Shown here: in pieces, positions 1 to 64,000 of the stretch
How the letters are laid out: each line of letters begins with the position of its first letter
How positions within the stretch are numbered: position 1 is the stretch's first letter
NCBI GenBank assembly: GCA_028281445.1
Contig: JANQJW010000014.1
Coordinates: 30,026 to 94,025 of the forward strand
Length of the DNA stretch: 64,000 bases
Source: Planctomycetota bacterium
GTDB taxonomy: Bacteria; Planctomycetota; PLA2; JAEUHO01
Reading direction: 5' to 3'
Made by a program: the position numbers and the translations under genes
The notes under the pieces: model-generated
Seen by the model: only the letters and a program-made list of their open reading frames with translations
What the model was told of the DNA's origin: nothing
Database searches by the model: none

Positions 1-728
1 GTCGCAAGCGCACGATCCCGTGGACCGGCCTGCGCGTCATCCACCTGGAGAACGATCTCCTGCCCCCCGTCGACGGGCTCACCGGCGAAATCGAGCTCAC
101 CAACGGCACGCGCATCGCGCTGGCCAAGCCGCCGACCCTGACCGCGCGTGGGCTCACCGTCACATCGCGCTCCATGCCGGATGCGGAGCGCTCGATCGCG
201 ATGGAGTGCGTCCAGAGCATGCGCTGGTGGGGTGGGCAGTTCGTCTACGCATCCACGCTGCCGTTCAAGAGCGAGCGGCGGCCCTACTACGCCGACCCGG
301 AGGGCCTCATGGATCCCGCCTACCTCGAACGCTGGTTCGGTACGCGCGTCGATCGCCGGGCGTCCGGTTGTCCGTTGCGCATCGGCGGACAGCGCTACCG
401 TCGCGGCTTCGGCGTCAACAGCCACAGCATCATCGAGATCCCGCTCGACGGCGCCTACAAGAGCTTCGTCACCGGCTTCGGCATCGACGACGAAGTCCTG
501 CTGCAGGCGAGTGCGTCAGGCGGACGCGGCAACGTGGACGCACGCGTGCTCGCAGACGGGAAGGTGATCTGGGAGAAGAAGGGGGTCGAGGGCGGTACGA
601 AGGCACTGCGCGTCGGACCGCTCGACGTGTCCGACGCCAAGACGCTCGTGCTCGAGGTCGGCTTCGGCAAGAACTTCATGACGCTCGACCGGGCCGACTG
701 GGTTGATCCGATCCTGGTGCGCAAGTAG
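1..728 (+). CDS. C-terminal fragment of a protein with an NPCBM/NEW2-like carbohydrate-binding domain. The 5' end lies outside the window.
   Basis: Frame 3 is open from base 3 with no upstream stop. The C-terminal ~110 aa (GQRYRRGFGVNSHSIIEIPLDGAYKSFVTGFGIDDEV...VLADGKVIWEKKGV...LVLEVGFGKNFMTLDRADWVDPILV) fits the NPCBM domain pattern (Y..GiG.H..S.i.y.l...y..F...vGiDDe...v.F.V..DGk.l..S.....d.....v...G...L.L.v.d.gd....DhadWadA.l). Confidence 0.55.
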   Translation, partial: RKRTIPWTGLRVIHLENDLLPPVDGLTGEIELTNGTRIALAKPPTLTARGLTVTSRSMPDAERSIAMECVQSMRWWGGQFVYASTLPFKSERRPYYADPEGLMDPAYLERWFGTRVDRRASGCPLRIGGQRYRRGFGVNSHSIIEIPLDGAYKSFVTGFGIDDEVLLQASASGGRGNVDARVLADGKVIWEKKGVEGGTKALRVGPLDVSDAKTLVLEVGFGKNFMTLDRADWVDPILVRK

Positions 729-755
729 GGCGCCACGAGGTAAGGCATTGGGACC

Positions 756-3491
756 TTGGCGATGACCTTCCAGCATCCGGTCCTCTTCTGGGCGCTGCCG
801 GTGCTGGGTCTGTTGGTGTGGCTCCTGGAGCTACGCCTGCCTGCGGGCGACGTACGCCGCTTTGCACGCTGGAGCGTGCGCATGGCCCTGCTTGCCGTCA
901 TCGTCGCCGCGCTGGCGGGCCCGACACGCGAGCGCCGGGAACCGCTGGCACGCCGGGTCGTCGTTGCGGTGGACGCGTCCAATCGCATCACGCCCGGCGC
1001 GGAGGCGGAAGCGCGCGCGATCGCCGAGCGCCTCCGTTCGCAAGCGCGCGACGTCGGTGTCACCTTCGACACGATCCGGTTCACGACCAAGGCGGCCGCC
1101 CCCGGCGAGGCGCCGCCCGCCTCCGAGACGAGCTTCGGCGCAACGGGCCTCGCCGGTGCCCGCCTGCGCTTTCGCGAGCACGAGACGGGCGGCATCGTGC
1201 TTGTCAGCGACGGGCACGGCAACCTGAGCGGCGTCTCCGCTGCCGCCGACGCGTTGCGCCGCGAAGGCCTGGCCGTGGCCTCCGCCGCCGTGCCGGCGGA
1301 CGTCCCCGTCGTTGCGCGTCCGCCGCGCATCGTCAGCCTGCGCGCGCCGCGTCGCACGAGCGGCCCCTTCGAAGTGCGCTGCTCGATAGAGGCCGATGCG
1401 CCGAAGCGCCTGGAAGTCGTCCTGCGCGTGAACGGCGTCGAGCGCGGCCGTGATGCGGTCGAGGCGCGGCCCGACGGCGAAGTGCTCTTCGAGGACGTCG
1501 AGCTCGAACCCGGCCTACACGAGATCGCCGTCGAGCTGACCGACCCGGACGACAACGAAGAACGCACGCTGCGTCGGACGCTGGTCGAGGTCGGCACGCC
1601 GCCGCGCGTCGTCGCCCTGCTCGGCGACGCGGCGGGCTCGCCGTGGCGCAAGGCGCTCAGTGCGCAGGGTCTGCATGTAGCGGCCATCAAACCCGGCGGA
1701 CTCGCGGACTTCGTTGCCGACGGCCGGCGCGCCCCGGATCTCGTCCTTGCCGACGCAGCAGCACTCGCCGCGCTGCCGACGGCGGCTATTGCGCTCCTGG
1801 CGGAGCGCGTCCGCGAGGGACTCGGTCTGCTGATCGAAGCCGGCGGCTCGCAAGAGTCGTGGGACGCGCTCTCGCGCAGCGCGCTTGTCGGTCTCTTGCC
1901 CCTGCGCCCGCTGCCGGAACCGGAACCGCCGCCGCCGGAGCCCAAGCCGCAGGAAGAAGAGCCCGAGCCGCCGATCGATCCGCCGGAACCGGACGAAGGG
2001 CCGGGTCTGAAGGCCGAGCGGCGTCCGGAGGAGGCGCTGCCGATCACCCTGCTGCTCGTGCTGGACCGCAGCCCGAGCATGATCGGCGACAAGCTGCAGA
2101 TGGCGATCGAGGGGGCGCGCCAGGCGGCGCTCGCGCTCTCCCCCTGGGACCGAATCGGCGTCATCACGTTCGCGGACGACAGCACGCTCGACATCCGGCC
2201 GCGCAGCGCGCGGGGAGCGAGCTCGATTCCGCTATGGCTGAGCACCGTCGAGGCGGGCGGTAGGGGCACGAACATCTACGGCGCGCTGAAGCTCGCCTCG
2301 CGCGTGCTCGCACGCGAGAAGTCGCCGATCCTGCACCTGATTCTCCTCACCGACGGGCGCCAGTATCCGGACGGACCGATCTTCGGTCCGGTGGTCAAGC
2401 CGATGCGCGCCCGCGGCGTCACGATCACCGCGCTCGGAATCGGTCGCGGTGCACGCATGGATCAGTTGCGCGACATCGTGCAGTGGGCAGCCGCGGGCCA
2501 GGTGATCCCGGTCGGCAACATCGGCGCGATCCCGCGCGTGATCACGCGCGACACCATGAAGGTTGCCGAGAAGCGGCGCATCGACGCAGAGAAGCTCGAC
2601 GCGCGTCTGCGCGACAAGAACGCGGAGCCCAAGCCGCCCGAACCGCAGGAGGAGGAGAAGCCCCAGGAGCCGCGGCCGCGCAGTCCGGAGGACGCCGCGG
2701 GCCCGAAGGCGCCCGGGGCCGCGGACTCGGACACGCTGCTACCGCTGCGGGTCCGCCGGGCGCACGAGGCGCTGGCGGGGCTCTCGGTTGCCGGCCTGCC
2801 CACGATCGGCCTGCCGCGGCGCAGCGAGCCCACCTACGACGCCGCCGTGCTGCTCGCCCGGGAAGACGGGCGGCCCGTGCTGGCCGCCGGCCGCCCGGGA
2901 CTCGGCCGGGTGCTGGTGTGGACGCTGCCCGCGCGCGATCCGGGCATCTTCCGCTGGAAGGAGCTGGGCCGCCTCTACGGCCAGGCCGCGCGCTCGGTCA
3001 TCGCGCCGCGCGGTGCCTTCGCCTTCCTGCCCGAGGCGACCGTGGAGCAGGGTCCGGACGGCGCAGCGCTCCGCGTGATCTGGCCGCCGGGCGAGACACA
3101 GCGCAGGCTGCGTGTCCGCTGGGAGGGCCCGAACGGCATGAAGGACCTGGGCGTGTTCGCGCCGGATGACGGCGTCGAGGGGCGCATCCTGCCAGCAGCA
3201 CCCGTCGCCGCCCTCTGCCGGCTGCACCTGGAGCTCGAGCCGGGCCCCGCGCTGCCCGGCGTGTCGTACCTGGTAGAACCACCGCCCGTGCGCGAGCCGA
3301 TGGCGGGCGACCGCGAAGGCCTCGCGGCGGCCGTCGGCAGTGCGCCCGATGCGTTGGACGGGTTCATCGCCGCGCTGCCGACGGGCACGCGACCGGTCAC
3401 GGTCCCGCTCTGGTCGTGGTTCCTGTGGCTCGCCGTCGCGCTGCTACCGCTCGACGTCTGGCTGCACCGGCGCCGGGGGCTCGCGCGATGA
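756..3491 (+). CDS. BatA-like von Willebrand factor A (VWA) domain protein, 911 aa, with the aerotolerance-regulator N-terminal double-TM domain.
   Basis: N-terminus MAMTFQHPVLFWALPVLGLLVWLL is the BatA N-terminal/TIGR02226-type double-TM signature. The VWA/MIDAS region is LLLVLDRSPSMIGDKL...GTNIYGAL...LILLTDGRQ. Two Pro/Glu-rich low-complexity segments (PEPEPPPPEPKPQEEEPEPP, EPKPPEPQEEEKPQEPRP) are encoded by duplicated DNA. The stop overlaps the pdxA start (ATGA). Confidence 0.7.
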   Translation: MAMTFQHPVLFWALPVLGLLVWLLELRLPAGDVRRFARWSVRMALLAVIVAALAGPTRERREPLARRVVVAVDASNRITPGAEAEARAIAERLRSQARDVGVTFDTIRFTTKAAAPGEAPPASETSFGATGLAGARLRFREHETGGIVLVSDGHGNLSGVSAAADALRREGLAVASAAVPADVPVVARPPRIVSLRAPRRTSGPFEVRCSIEADAPKRLEVVLRVNGVERGRDAVEARPDGEVLFEDVELEPGLHEIAVELTDPDDNEERTLRRTLVEVGTPPRVVALLGDAAGSPWRKALSAQGLHVAAIKPGGLADFVADGRRAPDLVLADAAALAALPTAAIALLAERVREGLGLLIEAGGSQESWDALSRSALVGLLPLRPLPEPEPPPPEPKPQEEEPEPPIDPPEPDEGPGLKAERRPEEALPITLLLVLDRSPSMIGDKLQMAIEGARQAALALSPWDRIGVITFADDSTLDIRPRSARGASSIPLWLSTVEAGGRGTNIYGALKLASRVLAREKSPILHLILLTDGRQYPDGPIFGPVVKPMRARGVTITALGIGRGARMDQLRDIVQWAAAGQVIPVGNIGAIPRVITRDTMKVAEKRRIDAEKLDARLRDKNAEPKPPEPQEEEKPQEPRPRSPEDAAGPKAPGAADSDTLLPLRVRRAHEALAGLSVAGLPTIGLPRRSEPTYDAAVLLAREDGRPVLAAGRPGLGRVLVWTLPARDPGIFRWKELGRLYGQAARSVIAPRGAFAFLPEATVEQGPDGAALRVIWPPGETQRRLRVRWEGPNGMKDLGVFAPDDGVEGRILPAAPVAALCRLHLELEPGPALPGVSYLVEPPPVREPMAGDREGLAAAVGSAPDALDGFIAALPTGTRPVTVPLWSWFLWLAVALLPLDVWLHRRRGLAR

Positions 3492-4507
3492 GCCGGCCCA
3501 CGCTCGCCCTCACGCTCGGGGACGCCGCCGGCATCGGCCCGGAGATCGTGCTGCGCGCGATCACGGCACCCGACCCCGGTGCGCAACTGCTGGTCATCGG
3601 GTGCGCCGACGCCTTGCGGCGCGAGCTCGCACAGGTCGATGGCGCGCGACTGCCTCCGCTCGTCGAAGGCCCGGAGGGCCTGGGCGAGGTGCCGGGCGGC
3701 GTGGGTCTCTGGGACCGCTCCGCGGCGCTGGAGACGCTCCCCGCCTATGGGGTGATCGACGCCGCCTCCGGGGCGGCGTGCCACGCCTGGGTCTGCCAGG
3801 CCGCGTCGCTGGCGCGCGAAGGGCGTGTCGCGGGAGTCGTCACGGCCCCCATTCACAAGGGCGCCTGGCATGCCGCGGGCAGCGCCCATCCGGGGCACAC
3901 GGAGGTGCTGTGCGCCGAGGCGGGCAGCGAGCGCGTGCTCATGACCTTCGTGGCCGGCGCGCTGCGGGTCGCCCTCGCCACGATCCATGTGCCTCTGCGA
4001 ACGGTGGCGGATCGGCTCGAGACCGACCGGCTTGCTGCAGACCTGGTGTTGTTCTCGGCGGAGATCGCGCGGTGGTTCGGTTGCGCGCGGCCCCGGATCG
4101 GCGTCTGCGGGCTCAACCCCCACGCAGGCGAGGACGGCCTATTCGGCCACGAGGACGCCGAGATCATCGCCCCGGCCGTTGCGGCCGCCCGAGCAGCCGG
4201 GGTGGACGCAGAGGGCCCCCTGCCGGCAGACGCGTGCATCCCCGCAGGCGCGCGCGGGCGCTACGACGCCGTGTTCGCGATGTATCACGACCAGGCCCTG
4301 CCGGCGGTCAAGGCCCTGGCGCCGCGGGAGAGCGTCAACGTCACGCTCGGCCTGCCGTTCGTGCGCACCTCGGTCGATCACGGAACCGCCTTCGACATCG
4401 CGGGCCGTGGTATCGCGACCGCCGAGTCGCTGCACGCAGCCGTCGCACTGGCGGCTGAGATGGTGACGCCCCCGTCGAAGCGCGCAGAACGCCCGCCAAC
4501 CCGGTAA
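3488..4507 (+). CDS. pdxA: 4-hydroxythreonine-4-phosphate dehydrogenase PdxA.
   Basis: Full-length PdxA-like sequence with the GLNPHAGEDG motif, HTEVL, and the conserved His/metal ligands. The ATG at 3488 overlaps the upstream stop. Confidence 0.8.
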   Translation: MSRPTLALTLGDAAGIGPEIVLRAITAPDPGAQLLVIGCADALRRELAQVDGARLPPLVEGPEGLGEVPGGVGLWDRSAALETLPAYGVIDAASGAACHAWVCQAASLAREGRVAGVVTAPIHKGAWHAAGSAHPGHTEVLCAEAGSERVLMTFVAGALRVALATIHVPLRTVADRLETDRLAADLVLFSAEIARWFGCARPRIGVCGLNPHAGEDGLFGHEDAEIIAPAVAAARAAGVDAEGPLPADACIPAGARGRYDAVFAMYHDQALPAVKALAPRESVNVTLGLPFVRTSVDHGTAFDIAGRGIATAESLHAAVALAAEMVTPPSKRAERPPTR

Positions 4508-4660
4508 CTGCACTCAACTACTGTTGTCCGCCCTCCGACCTACTGTGAATAACGAAGGGTCGTAGCGTCCCGCGTGGAGCGCTCTGCGCGCGCAGAGCGC
4601 GCACGGGCTGGCGGGAAGGCGGGCCCCGGCAGGTCCCCGAAGCGGCAACGCGGGAGCGGC

Positions 4661-5236
4661 ATGGCGCGCAAGGCAACCGATCTTCTCGACGTCTTCCGCT
4701 TCAGCAGCGAAGACGGCGGCGGCAAGCGCCCGAAGCGGCGCTCTCGCGGCAACAGCAAGGGCGGCGGCGGACGCAGCAAGGGCGCCAAGAAGAAGAGCCG
4801 CGCCAAGCGGACGTTCGAGGGCATCTTCCTCAACGCCAGGCAGCTCCTGCTCGCGTCTTCGGCGCTGATGCTCCTGCTCGTCCTGAGCTTCGTTCTCGGA
4901 CTGGCCACCGGCCGCGGGGGCGAGGAGACGCCGGCGATCCAGCGCAGCCACGGTGCGCTGATCGCCGTCCGCGCCCGGCTCCCCGTCGTGGATCCTGCGA
5001 CGCGCCGCTCCGTGAGGCCCTCGGCCGTCGAAAAGCGGCTCAGCCAGGACTACGAGATCCCGAGCCGCAACATCCGGATCCAGCGCGATGGGACGGAGCT
5101 CGTCATCGAGATCGGCCCCTTCCACTCCGAGGCCCAGGCCAAGCGGTTCATCGAGCGTTCGGGCCTCGACATGGCGCACATCCACATGGAGAACCCGTTC
5201 CGGTACGCGGAGTTCGTGCCGTATCGGCGGGACTAG
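4661..5236 (+). CDS. SPOR-domain membrane protein (FtsN/DedD-like), with a basic N-terminus, one TM helix and a C-terminal SPOR domain. An alternative start is at 4574.
   Basis: A GGGAG RBS lies 8 nt upstream of the ATG at 4661. The N-terminus is K/R/G-rich, followed by the TM helix LLLASSALMLLLVLSFVLGLA. The C-terminus YEIPSRNIRIQRDGTELVIEIGPFHSEAQAKRFIERSG looks like a SPOR fold. Confidence 0.55.
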   Translation: MARKATDLLDVFRFSSEDGGGKRPKRRSRGNSKGGGGRSKGAKKKSRAKRTFEGIFLNARQLLLASSALMLLLVLSFVLGLATGRGGEETPAIQRSHGALIAVRARLPVVDPATRRSVRPSAVEKRLSQDYEIPSRNIRIQRDGTELVIEIGPFHSEAQAKRFIERSGLDMAHIHMENPFRYAEFVPYRRD

Positions 5237-5463
5237 CGGCGCCGGTTCCCGGCTGTTCTGCGACCCGCAGGGTGCCCAACCTCACGCCGTACGGTGTGCG
5301 CCTGCTCGGCCACGGCAACGGCCACGGCCACGGCAACGTGAGCGACATGCGGTCTCGCTAAGGGCGGCCGAGCCTCTAGCAGGCCCCTTCGGCCCACCGG
5401 CTTTTCTTGGGGCCCCACAGCCCGCCGGACCGATACTTCTGGGCTGCCTAGGAAGAAGCTGCC

Positions 5464-5703
5464 ATGTCCATCCACAAGAGCCTGAAGCTGAAGAACACCC
5501 TCGTCCGCCAGCGGAGCGTCCTGTCCCGCTGGGAGCGCATCGAGAAGCTGAAGGAAGAGGACCGCTGGCAGGAGGGCGACTCGGTCCTCGGCCTGCCCAA
5601 GGTGCGCACGAAGTTCAAGGTGCGCTCGCGCAAGAAGGCCAAGCAGGAAGAGGCCGAGGCCGCAGCCGCTGAGGCCGCCGACGGCGACGCCGCCGCCGAG
5701 TAG
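5464..5703 (+). CDS. Small basic (K/R-rich) protein, 79 aa, hypothetical.
   Basis: A GGAAGAAG RBS lies 5 nt upstream. Highly basic sequence with an acidic Ala-rich tail. Isolated ORF in an intergenic island. Confidence 0.45.
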
Positions 5704-5871
5704 CTCGGCACGCTGGATGCGCGACCTTCGCCGACGGTCGTCGCAGACGACGAGCAGCGCGAGCCGGCGAGCGTCTGCGAGAGTCGGCGCTGCGGCTCAT
5801 CGGCCTCGCGTGGGTCAACCACGCCACGGCCTCTTCGCCCTTGCGGCGCCTCCGACTAGAAAGCCAACCGA

Positions 5872-7176
5872 TCATTGGCCGGCGGGGACGCCGATGAGCT
5901 TCCCCTTGATGCGGCGAGGGGCGCGCTGGCGCGGCTTCTTTGGGAAGTCCGGCAGGCGGTCCTTGTTCTCGGCGTACCAGGCCTCGACCTCTGCGCGGCT
6001 GCGTAGCGGCTGATCGACCAGCTCGCTGAACGCCTTCACGAGGATGGGCTCGATCCACGTCTTCGTGTACGACGCACCGACCACCTTCACGTCGAGGATG
6101 GCGCCTTCCTGAAGGGTCGCGATGTTCGGGTTGGCAATGTTGCTGGCCTGTGCGATCTCGACGTCGTAGTCGCGCACGTAGGAGACCTGCGTCAGGAACG
6201 CAACCATGTTGCGCGTGGACGACCCGTGGCTGCGGAGGCGCTTCACGATGTAGCCGGCCGCTCGCTGGTCGCCGAGCATCGCCAACGCCTCGGCACCGTT
6301 GGCTGCGATGCGCGGGTTCTTGGCGTAGAGCGCACGAATGAACGGCATGGCGGTGTGATCGTGTCCGAACGAGTCCGCGGCGAGCACGGCCTCGCGCCGG
6401 ACCGACGCTTCACGGTCCCGCGCGCCGGAGAGGATGAGCGGCCGCAGCGCGGACTCGTCACCGAGCTCGGCGAGTAGGCGCGCCGACGTCGCGCGGACCT
6501 CCGCGTTGGAGTCGTACAGCGTGTCGAGCGCCGCCTTGAGCAGCAGCGACGAGGACGTACGCGCCAAGGCCAGCCGGGCGGCGCGCTTCAGCGGATCAGA
6601 GCCGTTCGCGAGCGTCCGGATGAGCACGCGCGTGCGCTCCTCGTCGGCGGGCACGGCGAGCTCGGGCGCGTCCTTGTCGGACGTCACCGCCTCCACCTCT
6701 GCCGGCAGCATCCAACGGCCCTGGTAGAGGACGAGGCCCTTGCCACGTCGTGCTGTCGCGGACTCGACCCACTTGCCGTCCAAGCGTTCGAAACCGAGCG
6801 CGCGGCGCGCGGCCGGATGATCGGGGTTCTGCGCAATGACGTGCCGGTACGCGGCGTCCGCAAGATCGTCGAGCCCGGCTTCCGAGGCCTTCAACGCGAG
6901 GCGGTACTGCCCCACGGCGTCCTTGGTGTCGACCGAAGCCGCTTCGCGCAGGAACTCCGCGCGCGGCGATACGCCGTACTTGACCGCAGCGACGGAGCGC
7001 GGCGCCATGTCGACCTTGCCCTTGTCGGTGGTGACGCGGTACCAGCCGTTCTCCAGCTTCTCGACCTTGCCCTCGAGGACGAGGCCGTCCTTGGTCGTGA
7101 GGACATCGGCTTCGGCCGCAGAGATGCCGGCGACGACGAGAAGGCCCAGGAGACACACAAGAGGCAGCGAGCGCAT
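5872..7176 (-). CDS. Secreted HEAT-repeat (PBS-lyase-type) protein.
   Basis: Signal peptide MRSLPLVCLLGLLVVAGISAAEA. Repeated A.LA.LGD..A...L motifs (HEAT/PBS lyase repeats) in the C-terminal half. Confidence 0.6.
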   Translation of the reverse strand: MRSLPLVCLLGLLVVAGISAAEADVLTTKDGLVLEGKVEKLENGWYRVTTDKGKVDMAPRSVAAVKYGVSPRAEFLREAASVDTKDAVGQYRLALKASEAGLDDLADAAYRHVIAQNPDHPAARRALGFERLDGKWVESATARRGKGLVLYQGRWMLPAEVEAVTSDKDAPELAVPADEERTRVLIRTLANGSDPLKRAARLALARTSSSLLLKAALDTLYDSNAEVRATSARLLAELGDESALRPLILSGARDREASVRREAVLAADSFGHDHTAMPFIRALYAKNPRIAANGAEALAMLGDQRAAGYIVKRLRSHGSSTRNMVAFLTQVSYVRDYDVEIAQASNIANPNIATLQEGAILDVKVVGASYTKTWIEPILVKAFSELVDQPLRSRAEVEAWYAENKDRLPDFPKKPRQRAPRRIKGKLIGVPAGQ

Positions 7177-7305
7177 GATTCGATCCTTTTTCCGTGGGAT
7201 GCGCGGGTCAACCTTACCAACGCCTCGAATCCCCCCCTGGCAGCGGACGATTGAGACGCGTCCGGGAGGTGGGACTTTTGGCGTTTCCGCGGCTGTAGGG
7301 CGGTG

Positions 7306-9135
7306 TCAGGGCCTGCGGCGCCGCCCGCGCAGGGCGAGGAACAGGGCTGCCAGCACGGCGGGCACGAGCAGGTAGGCCAGACACAGGAACAGCAGGTTGG
7401 CCTCGTCGGCCATCCGGTTGAAGTGGATCTTGTCGTAGAGCCGCATCGGCAGGATGCGTGGGTCGATGAGAATGACCGCGTCGAGCTCACGCAGCGCCAG
7501 CACGAGGACCACAAGGCCGCCCGCGAACACCCCGGGCCAGGCCAGCGGCGCGAGCAGCCGGACACCGCGCGTGGATGCTGACGCACCGAGCATGGCGGCG
7601 GACTCTTCGTGACCGGGACGGATCGCCCGCAGCGCTAGCCAGGCCGCCAGAAGGGCAAAGGGCAGAAAGCGCGCCGCGAGCACGAGTGTCGAACGCAGGA
7701 TGCCCTCTTCCAGGTCCAGCACCCAGTCGCCTGGAATCGCTTGCCAGAACAGCAGCGTACCGACGCCGAGCACAAGTCCGGGAACGGCCAGAGGCAGCGC
7801 GCCGACCACGAGCACGAACGTGCGCACGATGCGGCCGCCGCGCGTTGCCAGCCGTGCGAGCGGTATCGCCAGCGCGATGGCGAGCAACGCCGCTGCGAGC
7901 CCCGTCCAGAGCCAGCGGTCCCGCTCCTCCCGGCTTCCCCGCGTCCGGTCGAGCGTCTCGGTGAAGTCGAACAACGCGGCGCCGTCGGCGGACACCACCG
8001 CGGCCGGTGACGCCGAGCCTCCGGTCGCCGATTCCCCACCGGCACCGGCCCAGGACGCAATCCCTAGCAGCGGCATGAGCAGCGCGACCCCGAGCACCGC
8101 GAGTACGAACAGGTAGGCGAGCGCACGCTGCCACGCATGCATGCGCACGCGTGGCCGGAGCCGGCCCGGGCGGCCTGCGGCGAGGAGCGGACTGCCTCGC
8201 AAGAACCACAGCGCAAGGCCGAGCAAGGCGAACGTGATCAAGAGGAAGGGCGCGCCCGTGGCCACGGCACGACCTGTGTTTCCCTCCTGCTTCCACTGCA
8301 GCAGGATCTCCGTGGCGAAGACGTGGCTGGGTGCGCCGCCCGCAGGCAGCATGAAGCCGAGCACGTCGGGTACGGCGAAGTCGGTGAGCGCAATGAGAAA
8401 CGAGAGGACGAAGCTGCCCAGCACCGACGGCAGAACGGCCGGCACTACGACGTGACGAAACGCGGCGCGCCGCCCGCGCAACATGCGCGCGGACTCGTAC
8501 GGGCCGGCCGGCACGGCGGCGAGCGCCGGTGCGACAAGCAGGACCGTCAGCGGAAACAACACGCACCCGAAGACGAGCATGGCGTTCAACATCTGCAGCG
8601 TGCCGCCGCTCACCTCGAAGGCGCCGATCAGGAACTCCTGCATGCGGCGCGCGCCACCCAGCGCGATGAAGAACGGCGGGAGGATCGCGGGCCCGAGGCA
8701 AAGCGCCGCCATCAGCCGTCGCCCCCACAGGTCCGTCCGCCCGACGAGGAATGCGATCGGGAGGCCGAGCAGCAGCCCGAGCAGAGCGCCGCCGAACGCG
8801 ATCCAGACGCTGTTGCGCACGAGCCCCACGGTGCGGCTGTCCGTGAAGACGCGGCGATAGTGATCGAGCGAGTAGACCGTGCGGACCTCGGCCACCTCCT
8901 CGACGTCGAGGCTCCACGGCTGCTTCTCCATGCCCGGTGCCGGCTGGAGCGAGAACGTGACCTCCTCGTCACCCACCTGCACCTCACCCACGGCCCGGTA
9001 CGTCTCGCCGGACGTGGTGATCACGTCGACGGCCTGGAACGAACGCACGAACATCTGCACGACGGGCAGCACGAACGCGACCACCACGACCGCCCAGGCG
9101 AGCCAGGTCAGCGGGCGGAAGCGAGGCATGGACAT
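7306..9135 (-). CDS. Two-domain ABC transporter permease (FbpB/iron(III)-type, binding-protein-dependent inner-membrane component).
   Basis: Roughly 12 predicted TM helices in two tandem permease modules. Typical permease loops are present. The start is taken at MSMPRF. No cognate ATPase or substrate-binding gene is adjacent. Confidence 0.55.
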   Translation of the reverse strand: MSMPRFRPLTWLAWAVVVVAFVLPVVQMFVRSFQAVDVITTSGETYRAVGEVQVGDEEVTFSLQPAPGMEKQPWSLDVEEVAEVRTVYSLDHYRRVFTDSRTVGLVRNSVWIAFGGALLGLLLGLPIAFLVGRTDLWGRRLMAALCLGPAILPPFFIALGGARRMQEFLIGAFEVSGGTLQMLNAMLVFGCVLFPLTVLLVAPALAAVPAGPYESARMLRGRRAAFRHVVVPAVLPSVLGSFVLSFLIALTDFAVPDVLGFMLPAGGAPSHVFATEILLQWKQEGNTGRAVATGAPFLLITFALLGLALWFLRGSPLLAAGRPGRLRPRVRMHAWQRALAYLFVLAVLGVALLMPLLGIASWAGAGGESATGGSASPAAVVSADGAALFDFTETLDRTRGSREERDRWLWTGLAAALLAIALAIPLARLATRGGRIVRTFVLVVGALPLAVPGLVLGVGTLLFWQAIPGDWVLDLEEGILRSTLVLAARFLPFALLAAWLALRAIRPGHEESAAMLGASASTRGVRLLAPLAWPGVFAGGLVVLVLALRELDAVILIDPRILPMRLYDKIHFNRMADEANLLFLCLAYLLVPAVLAALFLALRGRRRRP

Positions 9136-9264
9136 GGCTGCGGGTTCCCGTCGCCGTGGCGTGCTGGTCAAGGGGCGTATCGGGCGCGGGACGCCCGTCC
9201 CCTCCCGGCGGCCCTCCGCCGGCGCCGCTGCACTCTCCCGCGCATGGCGTGCCGGGCGCGTGCG

Positions 9265-10182
9265 CTAGGCAGGCTGCGCGGCCTCCGCCTCGGCGTCCGC
9301 CGCCGCTTCGAAGCGCTCGCGGATGGCGAGCGTCAGAGGCCCCGGGGCGCCGCTGCCGACCGCCTGCCCGTCGATCGACACGACCGGGAGAATGCCACGT
9401 ACCGACGACGAGAGGAACACCTCGTCCGCCGCCCGCAGTGCCTCGGGGAGCAGCGTGGCCTCCGCCGCGGGAATGCCCGCCTCTTCACACAGCGCGAGGA
9501 TCCGCGTGCGCGTCGTGCCCTTGAGGATGCCCGCGTCGGTGGGCGGCGTCGTGAGCGCGCCGTCCTTGATGGCGTAGACGTTTGCCGTCGTCGCCTCGGT
9601 CACCTGACCGCGTGCGTTGAGCATGATGGCGTCGTCGGCGCCCGCGAGCTTGGCCTCGTGCAACGCGAGCACGTTGTTGAGGTAGTTGCCTGTCTTGGCC
9701 GCGGGGTCCAGCGCCTTCGCCGACAGCCGCAGACGATCGACGAGGGCGGCCCGGAGACCACGCTGCACATCCTCGTCCGACGGGCGGTTCGCGGGAGCGG
9801 CGACGACCACCACGGACTGTCGCGGCGTCTTGGCGAAGTCCAGACCGAGCGGTCCGGCGCCGCGCGTCACGACGAGGCGCACGTACGCGTCGTCGTCCGG
9901 TCCCCCACCGGCCGCGCGGACCGTCGTCTGGATCGCTTCGACGATCTCCTCGCGGGACGCCTGGATCTCCATGTAGAGCCGCCGGGCGGACGCTTCCAGC
10001 CGATCGAGGTGCTCGCGCTCCTGGATGAGCGCGCCCTTGTGCCACCAGAAGACCTCGTACACGGAGTCGCCGAACAGGAAGCCGCGATCGAGCGCGGGGA
10101 CTACCGCCTCCTCGCTGGTCGTTATCCGTCCGTCGACGTTGATGCGTATATCCACGCCGTGATGGTACTTCGCGGTACGCAT
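9265..10182 (-). CDS. Class IV aminotransferase (branched-chain amino acid aminotransferase or aminodeoxychorismate lyase family).
   Basis: DRGFLFGDSVYEV, EATTANVYAIKDG, and GILKGTTR (the GILpGiTR motif) are fold type IV PLP enzyme signatures. Confidence 0.75.
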   Translation of the reverse strand: MRTAKYHHGVDIRINVDGRITTSEEAVVPALDRGFLFGDSVYEVFWWHKGALIQEREHLDRLEASARRLYMEIQASREEIVEAIQTTVRAAGGGPDDDAYVRLVVTRGAGPLGLDFAKTPRQSVVVVAAPANRPSDEDVQRGLRAALVDRLRLSAKALDPAAKTGNYLNNVLALHEAKLAGADDAIMLNARGQVTEATTANVYAIKDGALTTPPTDAGILKGTTRTRILALCEEAGIPAAEATLLPEALRAADEVFLSSSVRGILPVVSIDGQAVGSGAPGPLTLAIRERFEAAADAEAEAAQPA

Positions 10183-10246
10183 GGCGACCCAACGCACGAC
10201 AGGGGCGGATGTTGCGGGAGGATGGGTTCGCACGGACGATGAGCCG

Positions 10247-10795
10247 GTGAGCGAAGATCCGCACACGTTCGAAGGCACCTGCCTGCCGTTTCTGCCGGAC
10301 TGCTACGCCTTCGCGCTGTCGCTCACGCGCAAGAGCCACGAGGCCGAGGACCTCGTGCAGGACACCTTCCTGAAGGCCCAGCGCGCGTTCGCATCGTTCC
10401 AGCAGGGCACCAACGCCAAGGCCTGGTTGTTCACGATCCTGCGCCGACTGCACATCGACATGTACCGGCGCGGACGCCTGCGCCCCACGGCGTTGCCCGA
10501 CGACGAGCTGACCGAGATGGCGCCGCCCAAGGAGGACGACGGCGAGGCGCCGATCGACCTGCCCTGGGACGACCTGCCGCCCGGGGCCGTCGAGCGTGCG
10601 GTGGATGCGGTCCCGGACCCCTTCCGGCTGCCCGTGCGCCTGCGGGACCTCGACGGGCTGTCCTACCGGGAGATCGGCGAGATCCTGGCCATTCCGTCCG
10701 GAACGGTCATGAGCCGCCTGCACCGGGGCCGGGAATACGTGCGCAGGGCCCTCGTTGAGCAGGTGGAAGGAGCCCGGTCGGACGCCGCCGAATGA
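10247..10795 (+). CDS. ECF (RpoE-like) sigma-70 family sigma factor. The start is uncertain: GTG 10247 or ATG 10181.
   Basis: Region 2 (LVQDTFLKAQRAFASF...AWLFTILRRLHID) and region 4 (LSYREIGEILAIPSGTVMSRLHRGR) are both present. The stop overlaps the anti-sigma start (ATGA). Confidence 0.75.
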   Translation: MSEDPHTFEGTCLPFLPDCYAFALSLTRKSHEAEDLVQDTFLKAQRAFASFQQGTNAKAWLFTILRRLHIDMYRRGRLRPTALPDDELTEMAPPKEDDGEAPIDLPWDDLPPGAVERAVDAVPDPFRLPVRLRDLDGLSYREIGEILAIPSGTVMSRLHRGREYVRRALVEQVEGARSDAAE

Positions 10796-11601
10796 CTCGA
10801 GAACTCCACTGGTCCCAGGACGCCGTCGAGCTGGACCGAACGCTCGAGGGCGAGCTGCCGCTCGACGAGCTCGCGGTGCGCCGCGCCGAGATCGCAGCGG
10901 AAGCCGACGTGCGCGTGCGCTGCGAGCAGCGCGAGGAGTTCCTCTCGACGTTGCGCTTCGCGGGCGAGGCGTGGCGCCACGAGCTGCCGTCGCGAGTGCC
11001 GCAGGGCCTCGAGGCGCGCGTGCGCCAGGCGCTGCTGACCGCGCCGAATCCGCGCTACGGCCTGCGCTGGGCGACCGCCGCGGCGGCCGCGCTCGTGATC
11101 GCCCTCGGTGCGTCGCTGTTCCTGACCCCGAGCGGGGGCGATGCGGTCGCCATGCCGCCCGAGGTCGTGAAGGCTGCGGAAGCCGCACGCAGCAGCGCCG
11201 ACGGCCCGCGCACGTGCAGCGACGAAGGCAGCACGAGCCCGAAGCACTTCCCGCCGGTGCGTGACGGCGCGCTGCGGATCTGGCGTTGCGTCGGAGACCG
11301 GCAGGGCACGGTCGCAAAGCTCTATCGCCCCGAGGACTTGCCGTCGATCGGCTACGCGGCCGTTGCGGAGTACGGCGCAGGACACGGGCCGGACATCGGC
11401 ATGACGGACCTCGGCGACATGATCGTCTTCGACGTAGCGTACGGGAACCAGCGTCACTACCTCGCCGTGAGCAAGGAGTGGTACGAGCAGCAGGAGCGCC
11501 GAACTCCGGATCGCGCGAGTTGCACGGCGTGCCACAACCGCTCGAAGGACGGCAGGCCCAACCCGCACAACATCGTGAAGCGATCGTGGGAGCTGCGGTA
11601 G
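10792..11601 (+). CDS. Putative anti-sigma factor, single-pass, with a Cys-containing periplasmic domain.
   Basis: Translationally coupled to the ECF sigma gene. A cytoplasmic N-terminal domain is followed by the TM helix WATAAAAALVIALGASLFL and a ~170-aa periplasmic domain with four Cys (TCSDEG, RCVGD, CTACH). Confidence 0.55.
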   Translation: MTRELHWSQDAVELDRTLEGELPLDELAVRRAEIAAEADVRVRCEQREEFLSTLRFAGEAWRHELPSRVPQGLEARVRQALLTAPNPRYGLRWATAAAAALVIALGASLFLTPSGGDAVAMPPEVVKAAEAARSSADGPRTCSDEGSTSPKHFPPVRDGALRIWRCVGDRQGTVAKLYRPEDLPSIGYAAVAEYGAGHGPDIGMTDLGDMIVFDVAYGNQRHYLAVSKEWYEQQERRTPDRASCTACHNRSKDGRPNPHNIVKRSWELR

Positions 11602-11737
11602 CGCGGGAGGGTCGTGTCTTCGCTCCTGCGGAGCGGCCCTCCCCTACATGATTCTCCGTGTGCCCATGCAAGGACATGTAGGGACGAGCCTTGTGCTCGT
11701 CCGCGGGTTCCTGCCAAACCCCGAGTAGGATCCCGCG

Positions 11738-12985
11738 GTGACCACGGCGCGAGCGAAGTACGGCGACGACGAGATCGAGCTCGCGTTCCCGGCCGGCGTG
11801 GACGTCTCCGTGTTCGCCCCGAAGACGGCGACGAGGGACCACGAGCCCCTCGGCATCGTTGCGCGCGCCGTCGACGTCCCGATCGACGCGCCGCCTCTGG
11901 CAGACGCGGCAGCGAACGCAAAGAACGTCACCGTGGTCGTGCCGGACGGCACGCGGCCGCATGGCGCACGCACGTACCTCCTGCCCGTGCTCGCGCGGCT
12001 CGCCCGGGCGGGTCTCGGTCCCGAGCGCATCCACGTCGTCATGGCCCGCGGCATCCATCCCGCGACCCCGCGCCGCACGGTCGAGGCAATGCTCGGCCCG
12101 GAGATCATGAACCTGCTGCGGCCGGTGCAGTCGGCACCCAAGACGCCGGACATGAACGTGGAGATCGGAAACGACTCTGCGATCGGGCCGGTGCGCGTGC
12201 ACCGACTCGTCGCCGAGGCCGACCTCGTCGTGCTGACAGGTCCGGTCGTCCCCCACCATCTCGCCGGCTTCGGCGGCGGCCCCAAGGCACTCGTGCCGGG
12301 GGTGGCGGACCGGGAGACGGTGCTCTCGGCGCACAGGCTCACGCTGGACGCCCTCGTGCGGCCGGACGGCTCCATTCGCGGCGCCGAGGGTCGGCTCGAC
12401 GGGAACGCCTTCTACGGGGCCCTGTTGCGCGTGGCGCGCACCTTCGGCAAGGCCTGGCTCCTGAACGTCGTGCCCGGCGAGGGCGAGCAGGTGCTGGGTG
12501 CCGCCGCGGGCGAGGTCGGCGCGGCGCACGCCGAAGCGTGCAGGCTCTGGCAGGAGAGCCACGCCGTGGCCGACCCGACGCCCCACGACCTCGTGATCAC
12601 CGGGACGGCGGGCCCGCGGGGCGACGACCTGATCCAGGCGCACAAGGCCCTGCTGCGGGCGCTTCGCTGGGCAAGGCCCGGCGCCCCCATCGTGTGGCTG
12701 GCGCGTGCGCGCAACGGCCCGGGCCACCCGGCGCTCCTGCAGTGGTTCTCCGCCGGCAAGCCGCCGCGACACCTGGCGGCGCTACGCAGGGACTTCCACC
12801 CGTACGGCCTGACCGCCTACAGCCTGCGGCGTATCAGCAAGGACCACCCGGTGCACATCGTCAGCGACATGTCGCGCGACCTGCTTCGGCCGATGGGCTT
12901 CCTCTCCTTCCAGGACCCGCACGCAGCAGTGCGCTACGCCTTGGAAGAGAACGACGTGGAGACGTGCGCGGTCTTGCCGGGGTAG
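11738..12985 (+). CDS. LarA-like protein (lactate racemase N-terminal domain/DUF2088 family). GTG start.
   Basis: Length and motif layout match nickel-pincer lactate racemase homologues (NVTVVVPDGTRPHG, HVVMARGIHPA, GPVVPHHLAGFGGGPKALVPG). Confidence 0.5.
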   Translation: MTTARAKYGDDEIELAFPAGVDVSVFAPKTATRDHEPLGIVARAVDVPIDAPPLADAAANAKNVTVVVPDGTRPHGARTYLLPVLARLARAGLGPERIHVVMARGIHPATPRRTVEAMLGPEIMNLLRPVQSAPKTPDMNVEIGNDSAIGPVRVHRLVAEADLVVLTGPVVPHHLAGFGGGPKALVPGVADRETVLSAHRLTLDALVRPDGSIRGAEGRLDGNAFYGALLRVARTFGKAWLLNVVPGEGEQVLGAAAGEVGAAHAEACRLWQESHAVADPTPHDLVITGTAGPRGDDLIQAHKALLRALRWARPGAPIVWLARARNGPGHPALLQWFSAGKPPRHLAALRRDFHPYGLTAYSLRRISKDHPVHIVSDMSRDLLRPMGFLSFQDPHAAVRYALEENDVETCAVLPG

Positions 12986-12992
12986 GTGCTCG

Positions 12993-15287
12993 TTACTTGG
13001 GCTGCGAGGCCGTCTTGACGGGGACGTCGTTCAGGACGAGATCCAGCCGCTTCTTGAGCTCCTCGACGCCCTTCTCCTTGCCGAACCACTCGCCGACGTC
13101 CGCCTTTCGGCGGATGCGGCCTTGCTTGTCGATGATCGTGATGTAGGGCTGAGCGACGGGAATCCCCAGCGCATCACGGATGGGCATGCGCTTGCCATTC
13201 GTTACGTCGATCTTGATGCGGGCGACCTTTTCGAACCTGGAACGTAGCTCCGGAACTCCGGAGATGAGCTTTTCATACTCCTTGCAGTAGTGTCACCACA
13301 CGGCCCATACGTCGACGACGGCGGGCTTCCCTTCTGCGTTCGCGGCCTTCACAAGCTCAACGAGATGGTCGCGATCCTCGACCTTGGTCCACTCGAGCAA
13401 GTTGTCCGGAGGCTTGGTCAAGAAACCGACCAGGGGGACGACGGCGAACAACATGGCCGCCACCTGCAGTCCGCGAATCCGGGCGGGACGCGGCAGTTCG
13501 CCCTCCTTCTTCTGGAGGTGCCAGGCAACGCCGACAGCGCCCAGGAGCGCGATGGCGCCGCCCATGACGTAGAGCGTCTGCTGGCTAATGAGGCCACCGG
13601 ATCCGAGGTAGTAGAGCGCGGCGCCGACGAGGATGGCGCCAAACGTGTAGCGAACCCAGACCATCCACGGTCCCGGCCGTAGCGCGAAGTTCAGCGAACC
13701 GGCGGCGAAGAAGACCGCGCCCATGCCGAGCCCCAGGGCGAAGAACTCGAAGAAGCCCTGGACGACGTTGCCGCTCTTGGCTGTCGCGATCAGCAGGCCC
13801 GCGATGGCTGGTCCCGTGCAGGGACTGGCGATGATGGCGCCCAGACATCCGAAGAGGAACGCCCCGATGAACGAGCCAGAACGCTTCTGCGCCCCCCCCT
13901 GCAGGTTCATCAGCCAGGCCGGCGGCTGCAGCTCGTAGATGCCCAGCATCATGAAGCCCAGCACGATGAACAAGATCGCGATGGCCCACTGGACGCCGGC
14001 GCTCTCAAAGGCGGCGCTCATGCTGCCGCCGGCCAACGCGGCGACTACGCCGAGCGTGGCAAAGGTCAGTGCAAGGCCCGCCACATAGGTGAGCAGCAAC
14101 CGCGCCAAGCGGCCTTTGGGGATGTCGGCGTTGCCGCCGCTGATCACGCTGACCGTGATCGGGATGATCGGCAGCACGCAGGGCGTGAACGCCAAGCCCA
14201 TGCCGATCAAGAAGAGCAACAGGAGACTCCCACCGGCCACGTTCTTCTTCTTGCCGACCGCGCCCAGGTCATCGTCATCGACGACCGGGAAGAGCACTTC
14301 GCCCTTGGGTCGCTCCTGCTCAGCGGGCTCCGGGTCCGTGGCCGGCGCGACACCGCCCCCCGCCCACGTCGCCCGGAGGATGATGTCCTGCTCAGGAGTC
14401 AGGCACGTTCCCACGTCGTCGCAGGCGCCGTAGGAGACCTTGACCTCGAGCTGTGTGGCGCTGGTATCGCGCTCGAACTTGATGAGGACGCTATACGGAT
14501 CCGTGATGGTGCCGTCGGCATCGGGAATCTCGGGGAAGCGCGGCTTACCCCACTTCACACCTTCTGCTTTTACGGGCTCGACGCTGATGGGGAAGCCCTT
14601 CTTGCTGCCCGGCGGATAGAAGTGCCAGCCGAAGCCCGGCGTAAAGGTGACGGCAACCAGGCCCTTCTCCTCGTCCACGCGCATCCTGACGCCGCCACCC
14701 TGGCTGTCGGGCACGTTCTTGATCTTGGGCCCGGCGTCGGCCGCCACGTTCGGCGGGACCGGCGCGCCGTTCTTCTTGCCGCCCGCACCGGGCGCGACAC
14801 CGCCTGCGGCGGCTCCGCCAACGACGGCGACAGCCTGGTGATCCTTGACCGGGGGATAGCAGCCGCGGTCGTTGCAGCCGAAGTAGGTGAACGTCATGCC
14901 GACCTTGGTGCCCGGCTTGACGTCCTTGGAGAGTGTCACCTTCGTGTTGACGGTGAAGGTCCCCTCCCACACGTCGAACTCATCATCCATCGGGTCTTTC
15001 CAGACGTGATGCTTGCTGATCTCCGGCTTGCCGTACGTCACGCCGTCGGCCTCGATCGGGCCGTACTTCATGGCCTGATCGCCGGTGGCGTAGATGTGGA
15101 GCTTCGGAAGCAGCGTCGCCTCGATGACGAGCATGCCGCTCTGGCCGGGCTTCAGGTCGGCGGGATCGAGGCGGGCCTCGATGTCGATGCGGCCGGTGAC
15201 GGGATCGCCCGCCCAAGCCGGGCTGGCGGCGACGAGGAACAGGACGGCGACGAGGAGCGCCGGACGGGCGCGCGCGCGGCTTCTCAT
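12993..15287 (-). CDS. dsbD: Thiol:disulfide interchange protein DsbD with an in-frame TGA (13293..13295) at the first position of the thioredoxin CXXC. Candidate selenoprotein (U-H-Y-C), otherwise a pseudogene.
   Basis: Signal peptide, a duplicated DsbD alpha-like periplasmic domain (two GCNDRGCY/GACDDVGTC-type motifs), and a TM core with CVLPIIP...ASPCTGP. The C-terminal thioredoxin domain is AVVDVWAVW-TGA-HYCKEYEK.... The ORF track splits the gene at the TGA, but the 64-aa downstream ORF (12993..13187) is in the same frame and is the rest of the thioredoxin fold (cis-Pro region GIPVAQPYITIID). Confidence 0.7.
13248..13263 (-). promoter_or_regulatory. Candidate SECIS-like hairpin downstream of the in-frame UGA of dsbD.
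   Basis: mRNA CUCCGG-AGUU-CCGGAG: a perfect 6-bp stem with a G/U-containing 4-nt loop, 33-48 nt after the U of UGA, with possible extension by flanking pairs. Confidence 0.35.
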
Positions 15288-15513
15288 GGGGGGACTCCGA
15301 ATGCGCAGCCGGGCGGAAAGCCGGGCAGCCGGATCTGGATTCTATGACAGCCGCGGGCCGGCGGCCTGCACGCCATCAGCGACGGGTGAAGTCAGGGACC
15401 TGTTTCACCCTACAAATCGGGCCCAAACGGTCACGAGATGACCTCTGCCCACGCCGCGAGCGCCCGGGCCCCCTCTGCGCCCTCTGCCCTCCTCCGCGTA
15501 CTCTGCGTTTCCC

Positions 15514-15858
15514 GTGATTGTCGCCCGCCGCTTCGAGTTCCAGGCCGCCCACCACCTGCCCAACCACCCGGGCAAGTGCCACAACCTCCACGGCCACACC
15601 TACCGCCTCGAGGTCTTCTGCGAGGGCCCCGTCGAGGAGACGAGCGGCATGGTCGTCGACTTCGCGGACGTGAAGGCGCTCGTCCGCGAGCGGGTCCTGG
15701 ACAAGGTCGACCACACCTTGCTCAACGACCTGATCGAGAACCCGACGGCCGAGCGCATCGCGGAGTGGATCTGGGCCCAGCTCGAGGACACGGCGCTGCC
15801 CATCGCGGAGATCCGCCTCTACGAGACGCCGACCTGCTTCGTGGTCTACCGCGGGTAG
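15514..15858 (+). CDS. queD: 6-carboxy-5,6,7,8-tetrahydropterin synthase QueD (PTPS family). GTG start.
   Basis: RRFEFQAAHHLP...CHNLHGHTYRLEV...ETPT matches the PTPS/QueD Zn-binding CxxxxxHGH motif and length. Confidence 0.8.
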   Translation: MIVARRFEFQAAHHLPNHPGKCHNLHGHTYRLEVFCEGPVEETSGMVVDFADVKALVRERVLDKVDHTLLNDLIENPTAERIAEWIWAQLEDTALPIAEIRLYETPTCFVVYRG

Positions 15859-15866
15859 CCCTGCCA

Positions 15867-16451
15867 ATGCGACGCGACCGGCGCCTCGAGAGCATCCTCG
15901 ACGCGGGCGCTGCGGTGCTGGCCGAGCGCGGCTTCTACGGATGCAGGATGCGTGACGTCGCCGCACGCAGCGGCGTCAGTCCGGCCAACCTCTACCGCTA
16001 CGTGCGCGGCAAGGAAGAGCTGCTCTACCTCGTGCAACGACGTGTGCTCGAGCGCGCGATCGCGTCGGCCGAAGCCGCGCAGGCCGTGCGCGGTGCCGAG
16101 AAGCAGGTGAAGTCGCTCGTGACCGATCACATCCGGCGGGTGCTCGCGTTCCCCGAGGAGGCCCAGCTCCTGCGCGGAGACGCCACGCCGCTGCCGGATC
16201 ATCTCGTGCGTCGGATCGAGGCACTACGAAACCAGTACGCCGAGCTCGTGCGCGGCATCATCGACGGTCTCGCGCGGCGCAAGGGCGAGCGGCGTGCGGA
16301 GTCCGAGCGTCGCGTACAGCTCCTCATGGGCATGGCTGACCGGGTTGCGATCGACGGAAGCCGCCAGACGCCGTTGCCACGGCCGGACCGGCTCGCAGCG
16401 CCCGTGCTGGATGTCTTCCAGAACGGCGCGCGCAAGCGGCGGACGCGCTAG
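15867..16451 (+). CDS. TetR family transcriptional regulator.
   Basis: N-terminal HTH RMRDVAARSGVSPANLYRYVRGKEELL. Size ~195 aa. Confidence 0.75.
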   Translation: MRRDRRLESILDAGAAVLAERGFYGCRMRDVAARSGVSPANLYRYVRGKEELLYLVQRRVLERAIASAEAAQAVRGAEKQVKSLVTDHIRRVLAFPEEAQLLRGDATPLPDHLVRRIEALRNQYAELVRGIIDGLARRKGERRAESERRVQLLMGMADRVAIDGSRQTPLPRPDRLAAPVLDVFQNGARKRRTR

Positions 16452-16948
16452 CGCTCACTCGTGCGCGCGCGGCGGAAGATCATGAAGCGGTCGCGTGGCT
16501 CCAGCACGTAGCCCATGCTCCGGACGATCTCGATGATGTCCGGCATGTGATGCTTCACCGGGCCGGTAGCCGGCACGTCGTCGAAGCGCACCGCGCGGAA
16601 CGCCTGCTCGTCCTCGTCGCTCGTGAACCGGATCGGCACCTTGTCGCCCAGCGACTTCTCGAGCTCGTCCAGGAGCGCGCCGCCCGTGCGGTGCTTGGAC
16701 GCATCCAGCGTGACCGGCGTCTCCATGATCGTGCCCCAGTCGAGAGGCTCTCCCGCCGGCACGGAGGTAGGCGTGATGACCCGCGACGGGTCCTCCCGGA
16801 AGGTCGGCGGGCGCACGGGGCCGCCGATGTCGGGCTCCGCGAGGTCGCCGTCCCACTCGGGCTCAGCCGGAGGCGGGGTCTTGAAGAAGACGAACCCCAC
16901 GAACGCGATCGCGCCAACGGCCAGCAGAACGAGGATCAGATTGCGCAT
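16448..16948 (-). CDS. Hypothetical membrane-anchored protein (167 aa).
   Basis: N-terminal TM anchor MRNLILVLLAVGAIAFVGFVFF. The remainder is Pro/acidic-rich. It lies upstream of the giant lipoprotein gene on the same strand. Confidence 0.4.
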   Translation of the reverse strand: MRNLILVLLAVGAIAFVGFVFFKTPPPAEPEWDGDLAEPDIGGPVRPPTFREDPSRVITPTSVPAGEPLDWGTIMETPVTLDASKHRTGGALLDELEKSLGDKVPIRFTSDEDEQAFRAVRFDDVPATGPVKHHMPDIIEIVRSMGYVLEPRDRFMIFRRARTSER

Positions 16949-17030
16949 GCCGGGGACCCAGCCTAGGCCAAAAAGAAGCGGGCCGGGGTCTCGCGACCCC
17001 GGCCCGCCGGATTCCATTCGGAACGGACGC

Positions 17031-20000
17031 TTAGCGGCCCGCGTGGAGCACGCTGAAGCGCTCGCCGCCCGGACGCCGGGTAGGCGTCCTCGCGTTCGTC
17101 GCCGGATTGACGGCGTACTCGACGAGCTCCTTGACGTCCTCGTTCGCCCCACCGCTCTTGAACGCGTAGTAGAGCTTCGTGCCGCCGGTGTCGAAGGCCA
17201 TCTTCTCGCCCGCGCGGCCCTGGGCCGCCTCGGCATTGAAGGCGTCGAGGGTGCCCTCGAGCGCACCCGTCGTGGGGTTGAGCCGGATGTTGCGGACGAC
17301 GCCGACGAACTCGCGCTCGTGGCGGACCGTGGTGCCACCGGTGTTGTAGACGTAGGCGAGGCGGTCACCCTTCGGATCAACCGAGATGTAGTTGATCATC
17401 CGAGTGGCCGTGTTGCTCGTCGTGTTGGTCGAGAGGCGGTTGATCGGACCGCCGACGTCCGCCGCGAAGCCCTCGATGGCACCGCCGACGTAGCCGTAGT
17501 CGCCCCAGAACTGCGGGATCTGCGGCCCGCTGAACACCGTGAAGCTGCTCGTACCCGTCTGCTGCGTCGGCCCGCTGCGCTGGTAGTGGCTCGCGAAGTA
17601 CACGTTGCCAGTCTCGCGGTTCAGGTGCTGCAGGCCCGCGATCTGCGCGTGCGCCGCCAAGTAGTAGGCGTCGTCGAGCACGTAGTGCGGCTGGTAGTAG
17701 TAGTTCGGGATGAAACCACGGCGGTTCGGCCAGTTGCCGAGCTTGAAGCCGCGGCCGGCCGCGTGGCCGTTGATCGTCGGGCCGGTCAGGCTCGAGATGT
17801 TGATGCCGAGAAGGGTCAACTGCGTCTGGTCCGAGCTCGAGTTGGGGTGCATGTTCACCACGTAGAAGAAGTTGCCGTTCTTCGAGATGAAGCCGCCCAT
17901 GGGCTTGACGTTGCCGGCAGTCTGCACGTACGTGGAGGTCGGGTTGGGCACGAAGGCCGTCGTGATGAGTCCGCCGCCGCCGGTCGTACCGCCGGCCGTG
18001 GTGGGCATCACGTAGCGCACCTCGTCGTTCAGGAAGTTGTAGCTGTAGAACTGGCCCGAGAAGTGGTACGAGGCCGACGACGAGTTGCCCCTCGTGGGCG
18101 AAGCCGTGCTCGTACCGTTGTGGGCACTCATGCCGCCCCAGAAGAACAGTCCGTCACCGTCCTTCGTGAAGACCAGCGCACCGAAGCGCCAGAGGATCGT
18201 GCCGCCGAACTTGGTGGGCGTGATTAGCACGTCGCCGGTACGCGACGTCCACGGGTCGGCCGCGTTGCCGCCCGTCGCGGAGACCGCGAAGACGTCCTGG
18301 CGGTTGTTGTTCCACTCGCTGTTCGAGCCGAACCAGCTATTGATCGTGCCGCGCGTGTTGTAGCAACCCGCGACGCGCGATCCGTCGTGGCAGATCTCGA
18401 AGCCGGTCGTCGGGCCCGTGAAGCGGCCCCAGTGCTGGTAGTTGCGCGGGCCACGCGTGAGCGAGTAGCCACGGCCGGCGCCCTGCGGCATGTGCCGTCG
18501 CGTGGCCGAAGCCTGGCGGAAGCCGTTGCCGTTCGAGTCGACCCAGACGTAGTGGCTCATGACGTTGGCGCTACCGGCGCTCGGCTGGTTCGGACCGGCG
18601 AGGCATGCCATGTGGCCGCCGTCACCACTGCAGCGGAAGGGCATCGGAGCCAGGGAGCTCTCGAACCCGTTCCAGCCGTCGTACAGGTACATCTCGTCCT
18701 GCGTGGTGAAGTAGAACGTCGTACCGCCAGGCGCGAACGCCGACGCACGCTGGACAAGCGTGTTCCACAGGTGGAACGGGCAGTCCATCGGCACCGTCGT
18801 CGTCTGCGTCCAGTTCGCGTTGGCCGCAGCCACGGGCGCGAGCGAGCCGGCACCCGAGCCGTCGTCGATCCGGAGGCGGTGGACCCAGTGGCCCTCGATG
18901 CTCGCCGTCGCGCCGCTGTTCTGGCCTGTCAGCCAGTAGAGGTAGTCGTTGCTCATCGCCATGCTGGTCGAATAGAGGTAGTTGTCCGAGACGCCGGGCG
19001 TCGGGTCGACGAACTTGTAGGTGTTGCCACCCCACAGGGCCTCGCCACAGAGCGAGATGATCACGATGCGGGAGTTGCTGACCAGCGAGCGGCTGCTGAG
19101 CGAGGTCGACGTCCCGCCCGGGTTGTCGTTGTGGCTGGTCACCTTGAACGCCGCGAAGCGGTTGTCGGGACTCACCGTGACGGGCACGGCCGTCAGGATG
19201 CTACTCGCGCCGAACTTGATGTCCGCGGAGACGCCGTCGGCGAAGTGCTCGACACCGTTCGTGCCCTTGAGGCAGGCCCACGGCACGTAGATCTGCGAGT
19301 TCTTGCGGATGATGAACACGCCGATGCGCTTGCTGTTGGCCGTAGTGTCCTTCGTCTCATAGAAATAGAGTTGGCCGCCATCGTTGCGCACACCGTTGCT
19401 GTAGCCCGGCACCGTCGCCACGGTGGGCGCCGGCGGGATGTCCAGGCTGCTGACGCTGGGCTGCCACGAACCACCGCCGGAGCGGTACTGGTTGTTCCAG
19501 GCCGACCAGCTGCGCTGCATGTCGACGTTCATGCGGGCGCGCGCGCCGTGCGGGTTCATGTTGTGGTTGTCGTACCCGTAGTGGGTCGGGTTCGGCGTGG
19601 GACGCAGGAGGTCCATCTCGTCGGTCGAGAGGAGCTCACCGATGTCGTCCGGCGTGTTGAGAGCCGCGATGCCCGGGATGCTCGTCCCGACGCTCAACTC
19701 GGTCGCGCCGAGCGGGCTGACCGTGCCGCTGCCACCGATGAACTCGAGCTTCTGCAGGATGAGCTGGTCATCGTGCATCTGGTAGTCACCGTTGGAGGTC
19801 GTCGAGGTCGCGGTCGAGCCGACGCTGCTCTCGGTGACGATGACGAGGTCCGGGCCCACGCTGATGCAGAAGGGCCGGCGCACCTCGTTGCGCACCTGGA
19901 GCGGCAGCTGCCAGTCGTTGCACTGGATGTCGAAGTCCGTGGCGGACGAGCGCACGAGGGCGACCTGGTCCGCCGCCGTCTCGGTCCCGAAGAGACCCAC

Positions 20001-21647
20001 GTAGCGATTGAAGAGGCTCAGACCCGGGAGGTTGGCCAGGTTCTGGCCGACGGGCAGAACGTCCTGCCCGAACGCACCGCCGACCGTGTCGGAGACGGCC
20101 CAGTCGTATTCATTCTCGATCTCGGCAGTCGTCAGCGCCTGGAAGCGCGTGTTCTCGTGCGGCGAGTCGATACGGCCGTCAGCCCGCACGCCGCCCAGGG
20201 CGCGCAGCTTGAGGCCGGCTGCCATATGGAAGGTCGTGTCCGGGTTGTAGTTCTGGAGAACCTCGGCCTCGGGCAGGGTCGGCTTGCTCGCAAAGCTCTG
20301 CTCCAGCGTGACCGCCGGGTCCATCTCGAACGGGTTGCTCGCGGCGATGCTGAAGGAGATCGGCTTGAAGGCGTGCTGGCCGCGTTCCTTGGGAACGAGC
20401 GTGCTCCAGGCGTGGACGAAGACGCGGAAGTCACCGCGACGGCGCGGGGTGCCCAGGATGGCCCCGGCGCTGGCGCCGGAGGTCTTCATGTAGAGGCCTT
20501 CGGACGGATACGGATTGCCCGTGCCCGCGGGCGCGACCTGGTTGCCGCCGTAGTCGGGGCCGAAGTCGTTCAGTGCCGGATAGACCGTGCGGCTGGGGCC
20601 CGCCTGGCCGTTGACGGTGTCGACCGCCGCCGTCGCGTTGAGGCGGGCGTCGGACGACGGGCCGGCCTCGAGGAGCGTGATGGTCTTGCCGCCCTCGGTC
20701 GAGTTGACCGTCGGGACGGCAGGCGAGGCGAACGTGATGTCGTCGAACTTGCTCAGATCGTTCGTGGGATCGTCACCGGGAACGTCGTCCACGAACTCGA
20801 AGAGGAGCGGCGGGACGCCGTCGACCGCGGTAATCGAGTCGGAGAAGACGAGGCCGGCCTGGCCGTTCCCGAAGGTGTCCTGCGGCAGGATGATCGGGGG
20901 CGTATCGATCTTCCACTGGAACTTGCGCTCGGCCGAGTTGCCGACGCTGTCCGTGACGCGCACGGTGAAGCGGAAGGGGACACCACCGGGGAGGACCTGC
21001 GACGGGGTGCCGACGAGGGTGCAGGAGTTGGGCACCATCGAGACGCCGAGCGGAAGCGCCGGCGGGCCGTCGTTCGGATCGAGCGGATCGTCGACGATGA
21101 TGCAGCTGTACCCGGAGATGCCGGGGACGCCGCCCGCTGCGATGAGGTCGTAGGAGATGAAGGTACTGAACACCGTCGTCTCGAGCGCGTCGATGTCGTT
21201 GTACTTCGCCGGGTCGTTGAAGTTGGCGACCGGGATGATCGGCGGGTTCGCAGCAACGATCTTCAGGGGACCGACGCCGACCTCCCACGTAAACGAGGCG
21301 AAGGTCGAGAAGTCCGGCTCGCAGCCCACGTCGGTGATGCGGATCACCACCGGGAACCGGCCGCTCTCGAGCACGATGCCCGTGATGTGGTGACGGCCGT
21401 TGTCGTCATCCACCGCGACGCCGTCCGGCAGCCGACCGTCGATGATCTCGACGATGTACTGGCCCCCGCAACCGCCCTCGAGCTCGATGGCGAAGTCGAC
21501 CGCCTCACCGGAGAGGGTCTGGGGGAACGTGGTGCTCATGATCACGAGGGGATCAATGGGCACTCGATAGCCTTGTCCGCTGCCACACGACGGGGCGATG
21601 GCGAACGCAAGCAAGGCGACGAAAATGACGATGTAGCGCATGGGCAC
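17031..21647 (-). CDS. Very large (1538 aa) predicted lipoprotein/surface protein with N-terminal putative Ig-like (He_PIG/cadherin-like) domains. Function unknown.
   Basis: Signal peptide plus lipobox (LLAFAIAPSCGSG). Two N-terminal ~90-aa repeats have the He_PIG-type motif (ITGIVLESGRFPVVIRITDVG; LVGTPSQVLPGGVPFRFTVRVTDSVGNS). The rest is G/S/T/N-rich with no catalytic motifs. The ORF is uninterrupted. Confidence 0.6.
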   Translation of the reverse strand: MPMRYIVIFVALLAFAIAPSCGSGQGYRVPIDPLVIMSTTFPQTLSGEAVDFAIELEGGCGGQYIVEIIDGRLPDGVAVDDDNGRHHITGIVLESGRFPVVIRITDVGCEPDFSTFASFTWEVGVGPLKIVAANPPIIPVANFNDPAKYNDIDALETTVFSTFISYDLIAAGGVPGISGYSCIIVDDPLDPNDGPPALPLGVSMVPNSCTLVGTPSQVLPGGVPFRFTVRVTDSVGNSAERKFQWKIDTPPIILPQDTFGNGQAGLVFSDSITAVDGVPPLLFEFVDDVPGDDPTNDLSKFDDITFASPAVPTVNSTEGGKTITLLEAGPSSDARLNATAAVDTVNGQAGPSRTVYPALNDFGPDYGGNQVAPAGTGNPYPSEGLYMKTSGASAGAILGTPRRRGDFRVFVHAWSTLVPKERGQHAFKPISFSIAASNPFEMDPAVTLEQSFASKPTLPEAEVLQNYNPDTTFHMAAGLKLRALGGVRADGRIDSPHENTRFQALTTAEIENEYDWAVSDTVGGAFGQDVLPVGQNLANLPGLSLFNRYVGLFGTETAADQVALVRSSATDFDIQCNDWQLPLQVRNEVRRPFCISVGPDLVIVTESSVGSTATSTTSNGDYQMHDDQLILQKLEFIGGSGTVSPLGATELSVGTSIPGIAALNTPDDIGELLSTDEMDLLRPTPNPTHYGYDNHNMNPHGARARMNVDMQRSWSAWNNQYRSGGGSWQPSVSSLDIPPAPTVATVPGYSNGVRNDGGQLYFYETKDTTANSKRIGVFIIRKNSQIYVPWACLKGTNGVEHFADGVSADIKFGASSILTAVPVTVSPDNRFAAFKVTSHNDNPGGTSTSLSSRSLVSNSRIVIISLCGEALWGGNTYKFVDPTPGVSDNYLYSTSMAMSNDYLYWLTGQNSGATASIEGHWVHRLRIDDGSGAGSLAPVAAANANWTQTTTVPMDCPFHLWNTLVQRASAFAPGGTTFYFTTQDEMYLYDGWNGFESSLAPMPFRCSGDGGHMACLAGPNQPSAGSANVMSHYVWVDSNGNGFRQASATRRHMPQGAGRGYSLTRGPRNYQHWGRFTGPTTGFEICHDGSRVAGCYNTRGTINSWFGSNSEWNNNRQDVFAVSATGGNAADPWTSRTGDVLITPTKFGGTILWRFGALVFTKDGDGLFFWGGMSAHNGTSTASPTRGNSSSASYHFSGQFYSYNFLNDEVRYVMPTTAGGTTGGGGLITTAFVPNPTSTYVQTAGNVKPMGGFISKNGNFFYVVNMHPNSSSDQTQLTLLGINISSLTGPTINGHAAGRGFKLGNWPNRRGFIPNYYYQPHYVLDDAYYLAAHAQIAGLQHLNRETGNVYFASHYQRSGPTQQTGTSSFTVFSGPQIPQFWGDYGYVGGAIEGFAADVGGPINRLSTNTTSNTATRMINYISVDPKGDRLAYVYNTGGTTVRHEREFVGVVRNIRLNPTTGALEGTLDAFNAEAAQGRAGEKMAFDTGGTKLYYAFKSGGANEDVKELVEYAVNPATNARTPTRRPGGERFSVLHAGR

Positions 21648-22176
21648 TCCTGAAGGCCTCTGGACCTACCGCGCGGGAATCCTACCTGCCGGGCTCCGAC
21701 ACCGTAAGTCCGTACCCCTACGCCAGTAGAGGCCAAAACGGACGATTCGATGCCTGCCCGGTCGGACCAGCCTCCCAACGCACCTTCCTAGCGCGTGGAG
21801 ACCTCTGGCCCGGCCCCCCGACTGCAATCCAAAGGCCCATTGCCCCGCAACCCGCCGCAGCGCATAAGCCATTTATGTAACAAGGTTTGCACGGGGAGCG
21901 GGGCATGGGGCCCAGGGCTCGGTCCGTGCGGCGATGGGCCGTCGAGCGATTCCGCACGGATGCCAGCACGCATCTGAAGTGAATCCGTCAGACTTCCAAA
22001 CGCTCCCTGAACGGGCCGGAACAGGCGATTTCTGGGGCTCTGGGCCCAGGACCGTGTACTGAAGCGTGTGGGGTGGGGCGGCGTGTAGCAGAACGAGACG
22101 CTGAATTGGAGTGCGGAGGCGGCTGGGGACGGCGTTGACACCGCGCACGCCACATCGTGTTCGCCGGTGCGGGGCT

Positions 22177-22308
22177 CGATGTAGGGGCGACCCGAGGCCC
22201 CTGGCCGAGTGGTCGGCCCGGTTCGGCGGATCGGGTACCGCGATCTATGGAGCAAGGACGTCGCGGGCCGACCACTCGCTCGCGCTCGGGTCGGTCGCCC
22301 CTACATCG
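22177..22308. repeat. Palindromic intergenic repeat element, family A, copy 1: two ~43-bp inverted arms around a ~43-bp spacer.
   Basis: cgatgtaggggcgacccgaggcccctggccgagtggtcggcccg ... cgggccgaccactcgctcgcgctcgggtcggtcgcccctacatcg. The arms are reverse complements. The same arm sequence recurs at 37029..37148 and 43098..43218. Confidence 0.8.
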
Positions 22309-22343
22309 CCCGGACCCTGTGCGCACACGGGTCCGACGACGCG

Positions 22344-23897
22344 CTACCGCCAGAGCAGCCCGAGCGACTGCGCCGCTTCGTGCGCCCACTCGTAGAAGGG
22401 CCCCATCGCGATACCCATCCCGACCATCGCGACCATGCCGAACACCAGGACGCCACGCGTGATGGGATGGATCGCGATCGGCGGCTCGTCGGCGGTCTCC
22501 GGCGCCGGCGCGCGGAGGTACATCTCCTTGATCCACAAGAAGTAGAAGTACAAGCCGATGATGACCGCCGCCGCGCCGATGACGGCGAGGGCGATCATGC
22601 CCTTGTCGATCACGGCGTTGAGGATCAGGAACTTCGCGAAGAAGCCGGCCATCGGCGGGACGCCTGCCAGCGAGAGCAGGGCGAGGCACATGGCCAGCGC
22701 GAGGAACGGAGAGCGCCGCGCGAGACCGGTCCAGGCGGCGGCCCCGTGGGTACCCGTCGCGGCCGATACCGCGATGATCACCGTGAAGGCCGTCACGCTC
22801 GTGACGAAGTAGGCCATGATGTAGAACAGCAATGCCGACGGCCCGAAGGGCTCGCCGCTGCCGCCGGACGCCGCCATCGCGGCGATGCCCATGATCATGT
22901 AGCCCGCGTGACCGATCGACGAGAAGGCCAGCATGCGCTTCATGTCGCGCTGCGGGATCGCACTCAGCACGCCGAAGAGCAGCGTGAGCGCGGCGACCGC
23001 GCCGAGCAGCAGCGCCCAGGACCCGGAATCCGGATTGTCGAGCGCCGGCAGGAACGCTGCTTCGCCAAAGCGGAGCAGCAGAATCACGCCGGCCGCCTTG
23101 GACGCCGTGATCAGGAACGCCGTCACCGGGCTCGGCGCGCCTTCGTAGACGTCGGGGATCCAGACGTGGAACGGCACGCCGCCGACCTTGAAGAACAGGC
23201 CGACCAGCACGAACGCGATGCCCAGCACCAGGAATGCACTCGGCGGGCCCGAGGCCACGCTCTTGGCGAGGGCCTCAAAAGAGATCGAACCCGTCGCGCC
23301 GTAGATCAACGCGATGCCGAGCAGCAGCACCGCCGTCGATACGGCGCCGATCACGAGGTACTTCAGGCCGGCCTCGGTGGAGCGTAGGTCGTTGCGCCGG
23401 AAGGCCGCCAGGATGTAGGCCATGATCGTGACCAGCTCGAGGCACACGAAGAGGGACAGCATGTCCGACACGCCCGAGACGAGCATGACGCCGAGCAGCG
23501 CGAAGAGCAGCAGCGCGTAGAACTCACCGTGACCGCGGTCCATCCGGCGGGTGAACGGCATCGCCATGAGGACCAGCAACGCCCCTCCGCCGGCGATGAC
23601 GGCGCGCGAGAAGATGGAGAACGCGTCAGAACGCCAGCCGGAAATCATCTCGCCGGCTTCGCCCTTCACGTGGATGGCGAACTGCGTGCTCGTCGGCTCC
23701 ATGGTGAGGAGCACGATGAACGCGATGACGAGGCCGATGAGCGACGTCCAGGCCGTGGCGGCCGCCCGGCGGCCGGCCGGTAGCACGAGCTCGGGGATGA
23801 TCGCGCCGAGCGCGGTGCCGGCCACGATGAACTCCGGCAGCATGAGCTGCAGGTTCGGCGTCAGGGCTTCAGGCAGCTCGATACCGAGGAAGATCAT
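22344..23897 (-). CDS. nuoN: NADH-quinone oxidoreductase subunit N.
   Basis: Polytopic antiporter-like subunit. Last gene of the nuo operon. Overlaps the nuoM stop (ATGA). Confidence 0.85.
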   Translation of the reverse strand: MIFLGIELPEALTPNLQLMLPEFIVAGTALGAIIPELVLPAGRRAAATAWTSLIGLVIAFIVLLTMEPTSTQFAIHVKGEAGEMISGWRSDAFSIFSRAVIAGGGALLVLMAMPFTRRMDRGHGEFYALLLFALLGVMLVSGVSDMLSLFVCLELVTIMAYILAAFRRNDLRSTEAGLKYLVIGAVSTAVLLLGIALIYGATGSISFEALAKSVASGPPSAFLVLGIAFVLVGLFFKVGGVPFHVWIPDVYEGAPSPVTAFLITASKAAGVILLLRFGEAAFLPALDNPDSGSWALLLGAVAALTLLFGVLSAIPQRDMKRMLAFSSIGHAGYMIMGIAAMAASGGSGEPFGPSALLFYIMAYFVTSVTAFTVIIAVSAATGTHGAAAWTGLARRSPFLALAMCLALLSLAGVPPMAGFFAKFLILNAVIDKGMIALAVIGAAAVIIGLYFYFLWIKEMYLRAPAPETADEPPIAIHPITRGVLVFGMVAMVGMGIAMGPFYEWAHEAAQSLGLLWR

Positions 23898-25558
23898 CGG
23901 TCGCCCTCCTCGTTGATGGAATGGACGCTCGAAGGCTTCCCCTTCGATGAATCCACGTCGGGGACGATTACCATGCGGGTCTTGCCCGCCTCCCGCTCGA
24001 GACGCGCACTGCGCGCCGCCTTGCCTTCATCGAGGCGCTTGACCAGCGGCTTCACGCCCTGCTCCACGCACTCGACCATGGGCTGCGGATAGAAGCCGAA
24101 GATCACCAGCACCGCGACGAGCATCACGAACGGCGCGCGCTCCGAGAAGCTCCGGGCGTCCTTCAAGCCCGCCCACTTCTCGTCCATCTCGCCGAAGAAG
24201 GCGTCCTTCACCGCACGCAGCAGGTATACGCCCGTGATGACGAGCCCCCAGACCGCGAGGATCGCGGGGATGCCCAGCCACAAGTTGCTCTGCCAGGCGC
24301 CGATGATCACGAGCAGCTCGCTTACGAAGTTCGCAAAGCCCGGCAATCCGGCCGACGCCATCGACGCGATCACGAAGCACGTCCCGACGAAGGGCATGAC
24401 CTTCATGAGGCCGCCGAGGTCGTCGAGCATGCGCGTGTGGGTCTGGTCGTAGAACCACCCGATCAGCGAGAAGGCCAGGGCCGTCATGATGCCGTGCGCG
24501 AACATCAGGAACACGGCGCCCTCGACGCCGATCATCGTCGCGGACGCCACGCCGAGCAGCACGTAGCCCATGTGGCTGGACGACGAGTAGCCGATGATCA
24601 GCTTCATGTCGCGCTGCGCGATGGCCACGAGGCCGCCGTAGATGATGTTCATGCAGCAGAGGATGCCGACGTAGGGCAGGTAGGCTGCCGCCGCCTCCGG
24701 GAAGTACGTGCACGTGATGCGCAGGATGCCGAAGGCGCCGAGCTTCATGAGCACGCCGGCGTGGAGCATGGACACAGCGGCGGGGGCGGCGGCGTGGCCG
24801 GCGGGGCTCCAGCTGTGCAGCGGCCACATCGGAACGAGCGCGGCGAACCCGAGGAAGATGACCGGGAACCAGATCATCTGGAAGCTCGAGGAGAAACTGT
24901 GCTCCTCCAGGGCGACCATGTTGAAGGTGCTCGCGTCGCTGTAGACGCTGATGAGGCCGATCAGCGCCATCACGGCGCCGGCGCTCAGCAGCAGAACCAG
25001 CTTCATCGTGGCGTAGTTCTGATCGACCGTCTTCGTCGTGCTGCCCCAGATGCCGATGAGCAGGTACATCGGGATCACGGCCAGCTCGTAGAAGAAGTAG
25101 TAGAAGAACAGATCCAGCGCGGAGAACACGCCAAAGACGCCCGTCACGAGCGCCAGCAGGCAGATGTAGTACTCCTTGACCCGGTTCTGGACCGTGTAGC
25201 TCACCATCACGCCCGCGAAGATGATGAACGCGGTCAGCAGGACCATCGCCAGGCCCATGCCGTCGACGCCGAGCCGGAACGAGAGGCCGAGGCTCTCGAC
25301 CCAGTCGACCTCGATGCCGTACTTGTAGACGTGCTCGGTCTCGGTGCCGGCGTTGGCCGTGAACGCGGCGGCTTGCTCGGGTGTCTCGTACTTGGCTTCG
25401 GCGAAGCCGAAGAACAGCATCAACGAAACCAGCAGCGAGATCGCGGTGGCAGCCGTCGCGATGCCGCGGATCGTGCGCTTGTTGTCCTCCTTCACGAAGA
25501 ACAGCAGCACGGTCGCGACGGCGGGTGCGAGCAGGATGAGCAGGAGGGGGTTCATCAC
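23894..25558 (-). CDS. nuoM: NADH-quinone oxidoreductase subunit M.
   Basis: Antiporter-like subunit, 554 aa. Position in the operon. Confidence 0.85.
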   Translation of the reverse strand: MMNPLLLILLAPAVATVLLFFVKEDNKRTIRGIATAATAISLLVSLMLFFGFAEAKYETPEQAAAFTANAGTETEHVYKYGIEVDWVESLGLSFRLGVDGMGLAMVLLTAFIIFAGVMVSYTVQNRVKEYYICLLALVTGVFGVFSALDLFFYYFFYELAVIPMYLLIGIWGSTTKTVDQNYATMKLVLLLSAGAVMALIGLISVYSDASTFNMVALEEHSFSSSFQMIWFPVIFLGFAALVPMWPLHSWSPAGHAAAPAAVSMLHAGVLMKLGAFGILRITCTYFPEAAAAYLPYVGILCCMNIIYGGLVAIAQRDMKLIIGYSSSSHMGYVLLGVASATMIGVEGAVFLMFAHGIMTALAFSLIGWFYDQTHTRMLDDLGGLMKVMPFVGTCFVIASMASAGLPGFANFVSELLVIIGAWQSNLWLGIPAILAVWGLVITGVYLLRAVKDAFFGEMDEKWAGLKDARSFSERAPFVMLVAVLVIFGFYPQPMVECVEQGVKPLVKRLDEGKAARSARLEREAGKTRMVIVPDVDSSKGKPSSVHSINEEGDR

Positions 25559-27591
25559 TCACCTCCCAGCTGCAGCAGCACGAGCAGCGCCACGACCGCA
25601 GCGCCGAGAAGGAAGGACGTCACGTAGCTCCCCAGAAGACCGGTCTGCACGCGCCGGACGCGGTCGCCGGCAATACGAACGGGCTGCGAAATGCCGTCAT
25701 TGATCACGGCCTGGATCAGGACCCAGCGCTCGAAGAACCACGCGACCTTCGCGATGCCCTGCTGGACCGTGCGGACCAGCCAGAGGTAGAAGTCGTCGAT
25801 GTAGTACAGGCGGTCCCAGAGCGTCCAGACGCCGCCCAGCTTGGCCGGCAGCGGGTCCTCCGCGGGCGAACTGCCGTAGACCTTCTTGGCCAGCTGCCAG
25901 CCGCCGATCGCGACGAGCGTCGAACCGATCGCAAGCCACCAGTGGAACGACGGGTGGAAGTCGCCGAGGCCCAGGTAGTCCGAGATGAGGTTGTTCTGCC
26001 AGCCGCCCAAGAGACCCGCCGGGATGCCGATGAAGCCGATGAAGAGACTGAACGCCGCAAGGATCTGCAGCGGCATCGTCATCACCTTCGGGCTCTCGTG
26101 CGCCTCGTGGTCGCCGCGATACTCGCCCGAGAAGGTCAGGTACGTGGCGCGCCACATGTAGAAGGCGGTCATCCCGGCAACGATCACGCCGAGCGCGAGG
26201 AGCAGCGGAGCGCCGCCGACCATGGGCGTATCACCCGTTGCGCCGAGGATCTCGTCCTTCGACCACCAGCCCGCGATGGGCAGCAGCGCGGTCAGGGAGA
26301 TCGTGCCGATGATCCACGTCTTGTAGGTCTTCGGCATGATCTTCTTCAGGCCGCCCATCTTGAACATGTCCTGCTCGTGGTGGCAGCCGTGGATGACGCT
26401 GCCTGCGCACAGGAACAAGAGGGCCTTGAAGAACGCGTGTGTCGTGAGGTGGAACATCGCCGCGCTGTACGCGCCGGCACCCAGCGCCATCGTCATGTAG
26501 CCGAGTTGGGACAGCGTCGAGTAGGCCAGCACCTTCTTGATGTCACGCTGCGTGATCGCCATCGATGCGGCCACGAGCGCGGTGATGCCGCCGATCCAGC
26601 AGATCAGCGTCGGCGCCCAGGAAGCCCAGGCGAAGAGGAAGTTCGCGCGGATCACCATGTAGACGCCGGCCGCGACCATCGTGGCGGCGTGCATCAGCGC
26701 GGAGACCGGCGTCGGGCCTTCCATGGCGTCGGGCAGCCAAACGTGCAGCGGGAACTGCGCGCTCTTGCCCATCGCGCCGCAGAACACGAGCGCAGCCGCG
26801 ATGGCGGCGGCGGTCGTCCCGGCCATGGCCCAGCCCTCGTTCTTCACGAAGGCGTCGAAGAGCGCCATCGGCACGGCCTTGTCGCCGACCATCGTGGCGG
26901 CCTTGATCGCCTCGAAGTCGAAGGTGTAGACGCCCGTGACCGAGCCCATCGCCCCCCAGACCATGAGGATGCCGAGCAGGAAGCCGAAGTCGCCGACGCG
27001 GTTCGTCATGAACGCCTTCTTGGCGGCCTCGCCCGCGGAGTCCTTCTTCCAGTAGTAGCCGATGAGCAGGTAGGACGAGACGCCCACAAGCTCCCAGAAG
27101 ATGAACGTCTGGAAGAAGTTCGACGAGATCACGATGCCGAGCATCGAGAAGACGAACAGCGCGAACTTGCCGAAGAAACGGCCCATGCTCGGGTCGCCCT
27201 TCATGTAGCCCAGCGCGTAGATGAAGATCGCCGAGCCCACGCCGGTGACGACGATCATCATGGTGATCGCGAGGTGGTCGATGCGCGTGCCGAACTCGAT
27301 GACCGGACTGCCGTCGACCGTCACCCAGGCGTGGATCGCCTCCCAGGTCGTGCGCTCCCCCAGGGACGGGAAGAAGTAGACAAAGAGCGTGATCGCGAGG
27401 CCCAGCAACACCGAACCGCACGAGAGCGCTGCGGCGACGTTGACGTTCTTGCGAATCGCGGGCACGCAGGTGACCAGGAACGCCACGAGCAACGGCGCGA
27501 AGAGCACGATCCACGACGCATACGCGGCGAAGCCCTCCGTGATGACCGTAGCCTTGCCGGCCGCACCCGCAATGATGATCGGAAGGTCCAT
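25555..27591 (-). CDS. nuoL: NADH-quinone oxidoreductase subunit L.
   Basis: 678 aa. N-terminal region and long C-terminal extension typical of NuoL. Position in the operon. Confidence 0.85.
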   Translation of the reverse strand: MDLPIIIAGAAGKATVITEGFAAYASWIVLFAPLLVAFLVTCVPAIRKNVNVAAALSCGSVLLGLAITLFVYFFPSLGERTTWEAIHAWVTVDGSPVIEFGTRIDHLAITMMIVVTGVGSAIFIYALGYMKGDPSMGRFFGKFALFVFSMLGIVISSNFFQTFIFWELVGVSSYLLIGYYWKKDSAGEAAKKAFMTNRVGDFGFLLGILMVWGAMGSVTGVYTFDFEAIKAATMVGDKAVPMALFDAFVKNEGWAMAGTTAAAIAAALVFCGAMGKSAQFPLHVWLPDAMEGPTPVSALMHAATMVAAGVYMVIRANFLFAWASWAPTLICWIGGITALVAASMAITQRDIKKVLAYSTLSQLGYMTMALGAGAYSAAMFHLTTHAFFKALLFLCAGSVIHGCHHEQDMFKMGGLKKIMPKTYKTWIIGTISLTALLPIAGWWSKDEILGATGDTPMVGGAPLLLALGVIVAGMTAFYMWRATYLTFSGEYRGDHEAHESPKVMTMPLQILAAFSLFIGFIGIPAGLLGGWQNNLISDYLGLGDFHPSFHWWLAIGSTLVAIGGWQLAKKVYGSSPAEDPLPAKLGGVWTLWDRLYYIDDFYLWLVRTVQQGIAKVAWFFERWVLIQAVINDGISQPVRIAGDRVRRVQTGLLGSYVTSFLLGAAVVALLVLLQLGGE

Positions 27592-27594
27592 GGC

Positions 27595-28065
27595 CTAGGC
27601 ACCCCCCGTAGCGGCCGGCTCGGGCGCGGGGTCCGGCTCGGCATCGCCGTGGTCGTGATCATCGTGGCCGTGGTCGTCGTCGTGATGATGCTTGGGCTCA
27701 CCCTCGAGCTTGAGCTCGGGCACGTCCCCGTAGTCGGCCTCGCGCAGGTCGGAGGCGTCGTCGACGTTCGCGCTGCGGCGCAGGCGATAGACGGCAATCA
27801 CGATCGCCAGACCGACGGCGACCTCGGCCGCCGCGACGGTCATCGAGAAGAAGACGAAGACCTGGCCGCTGAGATCGCCGTGCAGCCGCGAGAAGCCGAC
27901 GAGGACGAGGTTGGCCGCGTTCAGCATGATCTCGACCGAGAGCAGCATGATCAGGATGTTGCGGCGGCAGGCCACGCCGAGCAGGCCGATGGCAAAGAGG
28001 ATGAAGCCCAGGCCGATAACCCACTCGATGGGCACGGTCAGGCTGGCGAGCGGGAGGGCGATCAC
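27595..28065 (-). CDS. nuoK: NADH-quinone oxidoreductase subunit K with an unusual ~55-aa His/Asp-rich C-terminal extension.
   Basis: Conserved NuoK core ([13 protein letters not shown]...[12 protein letters not shown]...[12 protein letters not shown]). Tail: ...[35 protein letters not shown] start at 28065 overlaps the nuoJ stop. Confidence 0.75.
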
Positions 28066-28565
28066 GTCAGCCTCCGCTTCGTCAGGATCACGGCGCCCAG
28101 GATAGCGCCGAGCAGCAGGATGCTCGTGACCTCGAAGGCGAGCAGCCACTTGCCGAAGATGGCACCGCCGATGGCACCGGCGCTGCCGTCGAGGTCCGCA
28201 ACCGTTCCGGAGAACGTCCCGGCGTCGATCGCCTGGAAGAGCGCGATCCCGGCAACGACCAGGAAGAGCACCGAGGCGAAGACGCCCAGCACGGGCAGCT
28301 TGGGCTTGCCTTCGTGCTCGAGATACTCGCTGCGCAGATCGAGCAGCATGATCACGAAGAGGAAGAGCACCATGATGGCGCCCGCGTAGACGAGGATCTG
28401 AACGGCAGCGACGAAGTACGCCTCCAGCACGACGTAGCCGCCGGCTAGAGAGAAGAACATCACCACCAGCCAGATGGCCGAAGCCACCGGATTCTGGCGT
28501 GTCACAGCGGTCAGCGCAGAGGCGATCGCAGTGGCACCGAAGATGAGGAACAAGGCCTGGGTCAT
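28062..28565 (-). CDS. nuoJ: NADH-quinone oxidoreductase subunit J.
   Basis: Conserved NuoJ core; start at MTQALF. Position in the operon. Confidence 0.8.
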
Positions 28566-28616
28566 GGCGCTACGAGTACGTCTCCCTCCCTGTGGCCGCG
28601 GCGGCAATGCGCCGGA

Positions 28617-29123
28617 CTACTTGTCCTTCCACTTCTTGACGCCCTTGGAGCGGACGCCGCCCAGCTCGTAGAGCTTGTCTTTGTTGAACACGAGTTCCTC
28701 GCGCGTGGCGCCGGAGACCGTGTACTGCTTCGACATGAAGATTGCTTCTTCCGGGCACGCCTCTTCGCACAGCCCGCAGTAGATGCAGCGGAGCATGTTG
28801 ATGTCGAAGACGGCCGGACCGCGCTCGACCTTGTTGCCCTCTTCGAGCTCCTGGCCGACGATGTAGATCGCCTTGGGCGGGCACACGTACTCGCAGAGCG
28901 AGCATGCGACGCACTTCTCGCGGCCCTCGTCGTCCTTGACCAGCACGGGCACACCGCGGTAGCGCTCACCGACGGTCCACGTCTCTTCGGGGTACTGCAT
29001 CGTCACCTTCGGCTTGAACATGCGCTTGAAGGTGATCGAGAGGCCTTTGAAGATCGCGGGCAGGTAGAGGCGGTCGATGAACGTCGCCTTGCGGCGGCGG
29101 ACCGGCTTGACGGTGGCGGTCAT
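28617..29123 (-). CDS. nuoI: NADH-quinone oxidoreductase subunit I (2x[4Fe-4S] ferredoxin).
   Basis: Two motifs: CVACSLCEYVCP and CIYCGLCEEACP. Confidence 0.9.
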   Translation of the reverse strand: MTATVKPVRRRKATFIDRLYLPAIFKGLSITFKRMFKPKVTMQYPEETWTVGERYRGVPVLVKDDEGREKCVACSLCEYVCPPKAIYIVGQELEEGNKVERGPAVFDINMLRCIYCGLCEEACPEEAIFMSKQYTVSGATREELVFNKDKLYELGGVRSKGVKKWKDK

Positions 29124-30337
29124 GCTTCACCTCCGGCAGGGGGACTCGTCGGCAGCGGCTGGTAGCGGTCCTCGTCGCGCTTCCACCCGAGCCAGGCGAC
29201 GAAGAACGCGGTGCCCAGCAGAGCCACCGGCAGGATCCACAGCAGCCAGCTCCAGCCGAGCGCCAGCGCGCCGGCCGTCATCATGATGTTGACGAGCATC
29301 AGCGGCAGGAAGATCGCCCAACCGAGGCGCATGAGCTGGTCGTAGCGGAAGCGCGGGATCGTCCAGCGCACCCAGATGAAGGCGAACATGAAGAAGAGCA
29401 CCTTCACCGAGAAGATGAGCACGCCGACGGTCCAGTGGATCTTCTCGAGGCCGAAGAACGTCCAGCCGCCGAGGAAGAGCGTGACCGCGAGCGCGGCGCC
29501 GACGGCCATCGCCGTGTACTCCGCCATGAAGAACAGCGCGAACTTCATGGACGAGTACTCGGTGTGGTAGCCGGCGACGAGCTCGGTCTCCGACTCCGGC
29601 ATGTCGAACGGCAGGCGGTTCGTCTCGGCGTACGACGACGTAAGGAAGACGAAGAAGGCCAGCGGCTGCGTGAGGATCAGCCAGCCGTTCTGGCTCTGCC
29701 AGTTGACCATGTCGCCGAGGTTGAGCGAGCCCGTCATGAGAATGACCGGCACGATCGCGAGACCGAGGCTCAGCTCGTAGGAGATCATCTGCGCGCTGGC
29801 GCGCACGCCGCCGAGGAGCGAGTACTTCGAGTTGCTGGCCCAGCCGCCGAGCGTGATGCCGTAGACGCCCAGGCCGGCGACGGCGAGCACGTAGAGAGCG
29901 CCGATGTCGAGGTTGGCGATCTGCCAGGACGTGGCGACGCCCTCTTCATCCACGGTGCCCGTATAGGGAATCACCGCGAACATGATCATCGCCGGCACGA
30001 CCGTGATGGCGGGCGCCAGCGTGTACATCCACTTGTTCACGTGCTTCGGAATGACGTCTTCCTTGAACATGAACTTGCCGAGGTCGGCGAGCGGCTGCAG
30101 CAGGCCCTCGGGGCCTACGCGGTTGGGGCCGAGGCGGTCCTGCATCCACGCGCTGACGCGACGCTCCGCCCAGACCATCAGGGCGCTGAGGATCAGGATG
30201 ATGTGCACGATCAGCAGCAGCAGCAGCAGGCGGCCGAGCGCCCATCCAAAGGTGACGCTGCCGTCCTCCGCCAGCGCAAACCAGTCCCAGATGCTTGCCA
30301 GGAAGGCTGCGGGGACGATCGTCAGGAGATCCATCAT
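29120..30337 (-). CDS. nuoH: NADH-quinone oxidoreductase subunit H.
   Basis: WAERRVSAWMQDRLGPNRVGPEGLLQPLAD is the NuoH/ND1 signature. Confidence 0.9.
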   Translation of the reverse strand: MMDLLTIVPAAFLASIWDWFALAEDGSVTFGWALGRLLLLLLIVHIILILSALMVWAERRVSAWMQDRLGPNRVGPEGLLQPLADLGKFMFKEDVIPKHVNKWMYTLAPAITVVPAMIMFAVIPYTGTVDEEGVATSWQIANLDIGALYVLAVAGLGVYGITLGGWASNSKYSLLGGVRASAQMISYELSLGLAIVPVILMTGSLNLGDMVNWQSQNGWLILTQPLAFFVFLTSSYAETNRLPFDMPESETELVAGYHTEYSSMKFALFFMAEYTAMAVGAALAVTLFLGGWTFFGLEKIHWTVGVLIFSVKVLFFMFAFIWVRWTIPRFRYDQLMRLGWAIFLPLMLVNIMMTAGALALGWSWLLWILPVALLGTAFFVAWLGWKRDEDRYQPLPTSPPAGGEA

Positions 30338-31860
30338 GCGCCCACCTCGGCAGTAGCGGTGTCACCGGGGAACGGAACGCCCTCGAAGGCCTTCATCGCG
30401 CGAATCGACTCGATGACTCCCTCGCGGCCGCGCCACTCGTAGGCGTCGTCGAACTCGCCGATGAGCTCCTCGAGCAGCTCGACCGGCGGCGTGAGGTTGC
30501 CCGGGCCAATGCCCTGGTTGCGCTCCATGGCCTGCACGAGGCCGTCGATGTTGACCAGCAGGCCCTCACGCTCAGCCCACGACGGCATCGGGAAGACGAC
30601 CTGCGCCGAGTCCGGCACCTGCTCCATGTCGAGCGCGAAGACGACGACGGCACCGGCCTTCTCGCGCATCGAAGCGTTGACGTGCTCGTCGCGCTCGATC
30701 ATCAGGACAGCAGCGGCCGAAGCCCGCTTCGCGCGTGCGAGGCCGAGCATCTCGCCGCCCTTCGCGTTGGCGCCCTTCTCTTCCGTGATGAGCCAGTCGT
30801 CGCCCTCGCCCGTCGCGGCGGCGAACTTGGCCTTGGCTCCCATGGCCGACGCCAGCTCCTGGGCCAGCGCCATCTCCTCCAGCGTGCAGCCGCCGTCGAC
30901 GAGCACGTCGCCGGGGCTCGCCCTCAGGGCCGTGCCGGCCGCGTCGATCGCGTTGTGCCACAGTGCTTCGGCGAGCTCGCCGTTCTCCCCGCGAACCAGC
31001 GGCGCCTTCACGCGCGTGGGCGAGTTGACGAACTTGTAGCCGAGACGGCCCTCGTCGGACATCCACCACTGGTTGACGCCGGGGTTGTACCGCGGCTCGA
31101 TGCGCAGGAACTCGCCCTCGCGCCCGCCGGTGGTGATGTTCACGCCCTTGGCGCTGCTCGTGTCGATGGACGGTGCGAAGTCCATGAACCACAGCCGGCT
31201 CTTGAACCGGAAGTCCTTGGACGTGAGCGCCCCGACCGGGCAGATGTCGATGATGTTCATCGCGTAGGGCGTTTCGAACTCGCCCTTGCTCGTCATGATC
31301 ACGATCTCTTCGTCGCCGCGACCGCCGAGGTCGAGCTCGTTGGTCTCCGTGACCTCCTGGCAGAAGCGCACGCACAGGGTGCACTTGATGCAGCGCTCGG
31401 CGTCATAGACGATCTTCTCGCCGAAGGGCACGTTCTTGGGCAGCTTCGTCTTCGCGGTGCTCGTGCTCGCCTTGCCGCCGCCGTGCTCGTAGCTGTAGTC
31501 CTGCAGGTGGCACTCGCCGGCCTGATCGCAGATCGGGCAGTCCAGCGGGTGGTTGACCAGCAGCATCTCCATGACGCCGGACCGGCCTTCCTCCGCGACT
31601 TCGCTCTCGGTCTGGATCTTGAGCGGCTCGCTCACCCACGGAGGCGGTGCGCACTGCATCTTGCAGGAGATCTGCGGCTGCGGGTTGCCCTCGACCTCGA
31701 CCATGCAGATGCGGCAGTTGCCCGCGATCGAGAGGCCGGGGTGGTAGCAGTAGTGCGGAACGTCGATGCCGTTCTCGTGGCAGACCTGGATGACCGTCTG
31801 CCCCTCCTTGAACGGGTACTCCGTGCCGTTGATGAAGATGGTCGAGACCTTGTCAGCCAT
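30334..31860 (-). CDS. nuoG: NADH-quinone oxidoreductase subunit G (short form, 508 aa).
   Basis: N-terminal 2Fe-2S ferredoxin-like domain (CYHPGLSIAGNCRICMVEV) and 4Fe-4S clusters. Lacks most of the C-terminal molybdopterin-like domain. Confidence 0.85.
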   Translation of the reverse strand: MADKVSTIFINGTEYPFKEGQTVIQVCHENGIDVPHYCYHPGLSIAGNCRICMVEVEGNPQPQISCKMQCAPPPWVSEPLKIQTESEVAEEGRSGVMEMLLVNHPLDCPICDQAGECHLQDYSYEHGGGKASTSTAKTKLPKNVPFGEKIVYDAERCIKCTLCVRFCQEVTETNELDLGGRGDEEIVIMTSKGEFETPYAMNIIDICPVGALTSKDFRFKSRLWFMDFAPSIDTSSAKGVNITTGGREGEFLRIEPRYNPGVNQWWMSDEGRLGYKFVNSPTRVKAPLVRGENGELAEALWHNAIDAAGTALRASPGDVLVDGGCTLEEMALAQELASAMGAKAKFAAATGEGDDWLITEEKGANAKGGEMLGLARAKRASAAAVLMIERDEHVNASMREKAGAVVVFALDMEQVPDSAQVVFPMPSWAEREGLLVNIDGLVQAMERNQGIGPGNLTPPVELLEELIGEFDDAYEWRGREGVIESIRAMKAFEGVPFPGDTATAEVGA

Positions 31861-33213
<1,353 letters not shown>

Positions 33214-33220
33214 CGGGTCC

Positions 33221-33739
33221 TTACTCGCAGGCGTCCATGAGCTTCTCGAGCTGCTCGTTGCTGACATTGACGTGCGGCTTGCCGTCGACGAACACGGCCG
33301 GCGCTGCCTCGCACAGGCCGAGGCACTCCATGTTCTTGACGAGGAACTTGCCGTCGGGACTCGTCATGCCGGGCTTCTCGCAGCCCGACTTGGCGAGTGC
33401 GGTCTCGCGCAGCTTCTCCGCCCCGAGCAGCCAGCACGTGAGAGTGCGGCAGACCCACACCTCGTGGCGCCCTGCGGGCTTGTCGTTGTACATGGCGTAG
33501 AACGTGAGCAGCCCCCGGATGTGGCTGTCGCTGACGCCCAGGTACTCGGCCACGCCGGCCTCGACCTCGGGGCTCACCCAGCCGCCGAAGTGACGCTGCG
33601 CGACATGAAGCACCGGCAGGCAGGCCGCCATGCGGGTCGGGTAGCGCGCGACGATCTCGTCGCACTCCTTCTTGATCTCCTTCGGCGGAAACTCGACCGC
33701 TTCAGGAGGACTCACGGGGGCCCCGTTGGTGCTGGTCAT
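33221..33739 (-). CDS. nuoE: NADH-quinone oxidoreductase subunit E.
   Basis: 2Fe-2S thioredoxin-like motifs CRTLTC...CLGLCEAAP. Start at MTSTNG. Overlaps the nuoD stop. Confidence 0.85.
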   Translation of the reverse strand: MTSTNGAPVSPPEAVEFPPKEIKKECDEIVARYPTRMAACLPVLHVAQRHFGGWVSPEVEAGVAEYLGVSDSHIRGLLTFYAMYNDKPAGRHEVWVCRTLTCWLLGAEKLRETALAKSGCEKPGMTSPDGKFLVKNMECLGLCEAAPAVFVDGKPHVNVSNEQLEKLMDACE

Positions 33740-34992
33740 TTGTCGCACTCCCCCATCACGAAGTCGATCGAACCGAGCATCGCGACGATGTCCGCGATGA
33801 GATGCCCGGGGACGATCTCCTTGAGGACCTGCAGGTTCACGAAGGAAGGCGCGCGGTACTTGAGGCGCCACGGCGCGGCACCGCCCTCGGAGCGGATGAT
33901 GTAGCCGGCCTCGCCCTTGGGGTTCTCGCTGTGGCTGTGGATCTCGCCCTTGGGCGTGTCCATCTCCCCGGTGATCAGCATGAACTGGTGGATCAGCTGC
34001 TCCATACCGGTCATGACGTCCTGCTTCTGGGGCAGCACGTACTTGGGCTCGTCGGCGAGGACCGGGCCGTCGGGAATGGAATCGATGGCCTGGACCACGA
34101 TGCGGGCCGACTGGCGCATCTCTTCCATGCGGACGAGGTAGCGGTCGTAGCTGTCGCCGTGGCGGCCGATCGGCACGTCGAAGTCGTAGTCCGCGTAGGT
34201 CCCGTACGGGCGGTCCTTGCGGACGTCGTAGCCCACGCCGCTGCCGCGCAAGCACGGTCCCGTGAGCCCGTAGCTCAGGGCCAGCTCGCGCGAGATGACG
34301 CCGACGCCCTCGTTGCGGATGCGCCAGATGCGGTTGTTCGTGAGCAGGTTCTCCCAGATGTCGACCTGCTTGTGGAAGTTGTCGCAGAATTCGCGCACGT
34401 CCTTGAGCCACTCGTCCTTGGCGTCGTACGCCAGACCGCCGATGCGCGCGTAGGTGGTGGTGAAGCGCGCGCCGGTGAGTGCTTCGAAGAAGTTGTAGAG
34501 GCGCTCGCGCTCCGTGAACGTGTAGAGGAAGACGGTCATCGCGCCGACGTCCATGCCGTACGCGCCGAGGCCGAGCAGGTGCGCCGACATGCGCGCGAGC
34601 TCACAGCAGATGACGCGAATCACCTGGGCGCGCGGCGGTGCCTGGATGCCGCAGACCTTCTCGAACGCCCAGGCGGCCGAGCAATTGTTGGCCAGCGGCG
34701 CGAGGTAGTCGAGGCGGTCGGTGTACGGGATGTAGCGGTGGTAGCCGAGCGATTCGCCGATCTTCTCCTTGCCGCGGTGCAGGTAGCCGACGTCGGGCGT
34801 GCATTTCACGACGCGCTCGCCGTCGACCTCCAGGACCAGGCGCAACACACCGTGCGTGGACGGGTGCTGCGGGCCCATGTTGAGCACCATGCGATCACCG
34901 GGATCGTCTCCCGCATCGAGCCGGATCTCCGGTTCGGGCGCCGGCGGTGCGGGCGGCGCCGTCGTGCTGAGCTGTTCGGGCGGCACGCTCAT
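33736..34992 (-). CDS. nuoD: NADH-quinone oxidoreductase subunit D.
   Basis: MVLNMGPQHPSTHGVLRL is the NuoD/49-kDa signature. The alternative upstream start at 35013 is less likely. Confidence 0.85.
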   Translation of the reverse strand: MSVPPEQLSTTAPPAPPAPEPEIRLDAGDDPGDRMVLNMGPQHPSTHGVLRLVLEVDGERVVKCTPDVGYLHRGKEKIGESLGYHRYIPYTDRLDYLAPLANNCSAAWAFEKVCGIQAPPRAQVIRVICCELARMSAHLLGLGAYGMDVGAMTVFLYTFTERERLYNFFEALTGARFTTTYARIGGLAYDAKDEWLKDVREFCDNFHKQVDIWENLLTNNRIWRIRNEGVGVISRELALSYGLTGPCLRGSGVGYDVRKDRPYGTYADYDFDVPIGRHGDSYDRYLVRMEEMRQSARIVVQAIDSIPDGPVLADEPKYVLPQKQDVMTGMEQLIHQFMLITGEMDTPKGEIHSHSENPKGEAGYIIRSEGGAAPWRLKYRAPSFVNLQVLKEIVPGHLIADIVAMLGSIDFVMGECDK

Positions 34993-35013
34993 GGAGCCTC
35001 GCAATGGCCCCAC

Positions 35014-35341
35014 GGAGGGGCCGAGGACAGGGTGAATTGCCGGGGAGATTACAGCGCGGGGAGCGTCCCGCTAAGCCCAGTCCGGGCGCTTGGAGTGGGT
35101 TCTGGGGGTTGGGTTCGAGATGGAGATGGAGATCGGGTGTTGGGTGGTGGGGTTGGGATGGAGATGGAGGTTGGGATAGAGCTTGGGCCGGGGCGCTGGC
35201 TGCAGCGGGGACGCCCGAGCAGTCCCTAGGCGGCGATTCCGGACCGATTCAGTCGCGGAAGCGCGCGGGGGGATAGAGCGAGGCGCAGCCGAACTCCGTG
35301 GGGGGCGCTGCCCCCCACAATGATCGACAACCGCTTCCGCT
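35014..35341 (-). other. Atypical 349-bp structured non-coding spacer between nuoC and nuoD (minus-strand transcript): hairpins followed by a long C/A-rich tract.
   Basis: No ORF >=60 aa on the coding strand. Minus-strand RNA: the nuoC stop codon is embedded in alternative 9-bp hairpins (CAACCGCUUCAGGGACUGAAGCGGAAGCGGUUG), then GGGGGGCAGCGCCCCCC, then a ~90-nt C/A-rich tract (CCCAACCUCCAUCUCCAUCCCAACCCC...). A hairpin GGCCCCUCCGUGGGGCC sits next to the nuoD SD. Every other nuo junction overlaps or has a gap of <=51 nt. Confidence 0.5.
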
Positions 35342-35866
35342 TCAGTCCCTGAAGCGGTTGTGTCCCTGCATGGGGAAGTCGCGCCGCAGCGGCCAGCCGT
35401 CGAAGTCCTGCGGCATGTAGATCCGCGTGAGGTCCGGGTGGCCCTCGAAGGGAATCCCGAACATGTCGAAGGTCTCGCGCTCGGACCAGTCGGCGGACTT
35501 CCAGATGTGGGAGACCGTCGGGACCGAATCGCCTTCTGCCACGCGAGTGCGCATCATTACGCGCTCCTGCGTGTCGACGTTCATGACCAGGCCGAGCACG
35601 GTGAACCGCTCGGGCTCGCGATCGGGGTAGTCCGTCGCCGTGTGGTCCACGAGCATCTCGAAGCCGGCCTGCTCCTTGAGCGCGGCCATCGCCTCGGCCC
35701 ACTTCGAGCGATGGACGCGGCAACCGGGGTAGCCGCCGTGCACCGGGTGCTCGGACCACTCCGGGTCGAACGGGGCCAGCGCCTGCTGCGTAGCCTCGGA
35801 GACGCCCTCGGGGGCGTCCGCCGTATAGACCAGGCAGCTCTCCGTGACGCGCTTCCCCTGGCTCAT
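35342..35866 (-). CDS. nuoC: NADH-quinone oxidoreductase subunit C.
   Basis: 30-kDa subunit motifs ([21 protein letters not shown]). Overlaps the nuoB stop. Confidence 0.85.
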
Positions 35867-36558
35867 GCCCGGCCCTCCTCGGGCTTGCGGCCCCGCTCAA
35901 TGAGCTTCTGCGGGCCCTGCTCGACGAAGCGCTCGTCGTCGGTCGCGAGGGCGATGGGCGGCCCGTGGCGCTTGCCCGGCAGTACGGCGACTTCTTCGAC
36001 GTTCTGGCCCTCAGGCGCGCTCGGGGTATCGAGCCGCAGCTCGTAGTCGCGCTCCTTGTCGATCTTGCCCTGCAGCTTGATCAGCGTGTTGAGGACGTTG
36101 TCGGGACGCGGCGGGCAGCCCGAGATATAGAAGTCCACGGGCACGAACTCGTCGATGCCCTGGACCACCGGATAGGAGCGGTACATGCCGCCCGAGCTTG
36201 CGCAGGCCCCCATGGAGACGACCCACTTGGGCTCCGCCATCTGGTCGTAGAGGCGGGTCATGACCGAGGCCATCTTGTACGTCAGGGTGCCGGCCACTAG
36301 CAGCAGGTCGGCCTGGCGGGGCGAGAAGCGGGCCACCTCCATGCCGAACCGCGCCATGTCGTAGCGGCTCGCGGCGGTCGCCATGAACTCGATGCCGCAG
36401 CAGGAAAGACCCAGCGGCAGCGGCCACATGCTGTGCTTGCGGCTCCAGTTGGCGAGGGCCTGCACGGTGGTCAGGAGCAGCGAGGCTTCGGTGCTCGCGC
36501 TGACCTGCATCAGCTCCTCGGTCTGGACGGTCTGGATGTCACCACTGGCTGCAGGCAT
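35863..36558 (-). CDS. nuoB: NADH-quinone oxidoreductase subunit B, with N- and ~60-aa C-terminal extensions.
   Basis: Fe-S cluster N2 motifs ([16 protein letters not shown]). The extra C-terminal Glu/Lys-rich tail follows the conserved end. Confidence 0.85.
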
Positions 36559-36561
36559 GCG

Positions 36562-36954
36562 TTACTCCTGTGCCCAGTTCACGGCGCCCTTGCGGATCAC
36601 GTACCACCACCCGATGAACAGGATGCCGATGAAGATCAGCATCTCGATGAAGAGGAAGGCGGGGAAGGCGTCGAAGTACACGGCCCACGGATAGAGGAAG
36701 ACGACCTCGATGTCGAAGAGCACGAACAGGATCGCCACCAGATAGAACTTCACGCTGAAGCGCTGGTGGGCGTCGGTGATCGGCGGCATGCCGCACTCGT
36801 ACGCCGCGTCCTTCACCGGGTTCGTCCCGGCCTTCTTGCCGAGCACGAAGGAGAGGACGAGGTTCGCGGCGGCGAAGACCAACGCGAAGATGAGCATCAT
36901 CAGCACCGGGACGTACTGCGCGGCGCTGTCGGCGAGGATGAGGGGCAGCGTCAT
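36562..36954 (-). CDS. nuoA: NADH-quinone oxidoreductase subunit A.
   Basis: Three TM helices and the YECGMPP motif. Start at MTLPLIL. Confidence 0.85.
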   Translation of the reverse strand: MTLPLILADSAAQYVPVLMMLIFALVFAAANLVLSFVLGKKAGTNPVKDAAYECGMPPITDAHQRFSVKFYLVAILFVLFDIEVVFLYPWAVYFDAFPAFLFIEMLIFIGILFIGWWYVIRKGAVNWAQE

Positions 36955-37028
36955 TGCGCGGTATTCAACCGTGGCGGGGAGCCCCGGGCGACGAAAACCG
37001 CGCTCGCGGACGGCGCTTGGCCCTCGCT

Positions 37029-37148
37029 GGCCGACCACTCCGCTGCGCTCGGGTCGCCCCTACACCGCGCCCCTTGCCGGCGACCGCCCACAGGGGGAAG
37101 GACGATGTAGGGGCGACCCGAGGCCCGCAGGGCCGAGTGGTCGGCCCG
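37029..37148. repeat. Palindromic intergenic repeat element, family A, copy 2.
   Basis: ggccgaccactccgctgcgctcgggtcgcccctacaccg ... cgatgtaggggcgacccgaggcccgcagggccgagtggtcggcccg. Lies between nuoA and the FG-GAP lipoprotein gene. Confidence 0.8.
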
Positions 37149-37163
37149 CGATCCCGCCAGCGC

Positions 37164-39176
37164 CTACTTGAACTGCGGCAGCGCCTGCTTCTCCGCGTTG
37201 CCCGTGGCCCGGTCCAGGACGTACCAGGCCCCCGCCTCGAGCGGTCCGAACTCGGTCGCCTCGCGGTCCGCACCGGGCCAGATGACCCGGACCGTGCAGT
37301 CCGTCGCGCTCCCGAGCCCGAAGTGCTCACGGGGGTCGTCGCAGCCCAGGAAGGACTTCTGGCGGATGACGGCCATCCGCTGGGTCTTGCCGCCCGCCGT
37401 GACCTCGAGGAATGCCCCCAGGGCCTCCCGGTTGCCGCCCGGCTGGCGCAGGGACAGCTTGACCCAATTGGCGTCGGGCCCGGTCCGGCTCGTGTTGCGC
37501 AGCACCGTCGGTGCTTCGTTCATGTTGAGCACGACGACGTCCATCCGCCCGTCGTTGTCGAAGTCCCCGAAGCAGGCCTGGCGCGAGCAGCGGGCCACCG
37601 CCATGCCGTCGCCGGCATCGAGGTTCTCCTTGTTGGTCTCGGGCCCCGCGTTCTGTTGCGCCTTCGTGCCGATCTCGCGCATGCCGATGGACTTGGGATC
37701 CATGTTCTCGAAGAGGGCGTTGAGCTGGTCGTACTTGGCGCCCGTCTTCGCGAAGAGGTCGATCTCCTTGTAGACGTGGCCGTTGGCTACGTAGAGGTCC
37801 AGATCGCCGTCGTTGTCAAAGTCGTACCATCCGCAGCCCCAGGAGAGGTCGTAGTAGACCTGCTGGCCCATCGTCGGCAGGCCGCGGTCCTTGTAGTAGA
37901 CCGCGCCGCCTTGGCCGCCCACGATCTTCTGGACGTGCACGTTGTTGTAGTCGTGGCTGAAGTTGGTGATGAAGATGTCGATGCGCCCGTCCTGATCGAT
38001 GTCGACGGCCGACATGCCCATGCTCGCCTGCGGCGTGATCTGGCGACCGTACTTGATGCCGAGCGTGTCGCTGGTGTCGCGGAAGCGGATCTGGCCGCTG
38101 GCGGTGCGCTCCTGCTGCCACATCGTGTTCTCGATGGAGTCGTTGGCGACGTAGATGTCGAGCAGCCCGTCTTCATTGAAGTCCCAGATGAGGCTCGTGA
38201 AGGCGTAGAGGCCGATCCGCGGGCGGAGGCCGTACTGAACGGTCAGGTCGTCGAACGTGCCGTCCTCCATCTGGCGATAGAAGTTGTCGTGCTGGCCCAC
38301 CAGGCCGATCGGGCCGCAGTAGGCTGGTATGGCGCGCCAGCGGCAGGCGCGGCCGCTCACGGACTGGACGGGCACGCCCAGCTTGAGCTCCTGCACGACG
38401 CGCATGCGCTCGACCTCGGCCGCCGGATCCGAGTAGGCGGCGACATAGAGGTCGAGACGGTCGTCGCCGTCCACGTCCGCAACGCCGACGCAGGTGGACC
38501 ATTGAGCGGGATCGCCGAGCACGCCGACCTTCTCGGCGATGTCGGTGAACGTCCCGTTGCCGTTGTTGCGGTACAGGCGATTCGGGCCGAAGTTCGCCAC
38601 GAAGATGTCCATCAGCCCGTCCGCGTCGTAGTCGAAGGCCGTCGCGCCGAACGACCAGCGCTGCTCGTCGATGCCCGCTTCGAGCGCGACATCCGTGAAC
38701 GTGCCGTCACCGTTGTTGCGCCAGAGCTGGTCGCGGAAGATCTCCTTGCGGTCGGTCTTCTCCCGGAGAAGCGCGCGCAACTCGGAGGGGTTGCTGGGGT
38801 CGGCCTCGTGCACGAGGTCGTAGTTGCTGAACACGTCTCCATCTGGGACGTAGAGGTCGAGGAAGCCGTCGCCGTCGTAGTCGAGCCAGCAGCAGCCCGG
38901 GCCCACGGCTTCGATCAGGAACTCCTTCACGCCCGCGCGCCCGGAGTGATTCACGGCCGTCATGCCGGCCTCGGCCGTCATGTCGTCGAAGCGGATCTTG
39001 GTCGCCGGAGCGTCCACCCAGGGGTCGACGGCGGGGCCGGAGGGCTGTCCGCTCAGGCTGGTCAGGGTGCCGGCCGAGGAGTCTGCGTCGGAGTCGTCGC
39101 CGCAACCCCCGAGTCCGATGGGCGCGAGTCCCAGAAGCGCGCAGAGAAGAAGGGTGGTCGCGAACCGGGATGTCAC
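37164..39176 (-). CDS. FG-GAP/ASPIC-UnbV repeat lipoprotein (CRTAC1-like beta-propeller).
   Basis: Lipobox LGLAPIGLGGCG. Multiple FG-GAP-type repeats (DYDGDGFLDLYV, DYDADGLMDIFVAN, DVDGDDRLDLYVA, DFNEDGLLDIYVAN, DIDQDGRIDIFITN, DFDNDGDLDLYVANG, DFDNDGRMDVVV). Confidence 0.75.
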   Translation of the reverse strand: MTSRFATTLLLCALLGLAPIGLGGCGDDSDADSSAGTLTSLSGQPSGPAVDPWVDAPATKIRFDDMTAEAGMTAVNHSGRAGVKEFLIEAVGPGCCWLDYDGDGFLDLYVPDGDVFSNYDLVHEADPSNPSELRALLREKTDRKEIFRDQLWRNNGDGTFTDVALEAGIDEQRWSFGATAFDYDADGLMDIFVANFGPNRLYRNNGNGTFTDIAEKVGVLGDPAQWSTCVGVADVDGDDRLDLYVAAYSDPAAEVERMRVVQELKLGVPVQSVSGRACRWRAIPAYCGPIGLVGQHDNFYRQMEDGTFDDLTVQYGLRPRIGLYAFTSLIWDFNEDGLLDIYVANDSIENTMWQQERTASGQIRFRDTSDTLGIKYGRQITPQASMGMSAVDIDQDGRIDIFITNFSHDYNNVHVQKIVGGQGGAVYYKDRGLPTMGQQVYYDLSWGCGWYDFDNDGDLDLYVANGHVYKEIDLFAKTGAKYDQLNALFENMDPKSIGMREIGTKAQQNAGPETNKENLDAGDGMAVARCSRQACFGDFDNDGRMDVVVLNMNEAPTVLRNTSRTGPDANWVKLSLRQPGGNREALGAFLEVTAGGKTQRMAVIRQKSFLGCDDPREHFGLGSATDCTVRVIWPGADREATEFGPLEAGAWYVLDRATGNAEKQALPQFK

Positions 39177-39387
39177 AGGGTGGCGCCTTTCGTCGGGTCA
39201 GCGGGACGAACGCGGACCAGAGGCAGGATCATCCCGGGGGAGCGTGGACGCGTAAAGGCAGGGCCGCGGAGAGGTGACGACGGAGGATCGGTCGCGCAAG
39301 AGAAAGGACGACGCAGGATCGGAGGCGAACGGCTCAAGGAGAGCGCCTCGCGTTGCCGTGGCCGAGTGGATGGCCACGTGTTCCGGG

Positions 39388-41841
39388 TTACGGCGCGCCG
39401 TACGCCTGGTCGCGCGGGGCGGGCGGCTCGTCGAAGGGCGGAACGGCGCCCGGCTGATCGCTGTTCTCGCGCGGCAGGAAGATCGGCAGCAGAGCCGCCT
39501 CGACGTTCTCGCGCGCGTGACTCGTGAAGCGGATGCCCATCGCCTCGACGACCTCGTCCGGGATGTCGCGCAGGTCCTTGCGGTTGGCCTCCGGCAGCAG
39601 CACCTGGCGGATGCCGGCGCGGTGCGCGGCCAACAGCTTCTCCTTGATGCCGCCGACCGGCAGGACGCGCCCCTTGAGGGTGATCTCGCCGGTCATGGCC
39701 AGATCGCTGCGCGCCGGCTTGCCGGTCAGGAGACTCGCGAGGCATGCGGCGATCGTCACGCCGGCTGACGGGCCGTCCTTGGGCGTCGCGCCCTCGGGCA
39801 CATGCAGGTGGATGTCGTAGGAGGAGAGCGTCTTCGGATCGATCTCCAACTCCTGCGCCATGCTCTGGATGAAGGAGTACGCCGCCTCCGCGCTCTCGCG
39901 CATGACGTCCCCGAGGCGGCCTGTGACCTTGATCGCGCCCTTGCCGGGCACGAGCGAGGCCTCGAAGAAGAGCAGGTCACCGCCGACGGGCGTCCATGCG
40001 AGTCCGGCGGTGACACCAACCGCTGCTTCCCGAGCGCGGGCCGTGTCCTCGAAGAGCGCCGGACCGAGATAGCGCTCGACACCCTTGGGGTCGACGCGCG
40101 TACCCTTCTCGCCCGCCGCTTCGTCGCTGGCGACCTCGAGCGCACGCCGCCGGCAGACGCGGCCGATCTGGCGCTGCAGGTTGCGAACGCCGGCCTCGCG
40201 CGTGTAGCCGTCGATGATGGCGCGCAGGGCCTTGTCCGTGAACACGAGCTGCTTGGGCTCGAGCCCGTTCTCCTCAAGCACCTTCGGCAGCAGGTGGCGC
40301 CGCGCGATCTGGAGCTTCTCCATGCGCGTGTACCCGGAGAGCTGGACGACCTCCATGCGATCGCGCAGCGGACCCGGGATGTCCTCGAGCACGTTGGCCG
40401 TGCAGAGGAAGAACACGCGCGAGAGATCGAACGGCAGGTCGAGGTAGTGATCGACGTAGGCGTTGTTCTGTTCGGGGTCGAGCACCTCGAGCATTGCGCT
40501 CGACGGGTCGCCGCGCACGTCGCTGCCCATCTTGTCGATCTCGTCGACGACGAAGACGCAGTCGCGCGCGCCCGCGCGCTTCACCGCCTGGATGATCTTG
40601 CCGGGCATCGCACCCACATAGGTGCGGCGATGGCCCTTGACCTCCGCTTCGTCGCGCATGCCGCCCACGGACACACGCACGAACTCGCGCGCCATCGACT
40701 CGGCGATGCTACGCCCCAGGCTCGTCTTGCCCACGCCGGGCGGGCCGACGAGGCACAGGACGGGGCTCCGCGGGTCGTTCTTCAGGCGCCGGACGGCGAG
40801 AAACTCGAGGATGCGGTCCTTGACGTCGTCCAGGCCGTAGTGGTCGCGATCGAGGATCCGACGGGCCTTCTTGAGGTTGATGGCCTTGCGGTCCTGGAGA
40901 TGCCAGGGTAGGTCGAGGATCCAGCCGATGTAGGTGCGGGCGACGTGGTACTCGGCCGACGAGGCGGGCATCGCGGCGAGCCGGTCGACCTCGCGCCGGG
41001 CGGCCGTCTCGACCTCCTCGGGCAGCGCGGCTTCTTCGATCTTGTCGCGCAGCTCGAGGATGTCCTGCTCGGTATCGCCCTCGATCCCGAGCTCCTCGCG
41101 GATCGTCTTGAGCTGCGTGCGCAGGAGGTGCTCGCGCTGGCGCTTGTCGATGTCGACCTTGACCTTCTTGGCGACCTCGGCCTCGATCTGCTGGCGCGCG
41201 ACCGACTCCTCGAGCACCTCTTCGACGATGCGCAAGCGCTCGCGCACGTTCTCCGTCACGCAGATGAGCGTCTTGGTGCTCAGCGTGAGGTTCACGTGCG
41301 CGCCGATGAGGTCCGCGAAGCGTCCCGCGCCAGCGATGTTCATGCGCAGGATGTTGACCATCTCCGCCGGGTAGCCGCCCTCGGCCTTGACGAGCTGGTC
41401 CACCATGTCCATGCAGCGGTAGATCAGGCCGTCGATGTCGGCGCCACGCGGCTCGCGCTCGTCGTAGGCCTCGATCTTGAAGTGGAAGAACGGATCGTGT
41501 TCGACGATCTCCTTCAGGCGCACTCGGCGCAGGCCCTGGAAGACGACCTGCACGGTCTCGTTGGGCATGCGCATGCGGTGGATGACGCGACACACGACGC
41601 CGACCGGATGGAAGTCCTCCATGCGGTCGCTGCGCTCGGCGCTGCGGTCCTTGGGGAAGAAGCACGCGACCAGCGCGGCGTCGCCCGTGGTCTCCTCGAT
41701 CATGCGGAGGCTGCGCGGGCGGTCGAGCTGGACGGAGACGACGTCGAACGGGAAGACCACCGTGCTCATCAGCCGGAGGCCCGGAAGCTCGTCCGGGATC
41801 TCGGCCTGCTCGAAAGGGAGGGTTCCGTTCGGGTCCACCAC
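39388..41841 (-). CDS. lon: ATP-dependent Lon protease (LonA). GTG start.
   Basis: Lon N-terminal domain, Walker [16 protein letters not shown], and the protease Ser-Lys dyad region ([12 protein letters not shown]...[12 protein letters not shown]). Confidence 0.9.
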
Positions 41842-41915
41842 GTCGATCCTATCGGCCGGAAAAGCGGTCCGGTGTTGGGGCGTGTTGGCTCGAACTCATT
41901 CCGCCCGCGCCTACC

Positions 41916-43094
41916 ATGCCGCCCATGGACCTCGATGACGCCCGGTTTCTGGCTGCTGATGGCGGTTTCCGGCTGCTCGAGGCCGCCCGAACAACGCGAG
42001 AACTGCCGGCGCACCGGCGCGCGGGTGCCTTGGCCGAATGCGGAACGCCGGATCAGGTGCGCCTGGCCCTCCAGCAGGACGATCTGCGGGTGAAGGCGCT
42101 GGCGCGCTGCCCCCATGCGGAGCGGCTGTTGTTCACGCCGGAGGCGCTCGAGCAGGCGACCGCCTGGCCGGTCGCCGAGGAACGCGCGACACGCTGGCAC
42201 GCCGGGCCGGACGAGCCGTTGCACGACCTCGGCGCCGGTATCGGCATGGACTCGCTGGCGACCGCGCTGCGCGGCCGCCCGGTCGTGGCCTACGAGCAGG
42301 ACCCGGTGCGCGCCACGCTGCTGGCCCACAACGCGCGTGCGCTGGACCTCGCGGTGGACGTGCGCACCGCCGACCTGCGTGCGGAGAAGCCAGGCGGTGC
42401 GCTCGCCCTGCTCGATCCCGACCGACGCCCCGGCGGACGGCGCACGCGCGACCGGGACGCGTTCGAACCGCCGCGCGACACGTGGGCGGCCATCACGAGC
42501 CGGTTCGAACGCGCGATGATCAAGCTGCCTCCCACCGCGACGGACGAGGCGGAGGCGCATCCCTTCGAGGTCGTCTCGCTGCATGGGCGCGCCCGCGAGC
42601 GGCGCCTGTTCACGGAGGGCTGGGCCCTGCCGCCCCGCCGCGCGCTGGCCCTGCCCTCCGGTCGCAGCGTCGAGGGGGCGGGCGCGCGCTGGCCCGATCC
42701 CGTCGACGTCAAGGAGGGCGACTGGATCCTCGACCCGGACACGTCGGTCGTGTTGGCGGGCCTCGTCGGTGATCTCGCCCTACGCGATGGCCTGCAACCG
42801 GTGCATCCCGAGATTGCCTACCTCGTGGGCGCCGCGCCGAACGACACGGCGCCCGGTCACTGGGTCCGGGTGGACGCGGTGCTGTCGCCGCACCCCAAGA
42901 AGCTGAAGGCGTGGCTGCGCGCGCACGCCGTCGGCAACCTGACGATCCGCAAGCGCGGCGTGGCGACGTCCGTCGAGAAGTGGCGGCGCCTGATCCAGCC
43001 CAAGGGCAAGAACGCCGCGACGCTGGTGATCGCGCGGGATGTCCGGGATCGCTGGGTGGCGTATGGATGTCGTGGTCCGGACGCCGCCGGGTAA
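41916..43094 (+). CDS. Class I SAM-dependent methyltransferase-like protein (THUMP-like/putative RNA methyltransferase family).
   Basis: Motif I LHDLGAGIGMDSLA and acidic motif II ALLDPDRRP. No other domains recognised. Confidence 0.45.
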   Translation: MPPMDLDDARFLAADGGFRLLEAARTTRELPAHRRAGALAECGTPDQVRLALQQDDLRVKALARCPHAERLLFTPEALEQATAWPVAEERATRWHAGPDEPLHDLGAGIGMDSLATALRGRPVVAYEQDPVRATLLAHNARALDLAVDVRTADLRAEKPGGALALLDPDRRPGGRRTRDRDAFEPPRDTWAAITSRFERAMIKLPPTATDEAEAHPFEVVSLHGRARERRLFTEGWALPPRRALALPSGRSVEGAGARWPDPVDVKEGDWILDPDTSVVLAGLVGDLALRDGLQPVHPEIAYLVGAAPNDTAPGHWVRVDAVLSPHPKKLKAWLRAHAVGNLTIRKRGVATSVEKWRRLIQPKGKNAATLVIARDVRDRWVAYGCRGPDAAG

Positions 43095-43097
43095 ACG

Positions 43098-43218
43098 CGG
43101 GCCGACCACTCGCTTCGCTCGGGTCGCCCCTACACCGATCCCCCACGTGTGCGCGACCGCCGGCCGTCGCCGCGATGTAGGGGCGACCCGAGGTCCGCAG
43201 GGCCGAGTGGTCGGCCCG
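43098..43218. repeat. Palindromic intergenic repeat element, family A, copy 3.
   Basis: cgggccgaccactcgcttcgctcgggtcgcccctacaccg ... cgatgtaggggcgacccgaggtccgcagggccgagtggtcggcccg. Starts 3 nt after the methyltransferase stop codon. Confidence 0.8.
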
Positions 43219-43238
43219 CGAATGTGGATCCGTACGCC

Positions 43239-43862
43239 CTAGTCAGGAAATCCCGGCAGCGGCGGCAAGCCCGGAATCGGGCCTTCCTTCTCCTCGGTGT
43301 GCACCGGATCCGGACGACGGATGCGCGGGCTCGTGCCCGGCTTCATGCGGTACTGCTCGCGGAACTCCGGGCTCACGTCGCTAGGCAGGAAGTACATCTC
43401 GACCCGGCGGTTGATCAGATGCTCCATCGTCGTGTTGCGCTTGCCCTCGACCCACTTCGCAGCGATCGGATTGCTCGGCTCGGTGATGTTGTCGTTCGTC
43501 TGCTTGATGACGTTGGTGCTGAGCTCGTAGTAGTTGGTCCGGCCGCGGACGGGGCGAATGTTCATCGTCACCTTCTCGCGGTAGCCGGTACCGGCGAACG
43601 GCGAGAGCGACATCTTCCAGCGCGTCATGATCGTTCCGGAGTCGCTCGCACAGAGGGACGGATCCGGGATGTAGCCCTGCTGACGCAGCACGCGCATGCC
43701 GGCGGCGTAGACCGACTCCTTGCTCGGGGCCGGGAAGCCGTCACTGCATGTGCCGGACTTGTCCTCGCGCGCGAGGAACGAGTCGGCCGACGTCTGTCCG
43801 AGCGGCGTGCAGGCCGCCAAACCGAGGATGAGCAGGGGCACGAAGAGACGCATCTTGTTCAT
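43239..43862 (-). CDS. Hypothetical lipoprotein.
   Basis: Signal peptide plus lipobox MNKMRLFVPLLILGLAACTP. No recognisable domains. Confidence 0.5.
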   Translation of the reverse strand: MNKMRLFVPLLILGLAACTPLGQTSADSFLAREDKSGTCSDGFPAPSKESVYAAGMRVLRQQGYIPDPSLCASDSGTIMTRWKMSLSPFAGTGYREKVTMNIRPVRGRTNYYELSTNVIKQTNDNITEPSNPIAAKWVEGKRNTTMEHLINRRVEMYFLPSDVSPEFREQYRMKPGTSPRIRRPDPVHTEEKEGPIPGLPPLPGFPD

Positions 43863-43959
43863 GCTCCCAGCGTCCGCCCAAGCCGTCATTGGTCGGTCAT
43901 GCGGACCACGCGAACCCGAACGGAGCCCTACGAATGGCGGCCGCTGCTACCGTCGCCCC

Positions 43960-45546
43960 ATGGCCGCCGAGTCGTTTCCCCTGTCGCATGCCGTCGGACG
44001 CGGCCGCTCCGCGACGGTCTACGCCGCGACGACAGCAGACGGCGAGCGCCTTGCGCGCAAGGTCTTCGTGCCGGACACGGCCAGCCGGCTCGTCATGGTC
44101 GTCACGGACGGTGCGCCCAACCCGTACGGCTGGAGCGCGCACGCGATTGAAGCGGCAATCGCACGGCGTCGCGTGCTGCGTCCGCTCGTCCAATTCTGGT
44201 TCGGCACGAAACTGCGCATCCCCGAGCAACGCGGCTGGGTCTGGAACGAACGCCACCGCGCCAACGAGATGCGCAACGTCTTCGTCGAAGGCCGCCCCGT
44301 ACCGCTGCGTTTCGCCGCGCCCGCGTCGGACGCGCCCGACCGGCTCGCCGACCTCACGTCGCGCGTGATGGCGCCACTGCAAGCGCACCTCGAAGCCGCC
44401 GGCTTCGACGGTCTCGTATGGCAGGCGGGCCGCGGCAATCCCGTAGCGACGAGCAACTTCCTCCTGGAGGACGAAGAGCACGGGCAGTTCGCATGGATCG
44501 ATCTCGAGTCGGGCGTGCCCGCGCTGTTCTCGTGGAGCGTGCGAGAGCAAGCGCGGTACTACCTGCCGAAAGCGCTGCGCTACCGGCCGATGTTCGACGA
44601 CGTGGATGTCACCCGGCTGCAGCACTACCTCGCGCGCAAGGCAGAGAACATCGACGCGGCGTGCGGGCCGGGCACGACGGCGCGTTGTATCGAGGACGCC
44701 GAGGCCCTGGACGAGCACCAGCGGCGTTGGAAGGGCATGCGCCGGATCGACCGCAGCATCCTCTACGCGTTTCGCCGCGGACACCTCACGGCGGACCAGG
44801 CGCGTACCTACCGCAAGCAGCCGTTGCGCTGGAACCTCTTCGTAGCGCGCGCCGGCATGGCCGCCGCGGCGCACCGCGCCGTACGCACGCTACGCACGAC
44901 CGGCCGCTGGCTCGCCAACGTGCGATACGGGCGACTGCTGCGCAACGCCGGCCGGTTCATGGTCTCGCAGCGCTACCGCACGCACGTGGCGCAGCGCCTC
45001 GTACGCGCGCGGGTCCGCAGCTGGCGCAAGCGCGGTGCGGTCCGTGCCACCGAAGCCGGTGCGCTGCGCCGGCGTCTCGGCGCGGACGAATCGAGCCAGT
45101 ACGTCACGGACTTCGGCGTGCACCTGGCGATCAAGCCCATCGTGAAGGCCCTGCAGTGGTGGGTCGCGCCCGCGCTCACCGTCGCGAGCGTCCTGCACCC
45201 GGTCGCGCTGGGAGCCATCCTCGTCGCGGGCGGAGCCATTGGACGCACGCTCTACACACTCGGACGGCTGCTCCAGGCGGCGCTGCGCGGCGAACGCAAG
45301 CCGTGGATCGCGCTGGGGGTCGGCGTGTTGCCCGTTGCAGGGAATGCGGCGTACCCGATCGAGCTGCTCTACTGCGGCGCCGGCGAGGGTCGGGCGCTCG
45401 CGCGCTTCCTGATCTACGACGTGTTCGCGGCCGCCGGCAGGGCCGTGCCCATCTGGGGCGGGTCGGACACATGGACCGAGCACTGGTTCAACCGGTTGCC
45501 GGATCGGGTGCCGGGGTTGCGGGCGAAGGCACCTGAGCCGGAGTGA
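43960..45546 (+). CDS. Hypothetical protein with a divergent protein-kinase-like (Kdo/RIO/ABC1-like) N-terminal fold and a hydrophobic C-terminal region.
   Basis: G-loop-like VGRGRSATVY, an AxK-like ARKVF, a catalytic-loop-like GNPVATSNFLL with no catalytic Asp, and a DFG-like WIDLESG. This is followed by an Arg-rich region and a hydrophobic tail. Confidence 0.4.
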   Translation: MAAESFPLSHAVGRGRSATVYAATTADGERLARKVFVPDTASRLVMVVTDGAPNPYGWSAHAIEAAIARRRVLRPLVQFWFGTKLRIPEQRGWVWNERHRANEMRNVFVEGRPVPLRFAAPASDAPDRLADLTSRVMAPLQAHLEAAGFDGLVWQAGRGNPVATSNFLLEDEEHGQFAWIDLESGVPALFSWSVREQARYYLPKALRYRPMFDDVDVTRLQHYLARKAENIDAACGPGTTARCIEDAEALDEHQRRWKGMRRIDRSILYAFRRGHLTADQARTYRKQPLRWNLFVARAGMAAAAHRAVRTLRTTGRWLANVRYGRLLRNAGRFMVSQRYRTHVAQRLVRARVRSWRKRGAVRATEAGALRRRLGADESSQYVTDFGVHLAIKPIVKALQWWVAPALTVASVLHPVALGAILVAGGAIGRTLYTLGRLLQAALRGERKPWIALGVGVLPVAGNAAYPIELLYCGAGEGRALARFLIYDVFAAAGRAVPIWGGSDTWTEHWFNRLPDRVPGLRAKAPEPE

Positions 45547-45585
45547 TTGGGTTGGTGCCCTCGTGGTTGTGGTGGTGGTCGTGGG

Positions 45586-46812
45586 CTACGCCCCGACCGC
45601 TGCGCGGCCGGCGACGTAACCACTGCTCCACGCCCACTGAAAGTTGAACCCGCCGATGCGGCCGTCGACGTCGCAGATCTCGCCGCACACGTAGAGGCCG
45701 GGACACACGCGCGACGCGAGTGTCTTGAGGTCGAGTTCACGCAACGGCACGCCACCCGCCGTGACCTCCGCCCAGGTCCAGCCGCGTGGCCCCGTCACCG
45801 GCAGCGGCATCTCCGTGAGGACCGCCACAAGTCGCTTGCGTGTCTTCTTCGTGAGGTCGACGTGGACCTCCGACGTGTCGACGCCGGCCTGCTCGCACAG
45901 CGCCTTGGCGAGCCGCACCGGCAAGCGCTGCTCGAGTAGCTGCATCGGCGGTGCGCCTCGGAGATCGATCAACGCGCGGTCGAGCGACTCGCGCGTCTCA
46001 CCCGGCAACCAGTTGACGACAAGGGCGACGTCCGAGTCGGCTTCATGCGCGTCGAGGTAGTAGCGGCTGATGTCGAGGACCGCGGGGCCGCTGATCCCAA
46101 AGTGCGTACACAGCAACGGCCCTTCGAACCGGTGCAGCGTCTTGCCCGTTCCCGACTGCACGCGGAGCGAGACGGGCGTGGCGACGCCCCTGAGCGCGGT
46201 CACGAAGTAGCCGTCGGGCAGCAGCAGGGGCACGAGGGACTGGAAAAGCCGCGGCGTCGTCGAGTGCCCGAGCGACCGGACCATCGCGTAGCCGTGGCCG
46301 TCCGATCCGCTCTTGGGCAGGCTCTTCCCGCCCGTCGCCAGGATCACCCGGCGCGCTTGGAGCCGGCCCTCGGGCCCGGTCACCACGAAGTGCTCGCCTT
46401 CTCGCGTGACGCTCTCCACGCGCCAGGGGTGACGCAGGTCGACACCGGCATCCTGCGCCGCGCGAAGCAACGCATCGAGCACCGTGCGCGCGCGATCGGT
46501 CGTGGGGAAGAGCTTGCCCGTCTCCTCGCGCTTGAGCTCGACACCCAGCTCCTCGAAGAAGGCGCGTACGGCCGCGACGTCGAAGCGCCGCAACACCTTG
46601 CGGATCGCCGCGGGCGTCGAACCGGCGAACGCCCGCTCGCCGACCTCGAAATGGGTCACGTTGCAGCGTCCGCCCCCCGCCACGAGGATCTTCGCGCCGA
46701 TGGACTTCGCACCGTCCAGCGCCACGACGGAGGCGTCGGGAGCCGCGCGCGCCGCCTGGATCGCGGCCATGAGACCGGCGGCGCCCGCGCCGACGACCAC
46801 GACATCGATCAT
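45586..46812 (-). CDS. HI0933/BaiN-like NAD(FAD)-utilizing flavoprotein.
   Basis: N-terminal dinucleotide fold IDVVVVGAGAAGLMAAIQAA. Family-typical length and C-terminal GGxxxQWAW-like region. Confidence 0.7.
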   Translation of the reverse strand: MIDVVVVGAGAAGLMAAIQAARAAPDASVVALDGAKSIGAKILVAGGGRCNVTHFEVGERAFAGSTPAAIRKVLRRFDVAAVRAFFEELGVELKREETGKLFPTTDRARTVLDALLRAAQDAGVDLRHPWRVESVTREGEHFVVTGPEGRLQARRVILATGGKSLPKSGSDGHGYAMVRSLGHSTTPRLFQSLVPLLLPDGYFVTALRGVATPVSLRVQSGTGKTLHRFEGPLLCTHFGISGPAVLDISRYYLDAHEADSDVALVVNWLPGETRESLDRALIDLRGAPPMQLLEQRLPVRLAKALCEQAGVDTSEVHVDLTKKTRKRLVAVLTEMPLPVTGPRGWTWAEVTAGGVPLRELDLKTLASRVCPGLYVCGEICDVDGRIGGFNFQWAWSSGYVAGRAAVGA

Positions 46813-46822
46813 GGCGCGTTGT

Positions 46823-47665
46823 TCACCGCGCCCGCGGGTCGAGAGCCTTGCGCAGGCCGTCGCCGAGCAGGTTGAAGCCGAGCACGGTCACGGCGATGGC
46901 GACACCGGGCGGAACGTAGATCCAGGACTCCCCCGCCCGGATGTGCTTCATGACCTCGGAGAGCATCACCCCCCACTCGGCGACGCGCGCTTCCGGCCCC
47001 AGTCCCAGGAAGTTGAGCCCCGCGGCGGAGAGGATGGCGAAGCCCACGCCGAGCGTGGAGAGCACGATGATCGGCGCGAGACAGTTCGGCAGCACGTGCC
47101 GGAAGAGAATCCGATGCGGGCTGTAGCCGAGCGACTTCGCGGCCACGACGTACTCCATCTCGCGCGCTTGGAGTACCGAACCGCGCACCTGTCGCGCGAC
47201 GAGGGGAACGTTCACGACACCCACGGCGATGATGACCGTCGTCACGCTGCGATCGGCGAGAAGCGTCGCGATGGCGATGGCGAGAACGACGCTCGGAAAC
47301 GCGAGCATGACGTCGACCGTACGCATGAGCAGGCCGTCGACCCAGCCGCCCGCGTACCCGCTGATCGCGCCCATCGGCACGCCGATCAGCAGGGCCAGCA
47401 GGATCGCCGCAACACCCGTCAACAGCGAAGTGCGCGCGCCATAGAGGAGGCGCGAGAAGACGTCATAGCTGCTCGCGTCCGTCCCGAGCCAATGTTCGGC
47501 CGAGGGGCCGGCCGTGCCGACCTCGGTGTCGCGTTCCTTCGGTCCGTACGGCGCCAGCGGCGCGCAGAGTGCCATCAGCAGGACCAGGACGAGGAGCCCC
47601 AAGCCGAGCATGGCACCGCGCTCGCGGCGGAGAGAGCGCCAGATGTCCTGCAGGCGCTCCTTCAT
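46823..47665 (-). CDS. Peptide/nickel ABC transporter permease, OppC/DppC type.
   Basis: Binding-protein-dependent transport EAA-like loop (AAKSLGYSPHRILFRHVLPN). Overlaps the upstream permease stop. Confidence 0.75.
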   Translation of the reverse strand: MKERLQDIWRSLRRERGAMLGLGLLVLVLLMALCAPLAPYGPKERDTEVGTAGPSAEHWLGTDASSYDVFSRLLYGARTSLLTGVAAILLALLIGVPMGAISGYAGGWVDGLLMRTVDVMLAFPSVVLAIAIATLLADRSVTTVIIAVGVVNVPLVARQVRGSVLQAREMEYVVAAKSLGYSPHRILFRHVLPNCLAPIIVLSTLGVGFAILSAAGLNFLGLGPEARVAEWGVMLSEVMKHIRAGESWIYVPPGVAIAVTVLGFNLLGDGLRKALDPRAR

Positions 47666-48678
47666 GATCGCGAGTGCCTGATTCTCGGGTCGATCACGCC
47701 ATAGAGCAGGTCCACGACGAGGTTCACGAGAACAAACGTCACGACGAACAGCAGCATGCAGCCCATGAGGACCGAGTGGTTCACACGCAGCGCCGCGTCG
47801 ATCATGTAGGTACCCAGCCCGGGCCAGCTGAAGACGCGCTCGGTCAGCACGGCGCCGGAGAGCAGCGTGCCGAGCTGCAGCCCGGTGATCGTGATGATCG
47901 GGATCAAGGCGTTGCGGCGCACGTGGCGCTTCACGACGCGCCGTTCGGTCAGACCCTTGGCACGCGCCGTGGTCACGTAGTCCTTGCCCAACTCCTCGAG
48001 CATCGACGAGCGCGTCATGCGCGTGATCGTCGCGAGCGGGATCGTGGAGAGCGCGACAGCCGGCAACAGGATGTGCTTGAGCGCGGTGAGAAAGATGCCG
48101 AAGTCGAGCCGGAACAGGGGCTCGAACAACCACCAGCGCGTGTGGTAATAGCCCTCCCCGGCGATGGTCGTGTCGCTCCAGCCTTCGAACGGCAGCCAGC
48201 GCAGCTCGACGCCGAAGATCGCGATCAGGATCATCCCCAGCCAGAACACGGGGATCGAGATGCCCCCCAGCGAGAGCACTTGCCCCACCGCATCGATCCA
48301 TGTCCCAGGCCGGATCGCCGAGCGGGTGCCGACCCATGTGCCGATGAGATAGGCGATCAAGAGCGCGATAATCGCGAGCTCCGCCGTGGCGGGAAAGCGC
48401 TTCTTCAGCTCATCGCCGACCTGGAGGCGATCGTTGTAGACATCGTGGCCGAAGTCGAGCTGCGCGGCACGTCCGAGATAGCGCCCGTAGCGCTCGAGGA
48501 ACGGTCCATCGAGGTTGAGCGCGGAGCGGCAGGCCTCCATCGCCTCGGGCGTCTTGTACTTGATCTGCTCGGCGCACGGGTCGCCGGGAAAGTTCGACAC
48601 CACCAGGAAGACGATGAACGACGCCGCGATCAGCAGCGGAATCGCGATCAGGAGGCGTCGAAGGAGGAACGTGAGCAT
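47662..48678 (-). CDS. Peptide/nickel ABC transporter permease, OppB/DppB type.
   Basis: N-terminal MLTFLLRRLL...NFPGDP signature and an EAA loop (ARAKGLTERRVVKRHVRRNALIP). Confidence 0.75.
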   Translation of the reverse strand: MLTFLLRRLLIAIPLLIAASFIVFLVVSNFPGDPCAEQIKYKTPEAMEACRSALNLDGPFLERYGRYLGRAAQLDFGHDVYNDRLQVGDELKKRFPATAELAIIALLIAYLIGTWVGTRSAIRPGTWIDAVGQVLSLGGISIPVFWLGMILIAIFGVELRWLPFEGWSDTTIAGEGYYHTRWWLFEPLFRLDFGIFLTALKHILLPAVALSTIPLATITRMTRSSMLEELGKDYVTTARAKGLTERRVVKRHVRRNALIPIITITGLQLGTLLSGAVLTERVFSWPGLGTYMIDAALRVNHSVLMGCMLLFVVTFVLVNLVVDLLYGVIDPRIRHSRS

Positions 48679-48684
48679 CCGCGC

Positions 48685-50274
48685 CTACTCGACGGCGTAG
48701 CCCGCCTCGCGCAGGAGTGCCTTCGCCTTCTCCGGGTCGTGCGGCCGGTCCTTCAGGTCCTTCGGAAAGCCCAGGAAGCTGGGCAGGGTGGGCACGAGCG
48801 CCGGCTTGGCGTACCCGCGGTAGGCAAGCCGGATCAGGTTCTTCTTGTTGATCGCGTACGCCACGGCTTCGCGCACCTTCGGGTTGTCGAACGGCGCCTT
48901 CAGGCAGTTCATGGCGAGGTAGCAGAAGCTGGACTGCGGTAGCTTGGAGACGACTACGGAGTCGGTCTTCTCGAGCTGCGGAATCGTATCGGGACCCAGG
49001 TTGTCGATGAGGTCGGCGCCGCTGCCGGCGATGAGGCGGTCGGCCCGCACCGTCGCGTCGGGCGCGATGCGGAAGTAGACATCCTTGATCTTGGGCGGGC
49101 CGTCCCAGTAGTTCTCGTTGCGCGTGAGGTGGATCTCGTTGCCGCTGTCCCATTTCACGAACTTGAACGCACCGGTACCGACGGGGTTGATGCGGATGTC
49201 TGCCCCGTGCTTCTCCATCGCCGCGGGCGAGATGATCGAGCAGCCGAACATCGCGAGCATGTGCAGGAAGAAGCCCGGTGCGGCGTGGTTGCAGCGGAAC
49301 ACCACCTCCATCGGATGGGACCCGACCTCGACCTTCTTGATCAAGCGCTGGAAGCTCCCCTTCCAATTGTCCCACTTGCCGTCGGGGAAGTGGTACGGGT
49401 GCTTCGGGTCGCGCATGCGCTCGAACGTCGTCGCGACGGCAGCGCCGTCGAGCTTGGTGCCGTCGTGGAACGTCACACCCTCGCGAATCTGGAAGGTCCA
49501 CACGGTGTGGTCGTCGTTCTTCGTCCACGACGTAGCCAGCGCCGGCTCGACGTCTTGCGTGCCGGGGACGTAGCGCACGATCCGGTCGAAGACCTGTTCG
49601 ATGACCTTGCTGCTCTCGCCGTCGGTCACGTCGCCCGGATCGAGGCTGTTGGAATCGGCACCGCGCAGGAAGACGAGGGTGTCGCTCGGTGCCTCCTTCA
49701 CGCGTCGGATCAGCGGGTGCGTCACCCACTCCGTCTGGAGCGGGGCGAAGCCCTTGCGGAACGCCACGCGCCGGTCGGCGTAGATGAGCGGCACCATGGG
49801 CACGTCGCGAAACACCATGCGCACGGCCTTCTCGTAGAGCGCGTGGCGCTCCTCGCGCGTGTGCGGCAGCCGCGCCTCGTCGAGCAGCTTGTCGAACTCG
49901 GGGTTGCGGTAGAAGCTGATGTTGTTGGCGGACCCGATCTCGGAGCTGTCCGAGTGCAGCAGCGGCACCAGATAGTTGTCGGTGTCGGGCAGGTCGGGCG
50001 ACCAGCCGAGCAGCGCGAGCTGATGGCGCCCGCTCGTCACGGACGGAATGTAGGCGCTCCACGGCTCCTTGCGGATCTCTACCTCGAAGCCCGCATCCTC
50101 GAGATCGCCGGCGACCTGCTTCGCAACGTCGCCCGGCCAAGGCAGATACGGCCGGCTGTTCGCCCCGTGGCTGAGCACCACCTTCAGCGCGGTGGGAGCC
50201 TCGGAGTCGGACTCGGTCCCGCATCCGACGGTCACGAGGGGAACGACGAGCAGCAACAACCACAGATGACGCAT
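48685..50274 (-). CDS. ABC transporter substrate-binding lipoprotein (family 5, peptide/nickel type).
   Basis: Lipobox LVTVGCG. SBP family 5 size and motifs. Lies upstream of the two permeases. Confidence 0.7.
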   Translation of the reverse strand: MRHLWLLLLVVPLVTVGCGTESDSEAPTALKVVLSHGANSRPYLPWPGDVAKQVAGDLEDAGFEVEIRKEPWSAYIPSVTSGRHQLALLGWSPDLPDTDNYLVPLLHSDSSEIGSANNISFYRNPEFDKLLDEARLPHTREERHALYEKAVRMVFRDVPMVPLIYADRRVAFRKGFAPLQTEWVTHPLIRRVKEAPSDTLVFLRGADSNSLDPGDVTDGESSKVIEQVFDRIVRYVPGTQDVEPALATSWTKNDDHTVWTFQIREGVTFHDGTKLDGAAVATTFERMRDPKHPYHFPDGKWDNWKGSFQRLIKKVEVGSHPMEVVFRCNHAAPGFFLHMLAMFGCSIISPAAMEKHGADIRINPVGTGAFKFVKWDSGNEIHLTRNENYWDGPPKIKDVYFRIAPDATVRADRLIAGSGADLIDNLGPDTIPQLEKTDSVVVSKLPQSSFCYLAMNCLKAPFDNPKVREAVAYAINKKNLIRLAYRGYAKPALVPTLPSFLGFPKDLKDRPHDPEKAKALLREAGYAVE

Positions 50275-50342
50275 GCAGAGCCTCCGACAGCCTCCGACCG
50301 GAACGGGGGCCGGATCCTAACCGCAACAGCGCGACGGAAGGG

Positions 50343-52319
50343 TCAGAGGATCGTCTGCGCCAGAGTGCTCGATTCGGTGCGGAGCACATAGTTCGAGCCG
50401 ATGAGCAGCTTGAGGATGCTGCCGCGGTCCTCGGGGTCACCCAGGAAGCCGAGCGCGGCGTACGCATAGGCGCGTACACCGTCGCCGCGCCTGCGATCCT
50501 CGGCCATCTTGCGGATCGGCTCGACGATGCCCGGATCGTCATGGAGGCCGATGCCGAGCACGACCTGCGCGGCCGCCCAGGTGCTCCGCGTGGCCGCCAG
50601 TTCGTGGAGCAGCACGGTACGCGCGTCGGGGTCACCCAGCATCACCATGCCGAGCGCGAGCTGGCTTCGCAGCTCCGCCGGCGAGCTCTCGTTCGCGTGC
50701 CACCGCCGGAGCGCGTTGAGCACTCGCGCGTCCCGGCGACCGAGCTGCCCCAGAGCGACCGGCGCGAAGAACGTCTCCGACCGCCCGAGGCGCACGCGCG
50801 GACCGAGCAGCCCGAGGAGCGGCTCGACAGCCTCGTCGTGATCGGTGCAACCGAGCGCCGCGACGACGGACGCGCGGAACAGCCGGTTCTTGTCGTTGGC
50901 CAGGATGTTGCGGAGCGTCCGCGCCGTCACGGTGCGCACGGCCTCGCCCTTCTTCACACCGGGTCCCAGGTCATGGGCAACGAGACCGAGCCCCAGCGCA
51001 GCGAAGGACGAGCGGACGACGTAGTACTCGCCGCGGTAGCGCGCTTCTTCGGAGAGCCACTTGAGAGCGCGGGTGTCCTCGAGGATCGTCTCGCTGCCCT
51101 GCCGTAGGTCTTCATTCAACAGGCGGGCCATCGAGACATGCGCGAGGCCGCGCGTCAGCGTGTTGCGTGCCGCGCGCATGCTGACGATCAGCGAGACAGC
51201 CATCGTCTTGCGGTAGTCATCCGGCACGGCGGCGACCTGGTCGGCCAACGCGAGGAACGTCGACATGCGGATGAAGGTCGGGAACTTGCGCTGCGTGGAG
51301 TTCACGTACCAGACGATGCGATTCCACTCAACGGCGTGGAGCCGCGCCTGGGCACTCATCGCGTGTCCGCGCTCGTAGTGGTTCCAGTGGCGCTTCTGGA
51401 TCCACGCGCCTTCGACCATGCGCGTGAGACCCTTGGCGGCGCCCGGCGGCAGCGCGGCACGGTGGTGCATGCTCAGCGCCGTGAGCAAGGCAACGGGCAG
51501 GTCGTGTGCCCTGTAGTCCTCGTCGAGGCGGCGCCACAACGCGCGCGCGATCACCTTGCCGTCGAGCGTGCCCGGACCGAAGGGCTGATCGGCGAGCAGG
51601 CCGAGGGCGTACGCCGCGAACGCACGTCCCGTCCGGTGGTACGCCTCGTCGTCGAAGAGCGCGAGCAGCCGGCGTCGCTGCACATCCAGCATCGCGCCCG
51701 GGAACTGGTCTCCGGCACGCGAGCGCCGCAGGAGGCCCAGGGCCAACGTGGCGCAGCGTCGTACGAGCAGCGGGTTGGCGGCGTTCTGCGCGTGCGCCCA
51801 GATGGTCTCGACAGCCTCGATGTCGCGCGCCACTTTGCCGAGCGCGAGCACGGCGGCTGCACGCACCTCATCGGACTCACGCGCCGCGGGTGACAGCGCC
51901 GTCATCAGTGCGGGGATGATGATCGTCTCGACGTGTTCGATGCGCTGTGCGCGGCGATCGGCCCGCCGCGCGGCGATGTCGGGCAGGGGTTCACCCGCTT
52001 GAATCGCCCACCGTGCGCGCCGGCGCATCAGGTCGGCGCGCTCGGGCAGCACGCTCCAGCGGTTGAGCGCCCACCACTGGCGCCAGTCGTAGTCGGCCGT
52101 GCGCACGTTCGTCGCCAGACTCTGCGCAGAGCCGCGCGGCGGCGCGTCCGTCGACCCGCCCGGCGTGCGCTTGGCGTCGAGATCCTCGGCGGCGATGCGC
52201 GCAAGGCGCAGTTCGCTCTCGTAGCCGCTGTTGGCGCCGCGCACACCGCGGCCGCCGTGGGCGCAGGCGTCGTCCGAGAACACGACACTGCAGACGAGGA
52301 TGACGAGTGCGCGGCGCAA
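50343..52319 (-). CDS. HEAT-repeat protein (658 aa), predicted secreted.
   Basis: N-terminal signal-like segment. Numerous AALGxLGD/RxAAxxALG HEAT/PBS-lyase-type repeats. Confidence 0.55.
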   Translation of the reverse strand: MRRALVILVCSVVFSDDACAHGGRGVRGANSGYESELRLARIAAEDLDAKRTPGGSTDAPPRGSAQSLATNVRTADYDWRQWWALNRWSVLPERADLMRRRARWAIQAGEPLPDIAARRADRRAQRIEHVETIIIPALMTALSPAARESDEVRAAAVLALGKVARDIEAVETIWAHAQNAANPLLVRRCATLALGLLRRSRAGDQFPGAMLDVQRRRLLALFDDEAYHRTGRAFAAYALGLLADQPFGPGTLDGKVIARALWRRLDEDYRAHDLPVALLTALSMHHRAALPPGAAKGLTRMVEGAWIQKRHWNHYERGHAMSAQARLHAVEWNRIVWYVNSTQRKFPTFIRMSTFLALADQVAAVPDDYRKTMAVSLIVSMRAARNTLTRGLAHVSMARLLNEDLRQGSETILEDTRALKWLSEEARYRGEYYVVRSSFAALGLGLVAHDLGPGVKKGEAVRTVTARTLRNILANDKNRLFRASVVAALGCTDHDEAVEPLLGLLGPRVRLGRSETFFAPVALGQLGRRDARVLNALRRWHANESSPAELRSQLALGMVMLGDPDARTVLLHELAATRSTWAAAQVVLGIGLHDDPGIVEPIRKMAEDRRRGDGVRAYAYAALGFLGDPEDRGSILKLLIGSNYVLRTESSTLAQTIL

Positions 52320-52361
52320 GGAGCCCCCCTACTGGAAACGTAGCGCCGTCTGTCCCTGCAC

Positions 52362-53759
52362 CTACCAACCGAAGTGGAAGCCGTACGCGTCCTTGACGCC
52401 GAGGACGTCGATCAGTGCGCGGCGCTCGGCTGGGGTGAGGTCGAAGGCCCGATCCACACAGAAGGCGTCGATGCCCTCGGCGCCGTCGGGGATCATCTTC
52501 CTCTCGCGGATCATGTGGCGCTTCAAGAGACGAGTCGTCGCGAGTGAATCAAAGGTCGTGCTCTTCCAGAGCCGGCCCATCACGGCTTTCCGAAACGCGA
52601 ACCGGGCCTCGGGCAAGGCCGTGTCCCACGCGTAGCGCAGCGCCGCCCAAAGCACCCCGATCTTGCGCCATGCCTCGCGGTCCTCGGCAGAGACGTCCTT
52701 CCACGCGGCGTGGACCTTTCGTACGAGCGCCTGGCGCGGTTCACCGGTGATCTTCAGCTCGCGATCGGCGCCGATCGAGGCGAGGAATTCACTCATCTCC
52801 ATGCGACTCGCAAGCGCGCCGGCAGTCAGCCCGTCCTCGGGCTTGCCCGCGCGCAGCCCGCGCGCCTCGTTGAACGCGCGGGCGAACTCGACCGCGGGCT
52901 CGTAGCCGCTGTTGGCACGCTTGAGGATTGCGTCGATGACGCGTCTTCCCAGCAGCGTGAGCGAGTCATCGCGCTTCGCCGGCTCGAAGCCTGTTGCCGT
53001 CTTCAGGGCTTCGGCCGTGTCGCGGTAGCCCTGCCGGGTCTTGGTCGTGCCCTTGCGCGCGTCGGCACGCATCGCGGCCTTGAGCGGCGGGAGGATCGCC
53101 AAGGGGAAGCGATCGTCGATCCCCGCCTCGATGACACGCACGGTCGCTGCGATGTGGCCGGCGGTGAGCTTGTCGCCGCCGGGCACGACCACCGCAACTC
53201 GATCGAGCGACGCGGGATCGTGAAAACGCCGGTCGTAGAAGACAGGCTCCTGCGGCTCGAGGCTGCGCACGAAGGCCCTGATCACAGCGCGCTGCGCCGC
53301 CGCCGTCTCGGGGGCGTAGCCGATGGCGAGGCCCCATTGGTGCTGGGTCAGCCGCACGACGCGCACCTCGCCCGTGACGCGTCCGCCTCCGATCGAGGCC
53401 ATCAGCGAACCGGCCGCACCGGGACAGCCGAACACGTCGACGGCACGCTTCGTTGGCAGGCCGAAACCGCCAACATTCATGCCGCGGAAGAACACGTCGA
53501 CGGCCTGCACGAGCGTCGGCTCGGGCTCACTGCCGGGACGTGCCGGGAAGACGTGCGCGCGCATCATGGCCTTGCCGTCCTTCGAGCGGTATTCGACATG
53601 CCACTGGCCGGGCGCGAGGCTCTCGTTGCGTTGTGTCCATTCACCAGTCGGTGGCGTGACGACGCCGGGTGCCCCCTTCAAGCCGATCGGCTTGTTCTTG
53701 TCCTCGGCAGCCGCGGTCAGCGGCAGCAGGACACAGAGCAGGAACGCGGCGCAACGCAT
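52362..53759 (-). CDS. Hypothetical secreted protein (~465 aa). An alternative start is at 53786.
   Basis: Signal peptide MRCAAFLLCVLLPLTAAAED. No recognisable domains. Begins 2 nt after the der stop. Confidence 0.45.
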   Translation of the reverse strand: MRCAAFLLCVLLPLTAAAEDKNKPIGLKGAPGVVTPPTGEWTQRNESLAPGQWHVEYRSKDGKAMMRAHVFPARPGSEPEPTLVQAVDVFFRGMNVGGFGLPTKRAVDVFGCPGAAGSLMASIGGGRVTGEVRVVRLTQHQWGLAIGYAPETAAAQRAVIRAFVRSLEPQEPVFYDRRFHDPASLDRVAVVVPGGDKLTAGHIAATVRVIEAGIDDRFPLAILPPLKAAMRADARKGTTKTRQGYRDTAEALKTATGFEPAKRDDSLTLLGRRVIDAILKRANSGYEPAVEFARAFNEARGLRAGKPEDGLTAGALASRMEMSEFLASIGADRELKITGEPRQALVRKVHAAWKDVSAEDREAWRKIGVLWAALRYAWDTALPEARFAFRKAVMGRLWKSTTFDSLATTRLLKRHMIRERKMIPDGAEGIDAFCVDRAFDLTPAERRALIDVLGVKDAYGFHFGW

Positions 53760-53788
53760 CGCGTCGGATCCTACCGCCCGCTGCACGG

Positions 53789-55189
53789 TCAGCGCGGCCC
53801 CTTGAGATTCTTGGAGGGGGAGCGCTCGCGCTGCTTGAGGAAGATGCGAACCGGCACCTCCGCCATCGGGAACGCCTGGCGGATCCGGTTGCCGAGATAG
53901 CGGATGTAGCTGGGCTGGAAAAGGTACGTCTCGTTCACGAACAACGTGAACGTCGGCGGCGCGACATCGACCTGGCTACCGTAGTAGATCCGCCCGATTC
54001 GCCCCTGCTTCGGGCGTGGCTTGCGGCGGGCGTAGGCCGCTTCGAGGAGCTTGTTCACCTCGGCGGTGGAGACGCGCGTCTGCGCCTGCTCGTGGAGGCC
54101 GCGCGCGACCTCGAGCACGCGATCGACGTTCTTGCGTTCGAGCGCACTCGCGAAGACGACCGGCGCGAACGGAATGCCGGGCAGTACTTTGTCGAGGTAG
54201 TTCGCGAACTCCTTCTGCGTGATGCCCGCCTCTTCGCACAGGTCCCACTTGTTGGCGACGACCACGACCGGCTGGAAGTGCTTCACGGCGTAGCCGGCGA
54301 TCTGGCGGTCGAGCCTGCCGACGTCCACGCTCGCATCCAGCATGAGGATGGTCACGTTCGCCCGCCGCATGGCCTTCTCGGCTCGGCGCTGCGCATAGAA
54401 TTCGACCGAGCCGTGCACCGCGCGCTCCTTGCGGATGCCGGCGGTGTCGATCATCACGAAGACATCGCCGTCGCGCCGGAACCGGATGTCCACGCTGTCG
54501 CGCGTCGTGCCGGGGATCTCGCTCACGATCATGCGGTCGTCTTCGAGCATGGCGTTGACGAACGTGCTCTTGCCCGCGTTGACGCGGCCGACGACCGCCA
54601 GCTTCATCTCGGGCGGCGGCAGCTTCGGCGGAGTGATCAGCCCCTCCGGCAGGTGCGGCTCGATGCGTTCCTCGAGGGTGTCGAGGTTGATGCGCTCCTT
54701 GGCCGAGATCTCGAGCGGCTCGCCGTAGCCGAGCGTAGCGAAATCGGCCAGGTTCCACGTAACGGAGTCGGCTTCCACCTTGTTCGCGACGAGGATCACG
54801 TTGTCGGTGCGCTCGCGCAATAGGTGCGCGACGCGCTCGTCCAGCGGTGTCCGGCCTTCACGTGCATCCACGACGAAGAGCACGCAGTCGGCTTCCTGCA
54901 GTGCGGCGGCGACCTGGTCCTCGACGTCGGCGTCGAGGCCCTGCATGTCGACGATGCCGATGCCGCCGGTGTCCACGACCTCCACGGTTCGGTCCGCGAG
55001 CGTGCAGAGCACCTCGACGCGGTCCCGCGTGACGCCGGGTGTCTCCTCGACGATGGCGATGCGGCTGCGGGCGAACGCGTTGAGGAGGGTCGACTTGCCG
55101 ACGTTGGGCCGGCCAACGATGGCCACGACCGGCGGACGCACCGACTCCGCGGGCGAGGTCTCCGCAGGCTTGTCCTGCTCGTCGGTCAT
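53789..55189 (-). CDS. der: Ribosome-associated GTPase Der (EngA).
   Basis: Two tandem GTPase domains (GRPNVGKST...DTGG...NKVE; GRVNAGKST...DTAG...NKWD) plus a C-terminal KH-like domain. Confidence 0.9.
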   Translation of the reverse strand: MTDEQDKPAETSPAESVRPPVVAIVGRPNVGKSTLLNAFARSRIAIVEETPGVTRDRVEVLCTLADRTVEVVDTGGIGIVDMQGLDADVEDQVAAALQEADCVLFVVDAREGRTPLDERVAHLLRERTDNVILVANKVEADSVTWNLADFATLGYGEPLEISAKERINLDTLEERIEPHLPEGLITPPKLPPPEMKLAVVGRVNAGKSTFVNAMLEDDRMIVSEIPGTTRDSVDIRFRRDGDVFVMIDTAGIRKERAVHGSVEFYAQRRAEKAMRRANVTILMLDASVDVGRLDRQIAGYAVKHFQPVVVVANKWDLCEEAGITQKEFANYLDKVLPGIPFAPVVFASALERKNVDRVLEVARGLHEQAQTRVSTAEVNKLLEAAYARRKPRPKQGRIGRIYYGSQVDVAPPTFTLFVNETYLFQPSYIRYLGNRIRQAFPMAEVPVRIFLKQRERSPSKNLKGPR

Positions 55190-55227
55190 CCCCCGAGAGT
55201 ACGTGAGGTGCCATGGCCTCGTAACTC

Positions 55228-55372
55228 TCCACAGAGGCGCAGAGGCACGGAGCGGCGCCTGCGGCCGCCCGTGTCCCCCCTTGGACTCCACCTACGGGTC
55301 GCAAGCGGCCGCCGCTCGAAATCGGCGATTCGGCGCCCTGCCCGAAGCGCTCTGCGCCTCTGTGCCTCTGCG
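55228..55372. repeat. Inverted repeat element, family B, copy 1: arms made of tandem CCTCTGYG octamers, ~90-bp spacer. Lies upstream of der.
   Basis: tccacagaggcgcagaggcacggagcg ... cgctctgcgcctctgtgcctctgcgga. The arms are near reverse complements. Confidence 0.7.
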
Positions 55373-55379
55373 GAGGGAC

Positions 55380-56639
55380 CTACTTCAGACGCCCCTCCAG
55401 CATCTTGCGCACCTGGGCGTCGACCTGGTAGGTCTCGAGCACCCAGCCGACCCAGTCCTTGTCGGGACCGGGCGTGAGGCTGATCGCGGCCTGTGCAAAG
55501 TGGCTCATGGCCTTGCTGCTCGTGGACTGCGCGAGCCCCGTCTCGATGAACGCCCGCGCATCCTGCCACTTCAGGCGACCCGTGTAGCGCAGGTAGTAGT
55601 GAATGAACTGCGGATGGCCCGAGCCGGCGACCGTGCCGCGGATCACGCGCTGGTCGAGCTGCGCCCGCACCGCGCCCGTGGGCTTGATGCGGTGGACGAG
55701 ATGCATGGCCTGGAACGGGTTCTTCTCGAGCATCGGGCCGATGAGCGCGTCGATGTCGAGCTCGGTCAGCATCTCCGCGGGCACCTTGCGCAGGAGGTAG
55801 TTGATCTCCTCGGGGCTCACCTTGCCGCTGCGCAACTTCTCGAGCGCCTCCTCCGGCGTGACCGGCGGCTTCCACGCGCGCAGGGCCTGCTCGATGTCGC
55901 GCCGGTTGCGCTGCAGCGACTGCGGTTGCTTGTCCGCATCCTGCGCGAGGATCGCCTCGGCGTAGGTCGACAGACGCTTCAGGCGCTCTTCGCCGACCAT
56001 GCCTGGTACGACCCACGCGATGCCTTCCGTGAAGATCTCCAACACGTCGTCGTCGAGGTCTTCGAGCTGCGCCGGGTCTTCCGCAGCCGTCTTGTAGATG
56101 GTCTCCAGCATGTCCGCGACCTGGACGTTGTTGTCCATCGCGAACTTGATGAGCGGGAAGATGAAGCGCGCGGCTTCCTCTTCGCTGGGGATCAGCTGCC
56201 GTGTGATGTCGCGACCGGGCTTCTCGAAGATCGTGTCGTTGATCGCCTTCAGCAGCGCCATGTGCCCTTCCGGGCCCTTGGCGAGCATCGCTTGCGCGTA
56301 GGCCATCAAGGCGGCGAACGCGTCTTCCGCGTTCTCGTACTTGCTGATGTCGAACGGATTGCCGTCGTCCGTCCAGACGTCGACGACGACCGGCTTGCCG
56401 GTCTTCTTGGACTCCTCCACGAACTCCCGGATGCTGTGGCCCTCGAGCGTCGCACCCACCGAGAGCGAGGCGGCACGTCGCCCCAACTCAGCCTCGAGCT
56501 GTGCGACCTTGGCGTGCAGGTCGGCGACCTCGCCCGTGTCGATGTCCGTCGTGTTGGATGTCCGCGACGCCATCGAACCTGCCAGGAACCCCACGCCCAG
56601 GCCCGCGACGACGAGGATCGCAATCGTGGCATTGTTCAC
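55380..56639 (-). CDS. Hypothetical membrane-anchored protein (419 aa).
   Basis: N-terminal TM helix IAILVVAGLGVGFLAGS, a coiled-coil-like segment, and a soluble domain with no known motifs. Confidence 0.45.
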   Translation of the reverse strand: MNNATIAILVVAGLGVGFLAGSMASRTSNTTDIDTGEVADLHAKVAQLEAELGRRAASLSVGATLEGHSIREFVEESKKTGKPVVVDVWTDDGNPFDISKYENAEDAFAALMAYAQAMLAKGPEGHMALLKAINDTIFEKPGRDITRQLIPSEEEAARFIFPLIKFAMDNNVQVADMLETIYKTAAEDPAQLEDLDDDVLEIFTEGIAWVVPGMVGEERLKRLSTYAEAILAQDADKQPQSLQRNRRDIEQALRAWKPPVTPEEALEKLRSGKVSPEEINYLLRKVPAEMLTELDIDALIGPMLEKNPFQAMHLVHRIKPTGAVRAQLDQRVIRGTVAGSGHPQFIHYYLRYTGRLKWQDARAFIETGLAQSTSSKAMSHFAQAAISLTPGPDKDWVGWVLETYQVDAQVRKMLEGRLK

Positions 56640-56683
56640 GCGGCTACCCTCCCTGGAGCCAGCTTAGCGAATCTCCGGGCCCT

Positions 56684-57451
56684 CTAGCGGACGCCGAGGA
56701 AGCGGTGCACCTGCGGAATGATGCGGACGTCGCGGTGCGCGCCGCGCGCCGCGAGATGCAGCTCGTAGAGCTGCGCGATGGTCGGCGCGTCCGGGCCCTC
56801 GCCGTAGGGCGTGACGGGCTGGAGCACGAAGGGAGCTGACGGCAGGTGTCGCGCGGCAAGGGCCGCCGCTTCCGCGACCTCCTCCAGTGGCGTCGTCGCC
56901 CCCACGATGGCCTTCACGCAGAGCGCCTTGCCCGAGGCCTCGAGCAAGGCATAGGACTCTTCGTGCTTCGCCCACGGCGTCGTTGCACCGGTCGCACTCT
57001 CGAGCTTGAGGTCCGGACTCACCTCGTCGAGCTCGTCGATGACGGCAGCGAGCTCCTTGGGCCGGTGGCCCCCCGTCTCGAGGTGGACGCGCAAACCCAG
57101 CCCGCGCACGGAGCGCGCGAGGGAGAGGACGGCCTCGGGGTGCAGTAGAGGTTCGCCCCCGGTGATCGAGACGCCGGCATGCAGACCGCGCGGCTCGTCC
57201 AGCGCGATGATGGCGCCGAAGAGGCGCGGCATGTCCATCGGGTTCGCAACGAACTCGTCCCCCTCCGGAATGCGCACCTGGACGCGCGCCTTGTCGGGTG
57301 TGGGGAAGGAGTCCGGGGTGTCGCAGAACGCGCAGCGCAGATCGCACTTCGCGAGCCGCACGAAGATCTGACGCTCCCCCACGCGCGGCCCCTCGCCCTG
57401 GAACGTGGAGAAGATCTCCAGGACCGGGACTTCGAGGGTCGCGTCGGTCAT
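56684..57451 (-). CDS. queE: 7-carboxy-7-deazaguanine synthase QueE (radical SAM).
   Basis: Cluster motif CDLRCAFCDT (CX3CX2C) near the N-terminus. QueE-like length. Confidence 0.75.
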   Translation of the reverse strand: MTDATLEVPVLEIFSTFQGEGPRVGERQIFVRLAKCDLRCAFCDTPDSFPTPDKARVQVRIPEGDEFVANPMDMPRLFGAIIALDEPRGLHAGVSITGGEPLLHPEAVLSLARSVRGLGLRVHLETGGHRPKELAAVIDELDEVSPDLKLESATGATTPWAKHEESYALLEASGKALCVKAIVGATTPLEEVAEAAALAARHLPSAPFVLQPVTPYGEGPDAPTIAQLYELHLAARGAHRDVRIIPQVHRFLGVR

Positions 57452-57452
57452 C

Positions 57453-58496
57453 TCAGTCGTCGCCGACCCGGACGACCTCTTCGAAGCCGGCCTCGACAGC
57501 GCTCTGGAACGTTGCGTCCGGCGCCGTGCGCAGGCTTGACGGGTCGACGCCGTCGATGGCATGCCGGAGATCGAGGTACGCCGCCGTGCGGCCACAAACA
57601 ACGCGGACGATCAAGTCAGACAGCCAGCGCGCCACGAGGACGAAGAGGACGAGGGCGATCGCGGCTGCCACGAGATAGTCGCCGGTCGTAACGCCGAGTC
57701 GTGCGGCGTCGGGCGGCGCGCCCATGGCCGAGAGGATCGCCTGCGCGCGATCGAGCATCGCCGCAGGTGCGGCTACAGCGAGACACGCCCAGCCGAGGGA
57801 GATCGCGAGCACGGTGAGTGCGAGGCGCCACAGCGCACCGATCAACACGCCCGAGAGGTACCAGAGGCGCGTCGCAAGTAGCCGCGGCATGCCGGCGCCG
57901 GCGTAGCCGAACGTGCGGCTGAGCGCATCGAACGCGTCGGAGTCCTCGCACGCGATCGTCGGCCCCTGCAGGAAGCCGCCGAAGAACCACGTTCCGGCGA
58001 GCAGCGCCGCGATTACGGCCAACGCGGCGCCAACCAGGATGGCGAGCGCGAGCAGGACGCCGGCAACGGTGCTGCCCACCCACTGGCCGAGCCACGGTCC
58101 GAGCGAAGCCAAGGCGATGAAGACGGCCAGCGGCAGGATCACGCCCATCCACAACACGAGGCGCGCGCCGACGAACGCACGCCAGTGCCGCGCGGCGAAC
58201 GCCATCGCCGACTCACCGTCGGCCGGCTCACGCCGCGTGAGCCCCACTGCGGCCATGCGATAGAGCGCGCCGCCGTAGAACGACCAGACGAGCAGCAGCA
58301 AGAGCATCTGCAGGACGACATAGCCGAGCAGCGCGATGTCGTTGTCGGCCTCGTAGGCGCCGCGCAGCGGAGCGAGGATGTAGGCCGCCGGCTGCTTCAA
58401 GCCGGCGAACGCTGTCGCGGGCCCGCTCAGCAGGTGGGAGATGATGCTCCCGGCGAGCAGCGTGGGCGCACTGACCAGAAGGCCGATGAGCGCGAC
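57453..58496 (-). CDS. Polytopic membrane protein of unknown function. Start uncertain.
   Basis: At least 7 hydrophobic helices. Lies between yacG and queE on the same strand. The 5' part of the track ORF overlaps yacG in another frame and is probably not coding. Confidence 0.4.
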   Translation of the reverse strand, partial: VALIGLLVSAPTLLAGSIISHLLSGPATAFAGLKQPAAYILAPLRGAYEADNDIALLGYVVLQMLLLLLVWSFYGGALYRMAAVGLTRREPADGESAMAFAARHWRAFVGARLVLWMGVILPLAVFIALASLGPWLGQWVGSTVAGVLLALAILVGAALAVIAALLAGTWFFGGFLQGPTIACEDSDAFDALSRTFGYAGAGMPRLLATRLWYLSGVLIGALWRLALTVLAISLGWACLAVAAPAAMLDRAQAILSAMGAPPDAARLGVTTGDYLVAAAIALVLFVLVARWLSDLIVRVVCGRTAAYLDLRHAIDGVDPSSLRTAPDATFQSAVEAGFEEVVRVGDD

Positions 58497-58545
58497 GCGC
58501 CGCTTGCCCGCGTCGCGCGCGGTCTTGCCAGCCGCATGCCAGAGC

Positions 58546-58776
58546 TCACGCTTCAGGCTCAGAGGACCCTCCCTCGTCTTCGGACGGCTGTGGCTCCACG
58601 TCGCCCAGCTCGGGATCGAACGCCACGGCGGCCTCCCCCGCCACGACGTACTCTCCTCGGAACCAACGCCCGAGGTCCACCATCTTGCAGCGCTCGGAGC
58701 AGAACGGCACGAACTCGTTCTCCTTCGCAACCGCCTTGCGGCAGATCGGGCACGAGCCGCGAGCCTTCGCCCCCAT
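58546..58776 (-). CDS. yacG: DNA gyrase inhibitor YacG (zinc-binding).
   Basis: CPICRK...FCSERCKMVDLGRWF matches the YacG zinc ribbon and its conserved C-terminal W. Confidence 0.75.
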   Translation of the reverse strand: MGAKARGSCPICRKAVAKENEFVPFCSERCKMVDLGRWFRGEYVVAGEAAVAFDPELGDVEPQPSEDEGGSSEPEA

Positions 58777-58778
58777 GA

Positions 58779-59102
58779 TCAGTCGTCCTTGCTGCCGCCG
58801 GACGAGTCGCTGGAGTCGCTCTTCTTGGTGTCGGTCTTCTTGGTCTCGGTCTTCTTGGTCTCGGTCTTGCTGCTCTCGCTCGACGATTCGCTACTGCTCT
58901 CCGACGGCGTGCTGCCGGACCGCTTGTAGTCGGTCTCGTAGAATCCCGAGCCCTTGAAGATGAGTCCGGCGCCGCTGCCGACGAGCCGGACGAGCTTCGG
59001 CTTGCCGCACGCGGGGCACTTGCGCTTACGGCGGCTCGTCATCGACTGGAAGTGCTCGAACTGGTGGCCGCACGCTTCGCAGACGTAGTCGTAGGTGGGC
59101 AT
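58779..59102 (-). CDS. FmdB-family zinc-ribbon protein (CxxC...CxxC) with a Ser/Glu/Lys/Thr-rich tail encoded by a 15-bp tandem repeat.
   Basis: [16 protein letters not shown]...CPACGK is the FmdB putative regulatory zinc ribbon. Tail: SESSSESSSESSKTETKKTETKKTDTKK (DNA repeat 58831..58875). The ATG overlaps the grpE stop (TAATG). Confidence 0.7.
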   Translation of the reverse strand: MPTYDYVCEACGHQFEHFQSMTSRRKRKCPACGKPKLVRLVGSGAGLIFKGSGFYETDYKRSGSTPSESSSESSSESSKTETKKTETKKTDTKKSDSSDSSGGSKDD

Positions 59103-59716
59103 TACGCGTCCTCGCCCTCGTCGCCCGCCTCTTCCGTCGCCGGCTCCGGTGCCTTCACGACGAGGACCTCCGCGGCGCGGACGACGCGGCCGTGAAGCTC
59201 GTAGCCGGGGCGCATGACCTCGCACACCGTCTGCGGGTCGAAGTCCGGGTTCTCGACCATCATCATCGCCTGGTGGCGGCCGGGATCGAACGGCTGGGCC
59301 AGCGCCTCGATCTCCGTGACCCCGTGCTTGCCCAGGACGGCTTGAAGCTGCTTACCTACGAGATCGAGTCCCGTGCGCGCCGGATCGTCCTCGCCGAGCT
59401 CCTTGTGCGCGCTGTACAGCGCGTCGAGCACCGGTAACAAGTCGACAACGACGCCTTCGATCGCGAACTTCTGGCGCTCGCCCTCCTGACGGCGCAGGCG
59501 CTTCGTCTCGTTGACGAACTCGGCTTCGACTCTCTTGAGGCGGTCGGCCAGCTCGACCGCGCGGGCGGCGTCGGCTTTCAGCGCCTCGAGGTCAACCGGA
59601 TCTGCTGCGCCGTCTTCGACCGGTTCCGGCGTGGGCTCGGCCGTCGGCTCGTCCCCGTGTACGGGCAGCTCGTCAGTGTCCGGCTCGCGTCCTTCGTTGG
59701 TACTCATCTCGCTCAC
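59102..59716 (-). CDS. grpE: Nucleotide exchange factor GrpE.
   Basis: GrpE signature in the C-terminal half ([13 protein letters not shown]...[23 protein letters not shown]). Overlaps the dnaJ stop. Confidence 0.85.
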
Positions 59717-60852
59717 TTCTTCTTGCGGCGCTTCTCTTGCGCGCGCAGGTGGTCCTTGAGCTGGTCCATGAACTTGCGACGCGCGGGACCGGTCTCGCCG
59801 CTCTCGGCCTCCTTCAGTCCGTCGAGTGCCTTGCGGAGCTTCTTGCCGGGGCGCTTGGGGACGTCGTAGAGCACCTGGACGTATAGGTGGCCGCGCCCGC
59901 CGCGCTGGAACCGCGGGAGGCCGCCGCCACGAACGCGAAGGGTGTCGCCGGGCTGCGTGCCCGCGTCGATGTCGAGCGTCATCTTGCCTTCGAGCGACGG
60001 AATCTCGATCTCACCGCCGAGAACGGCGGTGCTGATCGGCACGGGCGCGCGTAGGAAGATGTCTGCGGGGTCGTCCGGCGAGCGCAGGAACAGGTCGTGG
60101 TCCTTCACGTGCACGCGCACGCTCAGGTCGCCGGGCACGCCGCCTCGGGGCGCGGGCTCGCCTTCGCCCGGAACGCGCATCGTGATGCCGTCGAACACGC
60201 CGGGCGGGATCGTGAGCTCGATCTCGCGCCGGCCCATGACCAGGCCTTCACCGCGGCAGGCTCGGCACGGGTCCTCGACGACCGCGCCTTCTCCGTCGCA
60301 CCGCGGGCACGCGCGGCGCATCGAGAAGAAGCCCTCGCTGGAGACGATGTAGCCGTGGCCGCCGCACGCACCGCAAGCCACGGGCGGCTTCTTGTCCTTC
60401 GAGCCGGTACCGGTGCAGGTGTCGCACGAGACGCGCCGCCGGAGGCTCAGCGTCTTGTGGATCTCCTCGGTGACGTCCTCGAATGGCACGCTGATCTCGG
60501 CACGCAGGCTCGCGCCGCGACGCATGCCGCCTTGCCCGCCGCTGCGCCCGAAGAACGCACCGAAGAGATCGGAGAACGCGCCGAAGATGTCGGAGACGTC
60601 GGTGAAGCCCACCTGGCCGTCGAGCCCGGCGTGGCCGTGGCGGTCGTAGACCTCGCGCTTCTGCGGATCCGAGAGCACGTCGTACGCCTCGGACGCCTCC
60701 TTGAAGCGCTCCTCGGCGGATGCATCGCCGGGGTTCTTGTCGGGGTGGTACTTCAGCGCCAGCCGCCGGTAGGCGGTCTTGATCTCGCTCTCACCGGCCC
60801 CGCGCGGGACCTGCAGAACTTCGTAGTAGTCGCGCTTTCCCACGTCAGGCAC
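59713..60852 (-). CDS. dnaJ: Molecular chaperone DnaJ.
   Basis: J domain ([33 protein letters not shown]), a G/F region, and four CxxCxGxG zinc-finger repeats. Confidence 0.9.
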
Positions 60853-60933
60853 GGTGCGATGGTACTCCCCGAACAGCCGTTCAAAGACGGATTGAGTCGC
60901 CCTGCGCCCAACAAAGCCGAACGTGTCGCAGAA

Positions 60934-61090
60934 GAACTCCGCAGAGACGCAGAGTCACGGAGCGCGCACCTCCGAGCGCAACGCAATTCCTGTTGAACTC
61001 CGTCCCGTAGCTCTGAGCCCGGGACTCAAGACGGACTGCGTACGACGGCTGGAGACGCTCTGCGCCTCTGTACCTCTGTACCTCTGCGGA
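60934..61090. repeat. Inverted repeat element, family B, copy 2, upstream of dnaJ.
   Basis: tccgcagagacgcagagtcacggagcg ... cgctctgcgcctctgtacctctgtacctctgcgga. Same arm consensus as 55228..55372, with a different spacer. Confidence 0.7.
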
Positions 61091-62698
<1,608 letters not shown>

Positions 62699-62752
62699 GA
62701 TGGCTCCGATGTCGTCGTTGCTACTACTTCAGGCAGTTACAGGTTGGGACCA

Positions 62753-63043
62753 CTACTTCGTGATGAGCGCGAGGACCTCGCCCTCGCGGAGGATCTTGTA
62801 GTCCTCGCCGTTCCAGTTGATCTCGTTGCCGGCGTACTTGCCGAACAGGATCTCGTCGCCGACGTTGACGCTCATGCCGAGCCGCTCGCCTTCGTCGTTG
62901 CGCGCGCCTTCGCCGATGGCGACGACGACCGCGCGCTGGGGCTTTTCCTTCGCGCTGTCGGGCAGGAGGATCCCGCCGGCCGACTTCTCTTCCGCTTCGA
63001 TCTGCTTGACGACGATGCGGTCGTCCAGGGGGCGAATCGCCAT
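62753..63043 (-). CDS. groES: Co-chaperonin GroES.
   Basis: 96 aa with a GroES mobile loop and core (RPLDDRIVVK...AGGILLPDSAKEKPQ). Confidence 0.95.
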   Translation of the reverse strand: MAIRPLDDRIVVKQIEAEEKSAGGILLPDSAKEKPQRAVVVAIGEGARNDEGERLGMSVNVGDEILFGKYAGNEINWNGEDYKILREGEVLALITK

Positions 63044-63093
63044 GTCTCTACTCCTCGTCTTCGCTCTTCTGCGTTGCTCTGTTGATTACTCGA

Positions 63094-64000
63094 CTAGAAG
63101 TCCTCGTCCATGCCCGGTGCGGCCTCGCCTTCCTCCTCGGGGAGGTCGGCGATCAGCGTGTCGGTGGACATGAGCAGGGCCGCCACGCTGGCGGCGTTCT
63201 GCAGCGCGCTGCGCGAGACCTTCGTCGGGTCGACGATGCCGGCGTCGAACATGTCGGTCTCCTTGCCCGTGTGGGCGTCGAAGCCGACGGTCTGCTTGGC
63301 CTTGCGCACGTTGCGCAGCACGACGTGCCCCTCGTAGCCCGCGTTGTCGGCGATGGTGCGCAGCGGCACCTGCAGCGAGTCGAGCACGACCTGGACGCCC
63401 AGCGCTTCGTCGCCTTCCGTCTCGTCGAGCAGCTTCTTGACGGCCTTCTCAGCGCGGACGAACGCGGTGCCGCCGCCGGCGAGGATGCCCTCCTCGACCG
63501 CCGCGCGGGTGGCGTGGAGCGCGTCCTCGACGCGCGCCTTCTTCTCCTTCATCTCGGTCTCGGTGGCTGCGCCGACCTCGATCTGGGCCACGCCGCCGGC
63601 GAGCTTGGCGAGGCGCTCCTGAAGCTTCTCGCGGTCGTAGTCCGAGTCGGTGTTCTCCGTCTCGCGCCGGATCTGCATGAGGCGCGCGGACAGCGCGGAG
63701 GCCTGGCCGACCCCGTCGACGATGACCGTGCTGTCGCCGTCGACCGTCACGCGGCGGCAGGAGCCGAGATCGTCGAGCGTGACCTGCTCCAGGTCCGCGC
63801 CGACATCGGGGAACATGGCCTTCGCACCCGTCAGGATCGCGATGTCCTCGAGCATGGCCTTGCGGCGGTCGCCGTAGCCAGGCGCCTTGACAGCGACCGT
63901 CTGCACGACGCCGCGCAGGCGGTTGAGCACGAGCGTCGCGAGCGCGTCGCCTTCGACGTCCTCGGCGATGATCAGGAGCGAGCGACCCGTCTTGCTGATC
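63094..64000 (-). CDS. groEL: Second GroEL paralogue, C-terminal ~300 aa only. The 5' end lies beyond the window.
   Basis: GroEL apical/equatorial C-terminal sequence ([23 protein letters not shown]...[10 protein letters not shown]). Ends ...GMDEDF. Only 50 bp separate it from groES downstream. Confidence 0.9.

Follow-up and report, generated by a model that had tools for sequence, protein, structure and literature searches.

Introduction

The replacement of cysteine by selenocysteine (Sec) in thioredoxin folds is already well known. One selenoprotein family of this kind, the 'thiol:disulfide interchange protein', has a UxxC motif and belongs to PF13098 (PMC13188914, PMC1794560), and members have been catalogued in deltaproteobacteria (PMC1794560), as the initial annotation of the locus described here had said. 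TsoB, a rhodanese/DsbD fusion-like selenoprotein, is proof that selenoproteins occur among DsbD-like electron transporters; its two Sec residues form a UxxxxU motif which lies outside the thioredoxin CXXC (PMC13188914). The same catalogue contains no selenoprotein with Sec in the CXXC of a DsbD gamma domain (PMC13188914). The Sec trait itself occurs in some Planctomycetes (PMC4807772).

DsbD is a membrane protein which supplies the cell envelope with reducing power. Here we describe a DsbD-like gene on a contig of an uncultured Planctomycetota bacterium, lying within the 64-kb stretch of DNA which we analysed (the window), in which an in-frame TGA replaces the first cysteine codon of the gamma-domain CXXC. 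We consider it probable that this gene encodes a full-length, functional DsbD in which UGA codon 665 is decoded as Sec, so that the active site of the gamma domain is U-H-Y-C.

Results

A DsbD-like reading frame with one internal TGA

An open reading frame of 664 aa (13293..15287, minus strand) was followed in the identical frame by one of 64 aa (12993..13187, minus strand). Translation of 15287..12993 gave only one internal stop (..VVDVWAVW*HYCKEYEKL..), after which the frame continued for 99 further codons, without a second lesion, to the usual C-terminus of the family; the last residues, ..VPVKTASQPK, are a normal end for family members. The database entry for this protein is the truncated 664-aa call. 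The gene has the following features:

12993..15287, minus strand: complete DsbD-like gene including the internal TGA (764 sense codons; TAA stop at 12995..12993)
about 15287..15210, minus strand: signal peptide
14835..15149, minus strand: first DsbD_N (alpha) domain (PF11412, best stretch aa 47-151, E = 1.1e-12)
14879..14859, minus strand: Cys138/Cys143 of the first alpha domain, motif GCNDRGC
14388..14693 (approximate, limits inferred), minus strand: second alpha-like domain (second Pfam DsbD_N stretch)
14426..14403, minus strand: Cys289/Cys295 of the second alpha-like domain, motif ACDDVGTC
13605..14225, minus strand: DsbD_TM (beta) domain (PF02683, E = 7e-45)
14186..14169 and 13826..13809, minus strand: beta catalytic Cys motifs TPCVLP and SPCTGP respectively, both intact
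13038..13436, minus strand: gamma (thioredoxin-like) domain spanning the TGA (best PDB matches E. coli cDsbD)
13293..13295, minus strand: in-frame TGA, codon 665, candidate Sec codon (position 1 of U-H-Y-C; UGA-C context)
13284..13286, minus strand: TGC, codon 668, resolving Cys of the UxxC motif
13151..13134, minus strand: cis-Pro motif QPYITI of the gamma domain

The Logan assembly of run SRR20820735, whose 7.7-kb contig covering the site may share its reads with the source assembly, was identical to our contig across 593 aligned bases around the site, including the TGA. As the two assemblies agree at the TGA, an assembler error is unlikely. Among the in-frame TGA candidates in the 64-kb window, only the one in the DsbD-like gene had coding-type composition on both sides.

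Two other readings of the frame were ruled out. About 40% of the genes in the window end in TGA, and as TGA is therefore an ordinary stop of many genes here, reassignment of UGA (genetic codes 4 or 25) is not the explanation. The 64-aa open reading frame is also not the source of a separate gamma fragment, since the first ATG is found 36 codons past the TGA and such a fragment would be without the active site.

Domain architecture and redox cysteines

Pfam searches of the read-through protein identified DsbD_N in two stretches, DsbD_TM and thioredoxin-like domains, supporting a DsbD-type alpha-alpha-beta-gamma protein which belongs to a divergent Planctomycetota clade in which this architecture is retained. 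The NCBIfam DsbD profile NF001419 matched below its threshold (265.5 bits, cut-off 330), as did PF13098 (20.4, cut-off 27). The best matches of the gamma domain among solved structures were to the gamma domain of E. coli DsbD (1UC7, 2FWE, 1VRS and 4IP1; E = 5e-8), and in the structure alignment the TGA falls at the leading Cys of DWCVACK (Cys461 in E. coli DsbD). All of the redox cysteines other than the one at the TGA position are present. The gamma domain is itself present, and because its first Cys codon is TGA the CXXC is complete only if Sec (or Cys) is inserted at the UGA.

The initial annotation had described a 664-aa frame running through a single TGA into a 64-aa frame, with the TGA in place of the first Cys of the thioredoxin CXXC of a DsbD. 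The first of these observations agrees with our translation and the second with the alignments to PDB entries and homologues.

Homologues and conservation

The DsbD-like protein belongs to a Planctomycetota-specific clade, in which its closest relative is only 57% identical and two syntenic orthologues are about 51-54% identical. All of the approximately 90 homologues, including both syntenic orthologues, have Cys at the TGA position, encoded by TGC or TGT; the active site reads TGC CAC TAC TGC in relatives and TGA CAC TAC TGC here. In the alignment to homologues the TGA matches the WC..C position of every family member. Apart from this protein itself, none of 153 relatives in the databases, 15 loci from GTDB and the three nearest relatives (two of which are the syntenic orthologues) had TGA at this position, and we found no other Sec form of this DsbD clade. 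Orthologues with Cys and no downstream structure had been named beforehand as evidence against Sec, and every homologue found is of this type, though none of them is a close relative.

These comparisons bear on the main alternative to Sec, which is a recent nonsense mutation from TGC to TGA. This would have left a young pseudogene, or a shortened alpha-alpha-beta protein that lacks a functional gamma domain, and the hairpin and rare codons described below would be coincidental. A single base change would be enough, and the TGA form is a singleton among its Cys-encoding homologues. Two of 11 conserved columns are substituted in the query, by V717T and F718I adjoining the cis-Pro, which could reflect relaxed constraint and also fits a nonsense mutation; at conserved TM columns the query deviates at 0/91. 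Against a nonsense mutation, the 99 codons past the TGA carry no second lesion and their conservation is normal: the ratio of identity in the gamma region downstream of the TGA to identity in the TM domain was 0.653 for the query and 0.645 for the family mean (rank 24/53). The domain past the TGA shows the degree of conservation expected from the family, with no faster divergence.

A candidate SECIS downstream of the TGA

The bSECIS consensus comprises a loop of 3-9 nt, a stem of 4-16 bp, a spacing of 16-37 nt and an energy of ≤ -7.5 kcal/mol (PMC13188914, Fig. 2), with G in the first two loop positions and G[G/U] at the loop start (PMC13188914). The region downstream of the TGA contains two features of relevance:

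13248..13263, minus strand: candidate SECIS core CUCCGGAGUUCCGGAG (6-bp stem CUCCGG/CCGGAG, AGUU tetraloop, -9.4 kcal/mol)
13188..13292, minus strand: 35 codons after the TGA with a depressed GC3 of 0.743 (2.8th percentile of 35-codon windows)

The hairpin at 13263..13248 spans nt 33-48 numbered from the U of UGA, exactly where a perfect hairpin had been reported, and its loop begins 35 nt past the UGA. When enumerated, it satisfies every part of the bSECIS consensus, with a spacing at the far end of the permitted range. An equally good or better hairpin was found after 2.2% of 17,912 in-frame codons in the window and after 24.7% of 89 non-redundant metagenomic UxxC thioredoxin-fold genes. When the same peptide was synonymously recoded, -9.4 kcal/mol was reached in 1.0% of trials. 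None of the 18 Cys-encoding homologues with DNA had a qualifying hairpin (0/18). Given these codon, recoding and homologue controls, the hairpin is unlikely to be incidental, and the same figures count against a nonsense mutation. It should be noted that the peptide is hairpin-prone, with -7.5 kcal/mol reached in 18% of recodings, which counts in favour of one.

A nonsense mutation is also favoured by the behaviour of the hairpin in wider context. Once the folded sequence included more than about 45 nt of context, the pair probability of the hairpin was ≤ 0.45 (≤ 0.14 for the four outer pairs), and it dominated the fold only when the first 15 nt (UGA plus 12) were left out. Similarly, it passed an MFE-based test only with the first 12 nt past the UGA masked; with this masking, 60-67% of real cases pass, as do 7-8% of controls. 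The overall fold z-score was -1.0. The description of this hairpin as compatible with a bacterial SECIS holds for the consensus and for its rarity in controls, but not as the MFE fold in wide context. Rfam yielded no SECIS or other relevant RNA, either at gathering thresholds over the window or in a permissive search of 13150..13350, a result which is uninformative because Rfam has no general bacterial SECIS model.

The dip in GC3 is confined to the 35 codons past the TGA, where the hairpin lies, with the last 64 codons back at 0.89; that it is local to this region and does not extend over the whole downstream part argues against a nonsense mutation. The rare codons found in 13188..13292 were TAT, GAA, GGA, GTT, CTA, CGT, AGG, GTA and AAT. 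In 16 of 18 Cys homologues GC3 of the same region was at or above the gene mean, the two exceptions being L014 (0.83 vs 0.91) and, marginally, L138 (0.906 vs 0.912).

Sec machinery and gene neighbourhood

Pfam scans of about 49 open reading frames in the window, together with ARAGORN and Rfam, identified no selA, selB, selD or tRNA-Sec within the 64 kb, and this also counts towards a nonsense mutation. The only tRNA called by ARAGORN, a 97-nt 'tRNA-Leu' at 10312..10408, lies inside the coding sequence of the ECF sigma factor; it is a false positive, and no tRNA-Sec.

The initial annotation had suggested a functional link between DsbD and an ECF sigma/anti-sigma pair, for which we found no support beyond lineage-wide collinearity. 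The adjacency of the two is retained in relatives, but within about 17 kb of general collinearity, and the ECF sigma/anti-sigma genes are on the opposite strand to DsbD, behind a LarA-like gene. Relatives carry a heptahaem cytochrome c gene head-to-head with DsbD, and this gene is absent here. Its loss would fit the decay of a functional module, and is a further point in favour of a nonsense mutation.

Discussion

Weighing Sec against the alternatives

A recent nonsense mutation would make this an ordinary young pseudogene, and we regard it as a minority possibility which deserves to be taken seriously. In addition to the hairpin, codon and conservation evidence given above, it has to accommodate a stop at exactly the one codon expected for Sec; by our estimate, a random nonsense mutation would strike codon 665 only about once in a few hundred cases.

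In E. coli, termination at UGA is weak when the next base is C, and the intact downstream frame would also suit SECIS-independent read-through of a leaky UGA-C by a near-cognate tRNA (Trp or Cys), yielding little full-length and mostly truncated product. We think this very improbable: a protein with Trp as its catalytic residue would be inactive, the hairpin and the synonymous-site signal would be left unexplained, and nothing in the window points to suppressor tRNAs. That an error of sequencing or assembly, or an allele of a minority strain, hides a true TGC or TGT is hardly credible, for although the contig is metagenome-derived and the Logan assembly may share its reads, the two assemblies are identical over the 593 aligned bases, this particular base would need to have been hit by chance, and the gene-specific hairpin and codon usage would remain unexplained.

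Proposed mechanism and implications

Under the Sec reading, and by analogy with the biochemistry of E. coli DsbD, electrons from cytoplasmic thioredoxin would pass to the Cys370/Cys490 pair of the beta domain, from this pair to a Sec665-Cys668 selenylsulfide in the gamma domain, and from there to the Cys pairs of the alpha domains and on to periplasmic clients. Sec665, in the place of E. coli Cys461, would be the exposed nucleophile which attacks the alpha-domain disulfide, and on the same analogy a selenolate at this position may be expected to give faster thiol-disulfide exchange and a lower potential of the gamma couple. For decoding, SelB would bind the hairpin at 13263..13248, which would be the favoured fold as soon as the ribosome occupies the initial ~12 nt past the UGA. 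Sec insertion, a genome that carries selABCD and the effects on redox behaviour are all inferred.

On balance we lean towards this being the first DsbD-type membrane electron transporter with Sec as the gamma nucleophile, of very recent origin in one JAEUHO01-like Planctomycetota lineage, where a single TGC-to-TGA change was combined with a minimal 16-nt SECIS drawn from a hairpin-prone peptide. If this is true, a polytopic membrane reductase joins the bacterial selenoproteome and the gene needs to be re-annotated from a 664-aa truncated protein to a 764-aa selenoprotein. It would also be a rare young example of a SECIS arising inside a coding region, and a Cys-to-Sec conversion close to its origin, for which the syntenic Cys orthologues provide the 'before' state for comparison. 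The protein would then offer a natural test of the effect of a selenolate on electron flow through the DsbD relay, from beta to gamma to alpha.

Comparison with known systems

As in E. coli DsbD, the protein is made up of alpha, beta and gamma modules, its beta domain has Cys motifs of the TPC and SPC kind, and its gamma motif can be aligned as D(V/L)(W/Y)A.W-[U/C]-xx-C-KE(Y/F)EK. It differs in having two tandem alpha-like domains, in being about 200 aa longer, and in having a TGA codon for the first gamma Cys. With the known 'thiol:disulfide interchange protein' selenoproteins (catalogued members include WP_011366075.1), from Syntrophus and Geobacter, it would have in common, going by their description, a thioredoxin-fold thiol:disulfide oxidoreductase with Sec as the first residue of UxxC. 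With TsoB (NF045694) it shares DsbD-type beta and thioredoxin-like modules, the profile aligning to aa 354-744 (E = 7e-61); however, the score of 205.9 bits compares with a cut-off of 805, only the DsbD part is matched, and there is no rhodanese domain here.

A DNA-pattern scan of JGI metagenomes found at least 120 loci with an in-frame TGA in the context D.W[AG].W-U-xx-C-K, nearly all of them reading through. None of the 120 loci listed has a DsbD membrane domain. Their proteins are soluble or single-anchor and were recovered from many samples; the DsbD case, by contrast, is a single instance. They include TlpA/ResA-like (DFWG.WUGPCK), thioredoxin (VDFWAEWUGGCK) and Thioredoxin_7-like (LDFWA.WU.WCK) types, and the local motif is common to these and to the DsbD case. 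These metagenomic genes carry a small hairpin with a G[G/U]-type loop, mostly 17-34 nt past the UGA (range 15-43); many loops lie at 29-31 nt, and one locus (L020) has an AGUU loop at 34 nt.

DsbD-like gene and position of the TGA

The DsbD-like gene (12993..15287, minus strand) forms a single long frame of 764 sense codons, with one internal TGA at 13295..13293 and a TAA end. Translation and domain matches confirmed the initial annotation, in which a 664-aa ORF continues in frame through this single TGA into the remainder of a thioredoxin fold. Pfam placed two DsbD_N stretches, then DsbD_TM (E = 7e-45), then weak thioredoxin-family matches straddling the TGA, and among solved structures the C-terminal 142 residues matched the gamma domains of E. 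coli DsbD best (E = 5e-8). The TGA does lie at the start of the CXXC, aligning with the first Cys of the E. coli gamma-domain motif (DVWAVW-[TGA]-HYCKEYEK vs DLYADW-C-VACKEFEK); from this alignment and the literature on 1VRS, it corresponds to Cys461, which is exposed and acts as the nucleophile of the gamma CXXC. The remaining redox cysteines are all retained: two alpha pairs, and the TPC and SPC of the membrane domain. Two alpha domains in tandem are a feature of this Planctomycetota DsbD clade (the present protein and homologues P0002-P0064), whereas E. coli DsbD has one:

14388..15149, minus strand: two consecutive alpha (DsbD_N-like) domains, one with the Cys pair CxxxxC and the other with CxxxxxC

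Judging from the sequence, this TGA is probably decoded as selenocysteine (Sec). The strongest argument is its position, as a random nonsense mutation would have to strike the sole codon at which Cys is, as a rule, replaced by Sec. A recent nonsense mutation, the main alternative, is less likely; it must also accommodate a hairpin compatible with the consensus and a local cluster of rare codons, both unique to this gene among 19 homologous sequences. Error and read-through, even taken together, are improbable. A Logan assembly of SRA run SRR20820735 has the same gene; the 593 bases that align around the site, with the TGA among them, are identical. Reassignment of the genetic code is excluded because TGA terminates ~40% of the credible genes in the window, and no second TGA with a coding signature on both sides was found elsewhere in it.

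Homologues and Sec machinery

The relatives of this DsbD come exclusively from Planctomycetota MAGs, the closest being 57% identical. The initial annotation had left it to homologues to show whether Sec or Cys occupies the position, and every one has Cys (~72 proteins, 15 GTDB loci and the three closest loci as DNA), usually in the motif W-C-H/T-Y-C-K. The orthologue DNA reads TGC CAC TAC TGC AAG GAG TAC GAC AAG CTC ATC, and that of the window TGA CAC TAC TGC AAG GAG TAT GAA AAG CTC ATC. The database entry for the present protein is a truncated 664-aa product and a singleton, and this isolation of the TGA form counts against Sec.

So does the fact that Sec machinery was seen nowhere in the 64-kb window. 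ARAGORN found no tRNA-Sec there, an Rfam scan of the window gave no match, and Pfam detected no SelA, SelB or SelD among about 49 ORFs, which include housekeeping genes (complex I operon, Lon, Der, GroES/EL, DnaJ, GrpE and an Opp-type transporter). A 97-nt ARAGORN "tRNA-Leu(gag)" (10312..10408, plus strand) lies entirely within the ECF sigma-factor CDS (10181..10795); the call, which does not represent a tRNA-Sec, is almost certainly spurious. Some Planctomycetes have the full machinery and several selenoproteins and others do not (PMC4807772).

Candidate SECIS hairpin

13263..13248, minus strand: candidate SECIS hairpin, 6 perfect pairs, AGUU loop, −9.4 kcal/mol

The bacterial SECIS consensus has a loop of 3-9 nt with G within the first two positions, usually followed by G or U, a stem of 4-16 bp, a UGA-loop spacing of 16-37 nt and an energy ≤ −7.5 kcal/mol (PMC13188914, Fig. 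2). The hairpin was described initially as perfect and SECIS-compatible, and its 6-bp stem, 4-nt AGUU loop, 35 nt spacing and energy of −9.4 kcal/mol agree with all 4 of 4 criteria. An equal or better hairpin followed 2.2% of 17,912 in-frame codons of window genes under the strict loop rule, and 9% of 473 Cys/Trp codons under a looser one. None of the 18 Cys homologues with DNA had a qualifying hairpin (best, −6.4 kcal/mol). When the same 23 residues were synonymously recoded with genome codon usage (5,000 trials), 18% of recodings reached −7.5 kcal/mol and 1.0% reached −9.4 kcal/mol; the peptide is therefore hairpin-prone and its actual codons are nearly maximal. Two rare codons stand in the loop, GGA (used for 5.9% of Gly) and GTT (used for 5.2% of Val), and GC3 is 0.743 over the 35 codons after the TGA (2.8th percentile) and 0.89 over the last 64. 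The 18 Cys homologues as a group have no such dip (16 of 18 at or above the gene mean).

What tells against Sec here is that the fold depends on context. In wider context two alternative small hairpins win; the candidate then has pair probabilities ≤ 0.45 (≤ 0.14 for its four outer pairs), and it dominates (0.95-0.99) only with the first 15 nt (UGA + 12) omitted, roughly the footprint of a ribosome paused on the UGA. In an MFE-based test passed by 60-67% of positives and 7-8% of controls, the candidate passes with an offset of 12 but fails with offsets of 0 and 9, and the 86-nt fold z-score is −1.0.

We scanned JGI metagenome DNA for GAY NTN TGG GSN NNN TGG TGA NNN NNN TGY AAR. This pattern (D.W[AG].W-TGA-xx-TGY-AAR) had at least 120 matches, nearly all of them thioredoxin-fold ORFs reading through the TGA; TlpA/ResA-like, thioredoxin and Thioredoxin_7-like folds occur among the matches listed. 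Perfect-stem hairpins of ≤ −9.4 kcal/mol were present in 24.7% of 89 non-redundant cases among these, giving a likelihood ratio for Sec of about 11. Their loops (GGUC, GUC, GUU, AGUU) start 15-43 nt after the UGA (~93% at 16-34 nt), and in one case the loop is AGUU and begins at 34 nt. Overall, the RNA evidence favours Sec moderately, without being conclusive. The set provides convenient positives for bacterial SECIS models. Also among the matches listed were TlpA/ResA-like ORFs extended at the N-terminus by 270-660 aa and Thioredoxin_7-like ORFs with 310-350 aa downstream.

Constraint downstream of the TGA

The post-TGA part is lesion-free as far as the family's usual C-terminus. The ratio of its identity to relatives over that of the membrane domain is 0.653, and the family averages 0.645 (rank 24 of 53). 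Of the family-conserved columns, 2 of 11 deviate downstream and none of 91 in the membrane domain, which falls inside the family range (up to 3 of 11 in other members) yet is a mild warning. With the nearest relative only 57% identical, both comparisons are insensitive to recent loss of constraint. Both deviations (V717T, F718I) directly follow the gamma-domain cis-Pro; residues at this point flank the active site of thioredoxin folds. Co-adaptation to Sec could explain them, as could relaxed constraint, and they are a first possible hint of decay. The segment at 13134..13151 (minus strand, aa 713-718) reads PYITII, and PY(M)VF(I) in 90-94% of relatives.

Neighbourhood

The window is collinear with two loci from relatives, L140, where the stretch measures about 17 kb, and L139 (labelled Planctomycetota JAEUHO01), where the gene list shows it; both are thus true orthologous loci. 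The shared order is TetR, PTPS, DsbD, LarA-like, anti-sigma, ECF sigma, aminotransferase IV, permease and HEAT protein. In both, a 642-646-aa cytochrome c stands between DsbD and PTPS:

L139:2621-4561 and L140:7877-9805, head-to-head with DsbD: heptahaem cytochrome c, seven CXXCH motifs

A tblastn search of the whole 64 kb gave no match to it, and only a 226-bp gap (15288..15513) occupies its place there. This client-like neighbour was lost or never acquired, and its absence is a second possible hint of decay.

10792..11601, plus strand: putative anti-sigma factor, 269 aa, no Pfam match, 48% conserved in L140

The predicted extracytoplasmic part of this protein has the four Cys first attributed to its periplasmic domain, two of them in CTACH near the C-terminus; CTACH is a CXXCH, the haem-c attachment-type motif. 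The functional link proposed between DsbD and the ECF sigma/anti-sigma pair (10181..11601, plus strand) was unsupported: the pair is on the opposite strand, and although it adjoins the LarA-like gene and DsbD in relatives too, this adjacency is part of the general collinearity.

62753..63043 and 61091..62698, minus strand: groES-groEL pair, directly downstream of the next feature
63094..63930, minus strand: apparent 3' part of a second groEL, profile positions 281-488 only

A tandem duplication of chaperonin genes or a wrongly chosen start codon would account for the arrangement at 61091..63930 (minus strand).

Comparison with known selenoproteins

Thioredoxin-fold selenoproteins with Sec as the first residue of the motif (UxxC) have long been known and, as the initial annotation held, thiol:disulfide interchange selenoproteins are an established kind, the "thiol:disulfide interchange protein" family having been catalogued since 2004 (PMC13188914; PMC1794560). 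No DsbD with Sec in the gamma CXXC was described in the literature searched or in NCBIfam. TsoB is a DsbD-like fusion selenoprotein, but its Sec residues lie elsewhere, in a UxxxxU motif, and the present protein, at 205.9 bits, falls far short of the 805-bit cut-off of the TsoB model.

Follow-up and report, generated by a model that had tools for sequence, protein, structure and literature searches.

Six units of about 43-48 nt, arranged as three inverted pairs and all of them intergenic, make up a dispersed, sharply bounded repeat family within the window, the term used here for the whole 64-kb stretch of DNA that was analysed. The units are very probably GTAG-tagged REPs assembled as inverted heterodimers, that is, REPIN- or BIME-like modules. 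The fuller reading, in which lineage-specific GTAG REP heterodimers have also been mobilised by a REP-associated tyrosine transposase (RAYT), is in our judgement likely, if less secure than the assignment to REPs. The sequence family is new; the kind of repeat, the REP, is well known in bacteria. An earlier note on this DNA had reported six units in three inverted pairs, and every one of them was found at its coordinates; its statement that all copies are intergenic also stands, the three loci all lying between genes. Its description of the elements as REP/BIME-like can be sharpened to GTAG-tagged REP heterodimers that occur in both published configurations.

In this window of 68% GC content, the 14-mer GGGTCGCCCCTACA, searched with up to two mismatches, matches 7 times as compared with 0.61 times in shuffled sequence, and 0 of 100 shuffles reached 7 matches. 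The units account for six of these matches, five of them exact and one with a single mismatch; the remaining match, at 11677, carries two mismatches. The count of GGCCGACCACTC in the window is 6 against 1.04 expected. A nhmmer profile built from the six units recovers exactly those six from the 64-kb window, with E values of 1e-11 to 1e-15; the next-best match has only E=0.76, so the window is without degenerate singlets. Units of subtype a (defined below) are 89-98% identical to each other and those of subtype b 91-95%, and across sites the arms are 89-98% identical while their flanks are unrelated.

Read from the tag, the unit has the form 5'-CG(A/G)T-GTAG-GGGCGACC-CGAG...GAGT-GGTCGGCC-CGCG-3'. 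The GTAG tag and the T before it are invariant in all six units. The foot helix formed by GGGCGACC and GGTCGGCC is likewise invariant, spans 8-9 bp and has one bulge or G.G mismatch in each of the six; beyond the foot lie a non-complementary internal loop and then a variable interior. In minimum-energy folds, bases 1-3 of the tag are unpaired and its final G is paired into the foot. The interior separates two subtypes, a longer one (a) with an apical GGCC(C)-loop-(G)GGCC hairpin of 4-5 bp, and a shorter one (b) whose interior is unstructured. The a unit of site 1, for example, reads CGAT-GTAG-GGGCGACC-CGAG-[GGCC CCT GGCC]-GAGT-GGTCGGCC-C. The earlier note had described one unit type of about 40-43 bp: a recurrent unit is indeed present, in the form of two subtypes rather than one, and at 43-48 nt it is slightly longer than typical REPs (~20-40 bp).

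Folded alone as single-stranded DNA, the a units reach -13.5 to -15.3 kcal/mol (z -2.1 to -2.8), the site 1 a unit forming its own hairpin at -13.5 kcal/mol (z -2.8) and the site 2 a unit at -15.3 kcal/mol (z -2.1). The b units alone form weak hairpins, no better than those of shuffles (z -0.8 to +0.8). Whole pairs, folded as RNA, are predicted to form long hairpins of -86 to -105 kcal/mol with z of -4.9 to -7.2, in agreement with the earlier proposal that each pair can fold into a long stem.

Each of the three loci consists of one a unit and one b unit in opposite orientation, and all three follow a stop codon by 1-35 nt, the flanking genes being co-directional or convergent. At site 1 the a unit occupies 22177..22219 on the plus strand (nhmmer E 1.9e-13; GTAG at 22181-22184) and the b unit 22262..22308 on the minus strand (CTAC at 22301-22304 on the plus strand), separated by a spacer between unit bodies at 22220..22261; the b unit carries a 4-nt GGTC duplication. 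Here the GTAG ends face outward, an 'HH' dimer in the nomenclature of Di Nocera. The site lies 35 nt past the nuoN stop codon (22344-22346); ~530 nt downstream of the site there is a same-strand gene of 1538 aa. At site 2 a minus-strand b unit (37025..37067), ~70 nt upstream of the nuoA ATG (36954), is followed by an inner spacer of 35 nt (37068..37102) and a plus-strand a unit (37103..37150) with an apical GGCCC-GCA-GGGCC hairpin, 13 nt from the stop codon (37164) of an FG-GAP/UnbV_ASPIC gene. Site 3 takes up the interval between the stop codons of two convergent genes: its minus-strand b unit (43096..43137) begins 1 nt after the stop codon at 43092-43094 of a THUMP-like methyltransferase-type gene, its inner spacer of 35 nt lies at 43138..43172, and its plus-strand a unit (43173..43220) ends 18 nt from the stop, at 43239, of a convergent 216-aa lipoprotein-like gene. 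The a units of sites 2 and 3, 6 kb apart, are 98% identical. At both of these sites the GTAG ends face inward ('TT' dimers), which upholds the earlier remark that copy 1 is flipped and that the unit is a module usable either way.

With the unit boundaries used here, the spacer from CTACA to TGTAG measures 41 nt at site 2 and again 41 nt at site 3, and at site 1 the tails are 47 nt apart; the earlier note had given 43-48 bp for all spacers. When one of them is reverse-complemented, the inner 35 nt of sites 2 and 3 match at 21 of 35 positions (60%), an identity reached by 0.04% of shuffles and a gapped alignment score reached by 0.18%; in direct orientation they match at 11 of 35 positions, which is not significant. 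The site 1 spacer has no significant similarity to that of site 2 or site 3. The spacers had been called unrelated, which is correct for site 1 and incorrect for the pair formed by sites 2 and 3. Because the flipped match concerns a single pair of copies among six comparisons, we treat it as an observation, not a result. On the strength of this 21/35 match, the GTAG-inside dimers of sites 2 and 3 probably share a single ancestral dimer, and the alignment suggests that the segment between the perfect 17-nt inverted heads was flipped in one of them with the a/b order kept. Minor curiosities of the family are that a is always paired with b, that two spacers have the same length of 41 nt, and that these two match in flipped orientation. 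We give little credence to a bolder reading in which the a+b heterodimer with its 41-nt spacer would be an invertible or hairpin-switch module, acting by recombination between the 17-nt heads and governing how nuo transcripts are processed at their 3' ends or how the nuo operon is insulated, or else the family would propagate in a planctomycete lineage free of any RAYT.

All the structural features that were tested agree with published work on GTAG REPs and REP doublets. Di Nocera, De Gregorio & Rocco 2013 (PMC3733652) defined a GTAG REP superfamily of 24 families in eight phyla, Planctomycetes included, with both HH (GTAG outside) and TT (GTAG inside) dimers whose members are mostly 20-100 bp apart, with spacers that vary in sequence and are similar in length, and, in Enterobacteria, with heterodimers whose loops differ in length. 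In their survey these REPs preferentially follow ORFs, in gaps between co-directional or convergent genes, and RAYT genes are flanked by GTAG repeats (PMC3733652). The window units share with this superfamily, and especially with the enterobacterial GTAG-3 REPs, the terminal GTAG tag, a GC-rich stem with a mismatch or bulge (6-13 bp), a complex loop with a GC-rich inner hairpin, both dimer configurations, heterodimers with unequal loops, and positions downstream of ORFs. At 43-48 nt they stand at the long end of its range, and they differ from it in stem sequence: a search of the supplement (PMC3733652) found no GGCGACC or GGCCGACC stems, and no family matched. The requirement of E. coli TnpAREP for a bulged, imperfect palindrome preceded by a conserved motif (Corneloup 2021, PMC8266576) is part of the same background. 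Within the phylum of the window's closest relative, Rhodopirellula baltica carries GTAG REPs of its own, GTAG-20/21, together with multiple tyrosine transposase genes that have corresponding flanking repeats (PMC3733652); these are different sequence families from the one described here.

Inverted REP doublets form hairpins in which spacer length and the capacity to form a hairpin outweigh spacer sequence (Bertels & Rainey 2011, PMC3116915). The REPINs of Pseudomonas fluorescens SBW25 (PMC3116915) resemble the window pairs in that two inverted REPs and a spacer make one long hairpin, and in that the spacer keeps its length (41 nt in each GTAG-inside dimer of the window) but its sequence only poorly. 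As with the SBW25 REPINs, no singlets occur within the 64 kb. The window pairs are unlike them in being a+b heterodimers, in occurring in both arrangements, and in having spacer homology in flipped orientation.

The E. coli BIMEs consist of alternating Y and Z REPs (Gilson/Bachellier; Ton-Hoang 2012). They have in common with the window elements two REP subtypes that alternate in inverted orientation, with tail-to-tail as well as head-to-head junctions. Unlike the BIMEs, the window elements lack both conserved linker motifs and an IHF-like site in the GC-rich spacers, form dimers only and no longer arrays, and are unrelated in sequence.

No HUH/Y1 transposase is encoded in the window according to a Pfam scan of 31 genes, a phmmer search with E. 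coli RayT and a clade HMM; a motif regular expression for RAYT, which was too strict, also had no match in the window. A RAYT-like protein profile search gave at least 8000 matches, and among the matches listed none carried a REP-derived peptide and none was GC-rich enough to nominate. In JGI metagenomes, RAYT-like genes lie on two of the 36 loci found with a relaxed version of the unit pattern, L014 and L008. The first carries a partial ORF; proteins homologous to it bear the name 'REP element-mobilizing transposase RayT' and have a PF01797 match. On the second, an ORF of 231 codons hits NF047646, 'REP-associated tyrosine transposase', with E 4e-17 and 62.4 bits, under the curated cutoff of 80, and GTAGGGGCGACCrGCyGGTCGCCCCTAC flanks this ORF on both sides. 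On another contig, L045, a RAYT-like gene is followed, 13 nt past its stop codon, by the start of GTAGGGGCGACCGGCCGGTCGCCCCTACA. On L008 and L045, which are independent metagenome contigs, RAYT-like ORFs are directly flanked by REPs whose head, GTAGGGGCGACC...GGTCGCCCCTAC(A), is identical to that of the window units. These flanking REPs are perfect palindromes from other organisms and have only the head, TGTAGGGGCGACC, in common with the window family. Since REPs with the same head flank RAYT-like genes on both contigs, the tag and 5' stem arm of the window REP belong to a repeat type that is RAYT-associated elsewhere.

More broadly, the metagenomic GTAGGGGCGACC-type REPs (L008, L045, L004 and others) are like the window units in the tag and 5' stem arm, TGTAGGGGCGACC, and both GGCCGACC and GGGCGACC stem types are present among them. 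They differ in being short perfect palindromes or compact double hairpins; in the window unit, by contrast, the GGGCGACC arm pairs with the GGTCGGCC arm across a 20-29-nt interior. The compact double hairpins, GTAG-GGGCCGACC..GGTCGGCCC-n-GGGCGACC..GGTCGCCC-CTAC, were seen in diverse metagenome contigs (L004 ~12170-12230, L018, L031, L006, L020, L035, L029, L034, L026 and L033), and beside them the window unit resembles a pairing of the 5' arm from one stem type with the 3' arm from the other. As a separate observation, a GTAG palindrome lies in frame immediately behind the HUH motif in RAYT-like genes of this clade. Its translation, xRGTxxRAPT or CRGDxPVAPT, is seen in 101 of the 235 proteins retrieved (P0001-P0235); examples lie at ~2495-2530 of L008, 136-163 of L041, 1370-1397 of L042 and 3154-3182 of L045. 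In effect, the transposase gene itself contains a conserved REP-like site.

Outside the window, the exact full-unit pattern had no match in representative genomes of 185,579 species (one genome each) and none in IMG/VR, and none of the 36 JGI loci found with the relaxed pattern is of the window family, these being other GTAGGGGCGACC-type repeats or chance coding matches. Translations of the units in all frames, compared with a set of 5.8 billion proteins, returned nothing at E<=10. The closest genome by a NuoH probe is a Planctomycetota MAG with 72% amino-acid identity and the same gene order, the FG-GAP gene followed by nuoA through nuoN. The repeat is absent from both orthologous nuo intergenic sites of this MAG, and at 72% identity the comparison is too distant to reveal clean insertion boundaries, so that absence is what was seen. 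Given its absence from the collections searched and from the syntenic MAG sites, the repeat family is lineage-specific, as REP families usually are. In the gap between the FG-GAP gene and nuoA, where the window has a REP dimer, the MAG has a ~55-nt direct repeat of its own (L039, 2257-2316 and 2462-2514).

SRA run SRR20820735 yielded four Logan contigs that are 100% identical to the window, and each has an end inside a REP unit: L001 at 22206, L002 at 37130, L044 at 37123 and L043 at 43125. L002 and L044 share an overlap of only 8 nt at the REP site; another junction shows the customary 30 nt. Within the window, no unit 29-mer is found a second time. Contig breaks inside units whose 29-mers do not recur in the window fit further copies in the genome, which is suggestive; loss of coverage at strong GC hairpins could also have produced them. 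If the 6 units at three loci in 64 kb are extrapolated, the copy number in the genome would be high.

The earlier note had suggested that the pairs could act as terminators, and in its canonical form this role finds no support. A terminator scan found no T-tract after any pair at the three sites, and a promoter scan there gave nothing. The same window has a canonical intrinsic terminator at 16977-17008 on the minus strand, ~20 nt past the stop codon of the 1538-aa gene, with a 14-bp GC-rich stem (12 G-C pairs), a 4-nt loop and then TCTTTTT. U-tract terminators are thus in use in this genome, and since the REP pairs are without a U-tract, we rejected canonical Rho-independent terminators as a candidate. 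At the gathering threshold, Rfam has no family anywhere in the window, and we set aside a sub-threshold Rfam match near site 1 as noise.

In the mechanism we favour, the units would be substrates of a REP-associated tyrosine (HUH/Y1) transposase, as other GTAG REPs are. The enzyme would bind the folded single-stranded hairpin together with the GTAG tag, cut and rejoin it without generating target duplications, and so scatter units or dimers through intergenic DNA; the cognate RAYT gene would lie elsewhere in the genome. We infer this mobilisation on single-stranded DNA from how the units are built, from the lack of target duplications, from REPtrons with the same head in metagenomes and from published work. 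A comparison of flanks for target-site duplications found none adjacent to any of the three pairs, the longest common flank strings being 4-5 nt and not adjacent to the element, and this is in keeping with HUH/Y1 enzymes, which are expected to leave none. Once in place, the dimers would be co-transcribed at the 3' ends of nuoN, of the FG-GAP gene and of the two convergent genes, where the long GC-rich RNA hairpins would most plausibly keep 3' exonucleases from the mRNA upstream or insulate adjacent transcription units. We hold this co-transcription and 3' protection or insulation of mRNAs with less assurance than the mobilisation itself.

The strongest competing explanation is an orphan or fossil REP family: the architecture would be identical, but the genome would have no active cognate RAYT. 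Such a family would resemble the CGTC REPs or E. coli strains that have lost rayT, and would be kept by host selection on RNA or DNA structure or by gene conversion. We consider this improbable, even though it fits several observations: RAYT was found neither in the window nor linked to the source organism, near-identical arms beside diverged or flipped spacers suggest selection or conversion acting on the arms, and REPtrons are sometimes missing (Di Nocera 2013, PMC3733652). However, the window is only ~1% of a typical genome, a REPtron is present in most GTAG-REP hosts (PMC3733652), and the 98% identity of a units 6 kb apart suggests recent copying.

Two further explanations would dispense with REPs altogether. 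In one, the pairs would be host-evolved regulatory palindromes (bidirectional terminators, attenuators or operators), immobile and alike through a common binding factor; their location at gene 3' ends and between convergent genes, their very stable predicted hairpins and the placement of site 2 between the FG-GAP gene and the start of the nuo operon are all compatible with such a role. We nevertheless find it very unlikely, because no T-tract follows the pairs in a genome that has canonical terminators, the genes next to the pairs have no function in common, the closest relative lacks the repeat at its syntenic sites, and conserved arms of ~45 nt with a GTAG tag far exceed what an operator needs. 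Least probable of all, and hardly credible, is a MITE whose ~40-bp arms would be terminal inverted repeats moved in trans by a DDE transposase. Sites of ~120-130 bp, intergenic and bounded by inverted ~40-bp arms, do have the outline of one, as the earlier note had pointed out, but that suggestion fails on the ends: with site 1 flipped, the outer termini are not constant (GTAG out at site 1, GGCCGACC out at sites 2 and 3), and elements without constant outer ends are not MITEs. Nor does a direct duplication flank any site, and every arm is itself a GTAG-tagged palindrome. RAYT-mobilised GTAG REP heterodimers therefore remain our preferred reading.

For annotation, the value of this reading is that intergenic hairpins of this kind can be labelled as REP-type repeats and not as terminators, sRNAs or MITEs. 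It may also account for breaks of short-read assemblies at REP units in the source organism, for which the contig ends are suggestive. A GC-rich, uncultured and probably planctomycete lineage, so assigned from a single NuoH match of 72% identity, is added to the hosts of GTAG REPs, and a defined a/b heterodimer family becomes usable as bait for the cognate RAYT.

Other repeated features were observed in the window. A second small intergenic repeat, GCGCTCTGCGCCTCTGTRCCTCTG, occurs at 55348-55374 and 61056-61090 (23 nt, 96% identity), and both copies adjoin chaperonin (Cpn60) genes. Paralogous chaperonin sequence at 61440-61965 and 63455-63980 has 76-86% DNA identity at a spacing of 2015 nt, with a Cpn10 gene between the two, and a third ORF, at 53789-55291, is a putative Cpn60; Pfam matched two Cpn60_TCP1 among the 31 genes scanned. 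A GGCCACGGCAACG-type motif is shared in inverted orientation between intergenic sequence at 5305-5338 and at 39351-39366, and at 5305-5338 it takes the form of a tandem GGCCACGGC(A/C)ACG run.

Follow-up and report, generated by a model that had tools for sequence, protein, structure and literature searches.

What does a long gap at a single junction of a complex I operon represent? Such operons are commonly regarded as tightly coupled single units. The question is raised by the nuo operon of an uncultured planctomycete, in which nuoC and nuoD, both on the minus strand, are separated by 349 nt (34993–35341). The operon was analysed within a 64-kb stretch of DNA, referred to below as the window. 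The reading that we favour, tentatively and in the knowledge that it may well be wrong, is that the spacer forms the boundary of two expression units, nuoABC and nuoD–N, with hairpins at the 3' end of the first, a tract resembling a Rho entry site, and a start region of its own for nuoD.

Extent and coding status of the gap

nuoC (35342–35866, minus strand) encodes a 174-aa Complex1_30kDa protein and ends with a TGA stop codon at 35344–35342. nuoD (33736–34992, minus strand; 418 aa) is intact and shows a gene-like codon bias (GC3 = 0.93). Its start is the ATG at 34992–34990, which is homologous to the 'ATG AGC GTG CC' found in the relatives. The initial annotation had given the length of 349 nt correctly, in agreement with this ATG, but its start coordinate of 35014 was derived from an upstream in-frame GTG and had to be abandoned. 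It had also counted 13 of 14 junctions as overlapping or having gaps of at most 51 nt. The compactness holds, but the count does not: 14 nuo genes make 13 junctions. Twelve of them measure −13 to +51 nt, and nuoC–nuoD alone is 349 nt long.

Such a gap might be an artefact of mis-assembly or conceal a missed small protein gene. The window sequence is identical over 2368 bases to the Logan assembly L015 (run SRR20820735), although reads may be common to both assemblies. Open frames do exist, namely a 90-aa antisense ORF (35004–35276) and, in the frame of nuoD, a stretch of 89 codons without a stop. Nevertheless, GC3 was 0.64–0.71 in every phase of the spacer and 0.62–0.67 in the ORFs, as compared with 0.91–0.98 in the nuo genes. 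Stop codons occur in each spacer frame in chance numbers. No Pfam match was obtained for any spacer frame or for the antisense ORF, and no homologue was found among 5.8 billion proteins. Both explanations are therefore hardly credible, and the 349 nt between nuoC and nuoD are truly intergenic and non-coding. This confirms the earlier description of a spacer with no plausible ORF, and no conserved small ORF, which had been considered as a possible explanation, accounts for the gap. A 14-codon upstream ORF is confined to two sister lineages (L026 and L034), and its counterpart in the window has no start codon. Derivation from the 5' end of nuoD by decay, or from a low-complexity linker, was rejected as well, with no similarity detected and codon endings unlike those of the genome.

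In the nqo/nuo operons of Paracoccus and Rhodobacter, additional ORFs lie among the complex I genes. The planctomycete spacer is similar in that extra DNA lies between conserved genes of a compact operon. Unlike those inserts, it has no coding signal. The absence of a coding signal, the specificity for the transcribed strand, the unusual degree of structure at the 5' end and the extreme composition of the region are all beyond chance.

Hairpins at the nuoC stop codon

The structured part of the spacer begins within nuoC, on the minus strand. Hairpin A (35337–35357; CCGCUUCAG-GGA-CUGAAGCGG; 9 bp, −14.4 kcal/mol) contains the UGA stop within its 3' arm. Hairpin B (35327–35361; ACAACCGCUUC-N13-GAAGCGGUUGU) has 11 bp and a stability of −16 to −17 kcal/mol. 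The two hairpins are mutually exclusive because they use the same 5' arm, which consists of the last nuoC codons (AAC CGC TTC AGG GAC TGA). Further downstream, the G6C/GC6 hairpin (35298–35318; GUGGGGGGC-AGC-GCCCCCCAC; 9 bp, −18.8 kcal/mol) has no U-run behind it. The initial annotation had described both the exclusive pair around the stop codon and the hairpin that follows; we found them again, the pair with 9 and 11 bp.

Perfect hairpins of ≥9 bp number 11 in the whole 64 kb, and three of them lie within 35298–35359. Folding of the 76-nt module formed by hairpins A/B and the G6/C6 hairpin gave a z value of −4.96, and none of 200 shuffles folded equally well. This module is the sole significantly structured part of the spacer, as the predicted structures of the GC-rich middle segment (35190–35297, minus strand; z = −1.3) and the distal segment (z = −1.1) were no better than shuffles. 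The middle segment holds CGCTTCCGCGACTGA, which resembles the nuoC end and lies in frame with it, 93 nt further downstream. An origin by duplication and decay of the nuoC 3' end was rejected, since 97 of 300 shuffles scored equally.

In the two-unit reading, the alternative stop hairpins and the G6/C6 hairpin would block 3' exonucleases, and the end of the nuoABC message would be defined and stabilised in this way. Stem-loops between cistrons reportedly act as decay terminators, as Newbury (in 1987) and Chen (in 1988) are said to have found. The spacer is similar to the intercistronic REP of malE–malF and to the puf decay terminator, with very stable GC hairpins just after the upstream cistron, no U-run, and a location within a multi-gene respiratory or energy operon. 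In contrast to these stem-loops, one arm of a spacer hairpin is coding sequence. Unlike REP sequences and REPINs (PMC3337134), the spacer hairpins are single-copy in the 64 kb and stand outside the repeat family of the genome.

The last difference bears on whether the spacer is the remnant of a mobile element (a MITE, REP or REPIN footprint) left between nuoC and nuoD. Three intergenic regions contain a REPIN-like palindromic repeat, two of them flanking the nuo operon, and the spacer has perfect distal inverted repeats of 10 nt, CCCCACGGAG and CTCCGTGGGG. However, no part of the spacer occurs a second time within the 64-kb window, and the resident REPIN-like unit shows no similarity to it, which rejects the spacer as a copy of that unit. 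Searches of tRNA/tmRNA, plasmid and phage collections and of the relatives' loci gave no match. The junction was, moreover, already expanded in the outgroups (see below), and a mobile-element origin is highly improbable.

The exclusive hairpins might instead belong to a dedicated regulatory RNA, either an attenuator sensing a ligand or a factor through its alternative folds, or a small RNA on either strand. The near-isoenergetic pair at the nuoC stop would suit a switch of this kind, hairpin A is completed by a rare AGG codon (1.5% of the nuo Arg codons), and stop-spanning hairpins also occur in L026, L027 and L031. Nevertheless, the alternative 3' arms have a simple explanation in a local AAGCGG tandem duplication. 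A terminating ribosome would melt both hairpins, and therefore no sensing would take place during translation. No conserved aptamer-like core or motif was found. Rfam gave no match at the gathering score in the window, where chance matches to frameshift-hairpin models were the only ones (E = 0.3–5), and none in the loci of eight relatives. No intrinsic terminator was detected on the minus strand between 33500 and 37500; the hairpins continue into AAGCGG and GGAGUUCGG. No sigma-70-like promoter was detected with a sigma-70 consensus, which does not cover planctomycete promoters. We consider a dedicated regulatory RNA very unlikely. Of the functions proposed in the initial annotation, the classical attenuator fails despite the existence of alternative hairpins, because its terminator half, a hairpin with a U-run directly behind it, is missing. 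The embedded small RNA gained no support. A processing site and a translational decoupling at the spacer are plausible candidates.

The C/A-rich tract and the nuoD start region

A C/A-rich, G-depleted tract (35075–35189, minus strand) follows, as had been noted together with its repeats. It is predicted to be single-stranded, with a mean unpaired probability of 0.71 and −10 kcal/mol over 115 nt. Its 78-nt core (35104–35181) contains 44 C and 2 G and is the most skewed stretch of the 64 kb; the runner-up on either strand, again over 78 nt, holds 40 C and 12 G. Over 100 nt, the GC skew at the tract reaches 0.83, the 99.9th percentile being 0.53. The tract is made up of a 38–42 nt direct repeat (35092–35133 and 35130–35171, 74% identical) and a hexamer repeat (35117–35133, 2.8 copies). 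The second-strongest C>G tract on the minus strand lies just 3' of nuoN, behind the palindromic repeat. On the plus strand, which is the template strand of the nuo transcript, GGGTGTTGGGTGGTGGGGTTGGG (35135–35157) is one of four canonical G-quadruplex motifs in the 64 kb (four runs of ≥3 G, loops of 1–7 nt) and the only one in the spacer, in line with the quadruplex potential suggested earlier for the complementary strand.

In its sequence properties, the tract resembles a Rho entry (rut) site or a ribosome standby site. Rho-dependent terminators are characterized by a 78-nt window with C/G > 1, ribosome-free RNA and a GC-rich hairpin ≤150 nt downstream (PMC6407284). The tract offers a 78-nt stretch with C/G > 1 that is ribosome-free and predicted to be unpaired, and a pause-type GC-rich hairpin (35022–35006) is located ~82–98 nt downstream of its core. 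In the two-unit reading, the ~110-nt G-depleted, unstructured C-rich tract would be an entry site for the termination factor Rho. The downstream GC hairpins would serve as pause sites, and together with the tract they would cause partial termination (attenuation) between nuoC and nuoD.

The likeness to Rho-dependent terminators and attenuators such as lambda tR1 and E. coli galT–galK (PMC8577784, PMC6407284, PMC12360218) extends over several features. The spacer has a tract of ≥78 nt, untranslated and unstructured, in which C far exceeds G, GC hairpins ≤150 nt downstream of it, and stable upstream hairpins that could receive a trimmed 3' end. At the galT–galK junction, a C-rich rut site leads to a shorter operon message (PMC8577784), and the spacer tract likewise sits at a cistron junction within an operon. 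The differences are that its C/G ratio of 22 is far higher than at typical rut sites, and that it would be permanently untranslated, unlike the 3-nt gal junction with its sRNA-dependent exposure. In contrast to the known cases, the host is a GC-rich planctomycete, and any role of Rho in it is putative. The rho gene is not within the 64-kb window.

Between the tract and nuoD, the hairpin GGCCCC-UCCGU-GGGGCC (35006–35022, minus strand; 6 bp, −13.0 kcal/mol) lies just 5' of the ribosome-binding region of nuoD, and the earlier claim of a hairpin abutting the SD is borne out. The initiation region, GAGGCUCC AUG AGC GUG (34986–35000, minus strand), has its GAGG at 35000–34997. The string (C/U)CCC AUG AGC GUG CC is unvarying in the window and in L026, L028, L029, L031 and L034, and the short-gap lineages start nuoD at or near the GUG.

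A role in translation only was weighed on these data. The C/A-rich tract would act as a ribosome standby site or enhancer on one polycistronic mRNA, offsetting the lost coupling to nuoC and loading 30S subunits that then reach the nuoD start behind the GC hairpins. The predicted single-strandedness of the tract and the hairpin directly 5' of the nuoD SD are in its favour. The spacer is, furthermore, similar to standby sites and CA-rich enhancers (MS2 coat, tisB; PMC5934652, PMC6690012) in having a single-stranded C/A-rich segment 5' of a start, flanked by stable structure; CA-repeat tails strongly boost translation at structured starts, and the tisB standby site is ~100 nt upstream (PMC5934652). 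The tract, however, stops about 80–110 nt short of the start, with structured RNA between, and does not adjoin it. A length of ~110 nt is excessive, because standby tails saturate at 16–18 nt (PMC5934652). The SD/AUG region has a predicted unpaired probability of 0.45 and is not strongly sequestered. In 7 of 7 lineages, upstream segments paired with the invariant AUGAGCGUG at the start no better than shuffles did, and L007 and L031 have no comparable tract. A purely translational role is thus distinctly unlikely.

In the two-unit reading, nuoD–N expression would restart from its own GAGG ribosome-binding site, possibly aided by a promoter within the ~100 nt that precede nuoD. The AT-rich octamer TGTAATCT (35046–35053, minus strand) has A or T at six of eight bases, and its GTAA stands 56 nt before the ATG. 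In L007, L028 and L031, the motif TTGnCGTAAsnT places GTAA exactly 61 nt upstream of the ATG, and the hexamer TAATCT (35051–35046) of the window lies near the position of the TAAsnT conserved in these three lineages. TGTAATCT, with its GTAA, may be a candidate −10-like or processing motif; the hint is weak, as it is not significant across all lineages. Neither GGTTGAATGTCG, the motif upstream of nuoA, nor GGCAATTSCA recurs in the spacer.

The junction in related lineages and the organization of the operon

A spacer of 113–849 nt is present at this junction in 9 or 10 of ~21 related Planctomycetota lineages, including most outgroups. Long spacers were measured in L007 (188 nt), L026 (286 nt), L027 (422 nt), L028 (849 nt), L029 (113 nt), L030 (run ERR11809035; at least 64 nt), L031 (272 nt) and L034 (378 nt). 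The spacer-bearing lineages have 52–78% NuoC identity to the window and form outgroups in the tree. Tight junctions are found in L001–L006, L016, L017 and L021–L025, one group having a gap of 3–13 nt; the gap of L022 measures 11 nt. Since most outgroups carry long spacers, the tight junction in L001–L006, L016 and L021–L025 looks derived, and the group with the 3–13 nt gap probably lost its spacer through deletion. The initial annotation had called the spacer an insertion; the eight other lineages with long spacers at the same junction, outgroups among them, contradict this and rule out a private insertion in the window lineage. The spacer is, on this comparative reasoning, old, inherited and fast-changing, and not newly inserted.

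The alignment of relatives suggested earlier gave a divided answer. For the window spacer, no similarity was significant (best z = 2.26, to L028, with a diffuse alignment), and the spacers have no motif upstream of nuoD in common beyond chance. The last ~100 nt of sister lineages, on the other hand, were conserved above four-fold sites. In the pair L026/L034, the last 103 nt before nuoD are 80.6% identical, as compared with 41–57% at four-fold sites; in L028/L031, the corresponding values for the 3' block are 76% and 61–72%. By this measure, the last ~100 nt before nuoD are shown to be under constraint in sister lineages. Covariation amounted to one or two double changes in each sister pair, in two-sequence alignments only, as too few sequences were alignable.

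Some spacers are homologous to each other, in line with an inherited spacer: that of L028 shares its first 60 nt with that of L030 (z = 5.7) and has CCATCCAGCGCGCC in common with that of L027. The L028 spacer also contains a 152-nt tandem repeat (2.3 copies, 95% identity), and the L026 spacer holds real tandem copies of its own nuoC end. Turnover of the spacers by tandem duplication is rapid. In L027, the gene behind the spacer is not nuoD, and the cluster is broken at the nuoC boundary. Together with the constrained 3' block, this break is the evidence from relatives in favour of a function.

In another explanation, the spacer is functionless DNA tolerated at a length-tolerant junction and generated by slippage and tandem duplication, with one nuoA–N message and a nuoD that uses its own ribosome-binding site. 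The lack of a common motif and of any resemblance between the window spacer and the others fits this well, as do the tandem duplications in the window, L028 and L026, the variation in length from 113 to 849 nt, and the middle and distal segments that are no more structured than shuffles. One group without the spacer also keeps an intact operon. On the other hand, bacteria usually delete useless DNA, and persistence at a single junction down to 52% NuoC identity would be unexpected. So would the conservation of the 3' ~100 nt in L026/L034 well above four-fold sites, and the hairpin cluster and extreme C/G bias in a neutral GC-rich sequence. We regard mere filler as rather unlikely, while giving it serious weight.

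The two-unit reading accommodates part of this behaviour, as the central repeats would be expandable filler within it. The spacer RNA would be transcribed and left untranslated, and the translational coupling of NuoC to NuoD would therefore be lost. Several points speak against this reading. If Rho terminated strongly here, the effect would be harmful in the absence of a following promoter, and a sigma-70-like one was not found. C>G tracts are not a general post-stop feature of this genome, as they occur at 3 of 19 gene ends, which also rejects them as a general gene-end signal, and the spacers of L007 and L031 show them weakly or not at all. The post-stop structure is significant in just two of the eight spacer lineages. 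Moreover, no part of the window spacer is demonstrably under selection, because it has no recognisable homologue. The group with a 3–13 nt junction indicates that the spacer is dispensable, and since complex I subunits are needed 1:1, attenuation between nuoC and nuoD would have no obvious benefit. A stronger version, in which a selected, long-lived sub-operon boundary combines a Rho-type attenuator, hairpin-protected nuoABC 3' ends and a promoter or leader of nuoD–N's own, with composition and hairpins kept and the sequence left free, is unlikely.

The ndhC, ndhK, ndhJ and ndhH genes correspond to nuoA, nuoB, nuoC and nuoD, and ndhH is located separately. As in these split NDH-1 clusters, the break in the window falls at the nuoC/nuoD boundary, between the counterparts of the ndhCKJ unit and ndhH. 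Unlike in the split clusters, the two halves are adjacent and co-oriented, 349 nt apart. The plastid and cyanobacterial unit is named the ndhC-ndhK-ndhJ operon in two reports (PMC4811903, PMC12702567). The opposite extreme is the fused NuoCD of E. coli and B. fragilis (PMC3144371).

Whichever reading is correct, little follows from it in practice, and no long-standing question depends on the spacer. If it is filler, an essential operon tolerates a hyper-variable gap that generates tandem repeats. If the two-unit reading is true, the expression of NuoA/B/C could be set apart from that of the rest of complex I, and the tract would be a natural Rho-entry-like element defined by composition and not by sequence, in Planctomycetota, a phylum whose promoters and transcription termination have hardly been studied. 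A junction-specific spacer kept across deep divergence would then mean that the complex I operon is split into two expression modules in some bacteria, with a break that coincides with the cyanobacterial and plastid separation of ndhCKJ from ndhH.

The nuoC-nuoD gap in a compact nuo operon

The window, which belongs to an uncultured member of Planctomycetota, has all the genes nuoA-N in one cluster that runs along the minus strand from 36954 to 22344. nuoC ends at a TGA (35344-35342, minus), and the nuoD start was placed by homology at the ATG at 34992 (minus), because ATG AGC GTG CC opens nuoD in all spacer-bearing relatives. The two positions therefore leave a gap of 349 nt (34993-35341), whereas at the remaining 12 nuo junctions the genes overlap by up to 13 nt or lie no more than 51 nt apart. 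The gap reported in the initial annotation is thus real. The compactness of the other junctions held as well, but the count of thirteen in fourteen had to be corrected to 12 of 13. An identical stretch of 2368 bases, spacer included, is present in L015, the matching Logan assembly locus (SRR20820735); this argues against a contig-joining error, with the proviso that the window assembly may share the reads of L015.

The claim that the spacer lacks a plausible ORF was borne out. The real genes of the window, used as the coding yardstick, have GC3 values of 0.91-0.98 and GC2 values of 0.33-0.46. GC by phase in the spacer was 0.71/0.68/0.64, and two antisense ORFs reached 0.62-0.67 at third positions, below the gene range. 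There were no Pfam matches in any frame, and the 90-aa antisense ORF had no homologue among 5.8 billion proteins. On these three grounds, a small ORF or other coding role was rejected. The Rfam scan of the window yielded no family at threshold, the permissive scan giving only chance matches to frameshift-hairpin models, and membership of a known RNA family was dismissed. No tRNA or tmRNA lay in or near the spacer (the sole window tRNA is at 10312-10408). Neither an intrinsic terminator nor a sigma-70-type promoter consensus was found at the spacer, and an intrinsic terminator or attenuator was rejected. A REP/MITE repeat was discarded because no second copy of any spacer part turned up in the window, the relatives' loci, or plasmid or phage collections.

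Hairpins and the C/A-rich tract

Of the 11 perfect hairpins in 64 kb whose stems reach 9 bp or more, three fall within 35298-35359. The module at the nuoC stop comprises CCGCUUCAG-GGA-CUGAAGCGG (9 bp, -14.4 kcal/mol), ACAACCGCUUC-N13-GAAGCGGUUGU (11 bp, -16 to -17 kcal/mol), and GUGGGGGGC-AGC-GCCCCCCAC (9 bp, -18.8 kcal/mol). Hairpins one and two use the same 5' arm, formed by the final nuoC codons, and are therefore mutually exclusive, as the initial annotation had proposed. The 76-nt module folded with z = -4.96 (0/200 shuffles as good) and is clearly beyond chance. The alternative 3' arms are a plain AAGCGG tandem duplication. The 9-bp stem is completed by an AGG codon (35348-35350) for the penultimate Arg of NuoC; the A of this codon is base-paired to the U of the stop codon (UGA). 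AGG accounts for 1.5% of the nuo Arg codons, and relatives have CGG at this position. The codon could be a product of selection on the stem, or of a template-switch mutation by which a palindrome became perfect. Further along, CGCTTCCGCGACTGA (35249-35263, minus) lies 93 nt (31 codons) past the nuoC end CGCTTCAGGGACTGA (35342-35356), so that read-through of the nuoC stop would end once more in ...RFRD-stop; the match between the two had no statistical significance.

The hairpins are followed by a C/A-rich tract, as had been noted, with 44 C and 2 G in 78 nt (35104-35181, minus); the runner-up among the 78-nt windows of both strands contains 40 C and 12 G. The 100-nt GC skew was 0.83, against a 99.9th percentile of 0.53, and the composition is clearly beyond chance. 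The tract is predicted to be single-stranded and is made up of a direct repeat of 38-42 nt and a repeated hexamer. Its complement does carry the suspected G-quadruplex sequence motif, a canonical one and one of only four in the window. Neither the middle segment (35190-35297; z = -1.3) nor the distal one (34985-35085; z = -1.1) showed excess structure over shuffles.

Related features flank the operon. The second-strongest C-rich, G-poor 78-nt stretch of the minus strand, with 40 C and 12 G, is at 22060-22137, ~200 nt past the nuoN stop, and the only other plus-strand G-quadruplex motif at 21893-21917, within the ~700 non-coding nt that follow the operon. A REPIN-like repeat, built of inverted pairs of a ~40-nt palindrome (GTAGGGGCGACCCGAGGCC..GGCCGAGTGGTCGGCC) ~45 nt apart, has three window copies (22175-22305, 37020-37150, and 43095-43220), two of which bracket the operon directly after nuoN and directly before nuoA. 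Upstream of nuoA, the clade (window, L001-L006, L008, L017, L026-L029, and L034) has a conserved motif, GGTTGAATGTCG, which takes the form CGTTCAATG in outgroups. In the window (36959-36970, minus) just 8 nt separate its end from the nuoA ATG, suggesting that the nuoA leader is very short or missing. GTTSAAT occurs just twice in 64 kb and is therefore no general promoter box. An FG-GAP/UnbV_ASPIC protein gene precedes nuoA in L026, L027, L028, and L034; a 670-aa gene (37164-39176) occupies the corresponding position in the window.

Long spacers at the same junction in relatives

The closest NuoC in any collection is at most 81% identical to that of the window. The closest relatives (nuo loci L001-L006, L016, L017, and L021-L025) have a tight junction of 3-13 nt, TAG-GGGGGCGAAGC-GTG. 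Long spacers came to light on relatives with longer contigs: 849 nt in L028 (NuoC 75% identical to the window's), 272 nt in L031/L032 (about 71%), at least 64 nt up to the contig end in L030 (78%, and in one group with the window when the tree is built on NuoC only), 188 nt in L007 (69%), 286 nt in L026 (60%), 378 nt in L034 (56%), and 113 nt in L029 (52%). In L027 (59%), a 422-nt spacer is followed by a non-nuoD gene (2460-3537), the protein of which has no Pfam family above threshold. The complex I cluster of L027 is therefore broken exactly at the nuoC/nuoD junction, which shows that nuoD can exist without nuoABC upstream.

In the NuoB+C+D tree, L026/L034, L027/L029, and L007, all with a spacer, fell outside the group holding the lineages with a tight junction. 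Interleaved with that group, with weak support, were the window, L030, and L028/L031, and the tight-junction lineages were monophyletic in only 9/300 bootstraps. On the simplest reading, the spacer would be ancestral, and the tight junction would have arisen by deletion, with the start shifted to a GTG equivalent to Val3 of the window. The spacer had been described as an insertion, and beside the tight-junction relatives alone it did look private to this genome; the long spacers at the same junction in other lineages point instead to a retained ancestral, fast-evolving spacer.

The spacers are at least partly homologous among themselves. Those of L030 and L028 have the first 60 nt past the stop in common (z = 5.7), CCATCCAGCGCGCC is common to L027 and L028 and absent elsewhere in the fetched loci, and TTGnCGTAAsnT occurs in L007, L028, and L031 at exactly equal distance from the ATG. 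Young tandem repeats are present in relatives: in the L028 spacer (2209-2555; a 152-nt unit present 2.3 times at 95% identity), in that of L027 (2038-2459; three ~95-nt copies by eye, Tandem Repeats Finder reporting none), and in L026 (2038-2075), where the final 16-18 nt of nuoC, along with a pseudo-stop, are repeated twice more directly after the stop. The window spacer likewise shows its 38-42 nt repeat. These repeats indicate that the spacers change fast via tandem duplication. That the spacer is tolerated filler is the main rival to a boundary between nuoABC and nuoD-N, and we consider it somewhat less likely than that boundary, which itself falls short of even odds.

Conservation in relatives gave a divided answer. 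The window spacer had no significant alignment with those of other lineages, and no motif was common to all spacers, whereas the last ~100 nt before nuoD are kept in sister pairs. This 3' block was 80.6% identical over 103 nt in L026/L034 (four-fold sites 41-57%) and 76% in L028/L031 (61-72%), exceeding silent-site conservation in both pairs. The string (C/U)CCC ATG AGC GTG CC does not vary among six of the spacer lineages. From the block and this start string, we infer that the nuoD-proximal part, at least, is functional in those lineages. Stretches with a C>G bias are present in 6/8 spacers and are extreme only in the window's; hairpins with the stop codon inside occur in four of the eight spacer lineages, and post-stop structure is significant in two (window and L026). 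L026 (2283-2327) and L034 (2375-2419) carry a conserved 14-codon upstream ORF (MAIHAPPMRDPCAP / MAVRRTPPRELCAP) inside the 80%-conserved block, its TGA overlapping the nuoD ATG (ATGA); the window has no start codon in this frame.

A possible boundary between nuoABC and nuoD-N

The spacer is an untranslated region at an inherited, recurrently expanded junction, with a significant 5' hairpin module, an extreme G-depleted middle tract, and a 3' part constrained in relatives. We tentatively propose that it divides nuoABC from nuoD-N as expression units, a function that is plausible but unproven for the window's own copy. Beside this boundary and tolerated filler, the rest of the probability is spread over a standby function confined to translation, a dedicated regulatory RNA, the remnant of a mobile element, and an artefact or overlooked gene.

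By analogy, the spacer is most like an intra-operon Rho-dependent attenuator joined to an intercistronic decay-terminator hairpin. It recalls the C-rich rut region between galT and galK in E. coli, from which a shorter operon transcript arises (PMC8577784). The break between nuoC and nuoD is the opposite of the NuoCD fusion of E. coli and B. fragilis (PMC3144371). The spacer would be classed as a sub-operon boundary or attenuator-like intergenic region. In cyanobacteria and plastids, the ndhC-K-J unit has its boundary at the matching position.

In tight-junction relatives, the nuoC stop and the nuoD start are only a few bases apart. Coupling of nuoC and nuoD is impossible across the window spacer, so nuoD must initiate by itself, and would do so via a GAGG five bases upstream of its ATG. 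Under the boundary model, Rho would enter at the long unstructured C-rich, G-poor tract, with stable hairpins before and GC hairpins after it, an order consistent with published sequence criteria for Rho-dependent terminators (PMC6407284). At the sequence level the spacer has the features of a rut site plus pause, and termination there is predicted to depend on Rho. After termination, exonucleases would trim the 3' end back to the hairpins; such trimming reportedly occurs at REP and puf intercistronic stem-loops (papers cited in PMC8577784). The second-strongest minus-strand C>G tract lies past nuoN, behind a palindromic repeat pair, and the spacer mirrors this arrangement at the real end of the operon. 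The genes nuoD-N are intact, have a strong codon bias, and must therefore still be expressed; Rho termination at the boundary would then be partial, or be followed by a restart from a promoter in the conserved 3' block.
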